IMG/VR virus record: IMGVR_UViG_2778261227_000004
Strand: one strand, 5' to 3'
Origin: a virus
Taxonomy: Duplodnaviria; Heunggongvirae; Uroviricota; Caudoviricetes
Length of the DNA: 29,708 bases
The notes beneath the pieces were generated by a model, which saw only the letters and a list, made by a program, of their open reading frames with translations, did not search any database and had not been told where the DNA came from. This document shows positions 1 through 29,708 of the stretch, in pieces. The first letter of the stretch is position 1. Each line of letters begins with the position of its first letter. The position numbers were made by a program, and so were the translations under genes.

Positions 1-9601: not shown

Positions 9602-10630
9602 TTATTTCACCTGAACTACCACAAACGCGTCCGGATCCGGCAACACCATCAACGGCGCAGACTGCGTCATGGTATATTCGCACCCCGGGTCCCCCACCTC
9701 TAACCAGTGTTTCGGATAACGAATTGCAGAGGTGATCCCTTCACTCAGCGCCTGGTTATCCTGGATTGCGCCATAACAACGGACACCCTCCACCTGAGTG
9801 TTTCCAAGAATCAGTGTGCCTTCCGGCAGATAACGCTGCTCATCCCCGTTTTCATCAACATACGTTGTTTTCGCCACCATGATGGCCAGATCACCGTAAT
9901 AACCTTTAAAAGAAACCACGGAACCCAGATCTTTCAGCGCGGTTTCCAGTTCAGATTTTGAGCCACGGCGGGTATCCAGTTTTTCACGAAACAGCTTAAA
10001 ACCGTTCAGCATACGCCAGACAGTACCGTCCATAATCGCAATATTGATGGTACCGGAAGCAAAATCGCAGTACGCATCCAGATCATGCGTCGGATCAAAG
10101 GTGTCAGCATTCTGTTTTGACCATTCGCGTCCCCCTGCCTGCGTAATGTTATTGGCGGCAGAACGACCAAAATCCACTTCCACCGTCTCAAACTGTTCAC
10201 CGCTCATGGTGTACTTACCCTGCAGAACAGCGCTGACCGCCTGCATTTCTTCCACCTGCACAATCGCTTGCTCTTCCTGTTTCAGGTTGTCAGTCAGAAT
10301 ACGCAGGCGACGGTAGGCCGGGTCATTAAGACGGGCCGGATCTTCCCCCGGAAGACGCTCCACCGCCTGCTGATAATCCAGCCGGTGTTTTGGTTTAACA
10401 TAGCCGGGGCGTAACACGCGGGTTTCACCACCACGACTGCGCAGTACCTTACCTGACACAACCGGAGACACATATGCCGCAACCGGTGTTTTTCCGGTGA
10501 TTTTATCCAGCATCACTTCCTGAGTATGGAAAGTGACCGTACGACGAAAAAACAGCTCCAGAAACAGCGCACGGAATTTCACTTTCTGCTCGGTGTAGCC
10601 GAGCAACTGACGCGTGGTAAATAACCCCAT
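9602..10630 (-). CDS. E: major capsid protein E
   Basis: ATG 10630 preceded by AAAGGAAAG; ...FLELFF..., PGYVKPKH, AIVQVEEMQAVSAVLQGKYTM, KLDTRRGSKSELETA and TMTQSAPLMVLPDPD match lambda gpE. Confidence 0.9.
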   Translation of the reverse strand: MGLFTTRQLLGYTEQKVKFRALFLELFFRRTVTFHTQEVMLDKITGKTPVAAYVSPVVSGKVLRSRGGETRVLRPGYVKPKHRLDYQQAVERLPGEDPARLNDPAYRRLRILTDNLKQEEQAIVQVEEMQAVSAVLQGKYTMSGEQFETVEVDFGRSAANNITQAGGREWSKQNADTFDPTHDLDAYCDFASGTINIAIMDGTVWRMLNGFKLFREKLDTRRGSKSELETALKDLGSVVSFKGYYGDLAIMVAKTTYVDENGDEQRYLPEGTLILGNTQVEGVRCYGAIQDNQALSEGITSAIRYPKHWLEVGDPGCEYTMTQSAPLMVLPDPDAFVVVQVK

Positions 10631-10699
10631 AATTGACTTTCCTTTAAAAACACAAACGGGCCGCATCACGACCCGTTTTTTCAGTTAATCACTTCACCA

Positions 10700-11035
10700 T
10701 CAGGCGTGGCTGATGGCACTTCCCACAAACGCGTTGGCTTTTTTCACCGCATCCACCGAATCCGGCCAGACCAGCGATTCGGTGGCAAACGTACCGCTTT
10801 TGTAGTACGTCAGTGTGGGCTCGGTCCCGGCCAGCGCCAGTACCAGCACCCCCACAGCCGTTCCGGCTTTCTGACCATCCCATGCCACCAGTTTTCCGCT
10901 GGCGTCATCCAGCATCAGTGGCGTCAGTGAAGGCGTGGCAACACTGATACCACTGGTACCTGTTGCGGTATATACCGGATCGCTTCCGGCAAAAATGCGC
11001 CCGTCCGCGCGCTTTTCTGTGGTGGTTTTAATCAT
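10700..11035 (-). CDS. D: head decoration protein D
   Basis: ATG 11035 preceded by CAGGAGA; ...TPLMLD...KLVAWDG...YYKSGTF... resembles lambda gpD. Confidence 0.8.
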   Translation of the reverse strand: MIKTTTEKRADGRIFAGSDPVYTATGTSGISVATPSLTPLMLDDASGKLVAWDGQKAGTAVGVLVLALAGTEPTLTYYKSGTFATESLVWPDSVDAVKKANAFVGSAISHA

Positions 11036-11075
11036 TTTCTCAGTCTCCTGATTTATCTGAATCACGGATCCCCGC

Positions 11076-12692
11076 TTACGGCATACTCATCAGCAGTTCT
11101 TCTTCCCCGTTCCCGGCAGTTCCGCCACCGGAAACGGCACTGGCGGCATGCTGTGCCATGAAGCGCTCAAAAAGTGTTACCTGTGACGGTTGCGATACTG
11201 ATGGCGCAGCTGCCAGCAGCGTTTTCGCCTGCTCCACTGTCATTCCAGGTTGTTCAGCCAGCGCCTGTGCCAGTTTTTCGCGTCCTTTTGCTTCCGGCAA
11301 CGCAATAATTTGATCGCCGGTACTTGCCGTACCGGTTGCCGGTGCCGCTGCCAGTAGCATTTTCGCCTGTTCCACCGTCATTCCCGGCTGTTCAGCCAGC
11401 GCCTGTGCGAGTTGTTCACGCCCTTTTGCTTCCGGAAGTGCCATAATCTGCTCGCCGGTACTTGCCGCACCGGCAATCGGTGCCGCTGCCAGTAACGTTT
11501 TCGCCTGCTCCACCGTCATTCCCGGCTGTTCAGCCAGCGTCCGTGCCAGTTGTTCACGTCCTTTTGCTTCCGGAAGTGCCACAATCTGATCGCCTGTGCT
11601 GTCAGTACCGGCAACCGGTGCTGCCGCCAGTAATGTTTTTGCCTGCTCAACTGACATTCCCTGCTGACCTGCCAGCATCTGCGCCAGTTTTTCGCGTCCT
11701 TTCGCCTCCTGACAATTCAGGATCCCCATCACGCGCTGATTTTCCTGGGACACCGCTTCAGCAACGGTGAGATTTTTTGTTGTCATCGTATTCTCCTGTG
11801 TAACAGAGTCGTTCAGAGCAGAAACCATTACATCAACGGCATCTGCAGCATTAATCAGTTGATCAGCCAGGCCTGTATCAATGCCTGCCTGACCGTCATA
11901 AACGGCAGCCTCGGTATTCATCACCACCGCTGAACTCAGCCCCGTATAAAGTGCCACCTTGTCGACAAACATCCGGCGGGCCTCATCAATACGGCGCTGA
12001 AAATCCGCACGCACACCTGTCGGCAACGCCTGAATACTGTTGCCGTCAACCTTGTGCTGCCCGGAGTAAATCAGCGTGATATCCACGCCTTCCTGTGCCA
12101 GTTGTTTCTCGTAACTGGTGTGCGCCATCATCACACCAATCGAACCAATTTTTGCCGTCTGCGTGACCAGCCGACGCGTACAGGCCGCCGCCAGCAACAT
12201 GGCGGCTGAACAGGCCATGTCATTACACAGCGCCCACACGGGCTTCTGTTCCCGCAGACGGTAAATCATGTCAGCACAGTCAAACGCCCCGGCAGCCTGA
12301 CCGCCCGGACTGTCGATATCCAGTAAAATGCCGCGTACATCCGGGTCGTTCACCGCTGACTTAAGACGGGCAGTCAGACCGTCATAACCGGTCATACCGG
12401 AATATGGCCGCAGGGTACCCATTTTATGTACCAGCGTGCCGCTCACCGGCAGAATGGCAATACCATTTTTCACCTGGTAACTCTTTACCAGACGCGGACC
12501 ACCAGTCATATAATCGGTAACCGCCAGCTGCATACCATCGGAATCAAGCTGAACGGCCTGCTGCGGAACGGCAAGGCTGCCCGCCCCCATCTCCTTACCC
12601 AGTGCGCAAAAGAAAACCCGCGCATAGGCGGGTTCCAGTAAAAGCGGCTCATTAAATGCCATCGCGGCAATATGTGATAAATTACAGCGCAT
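11076..12692 (-). CDS. C: capsid assembly protease C with in-frame scaffold (Nu3-like) C-terminal region
   Basis: 538-aa ORF; N-terminus ...HIAAMAFNEPLLLEPAYARVFFCAL... and S49/ClpP-like core (GQAAGAFDCADMIY, ALCNDMACSAAMLLAAA, TGSIGVMMAH) match lambda gpC; C-terminal third holds the repeats below. Confidence 0.85.
   Translation of the reverse strand: MRCNLSHIAAMAFNEPLLLEPAYARVFFCALGKEMGAGSLAVPQQAVQLDSDGMQLAVTDYMTGGPRLVKSYQVKNGIAILPVSGTLVHKMGTLRPYSGMTGYDGLTARLKSAVNDPDVRGILLDIDSPGGQAAGAFDCADMIYRLREQKPVWALCNDMACSAAMLLAAACTRRLVTQTAKIGSIGVMMAHTSYEKQLAQEGVDITLIYSGQHKVDGNSIQALPTGVRADFQRRIDEARRMFVDKVALYTGLSSAVVMNTEAAVYDGQAGIDTGLADQLINAADAVDVMVSALNDSVTQENTMTTKNLTVAEAVSQENQRVMGILNCQEAKGREKLAQMLAGQQGMSVEQAKTLLAAAPVAGTDSTGDQIVALPEAKGREQLARTLAEQPGMTVEQAKTLLAAAPIAGAASTGEQIMALPEAKGREQLAQALAEQPGMTVEQAKMLLAAAPATGTASTGDQIIALPEAKGREKLAQALAEQPGMTVEQAKTLLAAAPSVSQPSQVTLFERFMAQHAASAVSGGGTAGNGEEELLMSMP
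11160..11710. repeat. four tandem in-frame 138-bp repeats (46-aa unit ALPEAKGREQLAxxLAEQPGMTVEQAKTLLAAAP...TGxQI) inside C/Nu3
   Basis: The motif GCTGCCAG(C/T)A recurs at about 11209, 11347, 11485 and 11623 (period 138 bp); the protein shows four near-identical 46-aa units. Confidence 0.85.
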
Positions 12693-14253
12693 CGCCTTTT
12701 TCTCCCGTTGTCTGTCGGATCTGCTGTTGAAACGCGTTCTTTATCCAGACCGGACGCGGAAGACCGGCAGCCTGTCGCTCCTGAGTTTCCCGTAGCTGCT
12801 GGCGGAAAATCTCCTGATAGTCATCCCCCATCAGGGCCAGCTCTTTCTCGTATGTACTCAGGCCGCCTTCAATGCGCATCACCGCTTCCTGCACTTCCTT
12901 AAGGCCATCAATCGCCATACGACCGGCACCAATCCACTCGGCACGGCACCACCCGGAACGGGCCTCCCAGAATGAGAAACGGGATTTCGGCGGACGGATC
13001 ACACCACGAATAAGGGCTTCCTCCAGCCAGCAGGCAAACATCTGTGACGCCAGGCGACTGGCCACAAATTTTCGTTTTCCCATAAAATACCGCCACGACT
13101 CATTGGCGGATGCCCTGGCACTGGAATAACTGACCTGTGAATAATCCCGGGAAAGCTGCTCATACGACACACCCAGTCCGGCAGCAATGTAACGTAACAG
13201 CGCCTTTTCCAGTTCAGAAAAACCATTATCCGCATTCTGGGCTGTCTGCAGATTCAGTGAATCTCCCGGGTAAAGATGCGGAATACGGACCCCGCCCAGT
13301 TTTACCGTATTGGTGGCGTAATAACGCGCGTAGCCTTTCATGATGGTGTTCAGGGGATTTTTACCTCCATCTCCCACCCCGGCGATATATTCAAACGCTT
13401 TTTCCGAATCCAGTGTGGATTCAATCGTGGCGGCATACATGGCGCGAACCACCGCCGACTGCAGTTGCGTGGCCTGCAGTGTGTCGAGCATCTTGAGACG
13501 CTCCATTACAGAATAAAACTGGTTGGCCCCGCGGGTCTGCCCGTCTTCCTGTGGCTGAAACACATGGATCATTCCCGGTCGTCCGGAAGGCAGTGTTGCC
13601 GTAATTCGTGTCCATTTACTGACACCGTAGCCGGGCCAGTCATCATCCTGAACATGGTAGGCCAGCGCTTTTCCGTGTCGGTTTATTTCCACCCCGGCAC
13701 GCATAAAACGATCGCCGGTACCATAACCGGGTGTACTGACACGCTTCGGGCTGATGGTTTTGAATTTCGTCCGGAATAATGACGTGGAGTCCGCATCCCA
13801 TACGGGCTGGACAAAAATTTCACCGTTAAACGTATGGACCCCCACCCCTTCACGAATGAATTCGGTAAACGAACGACGCCCTTCCACATCCATCGTACCA
13901 AACACCGGATCGCAGTATTCCATCCACGCCGCCTCAACATCTTCAATAAAAGCATGTGAATCTGCTTCCGACATCCCCAGCCAGCGCCAGTTGGGACGGT
14001 AACTCAGACGAAACATGTGCCCGACAATATGATCCTTATGAATTTCCACTGCATTCGATGCAATACCGTTGTTACGGACCAGATCATCCGCGCGGGCGTT
14101 ACCCAGATGAATGGAAGGTAAGAGCGCCACGTCGGCACTTTCCGGTGCAGGCAGCCATTCTGCCATTTGCCCACCGAACCCGGAACCACCACCAGAATAT
14201 CCCATGCTTTGCCGTAAAGGCTGCCCATGAATATCCACCAGTTCTCCGTTCAC
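12682..14253 (-). CDS. B: portal protein B
   Basis: 523-aa ORF, GTG start overlapping W stop; GGGSGFGGQ, ARADDLVRNNG, GDSLNLQTAQ, SELEKALLRYIAAGLGVSYEQLSRDY and MAIDGLKEVQEAVM match lambda gpB. Confidence 0.9.
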   Translation of the reverse strand: MNGELVDIHGQPLRQSMGYSGGGSGFGGQMAEWLPAPESADVALLPSIHLGNARADDLVRNNGIASNAVEIHKDHIVGHMFRLSYRPNWRWLGMSEADSHAFIEDVEAAWMEYCDPVFGTMDVEGRRSFTEFIREGVGVHTFNGEIFVQPVWDADSTSLFRTKFKTISPKRVSTPGYGTGDRFMRAGVEINRHGKALAYHVQDDDWPGYGVSKWTRITATLPSGRPGMIHVFQPQEDGQTRGANQFYSVMERLKMLDTLQATQLQSAVVRAMYAATIESTLDSEKAFEYIAGVGDGGKNPLNTIMKGYARYYATNTVKLGGVRIPHLYPGDSLNLQTAQNADNGFSELEKALLRYIAAGLGVSYEQLSRDYSQVSYSSARASANESWRYFMGKRKFVASRLASQMFACWLEEALIRGVIRPPKSRFSFWEARSGWCRAEWIGAGRMAIDGLKEVQEAVMRIEGGLSTYEKELALMGDDYQEIFRQQLRETQERQAAGLPRPVWIKNAFQQQIRQTTGEKGDAL

Positions 14254-14459
14254 AGCCCCACTCCTGCCGGGCCACGACGCCGTCCGGATACACCCAGCGC
14301 ACTTTCCAGCTCTTCAATATACTGACGCAGTTCACCAATTGTCGCCCGCGAATACTGAACCTGACGCCCGTCCTTGCTGACGGAAACCACAGCACGTCCG
14401 ATCATCAGTTCATGTAACGCCCGGCGGGCATCGCATAGCATTTCATGCGTATAAATCAT
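14250..14459 (-). CDS. W: head-tail joining protein W
   Basis: ATG 14459 preceded by GGAGG; ...ARRALHELMIGRAVVSVSKDGRQVQYSRATIGELRQYIEELE...RRRGPAG matches lambda gpW. Confidence 0.8.
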   Translation of the reverse strand: MIYTHEMLCDARRALHELMIGRAVVSVSKDGRQVQYSRATIGELRQYIEELESALGVSGRRRGPAGVGL

Positions 14460-14462
14460 CAC

Positions 14463-16379
14463 TTATCCTCCACTCAGAGCAGCCGCGATTTCTTCAATAG
14501 TCATTTCATCGTCGTCCTGTTCATCTCTTCTGGCGCGGGCCAGTGCATCCAGATCCAGTTGCCACCGCTGAACGGAAATGCGCAGCGCTGCATAGGCATA
14601 CACCAGACAGTCCAGAGCTTCATTACGCCGTTTTCTGGCATCCCACTGGAGTTTCACCCGCCCGTTCACAACTTTTTCAACCAGCTCTTCTGCCACGAGT
14701 TGTTTAGCTTCAACATCAGAAAAAATGTCCGGGTTATCCGGAAAACGGAAGGTATACGGTGCGACTTCACTGGCAGATACCACCGGCAGGGCAAAACGCG
14801 CATACAGCATTTCCTTGACGGTATCGGAACCCACCTCACACAAAAACACCCCACGCTGGTTTCGCTTTTTTGGCATGGTGATCACCGGCTTGCCGTACAC
14901 CGACGCCCCTTTGATGGGGAGCACAAAAAAAGTGCCGTGTTTTCTGGATCGCTGATACACAATGTCCTGGTCAATACCACCGGTATCCCAGCAGACGCGG
15001 GAAATGGAAATTTCAGTGCCATCTGCATGACGGTATTTTTTCCGGATCACGGCATCAACGCGTTTAAGGGTGTCCTCATCTTCCGGTCTCCCCATGATGA
15101 TCTGCTTGTCAATCAGAAAAGCTTCTTCGCCAGGAGCCCAGCCCCAGACATAAATCTCATAACGGTTTTTCTGAGAGTCGATCCCTGCGGTCAGGTAAAC
15201 CACCCGCAGGGGAACCTGCGCATCATAGTGGCAGACTTTTTCCAGCAACAACTCAAAGCTCAGTTTTTCTGCCACAGCCTCTTCATAAGGCTCCCCCAGC
15301 GTGGTGTTAATGAACGTCTTGACGCCATTCGGATCCTTCAGTGCATCAAGCCAGTCATAAACAATCTGTACCCAGGTGGTGAACGGGCTGTATGCCGTCC
15401 AGATGTGGTACGAGATTGAGCGCGGTGGCGGGATTTCCTCATCACCGGCGCTGTAAAATGTCAGACCGTCACGCGTCCACATCCCGGTATTGTCACAAAT
15501 CCACCGCCCGTCGGTCTGGTCAAGTTCCGACTGACGGATCACGCAGCCATTATGTTCACACAGGTAATACACCGTCTCCGGCTTGCCCTTCTCCCATTTC
15601 AGGCCAAAGGTTGTCGTATCATCGCCAAACTTCAGATACTGGGCTTCACCACAATGAGGGCATGGCACATAAAACCGCATAAAATGCGCAGATTCGTTCG
15701 CGGCTTTTTCAATCTGGCAAAAACCTTTAATTTTGGGCGTTGAGCCACGTATGGATTTAGGCCATACCGAACCTTCGATACGCTTATCGCCAAGCAGGGT
15801 TGGTGAACCTTCTTTTTCCACATCCGGTTCAAACGAGGAGAGTTCGTCATAGCAGACCACATCCACAGATTTTTCACGGTAGTTTTTGGCAGCAGCTCCG
15901 CCCAGACACCAGAATCCCACACCGGAGGAGAAACGTTTCAGGGTAAGCGTGTTGTCCCGATGTTTTCTGCCAAACCACGGAGCCAGCTCCAGTAATACAG
16001 GAACGTCTCTTATCGTTGGTTCGACATGGGATTTCATAAAATCTTCTGCCGCAGAATCTGTCGGCTGAAAAAGCAGGCTGTTACGGGATTTGTGTTCAAT
16101 AAAATAAGCCTCCACCCCCAACAGCATTTTGGTGTAACCAACACGCGCCGATTTAATCAGATTAACGGTGCGGATCCGGTCATTCCCCATGCTGTTCATG
16201 ATGGCAACCTGAAACGGCAGTGTTTCCCATTGCCCGGGAGTATATGAAGACTCTTTTGGCAGATAATAATGCTGATCAGCCCACTGAACTGTCGTCAGTG
16301 GTACCGGAATATTGAGAGATACAAGCCCTGTTGCTATCGCACCGGCTGCATTAGCTGCCTTCTGTGCGTCTGAAATCAT
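14463..16379 (-). CDS. A: terminase large subunit A
   Basis: ATG 16379; [69 protein letters not shown] and LTAGIDSQ match lambda gpA; overlaps Nu1 3' end as in lambda. Confidence 0.9.
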
Positions 16380-16899
16380 CAATCCACCCGCCTACGTTCT
16401 CACCAGCTTTAGCTGCAACGTTGGAGGCTTTTGCGATTTCAGTTTTCACCACATCAAGGTGTGACGGTGAAATATCCGGATATTTACGCTGTAATGTCAG
16501 CGGCACACGTACAAGTATCCCCGAAATCTCCTGTGCCACACGTTGCAGAATGAAGGTAAACAATTCCGTTTCCAGTACCAGCCCTTCTTCGCGGGCATTT
16601 TTCAGTTCCTGTGCATCAGCCTGTGCTTTTGTGAGTCGGTAGCGCTCATAGTCAATGGTGCCGGGTTGTAAATCTGATTCCGCAGCCGCACGCAAATCCT
16701 CGGTCTCTTTGCGGAGTTTTTCGTTTTCAATATCGGCTTCGCGCTGCGCATACCACTGAATTGCCATGGCGGTATCAAATACAGATTCAACCCCCTTACT
16801 ACCACCAGAGACACAAGAGAGCCCCTGAGACTGCCAGCGTTCAATCGTTCGTGGATCCACGTTGAAAATTTCCGCTAGCTTCTTTTTATTAACCTTCAT
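16351..16899 (-). CDS. nu1: terminase small subunit Nu1
   Basis: Start placed at ATG 16899 ([26 protein letters not shown]...); [15 protein letters not shown] and [26 protein letters not shown] match lambda gpNu1. Confidence 0.85.
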
Positions 16900-16923
16900 A
16901 AAACATTTCCATATCAAATGCAG

Positions 16924-17035
16924 GGTCCGACATGGAAGTGCTCAAAAACGTCTTTTTCGGGCACTTTCATGTCGGACCTTTTACGGATGTGATTGATGAA
17001 AAAACAATGAGTTATACACGAGAAGTACCGACACG
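16924..17035. promoter_or_regulatory. cosB-like region with inverted terminase-binding (R-type) elements
   Basis: 18-bp arms GGTCCGACATGGAAGTGC (16924-16941) and GCACTTTCATGTCGGACC (16961-16978) are inverted copies with one mismatch; a third related CCGACAC element lies near 17020-17035. Placement mirrors lambda cosB R1/R2/R3. Confidence 0.5.
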
Positions 17036-17044
17036 CTTTTTCCC

Positions 17045-17110
17045 GAAAAATTTTCATAAATAGCGAAAATCCGCGCCGCTGCCGCCCCGTGGCAGACCAC
17101 CCCACCGGAA
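17045..17110. other. cos site (cosN with flanking cosQ-side sequence)
   Basis: Minus strand reads GCGGGTCCTTCCGGTG...ACGGGGCGGCAGCGGCGCGGATTTTCGCTATTTATGAAAA, strongly resembling recalled lambda ACGGGTCCTTTCCGGTG...ACGGGGCGGCGACCTCGCGGGTTTTCGCTATTTATGAAAA; putative 12-nt cohesive end GGGCGGCAGCGG at about 17076-17087. Confidence 0.7.
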
Positions 17111-17486
17111 GGACCCGCACAAATGAGAGCATTTATCATTAACATTTACAGATAAGATGACGTACATCATTGAAACGCCATTCAGCCATATACCGGCAGC
17201 ATTCGTAGTTGCACTCCGTAACCCTGCGACTAAGGTTGAAAGTATGGCCATCTTTTGCCACCGGCAAATCTTTACTGGATTTCCCCTGCCGGTTTTTTAT
17301 TTTCGTCGATGCATAACATTGCATTTACATCAATACCAGCTAATGTCATATGTATGTTTTACTGAAGCATGGGTGGTATTAGCGGTCTTCGCCAGCCGGT
17401 TCTGTGTAGCTGCTCCCTGTGACCGGTTTTTTATTTCTCACATTATCGCAGCCCCTCTGTGTGAAGGGCTGCTGTAATGCCTGCTG

Positions 17487-17783
17487 TTACTCAGTAACGA
17501 CCGCGCCTTCCGGTAATTTCATACCGGCAAATACCGGACAGCCAGGATGGCGATCATCTTCTGTTGCTTCCAGCATTGACTCACCAAACCACTCCGTCGT
17601 GGCGCGACCATCAGCAGCTTTGTAGTGGAGTAAGTACTGGTTTTCGCCATCCGCATACTGAGCGCGGGCTTTAACCTCACCCCATTCATCACTGATGCAC
17701 ATTTCCACCAGTTGTGAAAGTTCAAACTTAAACGGAACAGCCACAGCACCAATTACAACCGGTTTGTTTTCTGTTTTTTCCAT
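17487..17783 (-). CDS. hypothetical acidic 98-aa protein (cos-proximal late-region cargo)
   Basis: ATG 17783 preceded by GGAGA and immediately after a terminator; family not recognised. Confidence 0.55.
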   Translation of the reverse strand: MEKTENKPVVIGAVAVPFKFELSQLVEMCISDEWGEVKARAQYADGENQYLLHYKAADGRATTEWFGESMLEATEDDRHPGCPVFAGMKLPEGAVVTE

Positions 17784-17796
17784 TATCGTCTCCAGA

Positions 17797-17826
17797 TATA
17801 AAAAAGCCCCGCATTTGCGGGGCTAC
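17797..17826 (-). terminator. rho-independent terminator
   Basis: Minus strand GCCCCGCAAATGCGGGGC followed by TTTTTTAT. Confidence 0.7.
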
Positions 17827-17845
17827 AAACAGGCATCACAGCCAG

Positions 17846-18061
17846 TTAGCCAAGTCCGACAGACATAAAATCATCACTACCTAAACGATGGGAACCATAA
17901 CGAACTTCATACTCCCCATTCAATTCAGAGCGTTTAGACTTTGCGCCATCCTCCGTTGCATAAATACCGACCAGATGCCACGGTTTGTCACGTACAATAG
18001 CCCAACCCAGAACCCATCCCTGATTATCAGGATCAGCCTTCAGGTTATTTTCTACAAACAT
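17846..18061 (-). CDS. hypothetical 71-aa protein
   Basis: ATG 18061 preceded by AAGGAGA (MFVENNLKADPDNQGWVLGW...); the longer ORF start at 18091 lacks an RBS. Confidence 0.5.
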   Translation of the reverse strand: MFVENNLKADPDNQGWVLGWAIVRDKPWHLVGIYATEDGAKSKRSELNGEYEVRYGSHRLGSDDFMSVGLG

Positions 18062-18104
18062 AGTGTTCTCCTTTTGGGTACCCGGAGACATTCTATGTCA
18101 TTCA

Positions 18105-18326
18105 TTAAACAGGCAACAACGTGGCTGTTACAATCTCCGCCATATTCGCGTTAAGATCACATTCAACAGAAATTTCTTCATCCGTGGCATCCACTTCATA
18201 TGTCCTGGAATAACATTCCGTGCATTTACCACTGAAGATATCCTTAACCAGAACACGTCCACGCTGCAAAACCCTGAATGGAATCGTTCCGTTAAAGGGC
18301 TTTACGGTTACCAGTAATCTCTTCAT
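18105..18326 (-). CDS. hypothetical 73-aa protein
   Basis: ATG 18326 preceded by GGAGGGG (MKRLLVTVKPFNGTIPFRVLQRG...); family not recognised. Confidence 0.5.
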   Translation of the reverse strand: MKRLLVTVKPFNGTIPFRVLQRGRVLVKDIFSGKCTECYSRTYEVDATDEEISVECDLNANMAEIVTATLLPV

Positions 18327-18499
18327 ATCCCCTCCAGATAAAAATGCCCCTTGCCGCCCGGGCTGTTGTTCAAAGTTCATCCTGATTCGGCAAGATTCAG
18401 AATGTATAAGACAAATTGGCACACACAGCAGAATTTCATGCTTTCTGGACGCTGGCGCATCCTTCATTTTTCAGCGAAATATTCTGCTCTTACAGGCGA

Positions 18500-18682
18500 T
18501 CAGCTCTGCAGACACTGTCGAACACCGTCGACAATTTCGCAGACCTGAGAAGCCGTATCGAAAAGTTGGCGCGCCTTATCCAGGCTGACGCACCCCACCA
18601 ATAAAAAAGGCACCAGTATCGCTACCAGTGCCCATTTTGCCGCCGCTCGCGGCATTCTGTGTGTCCAGTGTTTTCGGCTCAT
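18500..18682 (-). CDS. small predicted lipoprotein (60 aa; lipobox LVGC, mature part about 30 aa with three Cys)
   Basis: MSRKHWTHRMPRAAAKWALVAILVPFLLVGCVSLDKARQLF...: basic N-region, hydrophobic core and L-V-G-C lipobox; ATG is 1 nt after the upstream peptide stop. Confidence 0.5.
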   Translation of the reverse strand: MSRKHWTHRMPRAAAKWALVAILVPFLLVGCVSLDKARQLFDTASQVCEIVDGVRQCLQS

Positions 18683-18683
18683 A

Positions 18684-18797
18684 TCACCACCAACGCACAG
18701 CCCAAATCAGAACAGCGACCGCCACAAGGCGAATTGCAAAGGCCGCAGCCCTTGTCAAATCAAGGCTCGCGGGAGTTTCCACTTCAATACCTTTCAT
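18684..18797 (-). CDS. 37-aa peptide with C-terminal transmembrane helix
   Basis: ATG 18797 with GAGG about 9 nt upstream; MKGIEVETPASLDLTRAAAFAIRLVAVAVLIWAVRWW; stop is coupled to the lipoprotein start. Below the ORF-track size cutoff. Confidence 0.4.
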   Translation of the reverse strand: MKGIEVETPASLDLTRAAAFAIRLVAVAVLIWAVRWW

Positions 18798-18886
18798 AAT
18801 GGACAACCTCAAAAAGAATCTTTTATACTTTCCCACGAGGATTTTCTCCGTACTCACTACTCACAATTTTCTCTTTGACGTGAAAA

Positions 18887-18925
18887 CTAAAAACCCCGGA
18901 CTGTTCCAGCAGCCGGGGTTTTTGC
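18887..18925. terminator. bidirectional rho-independent terminator after the endolysin
   Basis: AAAAACCCCGG...CCGGGGTTTTT: GC stem flanked by A-run and T-run. Confidence 0.7.
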
Positions 18926-19016
18926 TATCTGATGCTGTACCCCTTACTTTCACTCATCGTAACCCCAGAAAAGAGCCTGCGTGAGTTGAGGGTGTTCAGC
19001 ACTTCAGCGTCAGTTT

Positions 19017-19562
19017 TTAAACTGCTACGCGCTCTTTCATCCAGCCGTAGACAAACGACTCGTTGGCCTCGCGTTTCTCTGCCAGCTCCAGATAACGCTC
19101 GCCCTGCGTACAGTTCAGGGCTTTCACCAGTACCAGTTCACCATCCCTGCTGCGATTTTTCAGATATGCCCGTAATGCATTAAGAGTACGCGGCCCGATG
19201 CGTCCATCTGCATCCATATCCGGATAGAGTTTCCCGCGCAGGTTGAAAACGTTCAGCCAGCGCTGAAGCATTCTGGACGCCACAGTTGGCCCCATGTTCA
19301 CGCCCGTATCGCACAACTCTGCGGCAATATCAGGAGACAGGTCCTCAACCTGGTCGAATCGTGGTCCGTACCAGTAGTCTGCCTCGAGTATTTCCAGCGC
19401 CTGCCCACGCGTCAGGTCACGCATATCGCCCTGATAACCGTGTGCACGGGCAACTTTTTCAGTGATGCCCCATTTAGTCGGACCACCTTTATCATCCGGG
19501 TGATTGACGTAACCGCCCTCTTTTCCCAGAATTTCGTCAAAAATTTCATCTTTCGACTTCAT
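19017..19562 (-). CDS. endolysin, glycoside hydrolase family 108-like with C-terminal peptidoglycan-binding domain
   Basis: Start placed at ATG 19562 (MKSKDEIFDEILGKEGGYVNHPDDKGGPTKWGIT...), the N-terminal signature of GH108 (secretion-activator-like) lysozymes; sits after two membrane proteins. Confidence 0.8.
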   Translation of the reverse strand: MKSKDEIFDEILGKEGGYVNHPDDKGGPTKWGITEKVARAHGYQGDMRDLTRGQALEILEADYWYGPRFDQVEDLSPDIAAELCDTGVNMGPTVASRMLQRWLNVFNLRGKLYPDMDADGRIGPRTLNALRAYLKNRSRDGELVLVKALNCTQGERYLELAEKREANESFVYGWMKERVAV

Positions 19563-19563
19563 A

Positions 19564-19842
19564 TCAGCGCCTTCGTAATACAAGGATTTTTGATACGTTC
19601 CCGCGTGCTCGTATCACCAGCACGCAGAACACCAGGTTAATCAGGACGACCAGCCAGTTACCGGGTGGAAAGCGACCACACAGATAACAAAGCGGCGCAA
19701 AGGCATAAAGCAGCATCAGCAGCCAGGCCAGCCACGACATCAGCGGTTTATGTCTCGACTCACCACGACGATAAAAAAAGAGCGTCAGCACGATAACCGT
19801 GCTTAACACCACATTCAGTAATCCGGGAAGGTTACTTAACAT
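19564..19842 (-). CDS. membrane protein in lysis cassette (about 3 TM; holin or antiholin-like)
   Basis: ATG 19842 preceded by GGAGG; MLSNLPGLLNVVLSTVIVLTLFFY...LAWLLMLLYAFAPLCYL...LVVLINLVFCVLVI; overlaps the upstream gene by about 11 nt. Confidence 0.55.
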   Translation of the reverse strand: MLSNLPGLLNVVLSTVIVLTLFFYRRGESRHKPLMSWLAWLLMLLYAFAPLCYLCGRFPPGNWLVVLINLVFCVLVIRARGNVSKILVLRRR

Positions 19843-20221
19843 TACCGCCTCCACCCCGCAGACGGGAGAACAGCCCGGATACCAGCGATGCGATATCCTG
19901 CTGGTGGATGAATGAGAGAATCTTCACCGACACCACCGATACCAGTACCGCGCAAAGCGCGTCGAGAGATGTGCTGTGGAGATTCAGTTTTTCAACCAGG
20001 TAAGACGCCATCACATCCGCCCCCAGCACGCCAACAATGAACGACACCAGAAAATGCGCCGCCACACGCCAGGCTGAAAGCTGCTGCGGCATCGTTGCCA
20101 CAAATAACGCCCCGGCGAACGCACCAAACACAATCCCGAAATCCGTTCCGGTAAACAGCCCGAATACCGTCGCCCCGCCGAGCGCCGCAGCCGTGCCGGA
20201 ACCGGACAAGGGTTCAGACAT
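19832..20221 (-). CDS. putative holin (129 aa, Gly/Ala-rich TM segments)
   Basis: ATG 20221 preceded by CAGGAGA; MSEPLSGSGTAAALGGATVFGLFTGTDFGIVFGAFAGALFVA...; first gene of the lysis cassette. Confidence 0.6.
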   Translation of the reverse strand: MSEPLSGSGTAAALGGATVFGLFTGTDFGIVFGAFAGALFVATMPQQLSAWRVAAHFLVSFIVGVLGADVMASYLVEKLNLHSTSLDALCAVLVSVVSVKILSFIHQQDIASLVSGLFSRLRGGGGNVK

Positions 20222-20236
20222 ACTTTTTTCTCCTGT

Positions 20237-20263
20237 AAATAAAAAAGGGCCACCAGCGGCCCG
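20237..20263 (-). terminator. rho-independent terminator just upstream of the holin RBS
   Basis: Minus strand GGGCCGCTGGTGGCCC followed by TTTTTTATTT; a second hairpin AAAGGCA...TGCCTTT lies at 20279-20300. Confidence 0.65.
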
Positions 20264-20310
20264 TAAAAAACACCCCGTCAAAGGCACCCGCAGATGCCTT
20301 TTGTGTGGTG

Positions 20311-20463
20311 TTATTCAGATTTGCGCAGTAAAGGGCGGAGCACGACCAGCGCCATCGCCACCAGCACGCCATCGGCAAGCACTGACATCAGGCGTCCGGT
20401 GAAATCCACCGCCACTACCAGAAACAGCAGGATGGCAGCCAGTACAAGACGCGCACTTTTCAC
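20311..20463 (-). CDS. 50-aa hydrophobic membrane protein, coupled to the TerB-like gene
   Basis: GTG at 20463 overlaps the TerB-like TGA (GTGA); VKSARLVLAAILLFLVVAVDFTGRLMSVLADGVLVAMALVVLRPLLRKSE. Below the ORF-track cutoff. Confidence 0.4.
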   Translation of the reverse strand: MKSARLVLAAILLFLVVAVDFTGRLMSVLADGVLVAMALVVLRPLLRKSE

Positions 20464-20885
20464 AGGTACTGCTCCAGCGGTAGCTGAAGCGCCTGAGCAA
20501 TTTTCTTGAGCTGTGCTTCTTCATCCGGACCAATGCCATCCTGGTCAGCGATATCCAGACACAGGCACAGCACATTAACTGCGTCATCAGTACCGGCAAC
20601 ATCAGCCAGCTGGCGAAGGGCTTCAGCATTAGCAGAGCGCGGCGACGCTTCATAACGGGCGCGGATATTTGCACTCATTTGTGCAATCTCGCCGGAGAAC
20701 GGTGCAAAGGCAGGAAGTGCTGCAATGGTTTTCTCCAGTACTGCGATTTCTTTCGCGTCGCAGGTGCCGTCAGCGTATGCAATGGAATACGCACCCCAGA
20801 CGGTCGCCTCCACTGCGTCGCGGTTCTCCATCTTCTTCACTTCGGTAATGGCCTTGCGGGTTTTCTTTTTGAAAATACCAAACAT
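20460..20885 (-). CDS. TerB-like (tellurite-resistance TerB / DjlA N-terminal-like) domain protein, 141 aa
   Basis: ATG 20885 preceded by AAGGAAAAG; paired acidic motifs (...AYADGTCDAKEIAVLE... and ...LDIADQDGIGPDEEAQLKKIA...) typical of TerB-like domains. Confidence 0.55.
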   Translation of the reverse strand: MFGIFKKKTRKAITEVKKMENRDAVEATVWGAYSIAYADGTCDAKEIAVLEKTIAALPAFAPFSGEIAQMSANIRARYEASPRSANAEALRQLADVAGTDDAVNVLCLCLDIADQDGIGPDEEAQLKKIAQALQLPLEQYL

Positions 20886-21130
20886 CGTGACTTTTCCTTT
20901 TAGTGGGTGAGCCTGCGCCCGGGGGTGACCAGCCCACAGAGAAAGTCACACTGACCATCCCGTAAGCTCACCCCTGAAAGGCTCTGTGGTTTTTTGATAT
21001 GCGCCGGGCGCGGCGCGGATATAAAAGATTTAACGAGTTGTTTTTTCTGGTAAAAATATTACGTTATACATGGCGTCATAAGTCCGGACGCTTTCAATGA
21101 TTAGTAACGATTCTTCATAGAGGTTTTCAG

Positions 21131-21445
21131 ATGAATCAGCAATGTCCAGCATGTTACGCTCACGCCAAAGTGGAGCGCGGGCGTTTCAGAGACCTGACAA
21201 ATTTAAAATTTGATACTGAATACAACGATGGTGTTTTTGGCATGACCGATGGTGTCAGGGTTCACTGTCCGAAATGTGGAAAATACGGGTTGTATTTCGA
21301 TGACTTTCAAAAAATCCAGCAAGGGAAAATAAAACCGCAAGCAATTTCTGATTTTAAGAAAGCATACCCTGGGTGGCGAGGCATCATCTCATTACCATGC
21401 CGCCTAGATTCAAAACAATCAAAATCAAGTTTTGAAACCCCATAA
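21131..21445 (+). CDS. zinc-ribbon protein (CPAC...CPKC), 104 aa, plus-strand moron
   Basis: Opposite strand to the late operon; GAGG before ATG 21131; AT-rich upstream region; followed by a hairpin terminator; GC about 42 percent. Confidence 0.55.
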   Translation: MNQQCPACYAHAKVERGRFRDLTNLKFDTEYNDGVFGMTDGVRVHCPKCGKYGLYFDDFQKIQQGKIKPQAISDFKKAYPGWRGIISLPCRLDSKQSKSSFETP

Positions 21446-21454
21446 AACCACAAC

Positions 21455-21478
21455 CCGCATGGAGGCGGGTTTAATTGC
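21455..21478. terminator. bidirectional hairpin between the convergent zinc-ribbon gene and the methyltransferase
   Basis: ACCCGC-ATGGAG-GCGGGT stem-loop at 21459-21476 overlapping the methyltransferase stop. Confidence 0.5.
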
Positions 21479-22520
21479 ACATTGCCGAAATTTCACCGAC
21501 TGTCTGCTCAAACCGTTCAGTTTCAAGCTCAACGCCGATTACCCGACGCCCCAGCGCCATCGCCGCTTTTATTGTTGACCCGGATCCCATAAAGAAATCC
21601 GCAACCAAATCACCGGGGCGACTACTGGCCTCAATTATCTGCCGCAACATATCTGCCGGTTTTTCACAGGGATGTTTGCCCGGATAATACTGCACGGGCT
21701 TGTGCGTCCAGACATCCGTATACGGAACGGCAGCCGATACGGAAAAATAACGCCGCAGGGATTTGTACTCCTTCAGCAGGCTGGCATATTGCCGGTTCAG
21801 TTCACTGTATGTGCTGACCAGCTGGTGGTGTGGCTTTTCCAGTTCACCGCGCTGATGTTTTTCTGCTGCAACACGCGCAAACAACGTCTGTAATTTCAGA
21901 TAATCGCCTTCGTTCGGCAACTGCCACTGGCTGATACCAAACCAGTGCGAAGCCATGTTTTTCTTTCCGGTGGCTTCCGCTATCTGTTTTGACGTTATCC
22001 CCAGTGATTCACGCGCATCACGAAAGTAAGAAATCAGCGGGGCCATGACATGCTGTTTTAGCTCGCGCCCCTTTGCCGCATAGCCGTCATTTTTGGGCTG
22101 GTATGGCCCCTGATAATGTTCTGCAAACAGAATGCGTTCTGTTGCCGGGAAATACGCCCGCAGGCTTTCCTTGTTGCATCCGTTCCAGCGTCCGGACGGC
22201 TTCGCCCAGATAATGTGGTTCAGCACATTAAAGCGCTGACGCATCATGATTTCGATATCAGATGCCAGGCGATGACCACAGAACAGGTAGAGACTTCCGG
22301 CAGGTTTCAGTACCCGCCAGAATTGCGCCAGACACTGATCCAGCCATTTCAGGTAATCATCGTCACCCTTCCACTGGTTATCCCAGCCCTCGGGCTTCAC
22401 TTTAAAGTATGGCGGGTCTGTGACTATCAGATCGACAGAGTTTTCCGGTAAGGTCTGGATAAATTCCAGGCAATCAGCGTTGATTAACTCGCAACTGGAT
22501 ATTTTTACAGTATTAGCCAT
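21471..22520 (-). CDS. orphan DNA methyltransferase (N6-adenine/N4-cytosine class, DPPY motif)
   Basis: 349 aa; N-terminal catalytic motif ...VDLIVTDPPYF... and C-terminal AdoMet motif ...DLVADFFMGSGSTIKAA...; no adjacent restriction endonuclease gene. Confidence 0.85.
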   Translation of the reverse strand: MANTVKISSCELINADCLEFIQTLPENSVDLIVTDPPYFKVKPEGWDNQWKGDDDYLKWLDQCLAQFWRVLKPAGSLYLFCGHRLASDIEIMMRQRFNVLNHIIWAKPSGRWNGCNKESLRAYFPATERILFAEHYQGPYQPKNDGYAAKGRELKQHVMAPLISYFRDARESLGITSKQIAEATGKKNMASHWFGISQWQLPNEGDYLKLQTLFARVAAEKHQRGELEKPHHQLVSTYSELNRQYASLLKEYKSLRRYFSVSAAVPYTDVWTHKPVQYYPGKHPCEKPADMLRQIIEASSRPGDLVADFFMGSGSTIKAAMALGRRVIGVELETERFEQTVGEISAMCN

Positions 22521-22670
22521 AGATCAATAAGCACTTCTCTGATAGGCTCATACCGCTTTTGCGCAAAGCAGATGGGCCTGAGGTTTGCTTGTGACCCCAA
22601 CGCATGAGCAGATGGCTGGCAGGTGCCGCTAACACCCACCAGCCGCCCATTACCACAAATTAAAAAGCCT

Positions 22671-22868
22671 TCACTGCGGAAGGCGTCTGTAACAACCGAA
22701 CTGATAATCAGCCAGGCCCGCCATAACAAGCTGGGTCAGTATTAACTGGCAACGTTCGCGTGAAAGGTAAGTATTCTGCGCAATTTCCCCGACGGTCGCC
22801 GGTTCGGTGACGCTTAATTCATTAAACACCACTCTGGCGGTTTCGGTCATATCCTGCTGTTTTAGCAT
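22671..22868 (-). CDS. small HTH-like protein (65 aa)
   Basis: ...ATVGEIAQNTYLSRERCQLILTQLVMAGL... looks like a helix-turn-helix; first ORF after the putative tR'; its stop sits in a hairpin plus U-run (22662-22690). Confidence 0.45.
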   Translation of the reverse strand: MLKQQDMTETARVVFNELSVTEPATVGEIAQNTYLSRERCQLILTQLVMAGLADYQFGCYRRLPQ

Positions 22869-22989
22869 GCCTTTTCCCTTTTCTGGTTAACGTGACATAC
22901 CAATAACTCTTGTCGAAACAGCCAGCAAGCTGAAAGACCAGTATTCGCAACCACCAGCGCGTTTAATGTTCTGTACCATTTTTCAGGCA

Positions 22990-23017
22990 TAAAAAAACCC
23001 GCTCAGCGGCGGGCCTT
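22990..23017 (-). terminator. candidate tR'-like terminator of the short late leader
   Basis: Minus strand GCCCGCCGCTGAGCGGG followed by TTTTTTTA, about 70 nt downstream of the candidate pR'. Confidence 0.55.
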
Positions 23018-23061
23018 GCTTACTTTGCCATCGCGTAAAAAATCGGCAAAATATCAGATTT

Positions 23062-23098
23062 ATGCGCAAAATACACTTTTCAGTTCGGTTTTGCAATA
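23062..23098 (-). promoter_or_regulatory. candidate late promoter pR' (possible qut region)
   Basis: Minus strand TTGCAA, 17 nt, TATTTT at the 3' end of the Q-like gene. Confidence 0.4.
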
Positions 23099-23769
23099 TT
23101 TAACCTGGTATTAGATACCTTTTGTTGTGAACGTAAGTGCATTGCCGATATAAGCGCATCTTTGTCCAGGCCTGTAACACAGTCACGCATAATCTCCCAG
23201 CGAGGTCGGTATGTCTCTGTCCATGTGGATTTAGCAACCCCCATCAATTCAGCCAGTTCCTGATATTCATAAGTCTCACTCCCAGCCAGCTCGCTCTTCA
23301 CATCCTGCGCCGCCAGCCAGATTAATTTTTTCAGGCGTTCCCGTGTTTTCTCCGCAATTTTTCTGGTACCAGATTGCGCGTTAAATTCATTCCACGCCCA
23401 CTGTGTTATCGCAATCTGGTGTTCCCAGCAAATGCTGCCGCTGTAACACCACAGCAACCAGGCTTTATGGTGTTCTTCAAGAGACAGAACTGCCCGTCGC
23501 CATGATGATGTCGAGAACTCAACCTGACTCACCAGAGGAATAGACGTCCCCTTTGCCAGCGATTGTTTCCCCGGGATTGGTGGATTATCCCGCGTGATCA
23601 TTTTTCCGGTCACTTCATCACGGTACCGGATTTTTTTACGCCTGTAACGCCCTGTATCGAACATGGCATTCTCCTGCCAGGCTTCAAGCTGACCTTTTGT
23701 TGCCCCACTCAAATCGGCGGTGGCGATAATGAGCTGCTCACGAACAAACTGTAAATACTGGTTATTCAT
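23080..23769 (-). CDS. putative late-gene antiterminator (Q-like), 229 aa
   Basis: ATG 23769 overlaps the rusA stop (ATGA). Assignment rests on synteny (rusA, then this gene, then promoter and terminator, then late and lysis genes); the sequence is not lambda Q-like by eye. Confidence 0.45.
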   Translation of the reverse strand: MNNQYLQFVREQLIIATADLSGATKGQLEAWQENAMFDTGRYRRKKIRYRDEVTGKMITRDNPPIPGKQSLAKGTSIPLVSQVEFSTSSWRRAVLSLEEHHKAWLLWCYSGSICWEHQIAITQWAWNEFNAQSGTRKIAEKTRERLKKLIWLAAQDVKSELAGSETYEYQELAELMGVAKSTWTETYRPRWEIMRDCVTGLDKDALISAMHLRSQQKVSNTRLNIAKPN

Positions 23770-24121
23770 GCGCACTCCAGCTCTGTGATTTTTATCCCCA
23801 GTCGACCACCAGGAACAGGCAGACCGCGCACAATATTAATTTCATCAAACTGCTCGTCGTCGATAAGCAACCCCGCATGCGTCAGCGCATCCAGCGGTGC
23901 TTTCAGGATATTGTCCAGGTCCCGACGGCGCTTATCCGGCGGCTCTGCAATAATTTTTATTGCCAGCCTTCCGGACTTAATTTCAGTCGCTGCTGGCGAA
24001 CAATAAGTGCCACATCACGGCGATAACGCTCACCGGCTTTTGATACAAAATATGTGCTGCCACGACGTCGCCAGTAGGTGTTCACCGTTGGCGGGTAAGG
24101 CAAAACAAACTCTATACGCAT
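23766..24121 (-). pseudogene. rusA: Holliday junction resolvase RusA, disrupted by a frameshift
   Basis: From ATG 24121 (RBS AAGAGG): MRIEFVLPYPPTVNTYWRRRGSTYFVSKAGERYRRDVALIVRQQRLKLSPEGWQ, then stop. The -1 frame continues ...LAIKIIAEPPDKRRRDLDNILKAPLDALTHAGLLIDDEQFDEINIVRGLPVPGGRLGIKITELECA. Both halves match RusA; the span is 356 nt, not a multiple of three. Confidence 0.65.
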
Positions 24122-24133
24122 CAGTAACCTCTT

Positions 24134-25183
24134 TTACCCGAGCACGCCGGTTGCAAAGGCGTGATCAAGAAAACGAAAAATTAAATCAATCTGGGAACCA
24201 TGCTTTTCTTCGAACGCCAGCGGATCCGCATGAAGCTCGTTGTGATGCTCCCGACACAACGGTAGCGTGAAAATATCGTGGGATTTTGTTCCCATTCCAC
24301 CCTGACCATGACCAATCAGGTGATGGGGATCGTCGGCTGGCTTACCACAACACGCGCACGGCTGTGTCTTTACCCAGCGCGTGTATTTCTCATTCATCCA
24401 GCGGCGACGTTTAGGTCGCCTCATGAAAGATTCAGGAGACTCCGGATCTACGGCAATGCTGACCACCGTCTTTTCCTGTGGTGCGTTCTGTTGCTGGTGG
24501 ACGTGAGGCAACTGCGCAAGATTTTTTGTGCGCTGCTTCAGTATGCTGGTGGCGGTCTGCTCTCCCGGTATGATGTCGCTTTCGCGGTACACCGAGCGGA
24601 TTTTTTCCGCACGTAATCCCAGCGAACGACGCAATACTGTCTCCGGTAGCGCGTCCGCCACCTGATTGCAGACTGCCCACCAGGATAATTCAGCCAGCGA
24701 TAATTCCCGCTCCTGTGTGCCATTCATTGCCTGGCGTATGACGTCAATCATCCATGCTGTCAGGTTTTGGTGAGCAAGTTGCCCGAGTGATTCGGAAGTC
24801 TGGTCACGCAGCTGGTTGTCGCAGTGCCAGCACAACACCATCGCGCCAGCACCGTAACGATGTATGACGGTTTCGCTGTGATGGTAGTCACCATGAGGCC
24901 ACTGGCAGGATTTAACGTGGCGCAATAGCCAGTCAGACAGTGCACCAGCACCGCCAGCAGCGCGAATCACCCGCTCATCGCTGAAAAATGGCAGCAGAGA
25001 TTTGTCTTCCGCCAGCGGCTGGCGAACGGCAGGAACGACTCCGGATGGCAGACCTCGCATGCTTTTTGGTTCCGGCTCCACCAGCACACGCCCCTGCATA
25101 AACAAAGGCATCGCATCAGGACCGGGCCTGAAAAGTACAATCCCCAGACGGTGAGCAATTTCAGGAGTCACTAATACCCGCAC
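24134..25183 (-). CDS. DUF968-like prophage protein
   Basis: GTG 25183 preceded by GGAGGT; C-terminal ...CACCGKPADDPHHLIGHGQGGMGTKSHDIFTLPLCREHHNELH... recalled as DUF968, common beside rusA/Q in lambdoid prophages. Confidence 0.55.
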   Translation of the reverse strand: MRVLVTPEIAHRLGIVLFRPGPDAMPLFMQGRVLVEPEPKSMRGLPSGVVPAVRQPLAEDKSLLPFFSDERVIRAAGGAGALSDWLLRHVKSCQWPHGDYHHSETVIHRYGAGAMVLCWHCDNQLRDQTSESLGQLAHQNLTAWMIDVIRQAMNGTQERELSLAELSWWAVCNQVADALPETVLRRSLGLRAEKIRSVYRESDIIPGEQTATSILKQRTKNLAQLPHVHQQQNAPQEKTVVSIAVDPESPESFMRRPKRRRWMNEKYTRWVKTQPCACCGKPADDPHHLIGHGQGGMGTKSHDIFTLPLCREHHNELHADPLAFEEKHGSQIDLIFRFLDHAFATGVLG

Positions 25184-25184
25184 A

Positions 25185-25457
25185 TTACCTCCAGATGCGT
25201 TGCTGGAATGTGCGGGACGGACGCGGTGGGCGTTCGGAATAAGGGAGTCTGACGTAGATTATCCAGTGACGATAATCGAGGGTGAGGGCTTTCCTAAACT
25301 CATACCCACGTCTGCGGTAGTTCTGAATCAGCCATTCGGCCTGTTCTTCAGTGCAGGGATCGTGCTGATACCAGTCATATTTGAATGCGTGCGAACGCCG
25401 CCCGTGCCTGCTGGCACGAACGGTATCAGAATTGTGTAATTTGGTCTTGTGCGCCAT
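25185..25457 (-). CDS. hypothetical basic protein (about 90 aa)
   Basis: ORF 25185-25511; start uncertain (TTG 25511 or ATG 25457); family not recognised. Confidence 0.4.
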   Translation of the reverse strand: MAHKTKLHNSDTVRASRHGRRSHAFKYDWYQHDPCTEEQAEWLIQNYRRRGYEFRKALTLDYRHWIIYVRLPYSERPPRPSRTFQQRIWR

Positions 25458-25529
25458 CTGTTTTCTCTGCTGGCGCAGCAGGTGCCAGTTGTTCAGGCTG
25501 GCGTGCGGCAATATTGTCTCTGATTTCTG

Positions 25530-25557
25530 TTGTCGTCAACAGGCAACGTGCTATCAT
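25530..25557 (+). promoter_or_regulatory. candidate sigma70 promoter of the parDE-like operon
   Basis: TTGTCG, 16 nt, TATCAT about 35 nt upstream of the parD-like ATG. Confidence 0.4.
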
Positions 25558-25592
25558 CGAATGGTGTTCTATCCTACTCCGTGAGGTTTACC

Positions 25593-25850
25593 ATGCGTAC
25601 AACCCAACAATTCAGCATTACATTAACTAACGAAATGGCTGACATGGTGCGCGCCCGTGTGGCTTCCGGTGCCTATGCATCAGAAAGCGAGGTCATTCGT
25701 GAAGGACTTCGCGCACTGAATGAGCGCGATAAAGCAATCGAAGCGTGGTTAACGCATTCAGCCGCCCCCTCTCTTGATTCTATCCGCGAAAATCCAAACA
25801 ACGGACGCTCCATTTCACAGGTTCGCGCCGAGATTCGATCCGGGAAGTAA
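25593..25850 (+). CDS. parD: type II antitoxin, ParD-like (ribbon-helix-helix)
   Basis: ATG 25593 preceded by GAGG; MRTTQQFSITLTNEMADMVRARVASGAYASESEVIREGLRALNERDKAIEAWL... typical of ParD/CopG RHH antitoxins; 5 nt upstream of a ParE-like gene. Confidence 0.75.
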   Translation: MRTTQQFSITLTNEMADMVRARVASGAYASESEVIREGLRALNERDKAIEAWLTHSAAPSLDSIRENPNNGRSISQVRAEIRSGK

Positions 25851-25855
25851 TCTGC

Positions 25856-26155
25856 ATGACATATGAAGTCATCATTACTCCTGAGGCCGAACAACAAATA
25901 ATCAACCTGCACAGATATATAACGGAGAAAGCAGGGAACGTCATTGCTGACAATTATGCCAATGCGCTTCTTGATTATCTTGATGGGTTTTCTACATTCC
26001 CGCATCGGGGCAATAAACGCGATGATATTCGCCAGGGGATGCGGGTAACTCATTTCCGCCACAGAACGATTATTGCTTTTGCCGTTGATGGCAGAAAAGT
26101 CTTTATTGTCGGTATCTATCATGGTGGGCAAAGTTATGAAACCGATTTCTTATAA
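25856..26155 (+). CDS. parE: type II toxin, ParE/RelE-family
   Basis: 99 aa; MTYEVIITPEAEQQIINLHRYI...RVTHFRHRTIIAFAVDGRKVFIVGIYHGGQSYE typical of ParE/RelE toxins; small, immediately after the antitoxin. Confidence 0.75.
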   Translation: MTYEVIITPEAEQQIINLHRYITEKAGNVIADNYANALLDYLDGFSTFPHRGNKRDDIRQGMRVTHFRHRTIIAFAVDGRKVFIVGIYHGGQSYETDFL

Positions 26156-26237
26156 ACTTTTACCCACATCATTCCGGTGTTAGAATAAACCATCCGCCCC
26201 CTCTCTTACTGGCGGATTCGTAGGCTATATAAATCAA

Positions 26238-26273
26238 AGATCCCGGCTCATGTTTGTGTCGGGATCTTTTTTC
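26238..26273 (+). terminator. rho-independent terminator after parE (possibly bidirectional)
   Basis: AGATCCCG...CGGGATCT stem followed by TTTTTT. Confidence 0.65.
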
Positions 26274-26279
26274 GGCGAT

Positions 26280-26363
26280 TTATCCCCAGCGGCAAATCGA
26301 ATACACCACCAACGCCACCGCCAGTGCGATTCCTACCGTTGTGAATGCTTCAGGCCAGGTCAT
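26280..26363 (-). CDS. 27-aa hydrophobic peptide, coupled to the upstream 114-aa gene
   Basis: ATG 26363 overlaps the upstream TGA (ATGA) with GGAGGA 10 nt upstream; [27 protein letters not shown]. Below the ORF-track cutoff. Confidence 0.35.
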
Positions 26364-26704
26364 CGTAAAACATCCTCCACGCTTATCAATCCGTTCCGCT
26401 CCAGATAACTCATCGCCTTATCCGGTAATTTGCAGTCTGGCTTCGCTTTCCTCAGTTGCCAGGCTAACTGCTTTACCTGCATAGTTAACTCGTCGACCAG
26501 ACGCTGATACCCCACTGGTTTGTATTCATGCAATTTACCGGCTGGCTCTGCTGCCAGCGATACCAGTGCGATTTCCAGAACAGCAATATCCATCTTATAT
26601 GTGCGGATGATGTCATTGTCGATTGTGCCCGGTATGCACAATCTCTGTGCTTCAATAGTCTCCTCTGCGTGAGCTATTAACTGCTCTCTGGTAAAAGTCG
26701 TCAT
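26360..26704 (-). CDS. hypothetical 114-aa protein
   Basis: ATG 26704 overlaps the HNH stop (ATGA); family not recognised. Confidence 0.5.
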
Positions 26705-27066
26705 GCCGTAGCCCCTTCTTGATATTTTTCAAACCAGAACACAACTGGGTCAGATTTCATTTCAACCAATCCCATACGAACCAGCGCCTTGCCTTTCCCG
26801 GACGCAAGGAATTCACGACGACCATCACTGATAATTCGCCGATAATCTTCCAGGCTACTGCAATGCTTGTGCAGATTGCATGGGTGGCATGCCGGAACCA
26901 TGTTGGATATATCGTCACGTTCCTGGTGAAGCATATTTCCATCAAAACGGATGACCGGTTTTACATGGTCTGCATGCCACTTTTCGCCAAGTTCGCAGCC
27001 GCAATAAGCGCAGCGACCACCGAACTTCATGCGCAGTTCTGCACGTTGTTTTTTCGTCAGTGACAT
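26701..27066 (-). CDS. HNH endonuclease (121 aa)
   Basis: C-x2-C ... HADH ... N-x4-C-x2-CN pattern: ...[23 protein letters not shown]...[13 protein letters not shown]... Confidence 0.75.
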
Positions 27067-27067
27067 A

Positions 27068-27286
27068 TCAGCTTTCCTTATACGGATTAATTTTATTGTG
27101 TAGTGTGTTGAATGGTCCCCATATCACATCGGTATATAACTCAATAATAGGTTCAATTATTTTCACGATTATCCAGACAAAAATTAGCGGGGATATCGGT
27201 ATCATCAACACGATAAACAGAATGAGAAACAAAAATTCTGTCGCTCTACTTTTTCGCGGATATTCTTTTCTGAATAATGTAGTCAT
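27068..27286 (-). CDS. 72-aa single-pass membrane protein (AT-rich cassette)
   Basis: ...FLFLILFIVLMIPISPLIFVWIIVKII...; local GC about 33 percent; stop is 1 nt from the HNH start. Confidence 0.45.
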   Translation of the reverse strand: MTTLFRKEYPRKSRATEFLFLILFIVLMIPISPLIFVWIIVKIIEPIIELYTDVIWGPFNTLHNKINPYKES

Positions 27287-27318
27287 TTCTTACCGCCCTT
27301 TCGGGCGGCCTCCTGACA

Positions 27319-27531
27319 TTAATCGTTGTGATAACTCATAGCTTCATTTGCAGCATCAACTGGATCAACATCCCACCAGCAATAATTTGGTTCGACTCCT
27401 TCAGGTGTCCACGGCTCTAATTCATTTTTTGCCGCATTCTCGTCGCCAGTAATTTTAAAAATCTGCTCAGAAAATTTCCTCACCCACTCGTTATATTTTT
27501 CCGCATTAATGGTTTTCTGTGTATTTAACAT
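27319..27531 (-). CDS. hypothetical 70-aa protein (AT-rich cassette)
   Basis: ATG 27531 preceded by GGAGGT; AT-rich promoter-like sequence upstream (27532-27581). Confidence 0.45.
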   Translation of the reverse strand: MLNTQKTINAEKYNEWVRKFSEQIFKITGDENAAKNELEPWTPEGVEPNYCWWDVDPVDAANEAMSYHND

Positions 27532-27581
27532 AGATATACCTCCAGTTAAGGATTTGATTTTATTTACAGTGCTAAATTTAT

Positions 27582-27938
27582 TTATTCAGTTCTGGATTTC
27601 GTCGCCCTGCGTATCCGCGCTTTCGCGTTACGCTCAATCTGAATTAACTTTTCTATATTTTTCCGTCTTTCCTGTTCCTCCTGGCGCAATAGCCTTACAT
27701 CATCTGCCAGTCTGGTTTCTCTTTTCGCCACAGAGAGCATCCAGTCAAACGGCTCCACAACTGCACCGCAGATTTTACAGCGGACCTGACGCTCTTTTTC
27801 GTCAACCCGGACAGAAGCGTGATGACAATATGGTCTTTCCGATGGCTCATAAAGAAAATTAACCTGATTACGTGGGTCATCCTCTTTTACCGGAAATAAA
27901 ACAATATTACTTAACTCATCTTCTGGTTTGATTTCCAT
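27582..27938 (-). CDS. hypothetical zinc-binding protein (about 118 aa; C-HH...C-x2-C) with basic coiled-coil tail
   Basis: Start placed at ATG 27938 preceded by AAGGAGAGG; ...PYCHHASV...VRCKICGAV... Confidence 0.45.
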   Translation of the reverse strand: MEIKPEDELSNIVLFPVKEDDPRNQVNFLYEPSERPYCHHASVRVDEKERQVRCKICGAVVEPFDWMLSVAKRETRLADDVRLLRQEEQERRKNIEKLIQIERNAKARIRRATKSRTE

Positions 27939-28476
27939 GCTCCTCTCCTTTGATGCGAATGCCAGCGGCGCGTGGCACATTAGCTTCCACGATGCGCACA
28001 GTTGGTTTGTACATCTCAATCGCTGCCAGCCAGTCAGCTCCTGTCATGCGCTTTTCTGCATCGCCATTAGTCCACTGAACCGGTACACCAATAGCCTTCA
28101 TCGCAATTTCTATTTCCCCGGCAATGGCGCTTTTTCCGCAACCAGTAAAACCAGATACAACGACAAGAACTTCGCCCTTGGCCGGTTTTATTTCCCGCGC
28201 TTCCAGCTCTTTAACGCGCTCCTCGAGTTCGTAGACTCTGCATTGTTCTTTATCATCAATCAGATATAACCCAAGACATTCGCTTTCTACCCAGCCACCG
28301 AAATCATGATCGTAACGCTCACATGAAAACTCACCGTCGCTGTCCTTTGTTGGGATGGTGTAGCTATCTAATGGGCCACCATACGTCGGCACATTTCCCA
28401 ATGTCGGATGCTCAATCCACATGAAAAATGCACGTCCGGTTATTGGGCAAATATCTGGTCGCCATTGGTTACTCAC
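27916..28476 (-). CDS. P-loop NTPase-like protein with Walker A in the C-terminal half
   Basis: GTG 28476 preceded by AGGAGG (alternative ATG at 28503 or 28422); ...GEVLVVVSGFTGCGKSAIAGE... matches G-x4-GK[ST]; only about 65 residues follow. Confidence 0.5.
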   Translation of the reverse strand: MSNQWRPDICPITGRAFFMWIEHPTLGNVPTYGGPLDSYTIPTKDSDGEFSCERYDHDFGGWVESECLGLYLIDDKEQCRVYELEERVKELEAREIKPAKGEVLVVVSGFTGCGKSAIAGEIEIAMKAIGVPVQWTNGDAEKRMTGADWLAAIEMYKPTVRIVEANVPRAAGIRIKGEEHGNQTRR

Positions 28477-28768
28477 TGGTTGCCTCCTGGAAAATAACTG
28501 CATGCCCCAGCTTCTCCGCCAGTGCCAGTTCCGCCTTAGCGCCTGCTGACCGCTGCCAGCCTTTCAGCATGTAAATCGCATCCACACAACGAATCATTGC
28601 CATGCAAATATCCATGTAGTGTGGCTGTGTCAGCCCGTCCGGAAGTACTGCCGGGTTTAAGACGGTATGCCCTTCCCGTTTCAGTTCCTCTTCCACCTTG
28701 TCGAACGCCTCACGGTTGAAATTTTTATACCCGGTCATTGGACCAGCGATATAAACCCTCACCCTCAC
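28469..28768 (-). CDS. DUF4406-like (nucleoside 2-deoxyribosyltransferase-like) protein
   Basis: GTG 28768 preceded by AGGAGG, overlapping the upstream stop; MRVRVYIAGPMTGYKNFNREAFDKVEEELKREGHTVLNPA... recalled as the DUF4406 signature. Confidence 0.55.
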   Translation of the reverse strand: MRVRVYIAGPMTGYKNFNREAFDKVEEELKREGHTVLNPAVLPDGLTQPHYMDICMAMIRCVDAIYMLKGWQRSAGAKAELALAEKLGHAVIFQEATSE

Positions 28769-29193
28769 GCCATCACCTCCTGAAAATTACCCTGATAAAA
28801 CGCCAGCACACGATGCATAACCTCACTCTGACGGCACTCACGGCAAATTATGTTCTGGCTCCTGTCGTAGCGGCGTATTTCTCCGTCTGGTAACTTTCGA
28901 ATCAGTGTCAGGTCGGTTCTTTTCTCCGGTGTCTTACGCCATTCGCGATACGTCTGCTCTGACGCAAAAACACCGTATTTACCGGACATGTATAAATCGC
29001 CACAAGCCAGCACATCCACAAGGCAGCGTCGGACCGAATGCCAGCCTGCCCCAGTCGCCCTCTCCAGCTGCGACATCGTCATGCGTTCATTTTTGCGTAC
29101 CAACCCGATAATTCGTGCCTTCAGCTCTTCCCGCTGTTCGGGTGTATATGCTTTTGCCACAAGCCCTCCTGAAAAATCACCTTCACAATTCAT
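28765..29193 (-). CDS. hypothetical 142-aa protein with probable HTH
   Basis: ATG 29193 overlaps the P-like stop (ATGA); ...MTMSQLERATGAGWHSVRRCL... looks HTH-like; not similar to recalled lambda NinB or Ren. Confidence 0.45.
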   Translation of the reverse strand: MNCEGDFSGGLVAKAYTPEQREELKARIIGLVRKNERMTMSQLERATGAGWHSVRRCLVDVLACGDLYMSGKYGVFASEQTYREWRKTPEKRTDLTLIRKLPDGEIRRYDRSQNIICRECRQSEVMHRVLAFYQGNFQEVMA

Positions 29194-29708
29194 ACAAAAC
29201 CAGCCGCTTTCCGGCGCTCATATTCCTGTTTCAGCAACTCAATTGGTGTTGGCCACGACGGGCGTTCTGGTGCTGCCAGTTGCCGCCGTACGGGCGGAAC
29301 GCTGAAGCCATTACCAACATGCTTTGCCCATTTCGTCAGCTGCCGTTCTGCAAGCCGTTTTAACTCCCCTTCGGTCATCTGGCGCTCAATCCCCTTTGAA
29401 CGCATCTCGAGACAAATGTGATACAGCACAGGCTGAGACCACGGATATTTATCGCTCCCGTCGTATCGCCAGGACTCGTTGCGCCAGCGGCGGTACTCCT
29501 CCATCACGGCATCCACCGTCAGACTGAATGGATTGGCCCCGCTTTCCGAAATCAGCGCCACAAACTCAGCCAGGTCCGGAGGCCATGTTTCACCCGCCCG
29601 GCAGCGGTCCATGCACTGGCGGCAGACCTGCCGGATTTGCTGCTCAGTCATCGCACCAATCTGTGCAATCCAGAGCTTCGAAGGTGCGGCCCCGTTCTTC
29701 TGGGTCCA
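29190..29708 (-). CDS. replication protein P-like, C-terminal part (N-terminus probably beyond window end)
   Basis: The frame is open from the window edge through the first ATG at 29651; ...DKYPWSQPVLYHICLEMR...MTEGELKRLAERQL... parallels recalled lambda gpP C-terminal ...ESYPWKSNAHYWLVTNLY...LTDAELRRKAADEL... Confidence 0.5.
   Translation of the reverse strand, partial: WTQKNGAAPSKLWIAQIGAMTEQQIRQVCRQCMDRCRAGETWPPDLAEFVALISESGANPFSLTVDAVMEEYRRWRNESWRYDGSDKYPWSQPVLYHICLEMRSKGIERQMTEGELKRLAERQLTKWAKHVGNGFSVPPVRRQLAAPERPSWPTPIELLKQEYERRKAAGFV

Follow-up and report, generated by a model that had tools for sequence, protein, structure and literature searches.

The closest described counterpart of the repeat array analysed here is found in phage 21, whose record (M81255.1) annotates a 'Tri1 box', a 'Tri box' and a 'Tri3 box', labelled 'function unknown', in genes 5/6. 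The boxes translate as QEAKGREQLATMLAGQQGMSVEQARAILAAA and similar sequences, with a period of about 46-47 aa. They lie in gp5, a protein of 501 aa with an S49 domain, and in gp6, a product of 200 aa that begins at a nested in-frame start. Lambda C (439 aa) and its nested product Nu3 (201 aa) belong to the same family but contain a single copy of the module, NCEEAHGREEQARVLAETPGMTVKTARRILAAAP, at aa 366-400 of C, followed by a related tail. The Gifsy-1 gpC homologue of Salmonella (498 aa) likewise joins an S49 protease to a scaffold and contains the same module. Nu3 has been reported to interact with E, B, C and itself, the Nu3-E interaction having been detected by yeast two-hybrid (PMC3224144). 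In the P22 scaffold gp8, a small two-helix hook near the C-terminus of a largely flexible protein touches the inner capsid surface (PMC12005531). A literature search on Nu3 and repeats yielded nothing on copy number, and the evidence for the 'Tri box' is the GenBank annotation.

The window, that is, the whole stretch of 29,708 nt analysed here (IMG/VR record IMGVR_UViG_2778261227_000004, a virus of the Caudoviricetes), carries a homologue of lambda C and phage 21 gp5 at 11076..12692 on the minus strand (538 aa plus stop), in which an S49 prohead protease is fused to a scaffold domain. The minus-strand position of the gene was absent from the earlier note. The ORF matches Pfam PF01343 Peptidase_S49 (E = 4.1e-33, aa 146-290), PHROG 53 head maturation protease (E = 4.5e-218), lambda C (55% identity over 396 aa, E = 1e-142) and phage 21 gp5 (59% identity, E = 0). 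The S49 peptidase domain (11823..12257, minus strand) also matches the SppA structures 3rst and 4kwb (E~7e-17). The solved structures that match are those of SppA-type proteases and correspond to the N-terminal domain only, no PDB sequence match being obtained elsewhere in the protein. Ser162 (in CNDMACSAAML) is aligned with the Ser of lambda NDMNCSAGQL and is the putative nucleophile; the lambda residue is presumably catalytic in C, and Ser162 occupies the equivalent position.

The C homologue is flanked by lambda-type head genes in the order portal-C-D-E, as in lambda, all on the minus strand. The portal gene (lambda B family, 12682..14253; Pfam PF05136, E = 2e-95) overlaps the start of C by 11 nt, the gene for the head decoration protein (lambda D family, 10700..11065; PF02924, E = 9e-22) is directly downstream of C, and the gene for the major capsid protein (lambda E family) occupies 9602..10669 (PF03864, E = 8e-65). 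The true start of the capsid gene is probably slightly 3' of the first start codon of its ORF, because the RefSeq homologues are annotated at 1029 nt.

Tandem Repeats Finder detected a sole array across the whole window, at 11209-11709, with a period of 138, 3.6 copies, 84% matches, a score of 659 and no indels. According to the ORF list the repeat is in frame with the C ORF, and at the protein level it consists of four units of 46 aa each (aa 326-509), every one of which scores 69-73 bits against the unit HMM. On the minus strand, unit 1 occupies 11580..11717 (aa 326-371) and is preceded by the sequence ENQRVMGILNC, which is common with lambda; unit 2 occupies 11442..11579 (aa 372-417), unit 3 occupies 11304..11441 (aa 418-463) and unit 4 occupies 11166..11303 (aa 464-509). 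In unit 4 the repeat match is confined to the first ~34-37 residues, after which the sequence passes into a unique tail. The unique C-terminal tail proper (FERFMAQH...LLMSMP, aa 510-538) is encoded by 11079..11165 on the minus strand; it is kept in phage 21 (FEHFMANH...MLMAMP), and its likeness to the lambda tail is weaker. Unit 4 together with the tail aligns with the single unit and tail of lambda C. The four tandem 138-bp repeats in the C ORF described in the earlier note are therefore borne out by Tandem Repeats Finder, the ORF list and the unit HMM; the length of about 439 aa given there for lambda C is correct (439 aa), and the repeats account for the excess length of the 538-aa protein over lambda C, which has one unit.

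A separate scaffold protein of 236 aa, equivalent to Nu3 and gp6, is inferred to be translated from Met303, its gene occupying 11076..11786 on the minus strand. The internal ATG at 11786 is preceded at a distance of 6 nt by the Shine-Dalgarno sequence AGGAG (11793..11797, minus strand). Of the in-frame starts between aa 200 and 330, this is the one with the best Shine-Dalgarno match. The site matches the start of phage 21 gene 6 (aa 302 of gp5), the phage 21 record annotates a ribosome-binding site at the equivalent position, and free-standing homologues of 199-206 aa, which are gene-caller predictions in other genomes, start at the Met303-equivalent position. In contrast, the start of lambda Nu3, Met239, falls within the protease domain, and the window protein has Ile235 and no start at the corresponding position. 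The array is 3' of Met303, in agreement with the earlier placement of the repeats, in frame, within the Nu3-like scaffold part of the lambda C homologue.

By sequence comparison, the window array corresponds to the 'Tri box' repeat of phage 21, annotated since 1993, in a version with four copies. One HMM matches all units of the window protein and of the phage 21 protein (60-73 bits), and the units of the two are homologous, with 43-76% amino-acid identity. The two proteins also share the gene position, the S49 domain, the position of the nested in-frame start (predicted in the window) and the conserved C-terminal tail. They differ in the number of units (three in phage 21, four in the window), in the length of the long product (501 and 538 aa) and the nested product (200 and a predicted 236 aa), and in that the window units are more alike mutually than the phage 21 units; the overall identity of the two proteins is just 59%. 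The Gifsy-1 homologue has three units against four in the window, and its C-terminal extension differs. Lambda C, unlike the window protein, has an insertion of ~45 residues between the protease and its unit, and the charge pattern of helix 2 differs between the two (VKTARRIL in lambda, VEQAKTLL in the window).

Each unit is predicted, with at most moderate confidence, to form a helix-turn-helix followed by a disordered linker of ~10 residues rich in Ala, Gly, Thr and Ser. In the AlphaFold2 model of the nested protein (mean pLDDT 56) there are two helices per unit, the linkers have pLDDT <50, and a helix in the tail is placed at nested-protein residues 202-213. In the model of a lone unit (mean pLDDT 67) the core has a pLDDT of ~81 and the two helices span residues 3-23 and 27-36. 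When the unit model was compared with the PDB by Foldseek, no match reached E<=0.001. The best matches (E about 2), to the N-terminal helices of HU and to a helix pair of ClpP, are those expected of any two-helix hairpin and were set aside. Sub-threshold Pfam matches on the repeats (Peptidase_C23, T2SSK, Bac_DNA_binding, HTH_15 and DUF732) and the NCBIfam matches were likewise discarded as repeat-inflated noise with no passing stretch. The module is thus covered by no Pfam or NCBIfam model and by no solved structure.

The module is nevertheless widespread. A profile of the unit retrieved 510 proteins at E<=0.001 among 1.84 billion representatives, and among the best 150 of these 510 proteins 133 have one module, the median distance between its end and the C-terminus being 46 aa. 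One distant single-module protein is located in a gpA-gpW-portal-S49-HDPD-cap_E module. Adjacent to a two-module protein of Bradyrhizobium is a 297-aa protein without a family match.

The array is probably a long-standing set of four modules in the scaffold domain of both gene products, which would act as a multivalent capsid-assembly module; this is the reading we favour, with some reserve. The array would belong to the domain common to the 538-aa protease and the nested 236-aa scaffold. By analogy with the coat-binding helix-turn-helix at the C-terminus of P22 gp8, each unit may be an independent protein-interaction 'hook', most likely one that contacts the E-type major capsid protein on its inner face; the unit might alternatively bind the portal or mediate self-association. 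With several copies joined by flexible linkers, the valency per scaffold chain, and per protease carrying the same domain, would increase, and one chain could engage several neighbouring subunits while the procapsid assembles and the scaffold has yet to be degraded by the protease. The array might grow or shrink via in-register recombination or slippage between units.

The likeness to the P22 hook would be functional only, as the C-terminal domain of gp8 has no sequence similarity (PDB search) and no significant fold similarity (Foldseek against the PDB) to the unit. P22 gp8 has just one hook, at its very C-terminus, and no fused protease, whereas the window has four copies and a fused protease, and its last unit is followed by a further 29-46 aa of tail. 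Several points weigh against a hook mechanism: the helix-turn-helix is predicted with only moderate confidence, the conserved tail of 29-46 aa after the module may instead be what binds the coat, lambda and the window differ in the charge pattern of helix 2, and lambda works with one unit while relatives have 2-5. Viability therefore clearly does not hinge on valency, which could be almost neutral.

In the scaffolds of P22 and 80alpha it is the extreme C-terminus that binds the capsid protein. It is possible, though we consider it distinctly less probable than the multivalent module, that the units serve for self-association or as spacers, thereby determining how long or bulky the core of the scaffold is or its oligomeric state, and that the tail FERFMAQH...LLMSMP binds the capsid. 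The conserved tail always comes after the last module (median of 46 aa from the module to the C-terminus in 57 long single-module proteins), contains a predicted helix, and shows conservation in phage 21 and, to a lesser degree, in lambda. Self-association is known for lambda Nu3 (PMC3224144), and the best fold matches of the unit, which are non-significant, are the dimerisation helices of HU. Nu3, with one unit and a long linker, is almost exactly as long (201 aa) as the three-unit gp6 of phage 21 (200 aa), which hints that length, rather than the number of units, is constrained, but the predicted window scaffold has 236 aa, and length is therefore not strictly conserved. In distant relatives, furthermore, it is the module rather than the tail that sequence profiles recover, which argues against this reading.

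The number of units may be examined in the relatives of the window. Copy numbers were counted on DNA loci, since the entries retrieved with the nested protein were for the most part truncated and labelled 'partial', and none was a full-length protein with four copies. Four copies are the standard state of this E. coli prophage lineage, being present in 59 of 60 sampled complete E. coli genomes, whereas one has three. The array is matched in 96 genomes; coverage is at least 80% in 94 of them, and 59 of the 60 rows sampled from these 96 genomes are collinear with the four-unit array. The 1617-nt gene itself is present, at 89.6-99.7% identity, in 59 of the 60 best-matching complete E. coli genomes. 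Proteins of 446, 492, 538 and 584 aa correspond to 2, 3, 4 and 5 units, respectively, and alleles otherwise at least 97% identical range from 2 to 5 copies; the 2-, 3- and 5-copy alleles with DNA-identical internal units are from draft assemblies, in which collapse or expansion artefacts are possible. In a sister allele the internal units are 100% DNA-identical, and the drafts report 2, 3, 4 or 5 copies. The complete genome PapRG-04-4 has 3 units, the middle one being a mosaic of window units 2 and 3. Changes in copy number thus involve entire units, which are also swapped or substituted from one position to another; the best match of both unit 2 and unit 3 of the window is unit 3 of the RM9088 allele.

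Over an evolutionary scale, therefore, the 'recombinational instability' proposed in the earlier note holds, as seen in the relatives with 2, 3 and 5 copies, in PapRG-04-4 and in the turnover of units. The 'assembly noise' also suggested there fails on the occurrence of the gene, and of the collinear array, in complete genomes. More tentatively, copy number may be a selected, tunable valency, such that units are born, lost and converted and the count is kept at a lineage-specific value; we incline against this stronger form of the multivalent reading. Lambda has one unit, the lineage of phage 21 and Gifsy-1 has three, and that of the window has four. A role of copy number in setting capsid size was considered and set aside, the E-type capsid proteins of lambda and phage 21 being similar in length. 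The genome of lambda (1 unit) is 48.5 kb, that of phage 21 (3 units) is 42.9 kb, and four-unit prophage contigs are 44-47 kb.

The divergence between units bears on the age of the array. Over 46 codons the pairwise identities of the units are 59-89% for DNA and 61-83% for amino acids, rising in the 34-codon core to 72-93% and 74-94%, respectively. Between 4 and 17 synonymous codon differences separate each pair, and exact runs common to two units reach 31 nt at most. The description of the copies as near-identical with few differences was therefore overstated. Synonymous divergence (dS) among units is 0.19-1.33, equal to or above that between whole alleles in the protease domain (0.08-0.31), and the recent duplication that had been proposed is rejected on this large synonymous divergence. 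Unit 2 is nearest to unit 3 (89-93% DNA identity, dS 0.19). No segment of the head module is more diverged than the array, which has an identity of ~84% (64-93% over eight alleles) against 88-99% for the flanking genes. Its dN/dS between alleles is 0.13-0.18, compared with 0.11-0.18 for the protease domain, and these values show that every unit is constrained. The units are under purifying selection, and the array is real, old and conserved.

These values leave little room for a recent, unstable and essentially neutral coding-repeat expansion whose copy number has no functional meaning. The range of 2 to 5 copies among closely similar alleles, the sufficiency of one unit in lambda and the close resemblance of units 2 and 3 would suit such an expansion, but most pairs of units have dS of 0.6-1.3 and exact runs of just 8-20 nt in common, four copies persist across arrays that are ~16% diverged as well as in the sampled complete genomes, and the constraint extends to every unit. 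We regard it as improbable.

It is far less probable still that the repeat works at the level of DNA or RNA instead of encoding protein modules, whether as binding sites for regulatory proteins, as an antisense gene or as a structured RNA. Two pattern-matched CII sites are in fact marked in the homologous region in a newer record of phage 21, and a 102-aa ORF lies on the opposite strand of the window (11462-11770). However, the CII-type pattern TTGYN6TTGY is absent in and near the array and occurs 3 times in the whole window against ~7 expected by chance, no promoter- or terminator-like sites are found within 11160-11720, the array has no match in Rfam, and the antisense ORF has no Pfam family. 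Substitutions from unit to unit and from allele to allele are, moreover, mainly synonymous in the C frame.

An artefact of the source assembly, in which the repeat was collapsed or expanded, is plausible for the sister allele with its identical internal units and varying drafts but has nothing specific to the window in its favour, and it can be practically dismissed, as the window units differ at no fewer than 15 of 138 positions with exact repeats never above 31 nt, the same four-unit gene is present at 99.7% identity in the complete genomes of strains C311 and NS-NP030, and an IMG/VR prophage encodes an identical 538-aa protein.

The four-copy array is thus an ordinary variant of an already annotated repeat. 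The repeated unit is a conserved module of ~36 aa, predicted to form two helices, present once in lambda C/Nu3 and found in hundreds of related protease/scaffold proteins. The turnover of units at a constant count is relevant to the typing or assembling of prophage head genes, and the natural 1-5 copy alleles offer a simple genetic handle on the role of this part of the lambda-type scaffold. If copy number is indeed a tunable valency, the natural 1-5 copy series would be a ready test system for procapsid nucleation, scaffold:capsid stoichiometry and protease loading, and the module would be a widespread, uncatalogued capsid-assembly domain.

With its four copies, the repeat array of the window belongs to the known phage 21/lambda protease-scaffold family; it is a genuine and ordinary feature, for the most part explained. 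The array lies wholly within the lambda C homologue, an ORF of 538 aa on the minus strand (11076..12692), and is the sole array detected by Tandem Repeats Finder in the 29.7-kb window (11209-11709; period 138, 3.6 copies, 84% matches, zero indels, score 659). Translation gives four 46-aa units, all on the minus strand: unit 1 at 11580-11717 (aa 326-371), unit 2 at 11442-11579 (aa 372-417), unit 3 at 11304-11441 (aa 418-463) and unit 4 at 11166-11303 (aa 464-509), the last being repeat-like only in its initial ~34-37 residues and then continuing into a unique tail. The coordinates and period in the earlier note are therefore right, and the strand, which it did not state, is minus. Its description of the units as near-identical is too strong, because their 34-codon cores are 72-93% identical in DNA (74-94% in protein), with 4-17 synonymous codon differences per pair. 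The longest exact run common to any two units is 31 nt.

The ORF matches PHROG 53 'head maturation protease' and carries an S49 (SppA-like) peptidase domain at aa 146-290 (PF01343, E=4e-33); the solved structures that match it are SppA proteases only, limited to its N-terminal part. Its sequence identity is 55% with lambda C and 59% with phage 21 gp5, and its Ser162 is aligned with the serine in the lambda NDMNCS motif. It is flanked on one side by a portal gene of the lambda family (12682-14253), and on the other by a D-type decoration gene (10700-11065) and an E-type major capsid gene (9602-10669). The portal gene end and the C homologue start share 11 nt (12682-12692), an overlap that is also found in the RefSeq annotation of C311 and RM9088 and whose arrangement suggests translational coupling. 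The remainder of the window is a lambdoid prophage late region with Q, methyltransferase, lysis, terminase and tail genes. Its cargo, at 20460-20885, 21471-22520 and 24134-25183 on the minus strand, includes a 'tellurite resistance'-family moron (phrog_632), a DNA methyltransferase and an HNH-endonuclease family protein (phrog_96), the latter two of 349 aa each; these genes flank that of the Q antiterminator (23080-23775).

Between aa 200 and 330, the ATG at 11786 (Met303) is the sole in-frame start preceded by a good Shine-Dalgarno motif (AGGAG, spacer of 6 nt). Its position is exactly that at which gene 6 of phage 21, the nested scaffold, starts, and many free-standing homologues of ~200 aa also begin there. 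An internal start at Met303 places the array in the twice-read part of the gene, so that it would belong both to the C-terminal third of the protease and to most of a 236-aa Nu3-like scaffold, a short product whose expression is predicted from these sequence features.

The repeat was already known in outline from the phage 21 head operon record (M81255.1, GenBank, 1993), in which a 'Tri1 box', a 'Tri box' and a 'Tri3 box', spaced ~140 bp apart, are annotated in gene 6 with the remark 'function unknown; putative'. When translated, the Tri boxes (QEAKGREQLATMLAGQQGMSVEQARAILAAA and the like) show clear homology to the window units, and a single unit-based HMM gives 60-73 bits for each unit of the window and phage 21 proteins. 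In contrast to the four units of the window, Gifsy-1 has three, and lambda C has exactly one (aa 366-400, 56 bits). By BLAST, the lambda unit aligns both with window unit 1 plus its upstream context and with the last unit plus the tail, the pattern expected if the array had arisen by internal multiplication of the single lambda module. Lambda Nu3 (201 aa, one unit) starts at Met239 within the protease domain, where the window has Ile, whereas phage 21 gp6 (200 aa, three units) starts at aa 302; the two are of nearly equal length despite their unlike make-up. In two phage-21-type homologues (P0044 and P0045), an in-frame deletion within unit 2 (…EEANGREQLAAAPLADAG…) fuses helix 1 of that unit to the unit end and leaves a nested protein of 181 aa; therefore, partial-unit deletions also occur. 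A newer phage 21 record (OL657228.1) places 'CII binding sites' at 1309-1322 and 1543-1556 inside gene 5/6, purely from the pattern ttgyN6ttgy, and no such site is present in the homologous region of the window.

The suggestion that the expansion may be assembly noise is contradicted by the complete genomes. The gene is exactly 1617 nt long in 59 of the 60 best complete E. coli genome matches (89.6-99.7% identity), the closest among the matches listed being the bovine strains C311 and NS-NP030 (both 99.7%). A search with just the array gave matches in 96 genomes (E<=1e-100), of which 94 cover at least 80% of it; 60 rows were sampled along the ranking, and in 59 of these the array is collinear and so has four copies. 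Nor are the units recent duplicates, as the same note had proposed: dS between units within the window ranges from 0.19, for units 2 and 3, to 1.33 (dN/dS 0.12-0.48), and RM9088 has four units although its array is just ~84-86% identical to that of the window. Between alleles, dS is 0.62-0.65 in the array (dN/dS 0.13-0.18) and 0.08-0.31 in the protease domain (dN/dS 0.11-0.18). By these substitution rates, the window units are old, and each is under purifying selection.

The copy number is thus conserved, and the repeat is evolutionarily dynamic. Among the IMG/VR and GTDB loci, proteins of 446, 492, 538 and 584 aa carry 2, 3, 4 and 5 units, respectively. A sister series of IMG/VR prophages from draft isolate genomes (L045 and L046, two units; L027, three; L013, four; L016, five) has flanks 0-1 nt apart and internal units 100% identical in DNA; the cause is either slippage in the very recent past or the collapse and expansion of repeats when short reads were assembled into drafts. 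A large share of the database homologues (P0001-P0120) are 'partial' S49 peptidases at contig ends, and up to 8 C-homologue copies occur per E. coli genome; therefore, short-read assemblies of poly-lysogens seem to break often at the C homologue. The complete genome PapRG-04-4 has a three-unit allele with a middle unit that is mosaic between window units 2 and 3 (8 and 9 differences per 138). Between alleles, units lack positional orthology: unit 3 of RM9088 is the best match of both window unit 2 and window unit 3. When 11166-11717 was compared with eight loci (L003, L013, L019, L020, L033, L037, L042 and L044), the array was more diverged than the five larger segments that flank it (portal, protease, tail, D and E) in all eight, and in seven no other stretch of the portal-C-D-E block was as diverged; its identity was ~84% (64-93% across the eight alleles) versus 88-99% for the flanking segments. 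As the changes are mostly synonymous, the excess points to units being converted or turned over rather than to a relaxation of constraint. These comparisons indicate that units are born, lost and converted while the count holds at four, and the recombinational instability claimed earlier stands in this evolutionary sense.

An AlphaFold2 model of the nested protein (16 aligned sequences) has low overall confidence (mean pLDDT 56), with linkers below 50, and consistently gives two helices in each unit; a single-unit model places them at residues 3-23 and 27-36 (core pLDDT ~81). Foldseek against the PDB returned no significant fold match to the unit model, and no Pfam or NCBIfam model covering the unit was found. 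A four-unit profile searched against 1.84 billion representative proteins matched 510 at E<=0.001, and the best 150 of these contain one module in 133, two in 12 and three in 5. Where a long protein has a single module, the median distance between module end and C-terminus is 46 aa, and a distant single-module protein sits in a gpA-gpW-portal-S49-HDPD-cap_E head module. Stand-alone two-module proteins are present in Bradyrhizobium prophage-like regions; one (L091, 5001-5492; 163 aa) has a 297-aa protein without family just downstream and a tape-measure gene a few genes further on, so the module is also used outside S49 fusions. Several database proteins in which a lambda C/Nu3 C-terminus is joined to unrelated sequence, downstream or upstream (P0156, P0161 and P0209; 535, 582 and 844 aa) are probably frameshifted or mis-called genes, not real fusions.

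Interactions of lambda Nu3 with E, B, C and itself have been reported (PMC3224144), and the P22 scaffold has a C-terminal helix-turn-helix 'hook' that attaches, at partial occupancy, to the inner face of the capsid (PMC12005531; see also PMC11922011). By analogy, each unit is most likely a flexibly tethered interaction hook. The main alternative, that the conserved tail binds the capsid and the units are self-association or spacer modules, is consistent with the similar lengths of Nu3 and gp6 and is less likely. DNA- or RNA-level roles for the array were checked and proved unsupported. If the units are hooks, four of them would make the scaffold multivalent, and likewise the protease that shares its domain.

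Follow-up and report, generated by a model that had tools for sequence, protein, structure and literature searches.

Among phages that infect Gram-negative bacteria, approximately 13–15% lack a recognisable spanin, and the route by which these phages breach the outer membrane is open (PMC6139136; bioRxiv 10.1101/515445). The E. coli prophage studied here, of which a stretch of 29,708 nt was analysed (hereafter the window), raises this question at a single locus. Directly behind its endolysin gene, where Rz/Rz1 normally sit, the original prediction had described a 37-aa membrane peptide (orfA) and a 60-aa lipoprotein (orfB) and had read them as a coupled pair, acting either on the envelope during lysis or as an exclusion or toxin-like module in the lysogen. 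Based on the comparison of related loci, we favour with moderate confidence a reading in which these are two independent elements: a lipoprotein for outer-membrane disruption in lysis without a phage i-spanin, and a separate cassette carrying orfA.

Two small genes downstream of the endolysin gene

The lysis genes lie on the minus strand in the order holin, holin, GH108 endolysin, bidirectional terminator, orfA, orfB. The cassette opens with a holin-like gene of the Phage_holin_8 family (19832–20221, PGAP coordinates; Pfam PF16931, E = 9e-22; phrog_198, "holin"), followed by a second holin-like gene with three TM segments (Phage_holin_3_7, 19564–19842; PF05449, E = 9e-21; phrog_217, "holin") and by the endolysin gene (19017–19562, alternative start at 19583), which combines a glycoside hydrolase family 108 domain (PF05838) with PG_binding_3 (PF09374). 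The endolysin slot is occupied by an M15 peptidase or a lysozyme in sister cassettes. Behind it, at approximately 18886–18925, lies a hairpin that resembles an intrinsic terminator on both strands, with folding energies of −21.9 kcal/mol on the minus and −23.5 kcal/mol on the plus strand (z approximately −4.6 and −5.0, respectively) and with U-runs flanking it on both strands. As predicted, the two ORFs follow this terminator on the minus strand with 1 nt between the orfA stop and the orfB start, and PGAP annotates both of them in the RM8082 prophage, a relative with 99.9% identity. The stretch to the right of orfB (18343–18499, minus strand) accompanies this gene as the right-hand part of a swapped module: megablast matches to phiP27 and pPE4 begin at the orfB ATG and reach window positions 18420 and 18343, respectively. 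No conserved ORF was found in 18343–18499.

The orfA gene (18684–18797, ATG at 18797, TGA at 18684) has a GAGG Shine-Dalgarno sequence 9 nt before its start and encodes 37 aa, of which the C-terminal half is hydrophobic (AAAFAIRLVAVAVLIWAV-RWW), as had been proposed. This is its single hydrophobic segment, and approximately 16 residues would remain outside the membrane. An in-frame GTG at 18836 would add 13 aa (GKYKRFFLRLSI), KYKRFFLRLSI included, and give the longer form four extra positive charges. This upstream start is conserved in frame, as GTG here and as ATG in 48-aa relatives, and the intervening stretch (18798–18836, minus strand), which includes the GAGG, varies between types by conservative substitutions and by one indel of 3 nt that keeps the frame; it may thus be either a leader or an N-terminal extension. 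No holin family was matched by orfA in the PHROG and Pfam searches. An overlapping ORF in the orfA frame, which continues open for approximately 35 codons beyond the stop of orfA and in some database proteins of 73 aa is joined to orfA, was rejected, the frame being broken in several homologs and its pN/pS amounting to approximately 1.9.

The product of orfB (18500–18682, ATG at 18682) bears the signature of a prolipoprotein, consisting of a basic n-region, the h-region ALVAILVPFLLVG and the lipobox LVGC with Cys31 as the acylation site. The mature part would comprise 30 aa, in agreement with the original prediction. Its description as Cys-rich was accurate insofar as Cys48 and Cys57 are present, but overstated in degree, since only three of the 30 residues are cysteines, the acylated one included. 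In an alignment of 26 homologs, G30, C31, C48 and C57 were invariant; position +2 was V, A or T and never Asp, and position +3 was S or T. The C-terminus is hydrophilic (...RQCLQS) and a second hydrophobic segment is absent. The mature part carries a net charge of −1 and has a hydrophobic moment of approximately 0.4–0.65, which corresponds to moderate amphipathicity. AlphaFold2, run with the 26 homologs, returned a single long helix at a pLDDT of 68, a small and uncertain model.

Given that both ORFs are very short and that annotations often omit orfB or place it in another frame (e.g., L32 of phiP27; pPE4), one or both could have been chance frames or decaying remnants. Their conservation makes this extremely unlikely. 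Values of pN/pS were 0.13 for orfA and 0.20 for orfB (0.15 for its mature part), indicating purifying selection, compared to 1.0–1.9, with stop codons, in the other frames. The length of 60 codons is retained in 49 of 53 unique orfB sequences, and distant homologs retain the Cys pattern and a KAR..(F/W) motif, the lipobox and cysteines being invariant across genera. Both proteins belong to PHROG families (orfB to phrog_7528, E = 7e-37; orfA to phrog_4493, E = 7e-16, with relatives in phrog_1115), all of them annotated as "unknown function". Neither protein found a match in Pfam (E ≤ 0.01), NCBIfam, PADLOC or PDB sequence searches, and a full-text literature search with peptide strings of both and their RefSeq accessions returned no paper mentioning either. 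An HMM search run exhaustively over 1.84 billion representatives yielded 23 clusters only, all of one small enterobacterial family, and no link from this family to a characterised one. Of 5426 complete E. coli genomes, 304 contained orfB DNA, and a single genome could harbour as many as 7 copies.

Replacement of Rz/Rz1 by orfB

The position of orfB was clarified by two sets of cassettes that share their first four genes. Cassettes of the type hol8-hol3_7-M15-orfA-Rz/Rz1-d3_98 (loci L108–113) and of the type hol8-hol3_7-M15-orfA-orfB (L098–107) are homologous through the ATG that follows orfA, and their homology breaks at this start codon. The Rz/Rz1 genes of the former thus stand exactly in place of orfB, which bears out the predicted spanin position. 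None of approximately 100 orfB loci carried Rz or a DUF2570 i-spanin, in keeping with the co-occurrence with spanin-less cassettes that had been proposed as a check, whereas all 12 loci with orfA and without orfB carried canonical Rz/Rz1; as the loci were gathered through orfA or orfB themselves, this tally of mutual exclusion is not an unbiased census. Across all loci that included the upstream region, orfB was the gene following the endolysin or following inserts at that junction. In the closest phage relatives of both endolysin types, this place immediately behind the endolysin is held by a DUF2570 i-spanin. Between endolysin and spanin lies an insertion hot spot, at which KilA-N, HNH, a 93-aa gene and orfA were seen.

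Synteny also separated the two genes from each other. Approximately half of the related loci have orfB but not orfA: in 46 of them orfB begins 14 nt past the stop of an M15 endolysin gene, behind an AGGTG Shine-Dalgarno sequence, and the cassette around a Lelliottia homolog consists only of holin, GH108 endolysin and orfB. Conversely, the 1-nt junction that had been taken as a sign of coupling joins orfA to Rz in an identical manner in other prophages (L091–096 and L108–113), and the piece terminator-orfA-Rz matches E. coli genomes on the order of 1000. In some loci other, non-homologous small TM peptides take the place of orfA. We conclude from these arrangements that orfA is an independent cassette and not an obligate partner of orfB, and the claim of a coupled functional pair was abandoned. 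The cassette would be a self-contained unit of terminator, leader and small membrane-protein gene, its conserved 5′ end being the bidirectional hairpin, which is kept in all orfA-type loci irrespective of the upstream gene. It appears to insert precisely between the endolysin gene and the following disruptor gene, be it Rz/Rz1 or orfB, and its 3′ end would provide the ribosome-binding site for that gene.

Other candidates for the spanin function were sought in the complete prophage. The RM8082 prophage contained no annotated spanin, no lipobox ORF other than orfB and no type II coiled-coil candidate, consistent with the expectation that a canonical spanin would be missing elsewhere. A hidden i-spanin was not found by tblastn with Rz and DUF2570 proteins or by a scan of the whole prophage for ORFs with a single N-terminal TM segment; they yielded spurious antisense ORFs, Lom and DUF1482 only, which were rejected. 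Likewise, neither the window nor the lysis and late regions of the complete phiP27 contained a credible lipobox ORF besides orfB, and no further lysis-region lipoprotein or i-spanin candidate was detected in phiP27. Among Stx phages, 277 of 279 have Rz, and the M15 endolysin family is limited to the two Stx2e phages (PMC8136144). The cassette lies directly downstream of stx2e in phiP27 and of stx2k in phiSTEC1575-Stx2k.

The phiP27 homolog of orfB, approximately 92% identical, has been catalogued before. In the census of Kongari et al. (2018) it appears as an "o-spanin" in a singleton family of the separated type (AJ298298, 20706–20861), with a mature part of 30 aa that is 83% helical (PMC6139136). 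Beyond this census, the family was not found in the literature on orphan o-spanins or lipoprotein-only lysis. In the census the protein was started from a Met further inside the gene, giving 51 aa (PMC6139136), whereas the conserved form of the family has 60 aa with an N-terminal KHWTHR and its own Shine-Dalgarno sequence. The i-spanin assigned to phiP27 is a 64-aa ORF with a TTG start that lies antisense inside a conserved gene (phrog_36812) and has no family of its own, and this call looks spurious.

A terminator-like hairpin in the signal-peptide codons

Codons 17–28 of orfB (18599–18633, minus strand), which encode the h-region of the signal peptide, fold into an RNA hairpin followed by a U-tract, with −18.5 kcal/mol in sense compared to −10 kcal/mol in antisense orientation. 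Synonymous diversity was 0.012 in the hairpin codons and 0.143 elsewhere, i.e., approximately 12-fold lower (p = 0.002), and the nucleotides of the hairpin are preserved in Lelliottia and Citrobacter homologs that share 60–73% amino acid identity. Hairpin and U-tract would most likely act as an intrinsic terminator, passed only by a Q-modified polymerase or by closely coupled ribosomes. Termination at this site would leave the full-length orfB mRNA, as well as the downstream genes, silent in the lysogen. Together with the absence of room for a promoter in the commonest layout of the locus, this makes the predicted exclusion or toxin function of orfB in the lysogen unlikely. At the same time, an internal terminator is odd for a gene that would be needed abundantly at lysis and counts against the explanation that we prefer.

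Possible roles of orfB and orfA

Because orfB replaces Rz/Rz1 at their slot and no other spanin was found in the prophage or in phiP27, it most likely carries out the outer-membrane step of lysis. The envelope-acting role that had been foreseen for the pair is accordingly retained as the best reading for orfB, as suggested by the slot replacement, and does not extend to orfA, which is a separate element. In lysis cassettes of this type (holin, holin, endolysin, orfB), orfB comes fourth; it would be expressed together with the other late genes through Q antitermination, and its product would presumably leave the cytoplasm via Sec and receive its lipid at Cys31. Since Val and Ser, and not Asp, follow this cysteine, Lol would be expected to sort the lipoprotein to the inner leaflet of the outer membrane. 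With the holins triggered and the cell wall degraded by the endolysin, orfB would disrupt the outer membrane, as Rz/Rz1 do in the sister phages, but with no phage i-spanin dedicated to it. Through its short amphipathic helix and its two invariant cysteines near the C-terminus, it would probably form disulfide-linked oligomers, as in o-spanins, which could destabilise the outer membrane directly or via a component of the host envelope. A largely helical lipoprotein of 30 residues cannot reach the inner membrane, and probably not the cell wall either, so that the fusion of membranes that has been proposed for spanins would be impossible for orfB by itself.

Several known lysis and release proteins were compared with orfB. 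Like lambda Rz1, orfB is predicted to be a small outer-membrane lipoprotein of similar size with periplasmic cysteine(s), encoded behind the endolysin in the same slot. However, it lacks sequence similarity to Rz1 (Pfam PF06085), a family that the Rz1 of sister loci does match; it is helical rather than proline-rich, and its gene neither overlaps nor is embedded in an i-spanin gene. The argument that both proteins are far too small for a spanin pair was valid for the 37-aa orfA as an i-spanin, but not for orfB, since the mature part of lambda Rz1 has only 40 aa (PMC6139136). Unimolecular spanins of the T1 gp11 type are likewise single genes in the spanin slot with an outer-membrane lipoprotein signal, but a transmembrane domain at their C-terminus fixes them in the inner membrane, whereas the 30-aa mature part of orfB has no such domain. 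The disruptin gp28 of the E. coli phage phiKT has been proposed as a small single-protein substitute for spanins; it is cationic and resembles an antimicrobial peptide (bioRxiv 10.1101/515445), whereas orfB, a predicted lipoprotein, has a mature part whose net charge is −1. In size and lipobox, orfB fits the lysis proteins of colicin operons. Colicin lysis proteins, or bacteriocin release proteins (PF02402), have mature parts of approximately 28–35 aa behind a lipobox signal peptide that is itself functionally important, and permeabilise the envelope without an inner-membrane partner, in a manner that depends on their lipid modification and on OmpLA. They lack the two conserved cysteines of orfB, which had no match to them in Pfam or NCBIfam and belongs to a phage lysis cassette instead of a colicin operon.

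Several other readings of the locus were weighed against the comparative data. Small disulfide-bearing outer-membrane lipoproteins of phages, such as T5 Llp and Cor, are known exclusion factors, and phages can do without spanins in shaken laboratory cultures; a gene without a role in lysis could therefore have displaced Rz/Rz1 at a junction that receives many inserts without killing the phage. By this precedent, orfB might be an outer-membrane lipoprotein, expressed late or in the lysogen, for receptor masking, superinfection exclusion or a Bor-like fitness function that occupies the spot of lost spanins. We consider this quite unlikely, because orfB is exchanged for Rz/Rz1 exactly at the start codon instead of being added beside them, and because it never co-occurs with Rz in the approximately 100 loci, unlike genuine morons (e.g., orfA and KilA-N). 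Moreover, the 14 nt between the endolysin stop and orfB in its commonest layout hold a Shine-Dalgarno sequence and no space for a promoter, implying co-transcription with the lysis genes; the occurrence of orfB in both the lambda-like virion type of this prophage and the contractile-tailed phiP27 argues against a receptor-specific function, and PADLOC gave no match for it. It is slightly less improbable, yet still unlikely, that orfB is a genuine o-spanin that joins an unrecognised inner-membrane partner (a holin-like protein or another phage or host protein) in normal spanin fusion. The hallmarks of an o-spanin that can be read from sequence are predicted for orfB, namely the lipobox cysteine, outer-membrane sorting residues without Asp at +2, periplasmic cysteines near the C-terminus and the position behind the endolysin, and the census both listed its phiP27 homolog as such and deemed unconventional inner-membrane partners conceivable (PMC6139136). 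By contrast, a cognate i-spanin and a combined length that spans the periplasm are missing: the minimal cassettes (holin-holin-endolysin-orfB or, in Lelliottia, holin-endolysin-orfB) encode no type II membrane protein that has a domain in the periplasm, the published phiP27 i-spanin is absent from approximately 97 of 100 orfB loci, and with 30 aa contributed by orfB the total periplasmic length of 62 aa given for phiP27 is the shortest of all listed systems.

For orfA, a role as an unconventional i-spanin with a C-terminal anchor, forming a minimal two-component spanin with orfB as the o-spanin, would account for the 1-nt gap and for its lone hydrophobic segment at the C-terminus, and type I proteins with a C-terminal TMD have been speculated to act as i-spanins (PMC6139136). 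With so few residues beyond the membrane, with non-homologous peptides taking its place, with at least 46 loci carrying orfB alone and with orfA next to complete Rz/Rz1 at the same junction in all 12 sampled loci, this is very unlikely and was rejected on synteny. Somewhat more weight, while still short of making it likely, may be given to a toxin-like small membrane peptide that is expressed in the lysogen from its own promoter, possibly together with an antisense RNA in the style of a type I toxin-antitoxin system, and that is unrelated to lysis. The orfA cassette is bounded by its own terminator and by the putative one inside orfB, an insulation that resembles that of morons. In addition, a sigma-70-like site on the plus strand (18800–18829, 10 of 12 matches) faces the bidirectional terminator and could yield an antisense RNA of approximately 80 nt, and an Rfam scan of 18300–19100 gave the antisense sar RNA as the best of its exclusively sub-threshold matches (plus strand, 18868–18926; 24 bits, gathering score 43). 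Promoter-like sites occurred at the rate expected by chance, however (3 found, compared to 2.4 in shuffles), the 48-aa relatives do not share the antisense −35 element, a convincing sense sigma-70 promoter for orfA was not seen in the cassette alignment, and the sar match is dominated by the terminator hairpin. Furthermore, orfA was always located inside lysis cassettes and at one precise junction.

As the most likely role for orfA we tentatively suggest an inner-membrane accessory or regulator of lysis. It is comparable to accessory membrane proteins of other lysis cassettes (dual-start holin/antiholin pairs such as lambda S107/S105, and Lcc6) in being a very small protein with a single TM segment that may have two in-frame starts, although it has no homology to any of these and is encoded behind the endolysin and not at the holin position. 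That lysis may depend on additional small TM proteins of this kind has been reported for Lcc6 of Shewanella LambdaSo (bioRxiv 10.1101/2024.01.23.576932).

The family offers a natural experiment in E. coli, in which cassettes that are otherwise homologous continue from the same start codon with Rz/Rz1 in some cases and with one lipoprotein gene of 60 codons in others. Its analysis corrects an entry in the reference census of spanins (PMC6139136), demonstrates that automatic annotation misses or mis-frames orfB, and provides a case of dual coding, with a terminator-like hairpin in a signal-peptide coding region whose signature is the 12-fold loss of synonymous diversity. A further-reaching proposition, which we put forward as a possibility held with low confidence in its joint form, is that orfB represents a third kind of phage outer-membrane disruptor, gated by a terminator, and that orfA and its kin form a new class of lysis modulators. 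If true, a disulfide-bearing lipoprotein of 30 residues would breach the outer membrane alone and without spanning the periplasm, like colicin release lipoproteins; an intrinsic terminator within its own signal-peptide codons would restrict its expression to the lytic cycle; and orfA and its relatives would be unrecognised small inner-membrane modulators of lysis, located at the junction of endolysin and disruptor genes in E. coli genomes on the order of 1000, including O157. The cassette is common; as it lies downstream of stx2e and stx2k, it is relevant to the exit of these toxins and phages from the cell.

Lysis cassette and conservation of orfA and orfB

The sequence in the window is a lambdoid prophage of E. 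coli; in the 3-kb region searched, it has 99.9% identity to a prophage of strain RM8082. The genes of interest lie on the minus strand throughout. Downstream of the Q antiterminator gene, the order is a methylase, a TerB/DUF3927 pair, two holin-like genes (Phage_holin_8, 20221-19832; Phage_holin_3_7, 19842-19564), and a GH108 endolysin (19562-19017). A bidirectional terminator-like hairpin follows the endolysin gene (about 18886-18925; folding energy −21.9 kcal/mol on the minus strand and −23.5 on the plus strand, z near −5), and after it come orfA (18797-18684, 37 aa) and orfB (18682-18500, 60 aa), which starts 1 nt past the orfA end. The original prediction had described this layout accurately, including the bidirectional terminator, the 37-aa membrane peptide, the 1-nt gap, and the lipoprotein with lipobox LVGC and a mature part of about 30 residues.

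Other features of this prophage were noted. The TerB-family gene and the 50-aa DUF3927/TciB-like membrane-protein gene (20311-20885, minus strand) share a 4-nt overlap and directly precede the holins; they recur in many related lysis cassettes and resemble a moron pair. The annotation of the early-to-late region includes a RelE/ParE-ParD type II toxin-antitoxin pair (about 25597-26159; 8242-8804 in L003, the source of the PGAP coordinates), on the strand opposite to its neighbours. The matching RM8082 prophage (L114/L115, NZ_CP043825.1, about 1254959-1300863; about 45 kb) interrupts the potABCD operon between potC and potB, parting potC/potD from potA/potB.

Both orfA and orfB are real genes. 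They matched PHROG families with function not assigned (phrog_4493, E = 7e-16, and phrog_7528, E = 7e-37, respectively), and both were called by PGAP in RM8082. The pN/pS of orfB was 0.20 overall and 0.15 in the mature part (53 unique sequences), that of orfA was 0.13 (5 unique sequences), and the other two reading frames gave 1.0–1.9, with stops. Residues G30, C31, C48, and C57 of orfB were unchanged in 26/26 homologs from Escherichia, Salmonella, Citrobacter, Cronobacter, and Yersinia. Of 5426 complete E. coli genomes, 304 contained orfB DNA, with at most seven copies in any one genome. The family is narrow: when 1.84 billion representative proteins were searched exhaustively with a profile, no more than 23 clusters emerged. 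Its distant members retain a C-x16-C-x8/9-C pattern and a KAR..(F/W) motif. One unannotated copy with 95% identity lies at 3501-3683 of PP818812.1 (L005, 'Actinobacillus phage vB_Apl-pPE4'), in an E. coli-like TerB-DUF3927-holin-holin-M15 cassette that seems to conflict with the stated Actinobacillus host.

Past its TGA, the orfA frame remains open for about 35 codons over the 5′ half of orfB (18576-18683, minus strand). This extension is probably no gene, because it is broken in several homologs and has a pN/pS of about 1.9. It is used by the phiP27 L32 annotation, and 73-aa fusions in which the orfA stop is lost are present in the databases (P0125, P0126, P0137, P0144).

orfB in the spanin position

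Relatives of both genes were compared in 80 viral-contig loci, 4 genome loci, and about 25 more. Two groups of loci share the order Phage_holin_8, Phage_holin_3_7, M15 endolysin, orfA, and differ solely in what follows: Rz/Rz1 and d3_98 in L108-113, orfB in L098-107. BLAST homology between them ends at the ATG after orfA, the ATG included. The spanin slot thus underwent an in-situ swap of one lysis module for a non-homologous one, the same replacement pattern as in the endolysin slot of these cassettes (M15, GH108, or lysozyme). Among the collected loci, Rz/Rz1 was present in 12/12 with orfA and without orfB, and neither Rz nor a DUF2570 i-spanin was found in about 100 loci carrying orfB. In the closest phage relatives, P88 (M15) and Shae_phiSM (GH108), a DUF2570 i-spanin lies directly downstream of the endolysin. 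These data strongly supported, for the lipoprotein, the predicted location at the Rz/Rz1 position.

A lipobox scan of the 29.7-kb window returned a single credible lipoprotein ORF, orfB, and the same held for the complete phiP27 genome over its lysis and late regions. In the complete RM8082 prophage (about 45 kb) no spanin is annotated, and neither a further lipobox ORF nor a type II coiled-coil candidate was found. Independently, Rz has been reported in 277/279 Stx phages, and the metallopeptidase endolysin family in only the two Stx2e phages (Pinto et al., PMC8136144). Our best inference is that orfB provides the outer-membrane lysis step. Within the 3′ half of some M15 genes outside the window (L012, L030, L068, L002), an alternative-frame ORF of 47-55 aa (MMLWMLWLMLAARCHGTGLCTRKSRRHLSRLPQSWELPSNG...) recurs; it lacks a lipobox, contains just 12 or so hydrophobic residues, and is probably a by-product of the endolysin frame.

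The orfB homolog of phiP27 has been listed as a separated o-spanin in a singleton family, with a mature part of 30 aa, 83% helical; it was paired with an 'i-spanin' at 20348-20542, giving a combined periplasmic length of 62 residues, the shortest among the listed systems (Kongari et al., 2018; PMC6139136). This 'i-spanin' (L002/L090, AJ298298) is a 64-aa ORF with a TTG start, antisense within a 90-aa gene (20332-20604) that matches phrog_36812 and is unannotated in the GenBank record. Because the ORF is antisense, has no family of its own, and lies in a region missing from about 97 of 100 orfB loci, we consider the i-spanin assignment spurious and treat orfB as an o-spanin-like orphan lipoprotein. 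The type is already catalogued, but mis-partnered. A full-text literature search returned no paper mentioning the sequence or accession of either protein.

orfA as a junction insert

The two genes had been proposed to form a coupled pair, a reading that the loci did not support. The most frequent layout (46 loci) was holin-holin-M15 endolysin followed, after 14 nt with an AGGTG Shine-Dalgarno, by orfB without orfA; the cassette around a Lelliottia homolog consists of no more than holin-GH108-orfB, and only some of the orfB loci had orfA. Variants of orfA (84-86% identity) in other E. coli prophages lie between a lysozyme or M15 endolysin and a canonical Rz (Pfam Phage_lysis, 154-155 aa, with embedded Rz1, Pfam Rz1), through the same junction as with orfB (...CGT TGG TGG TGA T ATG...). 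This terminator-orfA-Rz piece matched in the order of 1000 E. coli genomes, O157, O111, and O145 strains among them. Elsewhere the same place is taken by other small membrane-peptide genes (45-48-aa phrog_1115 relatives; a 44-aa phrog_4906 peptide) or by KilA-N, HNH, and 93-aa genes. Thus, orfA is one among several inserts at the junction of the endolysin and outer-membrane-disruptor genes, indifferent to the gene that follows. Some GH108 cassettes carry, ahead of the downstream genes, three small membrane-protein genes in a row (a 48-aa orfA relative of phrog_1115, a 44-aa TM peptide of phrog_4906, and orfB; about 7660-8000 in the 16-kb loci L077, L034, L036, L056, L063, L078, L081, L085).

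The orfA cassette always starts with the conserved terminator hairpin, and GTATAAA and GAGG are conserved upstream of the ATG. An upstream in-frame start (GTG at 18836 here, ATG in the 48-aa relatives) would add 13 Lys/Arg-rich residues; since this start is conserved, substitutions in the extension are conservative, and an indel that distinguishes the cassette types is 3 nt long and in frame, two translational starts are possible, as in holin/antiholin pairs. On the plus strand, a sigma-70-like site (18800-18829, TGGACA-18-TATACT, 10/12 matches) points toward the bidirectional terminator, and at 18868-18926 Rfam gave a match to sar, the antisense RNA of P22, that scored 24 bits, below the gathering score of 43. 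Neither exceeds chance; together they hint that a plus-strand RNA of about 80 nt could lie antisense to the late transcript immediately before orfA. The peptide may be a lysis modulator or a lysogen-expressed membrane peptide.

Hairpin and proposed action of orfB

Codons 17-28 of orfB, encoding the signal-peptide core, form a hairpin (GGCACUGGUA-GCGA-UACUGGUGCC) followed by UUUUUUAUU. Owing to two G-U pairs, it folds better on the sense strand (−18.5 kcal/mol) than on the other (−10). These codons are the window of lowest synonymous diversity in the gene (0.012 vs. 0.143 elsewhere; Mann-Whitney p = 0.002). The hairpin nucleotides are kept in Citrobacter and Lelliottia homologs despite only 60-73% protein identity, the sole common change being in the loop, and in phiSTEC1575-Stx2k an L23P substitution converts a G-U pair to G-C. 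The h-regions differ in more distant homologs, so the constraint of the hairpin comes on top of that of the protein. The hairpin resembles an intrinsic terminator, one through which Q-modified polymerase would read. The U-tract 3′ of it (18599-18607, minus strand; codons 25-27, CCU UUU UUA) reads U UUU UUA in the orfB frame, a classic −1 slippery heptamer; a shift there would yield a product of 35 aa that lacks the lipobox Cys (...VPFFIGGVRQPG*). The heptamer is probably a terminator by-product, because the hairpin precedes the site instead of following it.

The protein has a basic n-region, the h-region ALVAILVPFLLVG, and Cys31, with V/A/T at +2 as predicted outer-membrane sorting residues. 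The 30-residue mature part is predicted to form a moderately amphipathic helix of net charge −1 (a single helix of modest confidence in the AlphaFold model) and carries near its C-terminus two invariant cysteines nine residues apart, Cys48 and Cys57. A lipid-anchored helix of this length is too short to reach the inner membrane, and therefore the spanin fusion model is not applicable. Unlike the phiKT disruptin, orfB is not cationic. In size and kind, orfB is like the colicin release lipoproteins, to which no sequence similarity was found. We propose that orfB would be a late-expressed outer-membrane lipoprotein, probably disulfide-linked, that would destabilise the outer membrane after wall removal, acting without a dedicated phage partner. 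While the genetic part of this proposal is demonstrated, the activity is what we infer, and the main rivals are that orfB works with an unrecognised inner-membrane partner or has a non-lysis role, e.g., receptor masking. The gene is frequent among E. coli genomes and among Stx2e and Stx2k phages.

What the first reader, a model, noticed from the sequence alone, without database searches (positions are those of the whole stretch)
20311..21445. Terminator-bounded cargo island: TerB-like protein plus tiny membrane partner, divergent from a zinc-ribbon gene
Between terminators at 20237-20263 and 21455-21478 sits a 1.2-kb island. On the minus strand a 141-aa TerB-like protein is coupled (GTGA overlap) to a 50-aa membrane protein; on the plus strand a 104-aa zinc-ribbon protein has its own AT-rich promoter region and lower GC. 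The shared 245-bp intergenic region holds a structured leader. TerB-like domains are known in membrane-associated stress and phage-resistance contexts, but I do not know this three-gene arrangement as a named system, so it is a candidate for an uncharacterised prophage-encoded exclusion or defence module.
Basis: partly seen in the sequence, partly recalled or inferred. Interest (0 to 1): 0.55.

Follow-up and report, generated by a model that had tools for sequence, protein, structure and literature searches.

The report
Phage P1-type tciAB cassette plus orphan gene
The "island" is two unrelated pieces lying side by side in a prophage's late operon: a common two-gene cassette already named tciA-tciB in phage P1, whose function has never been tested, and a rare orphan zinc-ribbon gene, so it is ordinary and not a new three-gene defence system.

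Summary
The window is a lambdoid/phiP27-like E. coli prophage, 100% identical to strain RM8082.

The 141-aa and 50-aa genes are homologues of phage P1 tciA (86% identical; TerB family) and tciB (46% identical; DUF3927). With a 141-nt structured leader and a terminator they form one conserved 793-bp cassette (20234-21026). It lies between antiterminator Q and the holin genes. It matches 699 of 5,426 complete E. coli genomes.

The zinc-ribbon gene lies in a separate hypervariable slot (21027-21497). That slot holds tRNAs or a toxin-antitoxin pair in related prophages. The gene occurs in only 3 of 5,426 genomes. It looks like a real gene (dN/dS 0.28) but is an orphan and not a partner of tciAB.

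The TerB+DUF3927 pair also occurs in virulent N4-like and jumbo phages. In P1 it sits in the repressor-controlled ban operon. No PADLOC defence model matches any of the three proteins.

The most likely reading is an inner-membrane accessory module made during lytic growth. Exclusion or envelope protection is plausible but untested.

The leader hairpin is conserved and is not in Rfam; that is the only modestly new observation.

The parts
20237..20262 (-). Intrinsic terminator that closes the tciAB cassette (stem GGGCCGCTGGTGGCCC, then TTTTTTATTT). It lies 16 nt upstream of the holin start (20221). A second hairpin (about 20281-20300) precedes it.
   Evidence: scan; sequence. It lies inside the conserved cassette block that begins at 20234 in a prophage with an unrelated holin (L008).
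20311..20463 (-). tciB: a 50-aa DUF3927 small inner-membrane protein, predicted to be a two-helix hairpin. Its GTG start overlaps the tciA stop (GTGA).
   Evidence: PF13064, 53.5 bits; phrog_1470 'TciB-like'; PGAP 'DUF3927 family protein'; 46% identical to P1 TciB.
20460..20885 (-). tciA: a 141-aa TerB-family protein. The model is all-helical. It keeps two conserved D-G...E motifs (D39 G40 E46; G117 E122) and a conserved hydrophobic-plus-basic N-terminus (MFGIFKKK).
20886..21026 (-). Conserved 141-nt leader of tciA: a small GC hairpin (GCGCCGCGCCCGGCGC), an A-run, then a long imperfect hairpin of about 83 nt, followed by an exposed Shine-Dalgarno sequence (AAGGA).
   Evidence: z -2.5; 78-98% identical even where TciA is only 42-43% identical; 59 distinct sequences, 99% of pair cells paired, all 15 variable pairs kept through G-U; no Rfam family.
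21027..21497 (.). Hypervariable slot between the DNA methylase module and the tciAB cassette. Here it is a low-GC insert carrying the zinc-ribbon ORF. Related prophages hold tRNA genes or a RelE/ParE-type toxin-antitoxin pair in this slot.
   Evidence: breakpoints; GC; other contents of the slot; 3 of 5,426 genomes.
21131..21445 (+). Orphan 104-aa CxxC...CxxC protein, a putative zinc ribbon. It is probably a real gene, is unrelated to tciAB, and has no known function.
   Evidence: only sub-threshold zinc-ribbon matches; no phage match; 3 protein clusters among 5.8 billion; dN/dS 0.28 against an 87%-identical copy; AF2 model unusable, pLDDT 41.6.
21452..21471 (.). Hairpin between the convergent methylase gene and zinc-ribbon gene. 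It is an intrinsic terminator for the minus-strand methylase transcript (tail GTGGTTTTAT) and has a poor U-tract on the plus strand.

Best explanation
The region holds two independent pieces of phage cargo in the late operon of a lambdoid/phiP27-like prophage.

Piece 1 (20234-21026) is a copy of the widespread tciA-tciB cassette first named in phage P1.
- Shown: TciA is a soluble TerB-fold protein with two conserved acidic D-G...E motifs.
- Shown: TciB is a translationally coupled DUF3927 mini-protein with two hydrophobic segments.
- Shown: a conserved structured 5' leader and a terminator travel with the two genes.
- Shown: the cassette sits on the Q-to-lysis strand with at least three intrinsic terminators along the way.

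Inferred: it is transcribed mainly by Q-modified polymerase together with the lysis genes. TciA is held at the cytoplasmic face of the inner membrane, by its hydrophobic-plus-basic N-terminus and/or by TciB. There the pair modifies or guards the envelope of the infected cell. The most likely role is exclusion of superinfecting phage or pore-forming colicins, or protection against membrane damage, echoing the phenotypes of the ter operon.

Piece 2 (21027-21497) is a rare, low-GC orphan gene for a CxxC...CxxC protein. It replaced the tRNA or terminator segment that other prophages carry in this slot. It is not functionally linked to tciAB.

The confidence given applies to the identity and architecture. 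The specific biochemical role deserves only about 0.3.
For: Identity:
- Searches give the TerB, DUF3927 and PHROG matches, 85.8% identity to P1 TciA and 46% to P1 TciB.
- Searches support the TerB-like fold.

Cassette unit and abundance:
- One search gives the breakpoints at 20234 and 21026.
- One search finds the cassette in 699 of 5,426 genomes, up to 6 places per genome, with 171 places on plasmids.

Late-operon position behind Q and ahead of holins of different families.

Terminators along the minus strand.

In related phages the leader directly follows an intrinsic terminator, and no promoter consensus is found in it.

The pair is conserved in virulent phages as well:
- These are an N4-like Salmonella phage, an Erwinia jumbo phage, a Pseudomonas Nickievirus and Pantoea phage LIET2.
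- Three of these four small ORFs reach Pfam's DUF3927 threshold. The Erwinia one is sub-threshold (E 0.012).

In P1 and P7 the pair lies downstream of the C1-controlled Pban promoters and upstream of ban.

TerB proteins are reported to be membrane-associated or amphitropic in papers read.

Independence of the zinc-ribbon gene.
Against: - No experiment on TciA or TciB was found. The P1 names are 'by homology'. A CRISPRi screen scored the P1 genes non-essential.
- Transcription by read-through is inferred only. The strong terminator between tciB and the holin is also what an autonomously expressed moron would carry, and a weak or non-sigma-70 promoter in the leader cannot be excluded.
- Physical interaction of TciA with TciB was not tested. 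P1 and P7 combine nearly the same TciB with TciA alleles that are 86% and 35% identical to this one, which argues against tight co-evolution.
- In 21 of 99 viral contigs tciA is frameshifted while the tciB ORF is intact, so the cassette is often decaying.
Confidence: 0.7

Rival explanations
1. The three genes together form a defence or exclusion system that the prophage expresses in the lysogen to protect its host from other phages.
For: - TerB domains occur in the validated defence systems Bunzi, Shango and Dionysus.
- The ter operon is reported to confer phage inhibition (paper read).
- The cassette ends with its own strong terminator, which would shield the lysis genes from prophage-state transcription.
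- The neighbouring slot carries toxin-antitoxin genes in a related phage.
Against: - No PADLOC model matches any of the three proteins at E up to 1.
- The zinc-ribbon gene is unlinked: 3 against 699 genomes.
- No promoter consensus is found in the leader.
- The same pair is carried by strictly virulent phages.
- In P1 the pair is behind C1-repressed promoters.
Confidence: 0.12
2. This is the counter-defence reading. The phage TerB-like protein, tethered by TciB, mimics or titrates host TerB-based membrane-surveillance systems (the ter operon, Bunzi, Shango, Dionysus) so that they do not fire during infection.
For: - The pair occurs in both virulent and temperate phages and is placed for expression in lytic growth.
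- It is a stand-alone TerB domain without any effector domain.
- The hosts' TerB defence systems are thought to watch the membrane.
Against: - This is purely inferential.
- TciA does not match the Bunzi or Shango profiles in PADLOC.
- Frequent pseudogenisation in E. coli prophages suggests weak selection there.
Confidence: 0.1
3. This is the lysis-timing reading. TciAB stabilises the energised membrane or acts like an antiholin, so that the holins encoded immediately downstream do not trigger too early.
For: In lambdoid phages the cassette lies directly upstream of holins of unrelated families (Phage_holin_8 plus 3_7 here; a class II holin; lambda S-type). It would be made from the same late transcript.
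Against: - In P1, P7, N4-like, jumbo and Pantoea phages the pair is not next to lysis genes.
- Many lambdoid phages lack it.
- P1 knock-down shows no essentiality.
Confidence: 0.08
4. This is the toxin-antitoxin reading. The small hydrophobic TciB is a membrane toxin and TciA is its neutralising partner, an addiction or abortive-infection pair.
For: The pair consists of two small, overlapping, co-translated genes, one of which is a short hydrophobic peptide.
Against: - 21 of 99 viral contigs keep an intact tciB ORF behind a frameshifted tciA. This would be hard to tolerate if TciB were toxic on its own, although most of these contigs are one lineage and loss of translational coupling may silence tciB.
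- The pair is carried by virulent phages.
- There is no match to defence or toxin-antitoxin models.
Confidence: 0.04
5. This is the literal reading of the annotation: tellurite or metal resistance conferred on the host.
For: - The database names say so.
- One Vibrio phage places a TerC/Alx membrane protein between two TerB genes.
- The acidic motifs are conserved.
Against: - None of the other ter genes (terZ, A, C, D, E, F) is nearby. The neighbours are Q, a methylase, holins and an endolysin.
- The authors of a phage study judged a solitary phage terB unlikely to give resistance.
Confidence: 0.04

Closest known systems
[quoted passage not shown]
   Same: - TciA has the same length (141 aa) and is 85.8% identical.
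- TciB belongs to the same DUF3927 family (46% identical).
- Gene order and start/stop coupling are the same.
   Different: - There is no tciC; only 48 nt lie between tciB and the terminator, and one search finds no match.
- The context differs: a Q-dependent late operon next to holins here, against the C1-controlled ban operon flanked by tRNA genes in P1.
- P1 lacks the 141-nt leader.
TerB of the terZABCDEF tellurite-resistance / phage-inhibition / colicin-resistance operon (IncHI2 plasmids, O157 islands)
   Same: It has the Pfam TerB domain above threshold and a TerB-like fold.
   Different: It is a stand-alone gene with a DUF3927 partner. No TerZ, A, C, D, E or F is present. Sequence similarity is too low for a PDB sequence hit.
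TerB-containing anti-phage systems Bunzi (BnzA), Shango (SngA) and Dionysus (DinB)
   Same: They share a TerB domain and a presumed link to the membrane.
   Different: There is no match to PADLOC models. No helicase, ATPase, pore-forming or MAEBL partner genes are present. The cassette is carried by phages, including virulent ones, rather than by host defence islands.
Lambdoid 'morons' in the Q-to-lysis slot (for example stx, nanS-p and tRNA genes in Stx phages; from my own knowledge of Hendrix/Juhala moron concept)
   Same: - It shows presence/absence polymorphism among otherwise similar prophages, with sharp homology breakpoints.
- It has its own terminator.
- It lies in the same slot that carries tRNAs, nanS-p and toxin genes in relatives.
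   Different: An own promoter, part of the classical definition, was not detected.
Lar restriction-alleviation and YnfU/ECs_2282-type small zinc-ribbon prophage proteins (closest, weak, matches of the 104-aa ORF)
   Same: It is a small prophage protein with two CxxC pairs.
   Different: All matches are below threshold (E 0.01-0.07 against cut-offs of 26-37 bits). The spacing between the cysteine pairs is 37 residues. Membership is not supported.

Membership tests
P1-type tciAB cassette | A TciA homologue (TerB family, about 141-143 aa) | tested here: met
   85.8% identity over 100% of P1 TciA; phrog_632 E 4e-65.
P1-type tciAB cassette | An adjacent, translationally coupled TciB (DUF3927, about 50-55 aa) | tested here: met
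   PF13064 at 53.5 bits against a cut-off of 25; phrog_1470 'TciB-like' E 2.5e-24; GTGA overlap.
P1-type tciAB cassette | A third small gene, tciC | tested here: not met
   tblastn with P1 TciC matched only P1 itself, and there is no room between tciB and the terminator. tciC is also missing from most lambdoid copies, so it is an optional member.
TerB domain family (Pfam PF05099) | Profile score above Pfam's gathering threshold | tested here: met
   32.4 bits against 24.4, E 1.2e-7. The same domain is precomputed for most listed homologues.
TerB domain family (Pfam PF05099) | TerB-like helical fold | tested here: met
TerB domain family (Pfam PF05099) | Metal binding by the conserved acidic residues | not testable with these tools
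   D39, G40, E46, G117 and E122 are invariant in nine diverse phage homologues. Binding itself needs biochemistry.
ter operon (terZABCDEF) resistance system | Presence of the other ter genes (TerZ/TerD family, TerC, TerA, TerE, TerF) next to terB | tested here: not met
   The neighbours are Q, a DNA methylase, two holins and a GH108 endolysin.
Known anti-phage defence systems (PADLOC-DB v2, which includes Bunzi and Shango) | A match of any of the three proteins to a defence-system protein model | tested here: not met
   Zero families at E up to 1 for all three proteins. Dionysus (2025) is not in that library and was not tested.
Moron (autonomous cargo unit in a phage operon) | Presence/absence polymorphism with sharp boundaries between related phages | tested here: met
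   Conserved block 20234-21026; different flanks in L008, L002, L009, L010.
Moron (autonomous cargo unit in a phage operon) | Own terminator downstream | tested here: met
   Stem 20262-20247 plus a U-tract, inside the conserved block.
Moron (autonomous cargo unit in a phage operon) | Own promoter upstream | tested here: inconclusive
   The consensus scan finds none on the minus strand in 20886-21130. The candidate -10 region varies between leader types. Transcript mapping is needed.
Zinc-ribbon families (Lar_restr_allev, YnfU, InsA-type and others) for the 104-aa ORF | Profile score above the curated threshold | tested here: not met
   Best hits are 15.7 bits against 26.1 (Pfam) and 14 against 36 (NCBIfam). 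No PDB sequence relative. The AF2 model is too poor for a fold search.
Rfam RNA families (for the leader) | A covariance-model match at the gathering score | tested here: not met
   No hit in the whole window. In 20150-21550 only chance-level hits appear, and none lies in the leader.

The most novel reading that the evidence does not exclude
TciA-TciB would be a dedicated inner-membrane module that many temperate and virulent phages of Proteobacteria switch on during lytic growth. It would either shut the door on competitors (superinfection or colicin exclusion) or blind host TerB-type membrane-surveillance defences. In lambdoid phages its dose would be set by a cassette-specific structured leader RNA (an imperfect hairpin of about 83 nt, not in Rfam) that acts as a processing or translation-control element within the long late transcript.
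Probability: 0.2. Interest if true: 0.6.

Novelty: already known. Interest (0 to 1): 0.27.

Why it matters
As found, it matters little. It is a further copy of a cassette annotated since the P1 genome, and it is present in roughly one in eight complete E. coli genomes.

Three points are worth keeping:
1. A gene pair this common, shared by temperate, N4-like and jumbo phages, still has no tested function. A simple cloning and deletion study could settle whether solitary phage TerB proteins are exclusion, counter-defence or lysis-support factors.
2. The conserved leader hairpin is an unrecorded candidate regulatory RNA.
3. The slot between the methylase and tciAB is a clean example of a cargo hot spot, holding tRNAs, toxin-antitoxin pairs or orphan genes, where new small genes can be harvested.

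Tried and rejected
- Zinc-ribbon ORF. I found no phage match by tblastn. Only 3 protein clusters matched among 5.8 billion. There was no PDB sequence relative. The weak Lar / YnfU / InsA zinc-ribbon hits are below threshold and I rejected them as membership.
- Sequence search of TciA against the PDB gave only chance hits (PNPase, E 0.02).
- Rfam gave nothing in the leader at either gathering or permissive thresholds. No tRNA or tmRNA is present in the window.
- Covariation in the leader. There are no compensatory double changes, and shuffle controls do not separate the observed score from chance. The support is therefore conservation of pairing through G-U-compatible single changes only.
- Leader as an antisense (plus-strand) terminator. 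Rejected, because the T-run after CTCTGTGG exists only in this leader type and shrinks to two T in others.
- Upstream ORF in the leader (ATG at 20958, 62 aa). Rejected, because the start codon is GTG or ACG in other leader types.
- A 196-aa TerB-DUF3927 fusion protein (P0054). It is a single contig with a one-base shift at the junction, probably an error, and I did not use it as evidence.
- The P1 genome paper could not be read in the library. Statements about P1 rest on the GenBank annotation.
Full report
**1. Where we are**

The window is a lambdoid/phiP27-like prophage. Bases 20200-21500 are 100% identical to the chromosome of E. coli RM8082, a cattle isolate.

Read on the minus strand, the late region runs in this order:

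| Feature | Coordinates (minus strand unless stated) | Evidence |
|---|---|---|
| Antiterminator Q | 23775..23080 | phrog_304, E 1e-104, |
| 65-aa ORF ending in a terminator | terminator at 22684-22667 | |
| N6/N4 DNA methylase | 22520..21471 | |
| Hairpin | 21471-21452 | |
| 104-aa ORF, opposite strand | 21131..21445 (+) | |
| 245-bp spacer | 21130..20886 | |
| 141-aa gene | 20885..20460 | |
| 50-aa gene | 20463..20311 | |
| Terminator | 20262-20247 | |
| Two holins | 20221..19832 and 19854..19564 | Pfam Phage_holin_8 and Phage_holin_3_7, |
| GH108 endolysin | downstream of the holins | |

RefSeq's PGAP annotation of the identical genome calls the same genes.

**2.

- The ORF sizes, the GTGA overlap and the 245-bp spacer are as described.
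- The GC dip is real: 0.395-0.455 over 21000-21499 against 0.50-0.57 around it.
- Both hairpin terminators are present.
- One correction: the right-hand hairpin has its U-tract on the minus strand. It chiefly terminates the methylase transcript. On the plus strand, after the 104-aa gene, the tail is TAATTG.
- No sigma-70 consensus promoter was found in the spacer on either strand.

**3. Identity of the gene pair**

The 141-aa protein:
- It passes Pfam's TerB threshold (32.4 against 24.4 bits).
- It matches PHROG 632, 'tellurite resistance' (E 4e-65).
- It is 85.8% identical over its full length to TciA of phage P1.

The 50-aa protein:
- It passes the DUF3927 threshold (53.5 against 25 bits).
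- It matches PHROG 1470, 'TciB-like inhibition of cell division or resistance to colicin'.
- It is 46% identical to P1 TciB.

[quoted passage not shown] The papers I could read repeat this annotation and report no functional test. A CRISPRi screen scored all three genes non-essential. A survey of P1-like phage-plasmids found the operon variable and often lost. The pair is therefore named and known, although its function is unknown.

**4. Structure of TciA and TciB**

An AlphaFold2 model of TciA built on 30 homologues is confident (pLDDT 85.7). It has six helices and a disordered N-terminal ten residues.
- Foldseek agrees on 2h5n.

Across nine phage homologues down to 30% identity, the invariant residues are D23, A27, D39, G40, E46, D95, A113, G117, E122 and L126. 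These include two D-G...E motifs, one in each half of the protein. From memory (Anantharaman, Iyer and Aravind 2012) these acidic motifs are the proposed metal-binding site of TerB domains. I could not test binding.

The N-terminus (M-F/L-G/S-x-F/L followed by K/R-rich residues) is also conserved. I read this as a possible membrane-binding tail. That fits the reports cited that TerB proteins are membrane-associated or amphitropic.

TciB has two hydrophobic stretches (about residues 5-19 and 25-42) separated by DFTGR, with basic residues at both ends. This suggests a two-helix hairpin with both ends in the cytoplasm, read from the sequence.

**5. The 'island' is two independent units**

Pairwise comparison with eight related loci shows that homology on the tciA side always stops at window 21026. 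It resumes at about 21498-21521, in the methylase module. In a prophage with an unrelated holin (L008), homology starts at 20234. The conserved cassette is therefore 20234-21026: terminator, tciB, tciA and a 141-nt leader.

In other prophages the slot 21027-21497 holds tRNA genes or a RelE/ParE-type pair.

| Segment | Complete E. coli genomes with a match (of 5,426) | Other detail |
|---|---|---|
| tciAB cassette, 20234-21026 | 699 (165 at 80% coverage or more) | up to 6 places per genome; 171 places on plasmids |
| Zinc-ribbon slot, 21027-21497 | 3 | blastn in sensitive mode |

Among about 130 loci fetched at that point, the zinc-ribbon protein was found only in this strain's own genome. Two contigs fetched later through its few protein homologues carry it in the same slot.

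**6. The zinc-ribbon gene**

- It has CPAC and CPKC motifs 37 residues apart. It reaches no family threshold, has no phage match and has no PDB relative.
- Only three protein clusters match it among 5.8 billion, all from E. coli where a source is named.
- A copy 87% identical in DNA sits in the same place next to a methylase. Against that copy, dN/dS is 0.28 and third-position changes predominate. It is probably a real gene.
- Its structure could not be predicted (pLDDT 41.6). It is an orphan gene that landed in a cargo hot spot.

**7. The leader**

The tciA-proximal 141 nt of the spacer are 78-98% identical in phages whose TciA proteins are only 42-43% identical to this one: JLK-2012 and Evi.

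A motif scan of viral contigs returned 120 loci. Where a start codon could be located downstream of the motif, it opens a tciA gene or a frameshifted remnant of one.

In 59 distinct sequences RNAalifold predicts a small GC hairpin followed by a long imperfect hairpin.
- 99% of pair cells are paired, against 34-46% when partners are slid by 1-3 columns.
- All 15 variable pairs keep pairing through single G-U-compatible changes.
- Roughly a fifth of the cells are G-U, which would be mismatches on the other strand. This favours an RNA structure on the tciA sense strand.
- There is no compensatory double change, and the shuffle controls are not significant. The case rests on conservation, not covariation.

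The Shine-Dalgarno sequence is left unpaired. No Rfam family matches, and P1 has no such leader.

In the other phages the leader is immediately preceded by an intrinsic terminator. That terminator follows Q directly in LMessi and in Klebsiella phage 1 LV-2017, or follows tRNA genes elsewhere. In the window that terminator was replaced by the zinc-ribbon insert. I found no conserved -10 element.

**8. How it most likely works**

Shown:
- The cassette lies on the Q-to-lysis strand, with at least three intrinsic terminators between Q and the holin.
- In several phages it is the first gene pair after Q.

Inferred: it is transcribed by Q-modified, terminator-resistant polymerase together with the lysis genes.

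Also shown:
- In P1 and P7 the pair lies downstream of the C1-controlled Pban promoters and upstream of ban.
- In four virulent phages the TerB gene is followed at once by a small ORF. These are the N4-like Salmonella phage FSL SP-076, the Erwinia jumbo phage Caitlin, Pseudomonas phage ZY21 and Pantoea phage LIET2.
- That small ORF reaches Pfam's DUF3927 threshold in three of the four. In Caitlin it is sub-threshold (E 0.012).
- A Vibrio phage instead has an unrelated 83-aa ORF after its TerB gene, and has a TerC gene next to it.

A gene pair kept by virulent phages cannot serve only lysogenic conversion. I therefore favour a role in the infected cell at the inner membrane.

Which role that is remains inference. 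Exclusion of superinfecting phage or colicins would echo the phage-inhibition and colicin-resistance phenotypes reported for the ter operon (paper read). It would also parallel T4 Imm/Sp (own knowledge). The rivals are counter-defence against TerB-type host systems, lysis-timing support, a toxin-antitoxin pair, and literal tellurite resistance.

Evidence bearing on the rivals:
- No PADLOC model matches.
- In 21 of 99 assessable viral contigs tciA is frameshifted in an A-run while the tciB ORF stays intact. This argues weakly against TciB being a free-standing toxin. It also shows that the cassette often decays.

**9. Verdict**

The features are real, but the unit is not. The core is the already-named, very common tciAB cassette. 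The third gene is an unrelated orphan.

The defence idea is untested and not favoured in the form proposed. An exclusion role during lytic growth stays open.

The only modestly new items are the conserved leader hairpin and the finding that the TerB-DUF3927 pairing extends to virulent phages.

Noticed in passing
window about 20971 (leader); L011:3001-4507: In the PPompW prophages of O157-type strains only the first 52-56 nt of the tciA leader remain. They are followed directly by an IS110-family element, ISEc20. tciAB and the lysis genes are gone, and the terminase genes come next. The leader hairpin region may be an ISEc20 target site.
   Followed up: partly
window 20972-20975 (GGGG within the leader); alignment A2 columns 58-66: The G-run at the start of the long hairpin varies in length between otherwise near-identical leaders: GGGG-T-GAG, GGGGGGAG, GGGG-GAG, and 11-12 G in phage Evi, L031 and L085. 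This could be slippage or an assembly artefact. It would change the stem.
   Followed up: no
L014:2249-2420 and 20 other IMG/VR loci: One tciA lineage (the 143-aa allele) carries a +1 frameshift in the A-run of codons 6-8, giving the 16-aa ORF MFGIFGKKSPQSGNGN, and also later stops. tciB and the downstream nanS-p-like esterase gene stay intact. It is a pseudogene spread through one prophage lineage.
   Followed up: partly
L003:2501-3197 (P1) against L135:1201-1906 (P7): P1 and P7 carry nearly the same TciB and TciC. Their TciA alleles, however, are 86% and 35% identical to the window's TciA. Allele replacement has therefore occurred inside the cassette, upstream of tciB.
   Followed up: no
L136:1-1877 (Vibrio phage BUCT194): This N4-like Vibrio phage has TerB, a TerC/Alx membrane protein, a second TerB and an 83-aa ORF in a row. 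It is a phage-borne TerB-TerC association that may hint at a metal-homeostasis link.
   Followed up: no
window 22667-22684, 21452-21471, 20247-20262 (minus strand): Each module between Q and the holin (the 65-aa ORF, the methylase and tciAB) ends in its own intrinsic terminator. The late transcript therefore has to cross at least three terminators before it reaches the lysis genes.
   Followed up: partly
window 24134-25183 and 26701-27066 (minus strand): Two HNH-endonuclease-like ORFs lie upstream of Q: a DUF968/phrog_96 type of 349 aa and a phrog_2118 type of 121 aa. Neither was examined further.
   Followed up: no
L001 (Actinobacillus phage vB_Apl-pPE4, PP818812.1): A phage deposited as infecting Actinobacillus pleuropneumoniae carries a tciAB-holin block about 89-90% identical in DNA to this E. 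coli prophage, with TciA 99.3% identical. That is unexpected for a Pasteurellaceae phage and may point to an E. coli origin of that isolate.
   Followed up: no

Follow-up and report, generated by a model that had tools for sequence, protein, structure and literature searches.

Stand-alone HNH genes occur sporadically in lambdoid early operons, where they are apparently mobile (PMC12315714). Ea22 has a mosaic architecture (PMC10834534), and in multicopy the genes yfdQ and yfdR inhibit replication initiation together with either yfdS, which encodes a DUF551 protein, or yfdT (PMC4776307). These are among the described systems closest to the early genes analyzed here. The window, which is the whole stretch of viral DNA that was analyzed (29,708 nucleotides), is 99.9% identical to a prophage of E. 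coli RM8082 and is a lambdoid prophage. The RM8082 gene order runs O/P, then DUF4406, p70, DUF4014, HNH, p114, the convergent ParE/ParD pair, DUF968, RusA, and Q. HNH, p114, and p27 fall within the nin-equivalent section of the pR operon, between O/P and DUF968-RusA-Q. The features of the locus are as follows.

27068..27286, minus strand, DUF4014 gene for a small membrane protein of 72 residues (Pfam PF13198, 1.8e-27; phrog_1832)
27066..26701, minus strand, HNH nuclease gene, 121 residues
26704..26360, minus strand, p114 gene, 114 residues
26363..26280, minus strand, p27 gene, 27 residues
26236-26269, hairpin located where p27 and parE converge (z = -3.3 and -3.6 for its two strands)
25593..26155, plus strand, ParD/ParE type II toxin-antitoxin pair (Pfam ParE_toxin 3.2e-10 and ParD_antitoxin 2.7e-7; RefSeq annotation)

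Literature searches for an HNH endonuclease in the lambdoid nin region, for DUF4014, and for the p27 peptide sequence found no papers. The PHROG label of phrog_1832 is 'released from the phage upon host infection'. Neither Pfam, NCBIfam, nor PADLOC yielded a match above threshold for p114, p27, or p70, and an Rfam search of the whole window found no family.

An earlier note on this DNA had described the HNH, p114, and p27 reading frames as a chain joined by ATGA overlaps, and the minus strand and the open reading frame list bear this out. The HNH/p114 junction is GGCATGACG at 26704-26701 and the p114/p27 junction is CGATGACC at 26363-26360, both true ATGA stop/start overlaps. DUF4014 abuts HNH on the upstream side, with its stop codon at 27070-27068 placed 1 nt before the HNH start (TGAtATG), and the gene chain begins one gene earlier than had been described, at DUF4014. 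Fifteen of the 32 junctions in the prophage overlap or abut, five of them as 4-nt overlaps, and because of this the ATGA coupling is generic here and does not mark out the three genes. All three genes are more than chance reading frames since HNH exceeds its Pfam gathering score, p114 has hundreds of homologues, and the p27 frame is conserved. The proposal in the earlier note hinged in part on the conservation of the 114- and 27-residue frames, and that conservation was found.

The hairpin at 26236-26269 folds at -17.4 kcal/mol on the minus strand that encodes HNH, followed by a GAUUUAUAU tail, and at -23.2 kcal/mol on the plus strand, followed by UUUUUU. It suits the convergent parE better because both the stronger fold and the UUUUUU tail are on the plus strand, and the folding calculation fits better with a canonical intrinsic terminator for parDE and a weak one on the minus strand. 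A consensus terminator scan called the hairpin on neither strand because its loop is 14 nt long. The hairpin was rejected as a terminator for the HNH operon, since transcription from pR has to reach Q and the late genes downstream and the U-tract lies on the other strand. The terminator named in the earlier note is a real hairpin.

Co-occurrence was then used to ask whether the genes travel together, a check that the earlier note had itself named. The HNH core was found in 385 of 5,426 complete E. coli genomes, p114 in 563, and p27 in 1,285 (~24%), with HNH and p114 contiguous in 191; these genomes are related and carry near-identical alleles, and neither these counts nor the locus counts below represent phylogenetically independent events. 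Among IMG/VR loci, p114 is the next gene after HNH in 28 of 80 HNH loci. A full HNH gene precedes p114 in 21 of 80 p114 loci, and in the remaining 59 all that is left of HNH is part of its 3' end, within a 55-residue chimera. This 'EaA' reading frame is an exchange chimera that keeps the last 14 to 19 HNH codons. The breakpoints lie at the gene ends. Relative to locus L091, homology is lost after the first 21 nt of HNH and returns 58 nt ahead of the HNH stop codon; relative to locus L008, it is lost after the first 21 nt of p114 and returns exactly at the ATG of p27. HNH, p114, and p27 assort independently as separately swappable cassettes; the independent co-occurrence counts and the breakpoints at gene ends make them separate cassettes rather than a dedicated unit.

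These results bear directly on the proposal that HNH, p114, and p27 form one dedicated toxin-like or abortive infection module consisting of a nuclease effector, a partner or immunity protein, and a membrane peptide. The tight ATGA coupling, the type II toxin-antitoxin pair next door, and the presence of p27 after p114 in 78 of 80 p114 loci in IMG/VR are consistent with such a module, as is a weak likeness of the HNH core to defense effectors (PtuB at 3.2e-8 in PADLOC; the HNH domains of Cap5, PtuB, and Cas9 at Foldseek E >= 0.03). An obligate antidote should be indispensable, however, and p114 adjoins HNH in only 191 of the 385 HNH-bearing genomes and in 28 of 80 IMG/VR loci, which is not the obligate co-occurrence of a toxin with its cognate antidote. 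Furthermore, p27 mostly accompanies other genes, the overlaps are generic in this operon, and distant HNH homologues lack both partners; no p114-like neighbor was found beside the homologues in Yersinia, Comamonas, Bas77, or RB49. The PADLOC matches (Septu PtuAB, retron-HNH, and PDC-M01) cover the HNH core only, with the PtuB match confined to profile positions 20-88 of 227. PADLOC found neither a PtuA nor a reverse transcriptase partner, and p114, p27, and DUF4014 are without a match. A promoter-like consensus scan gave 6 sites against 5.5 ± 2.3 expected, none of them positioned for the three genes, so that there is no signal above chance for expression in a lysogen, although such a scan may miss a real promoter. 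A dedicated three-part module is therefore highly improbable, and the reading of the coupled genes as a compact toxin-like unit is not supported by the comparison. A looser functional link is a separate matter. HNH is followed through the same ATGA joint by a member of the 'MTT...' family in 76 of 78 E. coli-type loci, and likewise in a Klebsiella prophage with an HNH of 60% identity, which leaves room for a connection between HNH and this family.

The genuine toxin-like module at the locus is the adjacent ParD/ParE pair, which is convergent, lies outside the operon, and travels with the cassette in some phages. ArgO145 has the same ParD/ParE neighbor, and hok/sok fills the equivalent site in other phages.

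Over residues 19-68 the HNH protein matches the Pfam HNH family (PF01844) with 28.2 bits, above the gathering score of 21.4, and phrog_2118 matches it at 7.3e-57. Twelve residues (C19, C22, H31, D33, H34, N55, C60, C63, N64, K67, F110, and E113) are invariant across 38 homologues of 51-92% identity. The catalytic D-H, the structural Asn, the metal-ligand Asn/His, and the CxxC...CxxC zinc site are complete and conserved, as expected of an intact zinc-finger His-Me nuclease. A 10-residue motif in the C-terminal tail is family-specific and includes the invariant F110 and E113. The AF2 model has a pLDDT of 89.6, and Foldseek returned HNH domains only; against the PDB these were generic HNH domains with E >= 0.03, which assign the protein to no specific subfamily. 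The RM8082 copy is annotated 'HNH endonuclease' (WP_223716306.1).

The earlier note correctly placed this gene in the nin region, away from a lambda-type Nu1/A packaging system. The terminase matches Pfam Phage_Nu1 (2.6e-83), GpA_ATPase, and GpA_nuclease, and terS is located at 16354-16917, ~9.8 kb from HNH with Q and the lysis genes intervening. This distance and a Nu1/GpA terminase with its own nuclease domain speak against a packaging-accessory role of the HK97 gp74 type. A BLASTP comparison of HK97 gp74 with the window HNH gave no alignment and no detectable similarity.

HNH alleles of 95-99% identity are found in 382 of the 385 genomes with varying flanks, and the gene appears in many settings. 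ArgO145 gp11 is 99% identical to the window HNH and the same cassette is located in its pL region. The slot after DUF4014 is polymorphic and is filled by alternative genes rather than left empty: an 87-residue reading frame plus the 55-residue chimera in L091, and L0066 in 933W. DUF4014 itself is often found without HNH, as with L0067 of 933W. The two genes are neighbors in E. coli and also in Salmonella phage g341c, where the order is opposite to that in the window: Ea22-like, HNH, DUF4014, with HNH on the upstream side. More distant homologues are found in Yersinia (NinB-HNH-YbcO-RusA-Q, where NinB is Orf), in Klebsiella (HNH-DUF551...NinE-NinG-Q), and near int in Comamonas. Other members of the family are found next to terminases or, in a T4-like phage, as a free-standing reading frame. 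Bas77 has a full-length homologue, 49% identical, ~750 nt upstream of terL, and in RB49 a relative directly follows the DNA ligase gene.

The nin-region location and the Yersinia homologue between NinB (Orf) and YbcO-RusA point to a second possibility, a structure-specific nuclease for recombination or replication, like Rap/NinG or T4 endonuclease VII, that would support the recombination-dependent growth of the phage itself and have no connection with p114 and p27. A phrog_1035 'endonuclease VII' match (1.9e-12) points the same way, and some HNH genes are counted within recombination modules (PMC12315714). The NinG/Rap profile (PF05766) also matches, but at 18.2 bits it falls under its gathering score of 25.4 and covers the HNH-like core alone. 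Directly downstream the prophage already has RusA and a DUF968 protein, the latter with an HNH-like motif. The same HNH allele is found near int in pL operons, and the family is also terminase-adjacent and free-standing in a T4-like phage; these varied positions therefore indicate mobility and not a fixed place in a pathway. A dedicated recombination nuclease is thus unlikely. From its motifs and distribution the window HNH is instead predicted to nick or cut DNA as a zinc-finger His-Me enzyme and to belong to a stand-alone family that is promiscuously mobile. Its most likely behavior is that of a selfish, homing-like nuclease or of an accessory nuclease in DNA processing. We infer that it is neither a packaging factor nor the toxin of a three-part system.

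The structure prediction for p114 that the earlier note had called for gave an all-alpha AF2 model (pLDDT 84.8) with two modules. Residues 1-54 form a YfdT-like helical hairpin ('MTTFT...IALxSLxAEP') and residues 66-114 a conserved three-helix C-terminal module held in common with N15 gp45. The mosaic alignment indicates a modular build of a short N-module, a flexible linker, and a portable C-terminal domain. YfdT is 41% identical to the N-module over 54 residues (pairwise BLASTP, E = 9e-6), N15 gp45 is 69% identical to residues 70-114 over 45 residues (tblastn, E = 2e-11), and gp45 is also the top Foldseek match (E = 4.6e-4). PHROGs 660, 924, 5117, and 60, all of unknown function, match separate halves of the protein. 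No Pfam family matched at E <= 0.1, with no Ead/Ea22 or DUF551 signature, and a sequence search of the PDB returned designed coiled coils only. On these similarities p114 belongs with YfdT through its N-module and with N15 gp45 through its C-module. By analogy it may act as an Ea22/YfdT-style adaptor in which the N-terminal hairpin self-associates and the portable C-module binds a host or phage partner.

The p27 gene is not annotated by RefSeq in the window prophage, and PGAP skips it in every locus inspected. Its homology block runs exactly from the ATG to the stop codon and is followed by at least four kinds of downstream sequence. All 86 hits to a pattern that left codon 27 and the stop unconstrained are exactly 27 codons long, and 81 of them have ATG at codon 1. 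The frame is kept in 933W, BP-4795, phi467, and the lytic phage Av-05. The 17 differences from the Av-05 copy comprise 11 synonymous and 6 nonsynonymous changes (pS = 0.54, pN = 0.10, P = 9e-4), and the variable sites are distributed 14/12/23 over the three codon positions. In all divergent copies the two remaining frames are interrupted by stops, the substitutions are conservative and hydrophobic, and a GGAGG Shine-Dalgarno sequence lies 7-10 nt upstream in every context. The fixed 27-codon length and the excess of synonymous change show that p27 is under coding constraint, and it is very probably a real translated gene.

The alternative that the 84-nt block is not protein-coding, and is an RNA or regulatory element such as a ribosome-landing or anti-polarity spacer preceding a terminator, or a recombination 'linker', would account for its absence from PGAP annotation, for its frequent position directly before a terminator or toxin-antitoxin locus, and for the few defective alleles (7 with a 1-nt indel and 1 with a premature stop among ~140 copies). 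The fixed length, synonymous excess, codon-position pattern, closed alternative frames, and constant ribosome-binding site described above all argue against it, Rfam has no match, and a noncoding block is very unlikely.

Residues 6-24 form one hydrophobic helix (GRAVY 2.2), and p27 is predicted to be a conserved gene for a single-pass membrane micropeptide. The product would sit in the inner membrane with its N-terminus out and its C-terminal R-W-G in, and would act as a peptide. No Pfam, NCBIfam, PHROG, or PADLOC family matched at threshold, the best being KdpF (E = 0.056) and DUF883_C (E = 0.045). Membership among type I, Hok-like toxins found no family match, and Rfam detected no antisense RNA family in the window. 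The genes preceding p27 encode DUF551 proteins at 41 loci, p114-type proteins at 24, and others at 18. It is doubtful that p27 functions as a portable membrane module, always translated by stop/start coupling from the preceding soluble accessory protein (DUF551, p114-type, or other), that tethers or regulates such proteins at the inner membrane or hits a host membrane target early in infection. Two leads on p27 were discarded. K-12 CPS-53 was considered as a home for it after yfdS (DUF551), and p27 is absent there; the same check brought out the kinship of YfdT to the p114 N-module. The grouping of the 27-residue peptide with 'DUF551' proteins in a protein collection was taken for a clustering artifact, because the representatives lack the peptide. 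Copies of p27 are also carried by Stx phages, 933W among them, and by a lytic phage of the Vequintavirinae.

The locus is an ordinary accessory array. It is probably the distal end of a hyper-mosaic early array in a lambdoid prophage, with DUF4014, HNH, p114, and p27 as independently exchangeable cassettes. In this prophage the array occupies the nin-equivalent region of the pR operon, and in Stx phages the same cassettes occupy the pL 'ea' region beside int. Exchange would proceed by recombination at short conserved boundary sequences, namely the first ~7 codons (MxLTKKQ, MTTxTxE), the last ~19 HNH codons, and the start and stop of p27. One long antiterminated early transcript would carry all four genes, and the ATGA and TGAtATG joints would pass ribosomes between the short reading frames, as at about half of the prophage junctions.

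The meaning of the analysis is mainly corrective: tight ATGA coupling in a phage early operon is no evidence of a functional module. The region provides a worked example of lambdoid accessory-gene shuffling at short joints that straddle start and stop codons. What is mildly new is that the p27 gene, which annotation nearly always misses, is truly conserved. A 27-codon membrane peptide gene that standard annotation omits in roughly one-quarter of complete E. coli genomes, Stx-converting phages included, makes a clean candidate for work on small proteins.

Each part of the array can be set beside a known system. Like type I toxins (Hok) and KdpF-like small inner-membrane proteins, p27 has one hydrophobic helix and lies close to toxin-antitoxin loci, and Hok adjoins in phages related to the window prophage. 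It has no sequence similarity to these peptides, however, and is translated through coupling to an upstream gene and not from a regulated leader of its own. The p114 protein has the same modular build as the Ea22/Ead mosaic early proteins, YfdT of the K-12 prophage CPS-53, and N15 gp45. The likeness to Ea22 is one of modular build only, without an Ead/Ea22 or DUF551 Pfam signature, and the C-terminal domain of lambda Ea22 has an alpha-beta fold (PMC10834534) whereas the C-terminal module of p114 is three helices. The HNH protein has the beta-beta-alpha-metal fold and CxxC...CxxC zinc site in common with the Gme HNH nicking endonuclease (PDB 4H9D), CBASS Cap5, the Cas9 HNH, and the PtuB HNH, with weak similarity by sequence (E = 0.058) and by Foldseek (E >= 0.03). 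It has no sensor, ATPase, or guide-RNA partner domains, and its family-specific tail with F110 and E113 is missing from those proteins. The packaging-associated HNH of the HK97 gp74 type (Kala et al. 2014, cited in PMC12315714) is likewise a small stand-alone zinc-finger protein of ~120 residues, and the Bas77 relative of the window HNH (49% identical) is terminase-adjacent. The closest match is to the sporadic stand-alone HNH genes of lambdoid phages (PMC12315714). The window HNH shares with them both the early-operon site outside the recombination module and the apparent mobility, and judged by sequence and position it is one of these already-known genes, with no difference from them.

Four genes form one chain on the minus strand of the window, followed immediately by a convergent toxin-antitoxin pair:

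27286–27068, minus strand, DUF4014 gene (small membrane protein, 72 aa), fourth member of the chain
27066–26701, minus strand, HNH (zinc-finger HNH nuclease, 121 aa)
26704–26360, minus strand, p114 (114 aa)
26363–26280, minus strand, p27 (hydrophobic peptide, 27 aa)
25593–26155, plus strand, ParD/ParE type II pair, immediately downstream of p27

The HNH/p114 and p114/p27 joints are GGCATGACG and CGATGACC, both true ATGA stop/start overlaps, and the DUF4014 stop lies 1 nt ahead of the HNH ATG to give a TGAtATG joint. The coordinates and anatomy of the three-ORF chain described in the earlier note are correct, since the three ORFs and both ATGA joints are read directly from the minus strand and the ORF list. 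That note also took the coupling as a sign of a single unit. ATGA coupling is nothing specific to HNH-p114-p27 because such junctions are generic in this prophage: 15 of 32 abut or overlap, five of them by 4 nt, DUF977/DUF4406, RusA/Q and TerB/DUF3927 among them. The 32-nt spacer between DUF4014 and p70, the ORF upstream of it, holds a GC-rich hairpin (CCGCCC-GAAA-GGGCGG, 27293–27308, minus strand) with a GNRA-type tetraloop and without a U-tract; it could act in RNA stability or processing.

Co-occurrence was measured by megablast against complete E. coli genomes.

Occurrence among 5,426 complete E. coli genomes
HNH core (257 nt): 385
p114 (at least 80% covered): 563
HNH and p114 contiguous: 191
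Whole 1.3-kb cassette: 182
p27 ORF: 1,285

Among IMG/VR loci, p114 lies directly downstream in 28 of 80 anchored on HNH, and a full HNH lies upstream in 21 of 80 anchored on p114, the other 59 retaining only an HNH 3′-end remnant. Homology between the window and the compared locus L091 spans DUF4014 and the first 21 nt of HNH, breaks, and restarts 58 nt ahead of the HNH stop; the replaced segment of L091 is an 87-aa ORF and a 55-aa ORF beginning MTTITKERIELF, whose final 14 residues are the HNH tail. Against a second locus, L008, homology extends from DUF4014 through HNH to nt 21 of p114, breaks there and restarts exactly at the p27 ATG, with a 221-aa 'MTT' protein (a family starting MTT... 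found downstream of HNH) and a 121-aa DUF551 protein between the breakpoints. Because the breakpoints map there, exchange occurs at short joints straddling gene starts and ends, a pattern of classical lambdoid mosaicism. The 55-aa 'EaA' ORFs upstream of p114 (L091 2837–3004; 59 of 80 p114-anchored loci) are chimeras of an Ea22/YfdT-like N-module and the last ~14 HNH codons, a footprint of recombinational HNH replacement.

The earlier note proposed that the trio is a compact toxin-like or abortive-infection unit. A dedicated three-gene module of this type is highly improbable: HNH and p114 are contiguous in 191 genomes versus 385 with HNH and 1,285 with p27, and the breakpoints against L091 and L008 fall at gene starts and ends. 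The observations and context in that note stand; the proposed function is not supported, given the independent assortment, the gene-end breakpoints and the generic coupling. The region is probably a string of independent accessory cassettes, which would be read by translational coupling from one long early transcript. Whatever gene comes next after HNH in E. coli-type loci (products of 114 to 364 aa), it opens with MTT(F/I/N)T at this ATGA joint in 76 of 78 cases, and an 'MTKSTITREQL' DUF551 protein follows a Klebsiella HNH homologue (60% identity) in the same way. This constant joint may be no more than a shared recombination joint, and HNH and the 'MTT' family may be loosely linked.

The 1.3 kb surrounding the trio is 99.9% identical to a prophage of E. 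coli RM8082, which in RefSeq reads cI-like repressor, cro, YdaT, O-like protein, P, DUF977, DUF4406, two hypotheticals, p70, DUF4014, HNH, a hypothetical (p114), ParE and ParD on the opposite strand, a 90-aa hypothetical, DUF968, RusA, Q, lysis genes, Nu1-type terS, GpA-type terL, W and portal. Pfam matches to Phage_Nu1 (2.6e-83), GpA_ATPase with GpA_nuclease, and Q bear out the lambda-type packaging claimed in the earlier note, and its placement of HNH in the nin region away from terminase holds, with HNH at a nin-equivalent position ~9.8 kb from terS. In the Stx2a phage ArgO145, a DUF4014-HNH-p114-ParE/ParD block 96% identical to this one sits in the early-left operon, flanked by Ead/Ea22-like genes on one side and int on the other; the block is thus mobile between operons. 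In the 'Actinobacillus phage vB_Apl-pPE4' record (PP818812.1), the DUF4014 and p27 region matches lambdoid prophages of E. coli at 91–94% nucleotide identity and is accompanied by O/P-like replication genes and hok; the host assignment looks doubtful. The DUF968 (YdfU-like) protein beside RusA (24134–25183, minus strand) has an HNH-like motif at residues 271–319, a sub-threshold Pfam HNHc_6 match (1.1e-4); if the motif is genuine, this nin region would carry genes for two nucleases of the HNH type.

The 121-aa protein scores above threshold against the Pfam HNH profile. Residues C19, C22, H31, D33, H34, N55, C60, C63, N64, K67, R76, F110 and E113 are invariant in 38 homologues (down to 51% identity), so selection maintains an intact zinc site and catalytic D-H/N/N; the C-terminal tail (GLV...) is peculiar to this family. 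The AF2 model (pLDDT 89.6) weakly matches only HNH domains, all at E ≥ 0.03 (Cap5, Cas9 HNH, PtuB, Gme nicking HNH, McrA, T4 endo VII), and the top PDB sequence match is the Gme HNH nickase 4H9D (E = 0.058). No similarity to HK97 gp74 was found.

Gene contexts of full-length HNH homologues
Yersinia prophages: NinB-HNH-(small ORF)-YbcO-RusA-Q
Klebsiella: HNH-DUF551...NinE-NinG-Q
Comamonas: near int
Salmonella phage g341c: Ea22-like, HNH, DUF4014, with HNH upstream of DUF4014, opposite to the window
Siphovirus Bas77: genome start, ~750 nt upstream of terL, 49% identical
T4-like phage RB49: immediately after DNA ligase

A nin-region recombination nuclease would suit the position of HNH and is unlikely. 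A 2025 survey of lambdoid phages describes 'sporadic' HNH genes of exactly this kind outside recombination modules and cautions that, since they seem to be mobile, little can be read about their role from where they sit (PMC12315714). We read HNH as a putative, promiscuously mobile stand-alone zinc-finger nuclease, here most likely either selfish and homing-like or a dispensable accessory in DNA processing. Two other roles were considered and rejected: a packaging factor, in a phage with a lambda-type Nu1/GpA terminase and terS ~9.8 kb away, and a toxin with a cognate partner, p114 adjoining HNH in 191 of 385 E. coli genomes. In Yersinia prophage L169 (4647–4742), a 31-aa hydrophobic ORF (MVIEIIAVTALGISLIPAGLLSYIWWRIIRG) lies downstream of the HNH homologue and overlaps the YbcO start; it loosely recalls p27 in having a hydrophobic helix followed by W-R...G, by homology or coincidence.

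The p27 small ORF is real. Across 36 distinct sequence contexts, the conserved block starts at the p27 ATG where the upstream gene differs and ends at the stop, beyond which lie at least four unrelated sequences. A nucleotide search turned up divergent copies in 933W, BP-4795, phi467 and the lytic Vequintavirinae phage Av-05; all are 27–28 codon ORFs with conservative substitutions and stops in both other frames, and in each record the 84 nt lie within an unannotated gap. That p27 is a non-coding element is quite unlikely: a degenerate pattern constraining codons 3–7 and 21–26 only found 86 sites, with the stop directly after codon 27 in 86/86 and ATG at codon 1 in 81/86, and comparison with Av-05 gives 11 synonymous and 6 nonsynonymous differences (pS 0.54, pN 0.10, binomial P = 9e-4). 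The pN/pS is 0.29 across 72 alleles, a set that the search pattern biases. The p27 ATG and the upstream stop overlap as ATGA in 63 of 83 analysable loci and as TGATGA in 13 more, with GGAGG 7–10 nt upstream; the upstream gene encodes a DUF551 protein (41), a p114-type protein (24) or another protein (18).

The peptide is a single hydrophobic helix (residues 6–24, GRAVY 2.2) flanked by E5 and R25. Among ~140 copies, seven have a 1-nt indel and one a premature stop, which suggests occasional decay or sequencing errors; such indels either create a 143-aa in-frame fusion of p114 with p27 or abolish the p27 reading frame (protein-collection entry P0011; L148/L055-type and L154 alleles). With one genome per species, the pattern occurs in Escherichia and Shigella only, plus three tiny contaminant contigs. 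These (L175, L177, L179; 369–1,780 nt) come from assemblies labelled Segatella copri MAG, Xanthomonas pisi and Acinetobacter idrijaensis, and their 90–100% identity to p27-bearing E. coli phage loci makes contamination almost certain. Searches of Pfam, NCBIfam, PHROG and PADLOC, and of the literature with the peptide string, found no matching family or paper. In the protein collection, clusters at 90% identity place exact 27-aa peptides under DUF551 representatives (121–185 aa) that lack the peptide, apparently an artefact of clustering such short sequences. As a conserved but unannotated micropeptide family, p27 is of modest novelty.

The earlier note ended the operon at a terminator. The hairpin at 26236–26269 is real and folds well on both strands, and it is better suited as the parE terminator because a U-run follows the plus-strand version only. 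In the RM8082 gene order, transcription of the early rightward operon (pR) reaches DUF968, RusA and Q only by passing through this region, where the hairpin acts at most as a read-through nin-region terminator. Related phages have a canonical terminator, hok/sok, ParE/ParD or another gene (DUF4222 in BP-4795) next after p27, with hok/sok in 933W, vB_EcoS-689R5 and many IMG/VR loci. The site upstream of DUF968/YdfU-RusA-Q therefore looks like a toxin-antitoxin insertion hot spot, which may be the source of the 'toxin-like' flavour of the region.

No Pfam family was found for p114, and its halves match different PHROGs, all of unknown function. Homologues are restricted to enterobacterial prophages and are strikingly mosaic, many sharing just 39–70% of their length at 80–99% identity. 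In the alignment, the N-module (MTTFTxEQL...IALxSLxAEP) and the middle vary, while a 48-aa C-module found in proteins of 101–199 aa is almost invariant; the AF2 model (pLDDT 84.8) has a helical hairpin (6–51), a low-confidence linker and three helices (66–113). HNH and p114 are of low novelty because both are already annotated and of known kinds. Among named proteins, the p114 N-module is closest to E. coli K-12 YfdT (41% over 54 aa) and the C-module to N15 gp45 (69% over 45 aa), also the top BFVD match. In N15 the gp45 gene runs by an ATGA overlap into the tiny gene 45.1 (L303 1635–1691), whose annotated product gp45.1 (18 aa) is unrelated to p27 and not hydrophobic. The sole functional hint comes from multicopy experiments in which chromosome replication initiation was inhibited only when yfdS (DUF551) or yfdT accompanied yfdQ and yfdR (PMC4776307). 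We infer that p114 may be an early adaptor protein that would bind a host or phage partner. Its build mirrors that of the mosaic Ea22 proteins, in which a short segment at the N-terminus is combined with a coiled coil and a C-terminal domain that is portable (PMC10834534).

Follow-up and report, generated by a model that had tools for sequence, protein, structure and literature searches.

The patch of lowest GC in the prophage analysed here, positions 27068-27600 of a window of 29,708 nucleotides (the window being the whole stretch of DNA under study), is probably composed of two separate single-gene modules that belong to the "ea/nin-type" pool of accessory genes and are swapped at conserved intergenic linkers, module exchange among lambdoid phages of Escherichia coli, Shigella and Salmonella being part of this explanation. 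One module encodes an acidic protein of 70 aa, and the other a membrane protein of 72 aa belonging to the DUF4014 family. Both genes are already catalogued and are very common in lambdoid prophages, the Shiga-toxin phage 933W included, and the idea that they form a toxin or exclusion pair is without support.

The AT-rich patch, its genes and its operon

The window, a lambdoid prophage, has most of its genes on the minus strand. A P-like loader, a Ren-like DUF977 protein, a DUF4406 protein and an ORF of 195 aa are encoded upstream of the patch; the local order is then a 118-aa zinc-ribbon protein, the 70-aa protein, DUF4014, an HNH endonuclease and an Ead/Ea22-like protein, after which a ParD/ParE pair is found on the opposite strand. 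Further downstream lie genes for DUF968, antiterminator Q, a DNA methylase, holin, endolysin, terminase and structural proteins; within the early right operon, both small genes thus belong to its P-to-Q ("nin") segment. The features of the block, in order of transcription, are the following:

27582..27938, minus strand, upstream neighbour, gene for a 118-aa zinc-ribbon/coiled-coil protein (phrog_1621, E 3e-56, residues 28-144 of a 145-aa ORF)
27532..27581, minus strand, AT-rich linker before the 70-aa gene (50 bp, 26% GC, holding GGAGG)
27319..27531, minus strand, gene for the 70-aa protein, PHROG 4659 (phrog_4659, E 7.9e-51)
27287..27318, minus strand, GC-rich linker (32 bp, 62.5% GC, with AGGAGG at 27314..27309 and a hairpin at 27308..27293)
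27068..27286, minus strand, gene for the 72-aa single-pass membrane protein, DUF4014 (PF13198, PHROG 1832; PF13198 E 1.8e-27)
26701..27066, minus strand, downstream neighbour, gene for a 121-aa HNH endonuclease (PF01844, E 2.2e-6; phrog_2118, E 7.3e-57)

The mechanical 145-aa ORF of the upstream neighbour reaches 28019, while the match to PHROG 1621 and the RefSeq annotation both start at the ATG at 27938; the resulting 118-aa protein matches Zn_Ribbon_TF weakly and is annotated as a 357-bp CDS in a genome that is 99.9% identical.

When considered from a compositional point of view, the patch stands out clearly. With 36.6% GC, 27068-27600 is the lowest 533-bp stretch of the window, in which stretches of that size have a mean of 52.0% and a standard deviation of 4.0%, and equally low values occur at just 0.07% of positions; the minimum itself, 36.4%, belongs to the stretch starting at 27059. 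The dip reported in the earlier note was thus reproduced when GC was recalculated, but the value of about 33% given there fits only the 72-aa gene (33.8%) and not the patch as a whole, the 70-aa gene having 38.5%. The GC3 of the two genes (0.35 and 0.38, as against 0.45-0.62 in neighbouring genes) is also low, so the dip is not explained by amino-acid content alone, as a by-product of encoding a hydrophobic protein. A low GC of this kind is what shuffled accessory modules usually show. The foreign insertion proposed earlier therefore holds in part, given the deviant composition and the horizontal exchange of this phage DNA (phage mosaicism), but the patch is not one insert.

Both ORFs are real genes, as family matches, many homologues, low dN/dS ratios and Shine-Dalgarno sequences attest. 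An antisense ORF on the plus strand (27060-27341) was rejected as a gene, because it lies opposite the conserved DUF4014 frame.

Residues 1-70 of the 70-aa protein align with all 70 positions of the PHROG 4659 model, while a Pfam scan assigns the protein to no family. It is acidic (pI 4.4) and hydrophilic, and its AlphaFold2 (AF2) model is helical (pLDDT 79, pTM 0.67), all of which agrees with the soluble product that had been proposed from the letters alone. The named ones among its 120 close homologues come from Escherichia, Shigella and E. albertii, and an exhaustive HMMER search of 1.8 billion representatives added only two distant full-length relatives, which have the motif DPVDAAN..S.Y in common with it; two high-scoring HMMER matches were rejected as artefacts of long repeat proteins. 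Comparison of the model with PDB and BFVD by Foldseek gave nothing meaningful (best E 4.7 and 0.7), and profile searches against PDB sequences gave nothing significant. The gene is under purifying selection (dN/dS 0.18 against 26 distinct full-length alleles), and its ribosome-binding site, GGAGG at 27543..27539, lies 7 nt before the ATG. The protein does not differ from the other members of PHROG 4659, which are hypothetical in RefSeq genomes and include gp16 of phage ArgO145; judging from the matches retrieved, PHROG 4659 is a very narrow family of lambdoid prophages of E. coli and Shigella.

The 72-aa protein clearly belongs to DUF4014: it scores 96 bits in PF13198 against a gathering cut-off of 23.2, residues 1-71 aligning with positions 1-71 of the 72 in the model, and has an E-value of 1.8e-43 in phrog_1832. 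Its basic N-terminus (+3 over residues 1-17) is followed by a hydrophobic stretch at about residues 18-44 with conserved prolines, the Kyte-Doolittle maximum for 19 residues reaches 2.96 at residues 19-37, and AF2 predicts a long helix from residue 14 to residue 66, kinked at 29-30 (pLDDT 84); that it is a single-pass membrane protein, as had been proposed from the letters alone, is supported. In an alignment of 20 members the C-terminus LHNKINPYKE is invariant and is preceded, in the C-terminal helix, by the invariant residues E45, E49, Y51, D53, W56 and F59. By the positive-inside rule the N-terminus would be inside and this conserved tail probably periplasmic. The gene is under purifying selection as well (dN/dS 0.27 against 47 distinct full-length alleles), and its allele in the window is 100% identical to those of IMG/VR contigs and of one RefSeq genome. 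More than 100 close homologues were found, the named ones from Escherichia, Shigella, E. albertii and Salmonella, among them L0067 of phage 933W, gp46 of epsilon15 and gp39 of ES18. Like the protein of the window, these relatives are 72 aa long and have its hydrophobic helix and its invariant C-terminus; they are also encoded in the early accessory region next to Ead/Ea22-like and HNH genes, so that nothing substantial differs between them and the protein of the window.

Each gene of the block has its own Shine-Dalgarno sequence. Spacers of 50 nt and 32 nt precede the 70-aa gene and DUF4014, respectively, and just 1 nt precedes the HNH gene, which in turn overlaps the Ead-like gene by 4 nt; the ribosome-binding site of the HNH gene, AAGGA, lies within the last DUF4014 codons. 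The DUF4014 stop being 1 nt from the HNH ATG, the pair does feed into the HNH operon, as had been stated. A promoter-like region of its own, also attributed to the patch, did not emerge: a consensus scan of the minus strand of 27532-27600 yielded no sigma-70-like promoter, the scan being a simple test that is blind to weak, activator-dependent or non-sigma-70 promoters in a spacer of 26% GC, and a consensus scan of 26300-28600 detected no terminator. This AT-rich spacer, which is conserved whichever gene stands upstream, is better understood as a linker with a ribosome-binding site in it than as a promoter.

Both genes would accordingly be read through from an early promoter of the phage, in this case pR, which would mean that they are made early in lytic growth and not from a private promoter. 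The location of the block is not fixed, however. In E. coli CFSAN064035 a 99.9% identical block of four genes (118 aa, 70 aa, DUF4014 and HNH) is found in the early left operon, between an anti-RecBCD gene and xis/int. The exo-xis region is transcribed from pL (PMC7093339), and pL would serve in phages in which the block lies between the recombination genes and xis/int.

Modularity and the linker between the two genes

The strongest evidence against a single two-gene insert, as which the patch had been described, comes from the comparison with other phages. Megablast matches break at gene borders (27061-27282, 27286-27967 and 27532-27968): 933W-type Stx phages match only the first of these segments, that is, DUF4014; Ro157c2YLVW matches the second, which covers the 70-aa and 118-aa genes; and some other phages match only the third. 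The 70-aa gene is missing from 933W and from more than 100 Stx phages that have DUF4014, and in ArgO145 three other genes (about 1.1 kb) stand between the two.

Among 5426 complete E. coli genomes, the 70-aa gene is present in 638 and DUF4014 in at least 1010 (about one in five), the latter count being a lower bound, as it was made at megablast sensitivity. The two are adjacent in 484 genomes, that is, in 484 of the 638 carriers of the 70-aa gene. A similar picture is obtained from IMG/VR, where the neighbour samples comprise the best 80 matches and thus favour sequences closely related to the window: of the 80 best DUF4014 loci, 61 have the pair side by side; the gene after the 70-aa gene is DUF4014 in 46 of 67 loci and another one, mostly Ead-like, in the remaining 21; after DUF4014 comes an 87-aa gene in 46 loci, HNH in 17 and an Ead-like gene in 11; and a PHROG 1621 gene precedes the 70-aa gene in 64 of 79. 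Adjacency of the pair is therefore frequent but not obligate. The DNA of the blocks in which it occurs is more than 90% identical, so that shared descent suffices to explain it; the 70-aa protein and DUF4014 may be functionally linked, but recent common descent explains their adjacency equally well.

The joint between the two genes is itself distinctive. On the minus strand the linker reads AGGAGG-CCGCCC-GAAA-GGGCGG-TAAGAA-ATG, the last triplet being the DUF4014 start, so that a 16-nt hairpin and then 6 nt separate the AGGAGG from the ATG. Its fold has a predicted energy of -20.6 kcal/mol (z = -4.0 against shuffled sequences). At least 120 IMG/VR contigs contain the exact AGGAGG-hairpin cassette, which precedes at least five unrelated genes, encoding a 60-aa MRKFKIII protein, DUF4014, an Ead/Ea22-like protein, a 131-aa MQEIKEN protein and a 66-aa protein, with the start codon 6-9 nt past the hairpin. 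In loci retrieved through the similarity of their proteins, and not through the motif, GGAGG stood directly 5' of the hairpin in 29 of 34 distinct contexts. Natural hairpin variants with compensatory changes were searched for and none was found; the hairpin being nearly invariant, covariation offers no test of the structure. An intrinsic terminator was considered and rejected, since the hairpin lacks a T-run on both strands, and Rfam returned no RNA family in the whole window, nor in a sensitive search of 26900-27800.

Recombination of lambdoid phages at conserved linkers on gene boundaries is an established concept, and we read the SD-hairpin linker as one of these, that is, as the recombination joint of two modules. 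ArgO145 illustrates how such a joint could operate. A 26-bp linker (27291-27316 in the window) occurs there twice, at both ends of a three-gene segment of 1047 bp, and in BLAST the window aligns with the ArgO145 locus in two pieces that overlap at exactly these positions. Recombination between the two copies would give the adjacency seen in the window; it would have removed the three intervening genes of ArgO145, or else the lineage of the window never acquired them.

The same linker is possibly also a split ribosome-binding site. In sites of this kind, of the T4 gene 38 type, a hairpin brings the Shine-Dalgarno sequence near the AUG. The linker resembles them in combining AGGAGG, a stable GNRA hairpin of 6-7 bp and 6-9 nt to the start codon, and its spacing is predicted to become optimal once the hairpin folds, as in a split site. 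Unlike the T4 gene 38 type, it doubles as a recurrent recombination joint.

As for other accessory genes, a close parallel is offered by those of the lambda exo-xis and nin regions (ea8.5, ea22, orf60a, orf61 and orf63), which are likewise small, dispensable-looking and packed in early operons, and which are also exchanged as single-gene modules and transcribed from pL or pR (PMC7093339). The genes described here differ from the lambda ea and orf genes in showing no sequence relation to them and in that their block is located between P and Q, on the side of pR, and not in exo-xis. Classification as a moron is less straightforward. In the sense of Juhala and Hendrix, a moron is an added gene that brings its own promoter and terminator and deviates in composition; the AT-rich composition agrees with this definition, but the consensus scan reveals neither promoter nor terminator, and the genes lie within an operon and are coupled translationally to the gene that follows. 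A classical moron was therefore rejected.

Exclusion, toxin and inhibitor readings

Several functions have been or may be proposed for the two genes, either singly or as a pair. The first is that DUF4014 alone is a small inner-membrane protein of superinfection exclusion, blocking injection like T4 Imm or HK97 gp15 and made early after induction or infection, the 70-aa gene being unrelated to it. This is unlikely, even though DUF4014 is widespread in temperate phages of enterobacteria and is a small single-pass membrane protein whose most conserved segment is C-terminal and probably periplasmic. At E <= 0.1 Pfam gives DUF4014 only, with no link to an exclusion family, and Pfam, PHROG and NCBIfam together return just DUF4014, phrog_1832 and phrog_8930, which does not make it a member of the T4 Imm or HK97 gp15 type; moreover, from its place in the operon it is expected to be little expressed in a repressed lysogen, which is where exclusion would help most.

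The second is the reading of the earlier note, namely a self-contained cassette of two genes with its own promoter, in which a soluble and a membrane protein, as cargo of the prophage, jointly act as a toxin system for exclusion or abortive infection. The distinct composition, the pairing of a small soluble with a small membrane protein and the adjacency in 484 E. coli genomes would all suit such a cassette, as would the ParDE pair and other accessory genes nearby, which indicate that the region collects accessory functions. It is nevertheless very unlikely, since the genes are found apart in many phages, no promoter or terminator consensus was detected, the position in the middle of an early lytic operon is not one expressed in a lysogen, and the joint between the genes is a recurrent recombination linker. 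Obligate co-occurrence, which would be expected of a two-component system, was not observed in the phages and genomes examined. Furthermore, neither protein matches a defence family in PADLOC-DB at E <= 0.1, nor a toxin, antitoxin, defence or exclusion family in Pfam and NCBIfam. The remote homology search that had been suggested thus produced no fold match and no toxin or exclusion family, but it did recover the matches to DUF4014 and PHROG 4659, and many homologues exist for both proteins.

The third concerns the names under which DUF4014 circulates in databases. Some NCBI records and phage MG40 call it a "sugar/O-polysaccharide acetyltransferase inhibitor", whereas PHROG names the family "released from the phage upon host infection"; a literature search on DUF4014 and on these two names found nothing backing either, and both are without traceable support. 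That DUF4014 inhibits a host O-antigen acetyltransferase, in the manner of the small membrane proteins of seroconverting phages, is extremely unlikely, although the idea is not without precedent. Epsilon15 has been proposed to inhibit O-acetylation by means of small proteins (PMC9558356), and small phage proteins that alter the O-antigen or the envelope do exist, such as the Gnarl proteins (PMC12373910), the accessible part of the supplementary files of that accessory-gene screen containing neither of the two proteins described here. In addition, epsilon15 gp28, a "transacetylase repressor" of 60 aa, shares with DUF4014 the N-terminal motif PRKS..E.LFLI. This similarity is, however, restricted to 30 residues, most of them transmembrane (37% identity, pairwise E 0.001, hhalign probability 29%) and does not extend over the length of the protein; gp28 lacks the conserved C-terminus of DUF4014 and does not match PF13198. 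The true DUF4014 protein of epsilon15 is gp46, which is annotated as hypothetical and encoded apart from the conversion genes, and DUF4014 occurs in hosts of many serotypes. Judging from the short resemblance, the "acetyltransferase inhibitor" label may derive from gp28.

Finally, that both ORFs are chance frames in AT-rich non-coding or decayed DNA has practically no likelihood, for although both are short and one is without a Pfam family, they show strong family matches, full-length conservation in hundreds of genomes, dN/dS well under 1, proper Shine-Dalgarno sequences and confident helical models.

Possible function of DUF4014 and implications

Two independent modes of action can be envisaged. 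DUF4014 would insert into the inner membrane with its N-terminus inside, and its invariant C-terminal helix would act on an envelope protein of the host or the phage; the 70-aa acidic protein would bind some cytoplasmic protein partner, independently of DUF4014. A more specific version, which is tentative and has a small chance of being correct, takes DUF4014, which ranks with the most common small membrane proteins of temperate phages in enterobacteria, as an early-expressed modulator whose C-terminal helix inhibits an inner-membrane or periplasmic protein of the host, and the linker as a portable, hairpin-bridged ribosome-binding site that is at the same time a recombination joint. The target might be an enzyme of envelope biogenesis or a factor of DNA entry, orientation and target being read from charge distribution and conservation only.

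Two by-products of the analysis are mildly interesting in their own right, namely the recurrent SD-hairpin linker and the unsupported database names of DUF4014; as the latter are not traceable to evidence, they should not be propagated. The functions of other small phage proteins have recently come to light in screens of accessory genes, and DUF4014, being frequent and strongly conserved at its C-terminus, would be a reasonable target for such screens.

Genes preceding the 70-aa gene

The gene for the acidic soluble 70-aa protein (27319..27531, minus strand) is preceded in the window by two reading frames:

27582-27938, minus strand: 118-aa zinc-ribbon and coiled-coil protein, PHROG 1621
27916-28503, minus strand: 195-aa ORF, matches to PHROG 11761/250

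The zinc-ribbon gene lies ahead of the 70-aa gene in 64 of the 79 contigs sampled, and its linkage to that gene is tighter than that of the gene for the DUF4014 membrane protein. The 195-aa ORF gives weak P-loop-like matches to AAA_16 and APS kinase (E about 0.05), and its 3′ end overlaps a mechanical 145-aa ORF (27582..28019). Since the zinc-ribbon gene is annotated from an ATG (27938) upstream of the 195-aa ORF stop, the annotated frames overlap by ~23 nt.

Names and records of DUF4014

The name “acetyltransferase inhibitor”, carried by some DUF4014 records, probably stems from the “transacetylase repressor” gp28 of epsilon15 (14345-14527 in L285, the epsilon15 sequence), which has only a 30-residue N-terminal/transmembrane stretch in common with DUF4014 proteins (compared here with the one at 27068-27286). 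A DUF4014 gene with 89% DNA identity to the E. coli allele is also present in PP818812.1 (Actinobacillus phage vB_Apl-pPE4); an E. coli-like gene is unexpected in a Pasteurellaceae phage, and its presence may be due to contamination or mislabelling of the record.

Additional accessory genes of the prophage

The prophage carries further genes on both strands:

25530-26155, plus strand (opposite to the operon): ParD-like antitoxin and ParE-like toxin pair
24134-25183, minus strand: DUF968/HNHc protein, just upstream of Q
23080-23775, minus strand: Q
21471-22520, minus strand: DNA N6/N4 methylase, between Q and holin
20460-20885, minus strand: TerB-like ORF, between Q and holin

The DUF968/HNHc, methylase and TerB-like genes (20460-25183) are additional accessory genes. 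The ParD-like/ParE-like pair is situated within the segment between the P-like replication gene and Q, and the same pair is annotated in the equivalent position of phage ArgO145.

Linkers between the genes

Two intergenic elements border the 70-aa gene:

27287-27318, minus strand: SD-hairpin linker, with copies in the ArgO145 locus (L001) at 3692-3717 and 4764-4789
27532-27581: AT-rich spacer containing …AAATTTAGCACTGTAAATAAAATCAAATCCTTAACTGGAGG… (compare L001 3717-3790, minus strand)

The 26-32 bp linker consists of AGGAGG, a CCGCCC-GAAA-GGGCGG hairpin, 6-9 nt and the start codon. It occurs in at least 120 lambdoid contigs, where the unrelated genes that follow it number at least five. In ArgO145 it borders a three-gene segment on both sides. 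The linker looks like a recombination joint; it is possibly also a hairpin-bridged ribosome-binding site. The AT-rich spacer, in turn, is kept 5′ of the 70-aa gene regardless of the preceding gene. At other loci, spacer-related sequence and, after it, another small hairpin (GGAGGGATTTCTGCACCCTC) lie ahead of the GNRA hairpin linker, an arrangement which points to a shared family of intergenic linkers.

Follow-up and report, generated by a model that had tools for sequence, protein, structure and literature searches.

A shortened Ead/Ea22-like protein of a lambdoid prophage carries a conserved mini P-loop domain

A gene on the minus strand of a lambdoid (Rac-like) E. coli prophage encodes a protein that almost certainly belongs to the mosaic Ead/Ea22-like early accessory proteins of phages, in a form shortened at its N terminus. 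The window (the whole stretch of DNA that was analyzed, 29,708 nucleotides) contains this gene at positions 27916 to 28476, and its product comprises, in order, a module termed here module A, a short putative coiled-coil linker, a swappable C-terminal cassette, and the tail AGIRIKGE. By our estimate, the explanation that best accounts for the protein as a whole, a shortened Ea22-like protein with a ligand-binding, oligomeric P-loop head, has a probability of about 0.55.

The gene has a GTG start and encodes 186 aa plus a stop codon, as defined by the ORF list, the PGAP annotation WP_047089126.1, and reading of the sequence. The longest ATG ORF spans 27916 to 28503 (195 aa, with an in-frame ATG at 28503); PGAP called the 186-aa form, starting at GTG 28476, in the prophage of E. 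coli RM8082, which is 99.7% identical. A Shine-Dalgarno sequence, AGGAGG (28483 to 28488, minus strand), is located 6 nt 5' of the GTG within the 3' end of the upstream gene, and the stop codon of that gene (TAA, 28469 to 28471) and the target start overlap by 8 nt in GTGAGTAA. Together, the PGAP start, the AGGAGG, and the 8-nt overlap demonstrate that the initial annotation was correct in describing a 186-aa protein coupled to its neighbor by a strong ribosome-binding site. An alternative start codon does not convert the protein to a conventional layout with an N-terminal P-loop, since the module at the N terminus is conserved in its own right.

The translationally coupled upstream gene (28469 to 28768, minus strand) encodes a 99-aa, nucleoside 2-deoxyribosyltransferase-like DUF4406 protein, in agreement with the initial annotation; it matched Pfam DUF4406 (PF14359) over positions 2 to 91 of 91 (E = 6.4e-37; 126 bits with a cut-off of 22) and phrog_355 (E = 2e-47). 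Downstream, a 118-aa protein with zinc-ribbon-like CxxC motifs (27582 to 27938, minus strand; also called by PGAP) begins at ATG 27938, shares 23 nt with the 3' end of the target gene, and matched phrog_1621 (E = 3e-56, residues 28 to 144 of a longer TTG ORF) and, weakly, Zn_Ribbon_TF. The order in the window is P-like, DUF977, DUF4406, target, nin-like genes, and Q, which is not the exo-xis (early left) location. In the RM8082 prophage the order is O-like, P-like, DUF977, DUF4406, target, small genes, HNH, ParDE, DUF968, RusA, and Q.

Assignment to the Ea22-like proteins is based on close relatives. PF13935 (Ead_Ea22) gave no match at E ≤ 0.1 on the 195-aa ORF, and the Pfam field is empty for an identical protein (P0001). 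Three PF13935-bearing proteins (P0003, P0004, and P0005) are 87 to 96% identical to the window protein over 96% of the query; PF13935-bearing relatives are 269 to 310 aa in length, with Ead_Ea22 at the N terminus, and the best shares 96% identity over 96% of the target. Nearest relatives are named "ead/Ea22-like family protein" by GenBank/PGAP in both phage records and a large protein database, and homologues of the target in the latter number in the thousands. Side-by-side reading of the sequences showed that the relatives have a variable N terminus and a lambda-Ea22-like coiled coil, followed by module A, the linker, a differing cassette, and the tail AAGIRIKGE; the window protein is without the variable N terminus and the lambda-Ea22-like coiled coil. 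PHROGs split the target ORF: residues 94 to 188 matched one pair of families, both of unknown function, and the final 16 residues matched another pair. Searches of the target with Pfam and NCBIfam gave P-loop matches below threshold only. The earlier view that no family could be assigned is thus superseded for the protein overall by Ea22-like relatives at 96% identity, and it stands for the P-loop part, which no curated family covers.

Module A (aa 1 to 77; 28246 to 28476, minus strand) is a portable domain of unknown function that extends from RPDICPITGR to LYLIDD and has no Pfam match. It occurs in PF13935-bearing homologues, as a tandem duplicate in one protein (P0014), and in a distant Pseudomonas-like protein (P0244); proteins of Stx2a phages are 88% identical to the target over residues 4 to 105. 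Ea22 proteins were previously described as mosaic, with a common N-terminal part, a 63-aa segment inserted in Stx phages, and unrelated C-terminal domains (PMC10834534), and the Stx-phage Ea22 variants were designated V1 to V3 (Goddard et al. 2024, PMC10834534). Module A is probably the inserted 63-aa segment that, in these variants, separates the coiled coil from the C-terminal domain. It is followed by a heptad-like linker, CRVYELEERVKELEAREI (aa 79 to 96; 28189 to 28242, minus strand), which is the conserved limit of the C-terminal cassette on its 5' side: the junction ending in AELEAREIKPAKGEV is common to 68 unique Ea22-like ORFs with different N termini, and the AAGIRIKGE junction is likewise shared. 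The pattern of the linker sequence, together with the published Ea22 architecture, suggests that the linker forms a coiled coil.

At the other end of the cassette is the tail (A)AGIRIKGE (27943 to 27969, minus strand), which also holds the ribosome-binding site of the next gene. BLASTP detected only the eight tail residues AGIRIKGE in common between lambda Ea22 and the window protein; the C-terminal domains are otherwise unrelated (hhalign of alignment A1 with lambda Ea22, probability of 0.1%). At the DNA level (alignment A2), the window and lambda ea22 have approximately 27 consecutive nucleotides in common at the 3' junction. Such identity despite unrelated C-terminal domains is what a recombination boundary would be expected to leave, and the tail DNA is a likely candidate for that of the cassette.

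The cassette contains a mini P-loop domain of 72 aa (aa 98 to 169; 27970 to 28185, minus strand), which was characterized by alignment A1, database clusters, AlphaFold2, hhalign, and dN/dS. As is typical of the P-loop superfamily, a conserved Walker A motif, GxxxxGK[ST], follows a predicted hydrophobic strand (segment VLVVVSGFTGCGKS). The motif, GFTGCGKS, occupies residues 109 to 116 (28129 to 28152, minus strand), with 70 residues after it; the initial annotation had recognized the motif and had positioned it about 120 residues from the N terminus with about 65 residues following. From the sequence and the APS-kinase alignment, the order of elements is predicted to be strand 1, Walker A, helix 1, strand 2, an [N/D]GD-x-EK loop, helix 2, and strand 3, which leads to an invariant Glu.

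An exhaustive HMMER search with residues 100 to 195 of the 195-aa ORF matched 444 clusters (formed at 50% identity) at E ≤ 0.001 and 357 at E ≤ 1e-10, and the matched stretch was always the same block of ∼73 residues. Among the matches listed, the domain was at the C terminus in 145, at the N terminus in 15, and in the middle in 9, and Ala/Pro-rich linkers join it to unrelated sequence. Stand-alone forms of 68 to 87 aa, with the motif at residues 10 to 17, are encoded in Burkholderia, Burkholderiales, and Mesorhizobium; the maximal ORF lengths in the latter two are 76 and 87 aa, and in a Burkholderia gladioli prophage a 74-aa stand-alone gene is located between a DNA methylase gene and a Lar-like gene plus integrase. 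Because complete proteins of 68 to 87 residues consist of it, the cassette is judged to be an autonomous domain of ∼70 aa. Hosts of the domain (as prophages) are gamma-, beta-, and alphaproteobacteria, a taxonomic spread that is a minimum, since contigs were scanned with exact peptide patterns (16 loci). Of 5,426 complete E. coli genomes, 365 (about 7%) carry DNA encoding the domain, and 81 copies are on plasmids, phage-plasmids among them. The P-loop that had been called atypical is thus real and without a curated family; what is unusual is the domain size of ∼70 residues and not the position of the Walker A motif.

Comparison with characterized P-loop proteins pointed to small-molecule kinases. 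APS_kinase was the top weak Pfam hit for all 28 members of the nonredundant alignment A1, every hit scoring under the Pfam gathering cut-off; full-length membership in the APS kinase family (PF01583) was rejected, with the window domain scoring 16.4 bits against a cut-off of 21.1 over profile positions 3 to 40 of 152. Using hhalign, the family profile aligned with E. coli CysC at a probability of 96.1% (E = 3.7e-9; columns 6 to 45 with CysC residues 29 to 68; 35% identity), with GntK at 85%, and with AroK at 78%, the AroK alignment running through EKRxTGAD. Control comparisons with MinD, Adk, and BioD of E. coli K-12 gave 10%, 1.6%, and 0.8%, respectively. The similarity to the kinases covers the first 40 to 50 residues and is not significant past about residue 45 to 57. 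Relaxed or global hhalign extensions of the CysC alignment past residue 45 were discarded, as they placed the last strand inconsistently and with low confidence. The domain thus resembles the N-terminal third of P-loop kinases of the APS/gluconate/shikimate type, from which the cassette probably derives.

The AlphaFold2 model of the domain was confident (pLDDT of 88), yet DSSP assigned helices and no strands or beta-ladder; the three-layer alpha/beta fold of P-loop NTPases, with a parallel sheet of at least five strands, was not found. Foldseek, which the initial annotation had proposed as a check, returned no significant match for this model in PDB or BFVD. Sequence and profile searches of PDB gave Walker A matches below threshold only, and a single-sequence AlphaFold2 model of the full target protein was uninformative (pLDDT of 39).

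The domain is highly conserved. Across 244 unique domain sequences, Lys18, Ser19, Gly23, Glu24, Glu26, Pro61, and Glu67 (alignment numbering) are invariant, and the three Walker A glycines, Glu44-Lys45, Trp52, and Tyr59 vary in less than 2% of sequences; the [N/D]GD-like positions are variable. The full Walker A motif is intact in 236 sequences, so that the clean motif first reported is genuine, and its Lys and Ser (Lys115 and Ser116 of the target) are present in all 244. The Glu that closes V-R-I-V-E, at the predicted end of the last hydrophobic strand, is also invariant (244/244); it corresponds to Glu164 of the target (codon at 27985 to 27987, minus strand; alignment position 67) and could be the Walker-B-type acidic residue. 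Among 47 distinct enterobacterial alleles of the domain, dN/dS was 0.08. These values indicate strong purifying selection that is centered on the putative phosphate- and Mg-binding residues of the P-loop.

We infer that the cassette most likely forms the head of an early accessory protein and there, as an oligomer, binds a nucleotide or phosphate. In the proposed mechanism, the cassette would bind a phosphate-bearing ligand, most likely Mg-NTP, via Lys115, Ser116, and Glu164, and would act in dimeric or tetrameric form, with the coiled coil joining the subunits or, in the stand-alone forms, with the domain associating by itself. Oligomeric action is proposed because the domain amounts to roughly half of a P-loop fold and is too small for a complete NTPase or kinase; that the domain binds its ligand as an oligomer is given slightly less than even odds. 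The oligomeric cassette may then be the head through which an accessory protein senses a ligand or exerts its effect, and that protein would modulate the host or the developmental decision of the phage, with modules exchanged among Ea22-like proteins and the tail DNA serving as a recombination boundary.

A more general version of this proposal, which we regard as possible and hold tentatively, is that the domain is a natural, autonomous "minimal P-loop" of ∼70 residues that binds an NTP or phosphate ligand only as an oligomer. It would occur alone or on coiled-coil Ea22 scaffolds in temperate phages of alpha-, beta-, and gammaproteobacteria and would act as a nucleotide-sensing or -sequestering head that tunes lysogeny or counters defense. 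Minimal P-loop prototypes made in the laboratory bind NTPs and nucleic acids as oligomers. If this interpretation is true, the phage domain would be the natural, present-day equivalent of the ancestral P-loop prototypes that have been engineered, as well as a new domain family.

Alternatively, the P-loop may be a relic, its conservation reflecting constraints of folding and interfaces in a very small protein. With half of the P-loop fold missing, catalysis is doubtful; the model is without the canonical sheet and has no significant structural match; in rare natural variants (8 of 244 sequences) a Walker A glycine is replaced and the domain is otherwise intact; and the other Ea22 cassettes found at the same position are unrelated, nonenzymatic domains. 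Nevertheless, no residues are better conserved across three proteobacterial classes than the Lys and Ser of Walker A and the Glu that closes the last strand; selection on exactly the phosphate- and Mg-binding residues would not be expected if the role were purely structural, and the low dN/dS also argues against a relic, which we consider unlikely.

A counterdefense or host takeover function was also considered, in which a small oligomeric P-loop acts as a decoy that sequesters a nucleotide-type signal or, by imitating the N-terminal half of a host P-loop kinase or NTPase, poisons that enzyme. The domain is highly portable, modular, and under strong selection, it is found in early accessory regions (in the Burkholderia prophage adjoining methyltransferase and Lar-like restriction alleviation genes), and its likeness to the N terminus of host CysC is close (35% identity over 40 aa). 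Against a decoy, the target matched no PADLOC (anti-phage defense) model at E ≤ 0.01, and no conserved partner or target was evident around the loci examined, including the stand-alone homologues, beside which a conserved partner gene was sought and not found. We regard a decoy as quite doubtful.

The initial annotation had hinted that the P-loop protein and the DUF4406 protein form a nucleotide-metabolizing or DNA-modifying pair. The two genes are translationally coupled in the window, the same pair is present in close relatives, the domain resembles small-molecule kinases in sequence, and a fusion of DUF4406 to module A exists (P0015, on one Logan contig). To assess co-occurrence, as that annotation had advised, 80 IMG/VR phage loci encoding a C-terminal domain 94 to 100% identical to that of the target were sampled. 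A DUF4406 homologue was present within 6 kb of the domain in only seven of these loci and directly upstream in four. A lambda-Ea22-like N terminus was fused to the domain in 70, and module A was present in 2; most copies of the domain sit on Ea22 N termini in other settings. Two of the loci (L021 and L032) have the lambda order exo, orf60a, orf63, orf61, and ea22, with the P-loop cassette replacing the lambda C-terminal domain. Stand-alone homologues of other classes have other neighbors, DUF4406 being absent near the one examined, in the Burkholderia gladioli prophage, and the DUF4406-module A fusion carries a different cassette that lacks the P-loop. The scarcity of DUF4406 within 6 kb does not support a two-gene nucleotide-modifying module or a functional link to DUF4406, and such a pair is very unlikely. 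The adjacency in the window thus looks incidental, and shuffling of genes among lambdoid phages is its best explanation.

Finally, a chance match in a miscalled ORF is ruled out: although a strict GxxxxGK[ST] arises in 0.9% of shuffles of the target protein, such that the motif alone is weak evidence and a chance occurrence is not negligible over roughly 45 window genes, the thousands of homologues, the 444 clusters, the purifying selection (dN/dS of 0.08), a motif kept across nearly all homologous domains, the consistent PGAP gene call, and the strong ribosome-binding site leave this reading a negligible probability.

The gene studied here belongs to an annotated but poorly understood family, and its cassette is common and without a Pfam or NCBIfam model, the matching PHROG families being without an assigned function. 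The domain deserves a family of its own; it is currently labeled "hypothetical" or "Ea22-like" or is given the names of various kinases by automatic pipelines. Whether lambda and Shiga toxin phages enter lysis or lysogeny is influenced by Ea22 proteins, and one of the commonest Ea22 C-terminal cassettes is now identified as a strongly selected, kinase-like mini P-loop. This cassette provides a testable handle on Ea22, through assays of ligand binding and point mutants of the Lys, Ser, and Glu residues. A natural P-loop of 70 residues that is also free-standing would bear, in addition, on the evolution of the P-loop fold and on the minimum required for nucleotide binding.

Of the known systems, the Ead/Ea22 family (PF13935, IPR025153) shares with the target the mosaic layout, an optional inserted segment, a swappable C-terminal domain, and the AGIRIKGE tail. 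Ea22 proteins of lambda and P27 are tetramers with dimeric C-terminal domains and favor lysogeny by a mechanism that is unknown (PMC10834534); the evidence for tetramers and for the prolysogenic effect comes from experiments on lambda, phi24B, and P27 Ea22 (PMC10834534, PMC7093339). The target differs from the characterized Ea22 proteins in lacking both the PF13935 region and the tetramerizing coiled-coil region, in its location after the replication genes (the lambda ea22 type is between exo and xis), and in a C-terminal domain unrelated to the solved lambda domain. The prolysogenic evidence was obtained with Ea22 proteins whose C-terminal domains are other than the P-loop cassette. A P-loop-type domain is unmentioned in the Ea22 literature searched, PMC10834534 included, and searches combining Ea22 with Walker, P-loop, or ATP, as well as searches for DUF4406, yielded no description of the domain.

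With the CysC, gluconate, and shikimate kinases, the domain has in common strand 1, GxxGxGKS, helix 1 (...AG.hE..h), strand 2, and a D/N-G-D loop. Those kinases comprise 150 to 200 residues, whereas the domain comprises 72 and is without the lid, the adenine-binding loop, and strands 4 and 5. P-loop proteins of the SIMIBI class (dethiobiotin synthetase and GPN-loop GTPase) are also counted among the closest known systems. An engineered minimal "phosphate-loop" protein (PDB 6c2u) and a de novo P-loop ATPase (PDB 9jix) are, like the domain, tiny proteins with one strand-P-loop-helix element; both were among the weak profile hits (E = 0.3 to 0.4), with similarity that is confined to Walker A and not significant. 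These two proteins were engineered, whereas the phage domain is natural, widespread, and strongly selected.

Module A, the portable N-terminal module of the 186-aa Ea22-like protein (residues 1 to 77; 28246-28476, minus strand), was found in several other arrangements. In P0015, a 249-aa protein from a Logan contig, DUF4406, module A, and a non-P-loop cassette are fused in frame; its parts correspond to the DUF4406 gene at 28469-28768 plus module A in the window. Because the DUF4406 and Ea22-like genes overlap by 8 nt, one indel (or an assembly error) would yield this fusion. The Salmonella protein P0014 carries two tandem copies of module A. P0244, a GC-rich, Pseudomonas-like protein of 378 aa, has module A downstream of the P-loop domain; thus, both modules co-occur, in reversed order, in a distant lineage.

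Eight natural variants (P0004, which stands for 17 member sequences, P0171, P0244, P0287, P0290, P0299, P0306, and P0358) have one Walker A glycine substituted in an otherwise intact domain. The substituted forms include GCAKS, GCCKS, GSDKS, and TSSGKS.

P-loop homologues, either stand-alone or fused, were also encoded in beta- and alphaproteobacterial prophages at loci L003, L092, L093, L097, and L100. At these loci a DNA cytosine-methyltransferase-like gene often lies no more than 1 to 2 kb from the homologue; this assignment was confirmed by Pfam in L003 only and was judged by motif reading in L092, L093, L097, and L100. An enterobacterial-type domain with 97% identity was present on a 3-kb contig (L087) in a metagenome-assembled genome of the actinobacterial genus Collinsella, a placement that probably reflects binning contamination.

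Elsewhere in the window, the nin-like genes are interrupted by a ParD/ParE-type toxin-antitoxin pair (25593-26155, plus strand), inserted in the opposite orientation and annotated from the near-identical RM8082 E. coli prophage. A P-like helicase-loader gene (29190-29651, minus strand) encodes only 153 aa, and its product matched the lambda P profile in the C-terminal part only (positions 50 to 161 of 162). The O-like gene upstream of it carries the RefSeq label "pyocin large subunit," which is probably a misnomer.

Downstream of the Ea22-like gene lies a phrog_1621 gene (27582-27938, minus strand), which overlaps the last 23 nt of the former; among 80 related loci, 7 have this gene after the P-loop cassette. 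The 118-aa product carries CxxC pairs resembling those of zinc ribbons and, after them, a basic, coiled-coil-like tail. The ribosome binding site of this gene falls within a stretch of ∼27 nt (27943-27969, minus strand) that matches the 3' terminus of lambda ea22 at every position and has unrelated sequence on either side. This stretch shared with lambda ea22 looks like a mosaic boundary.
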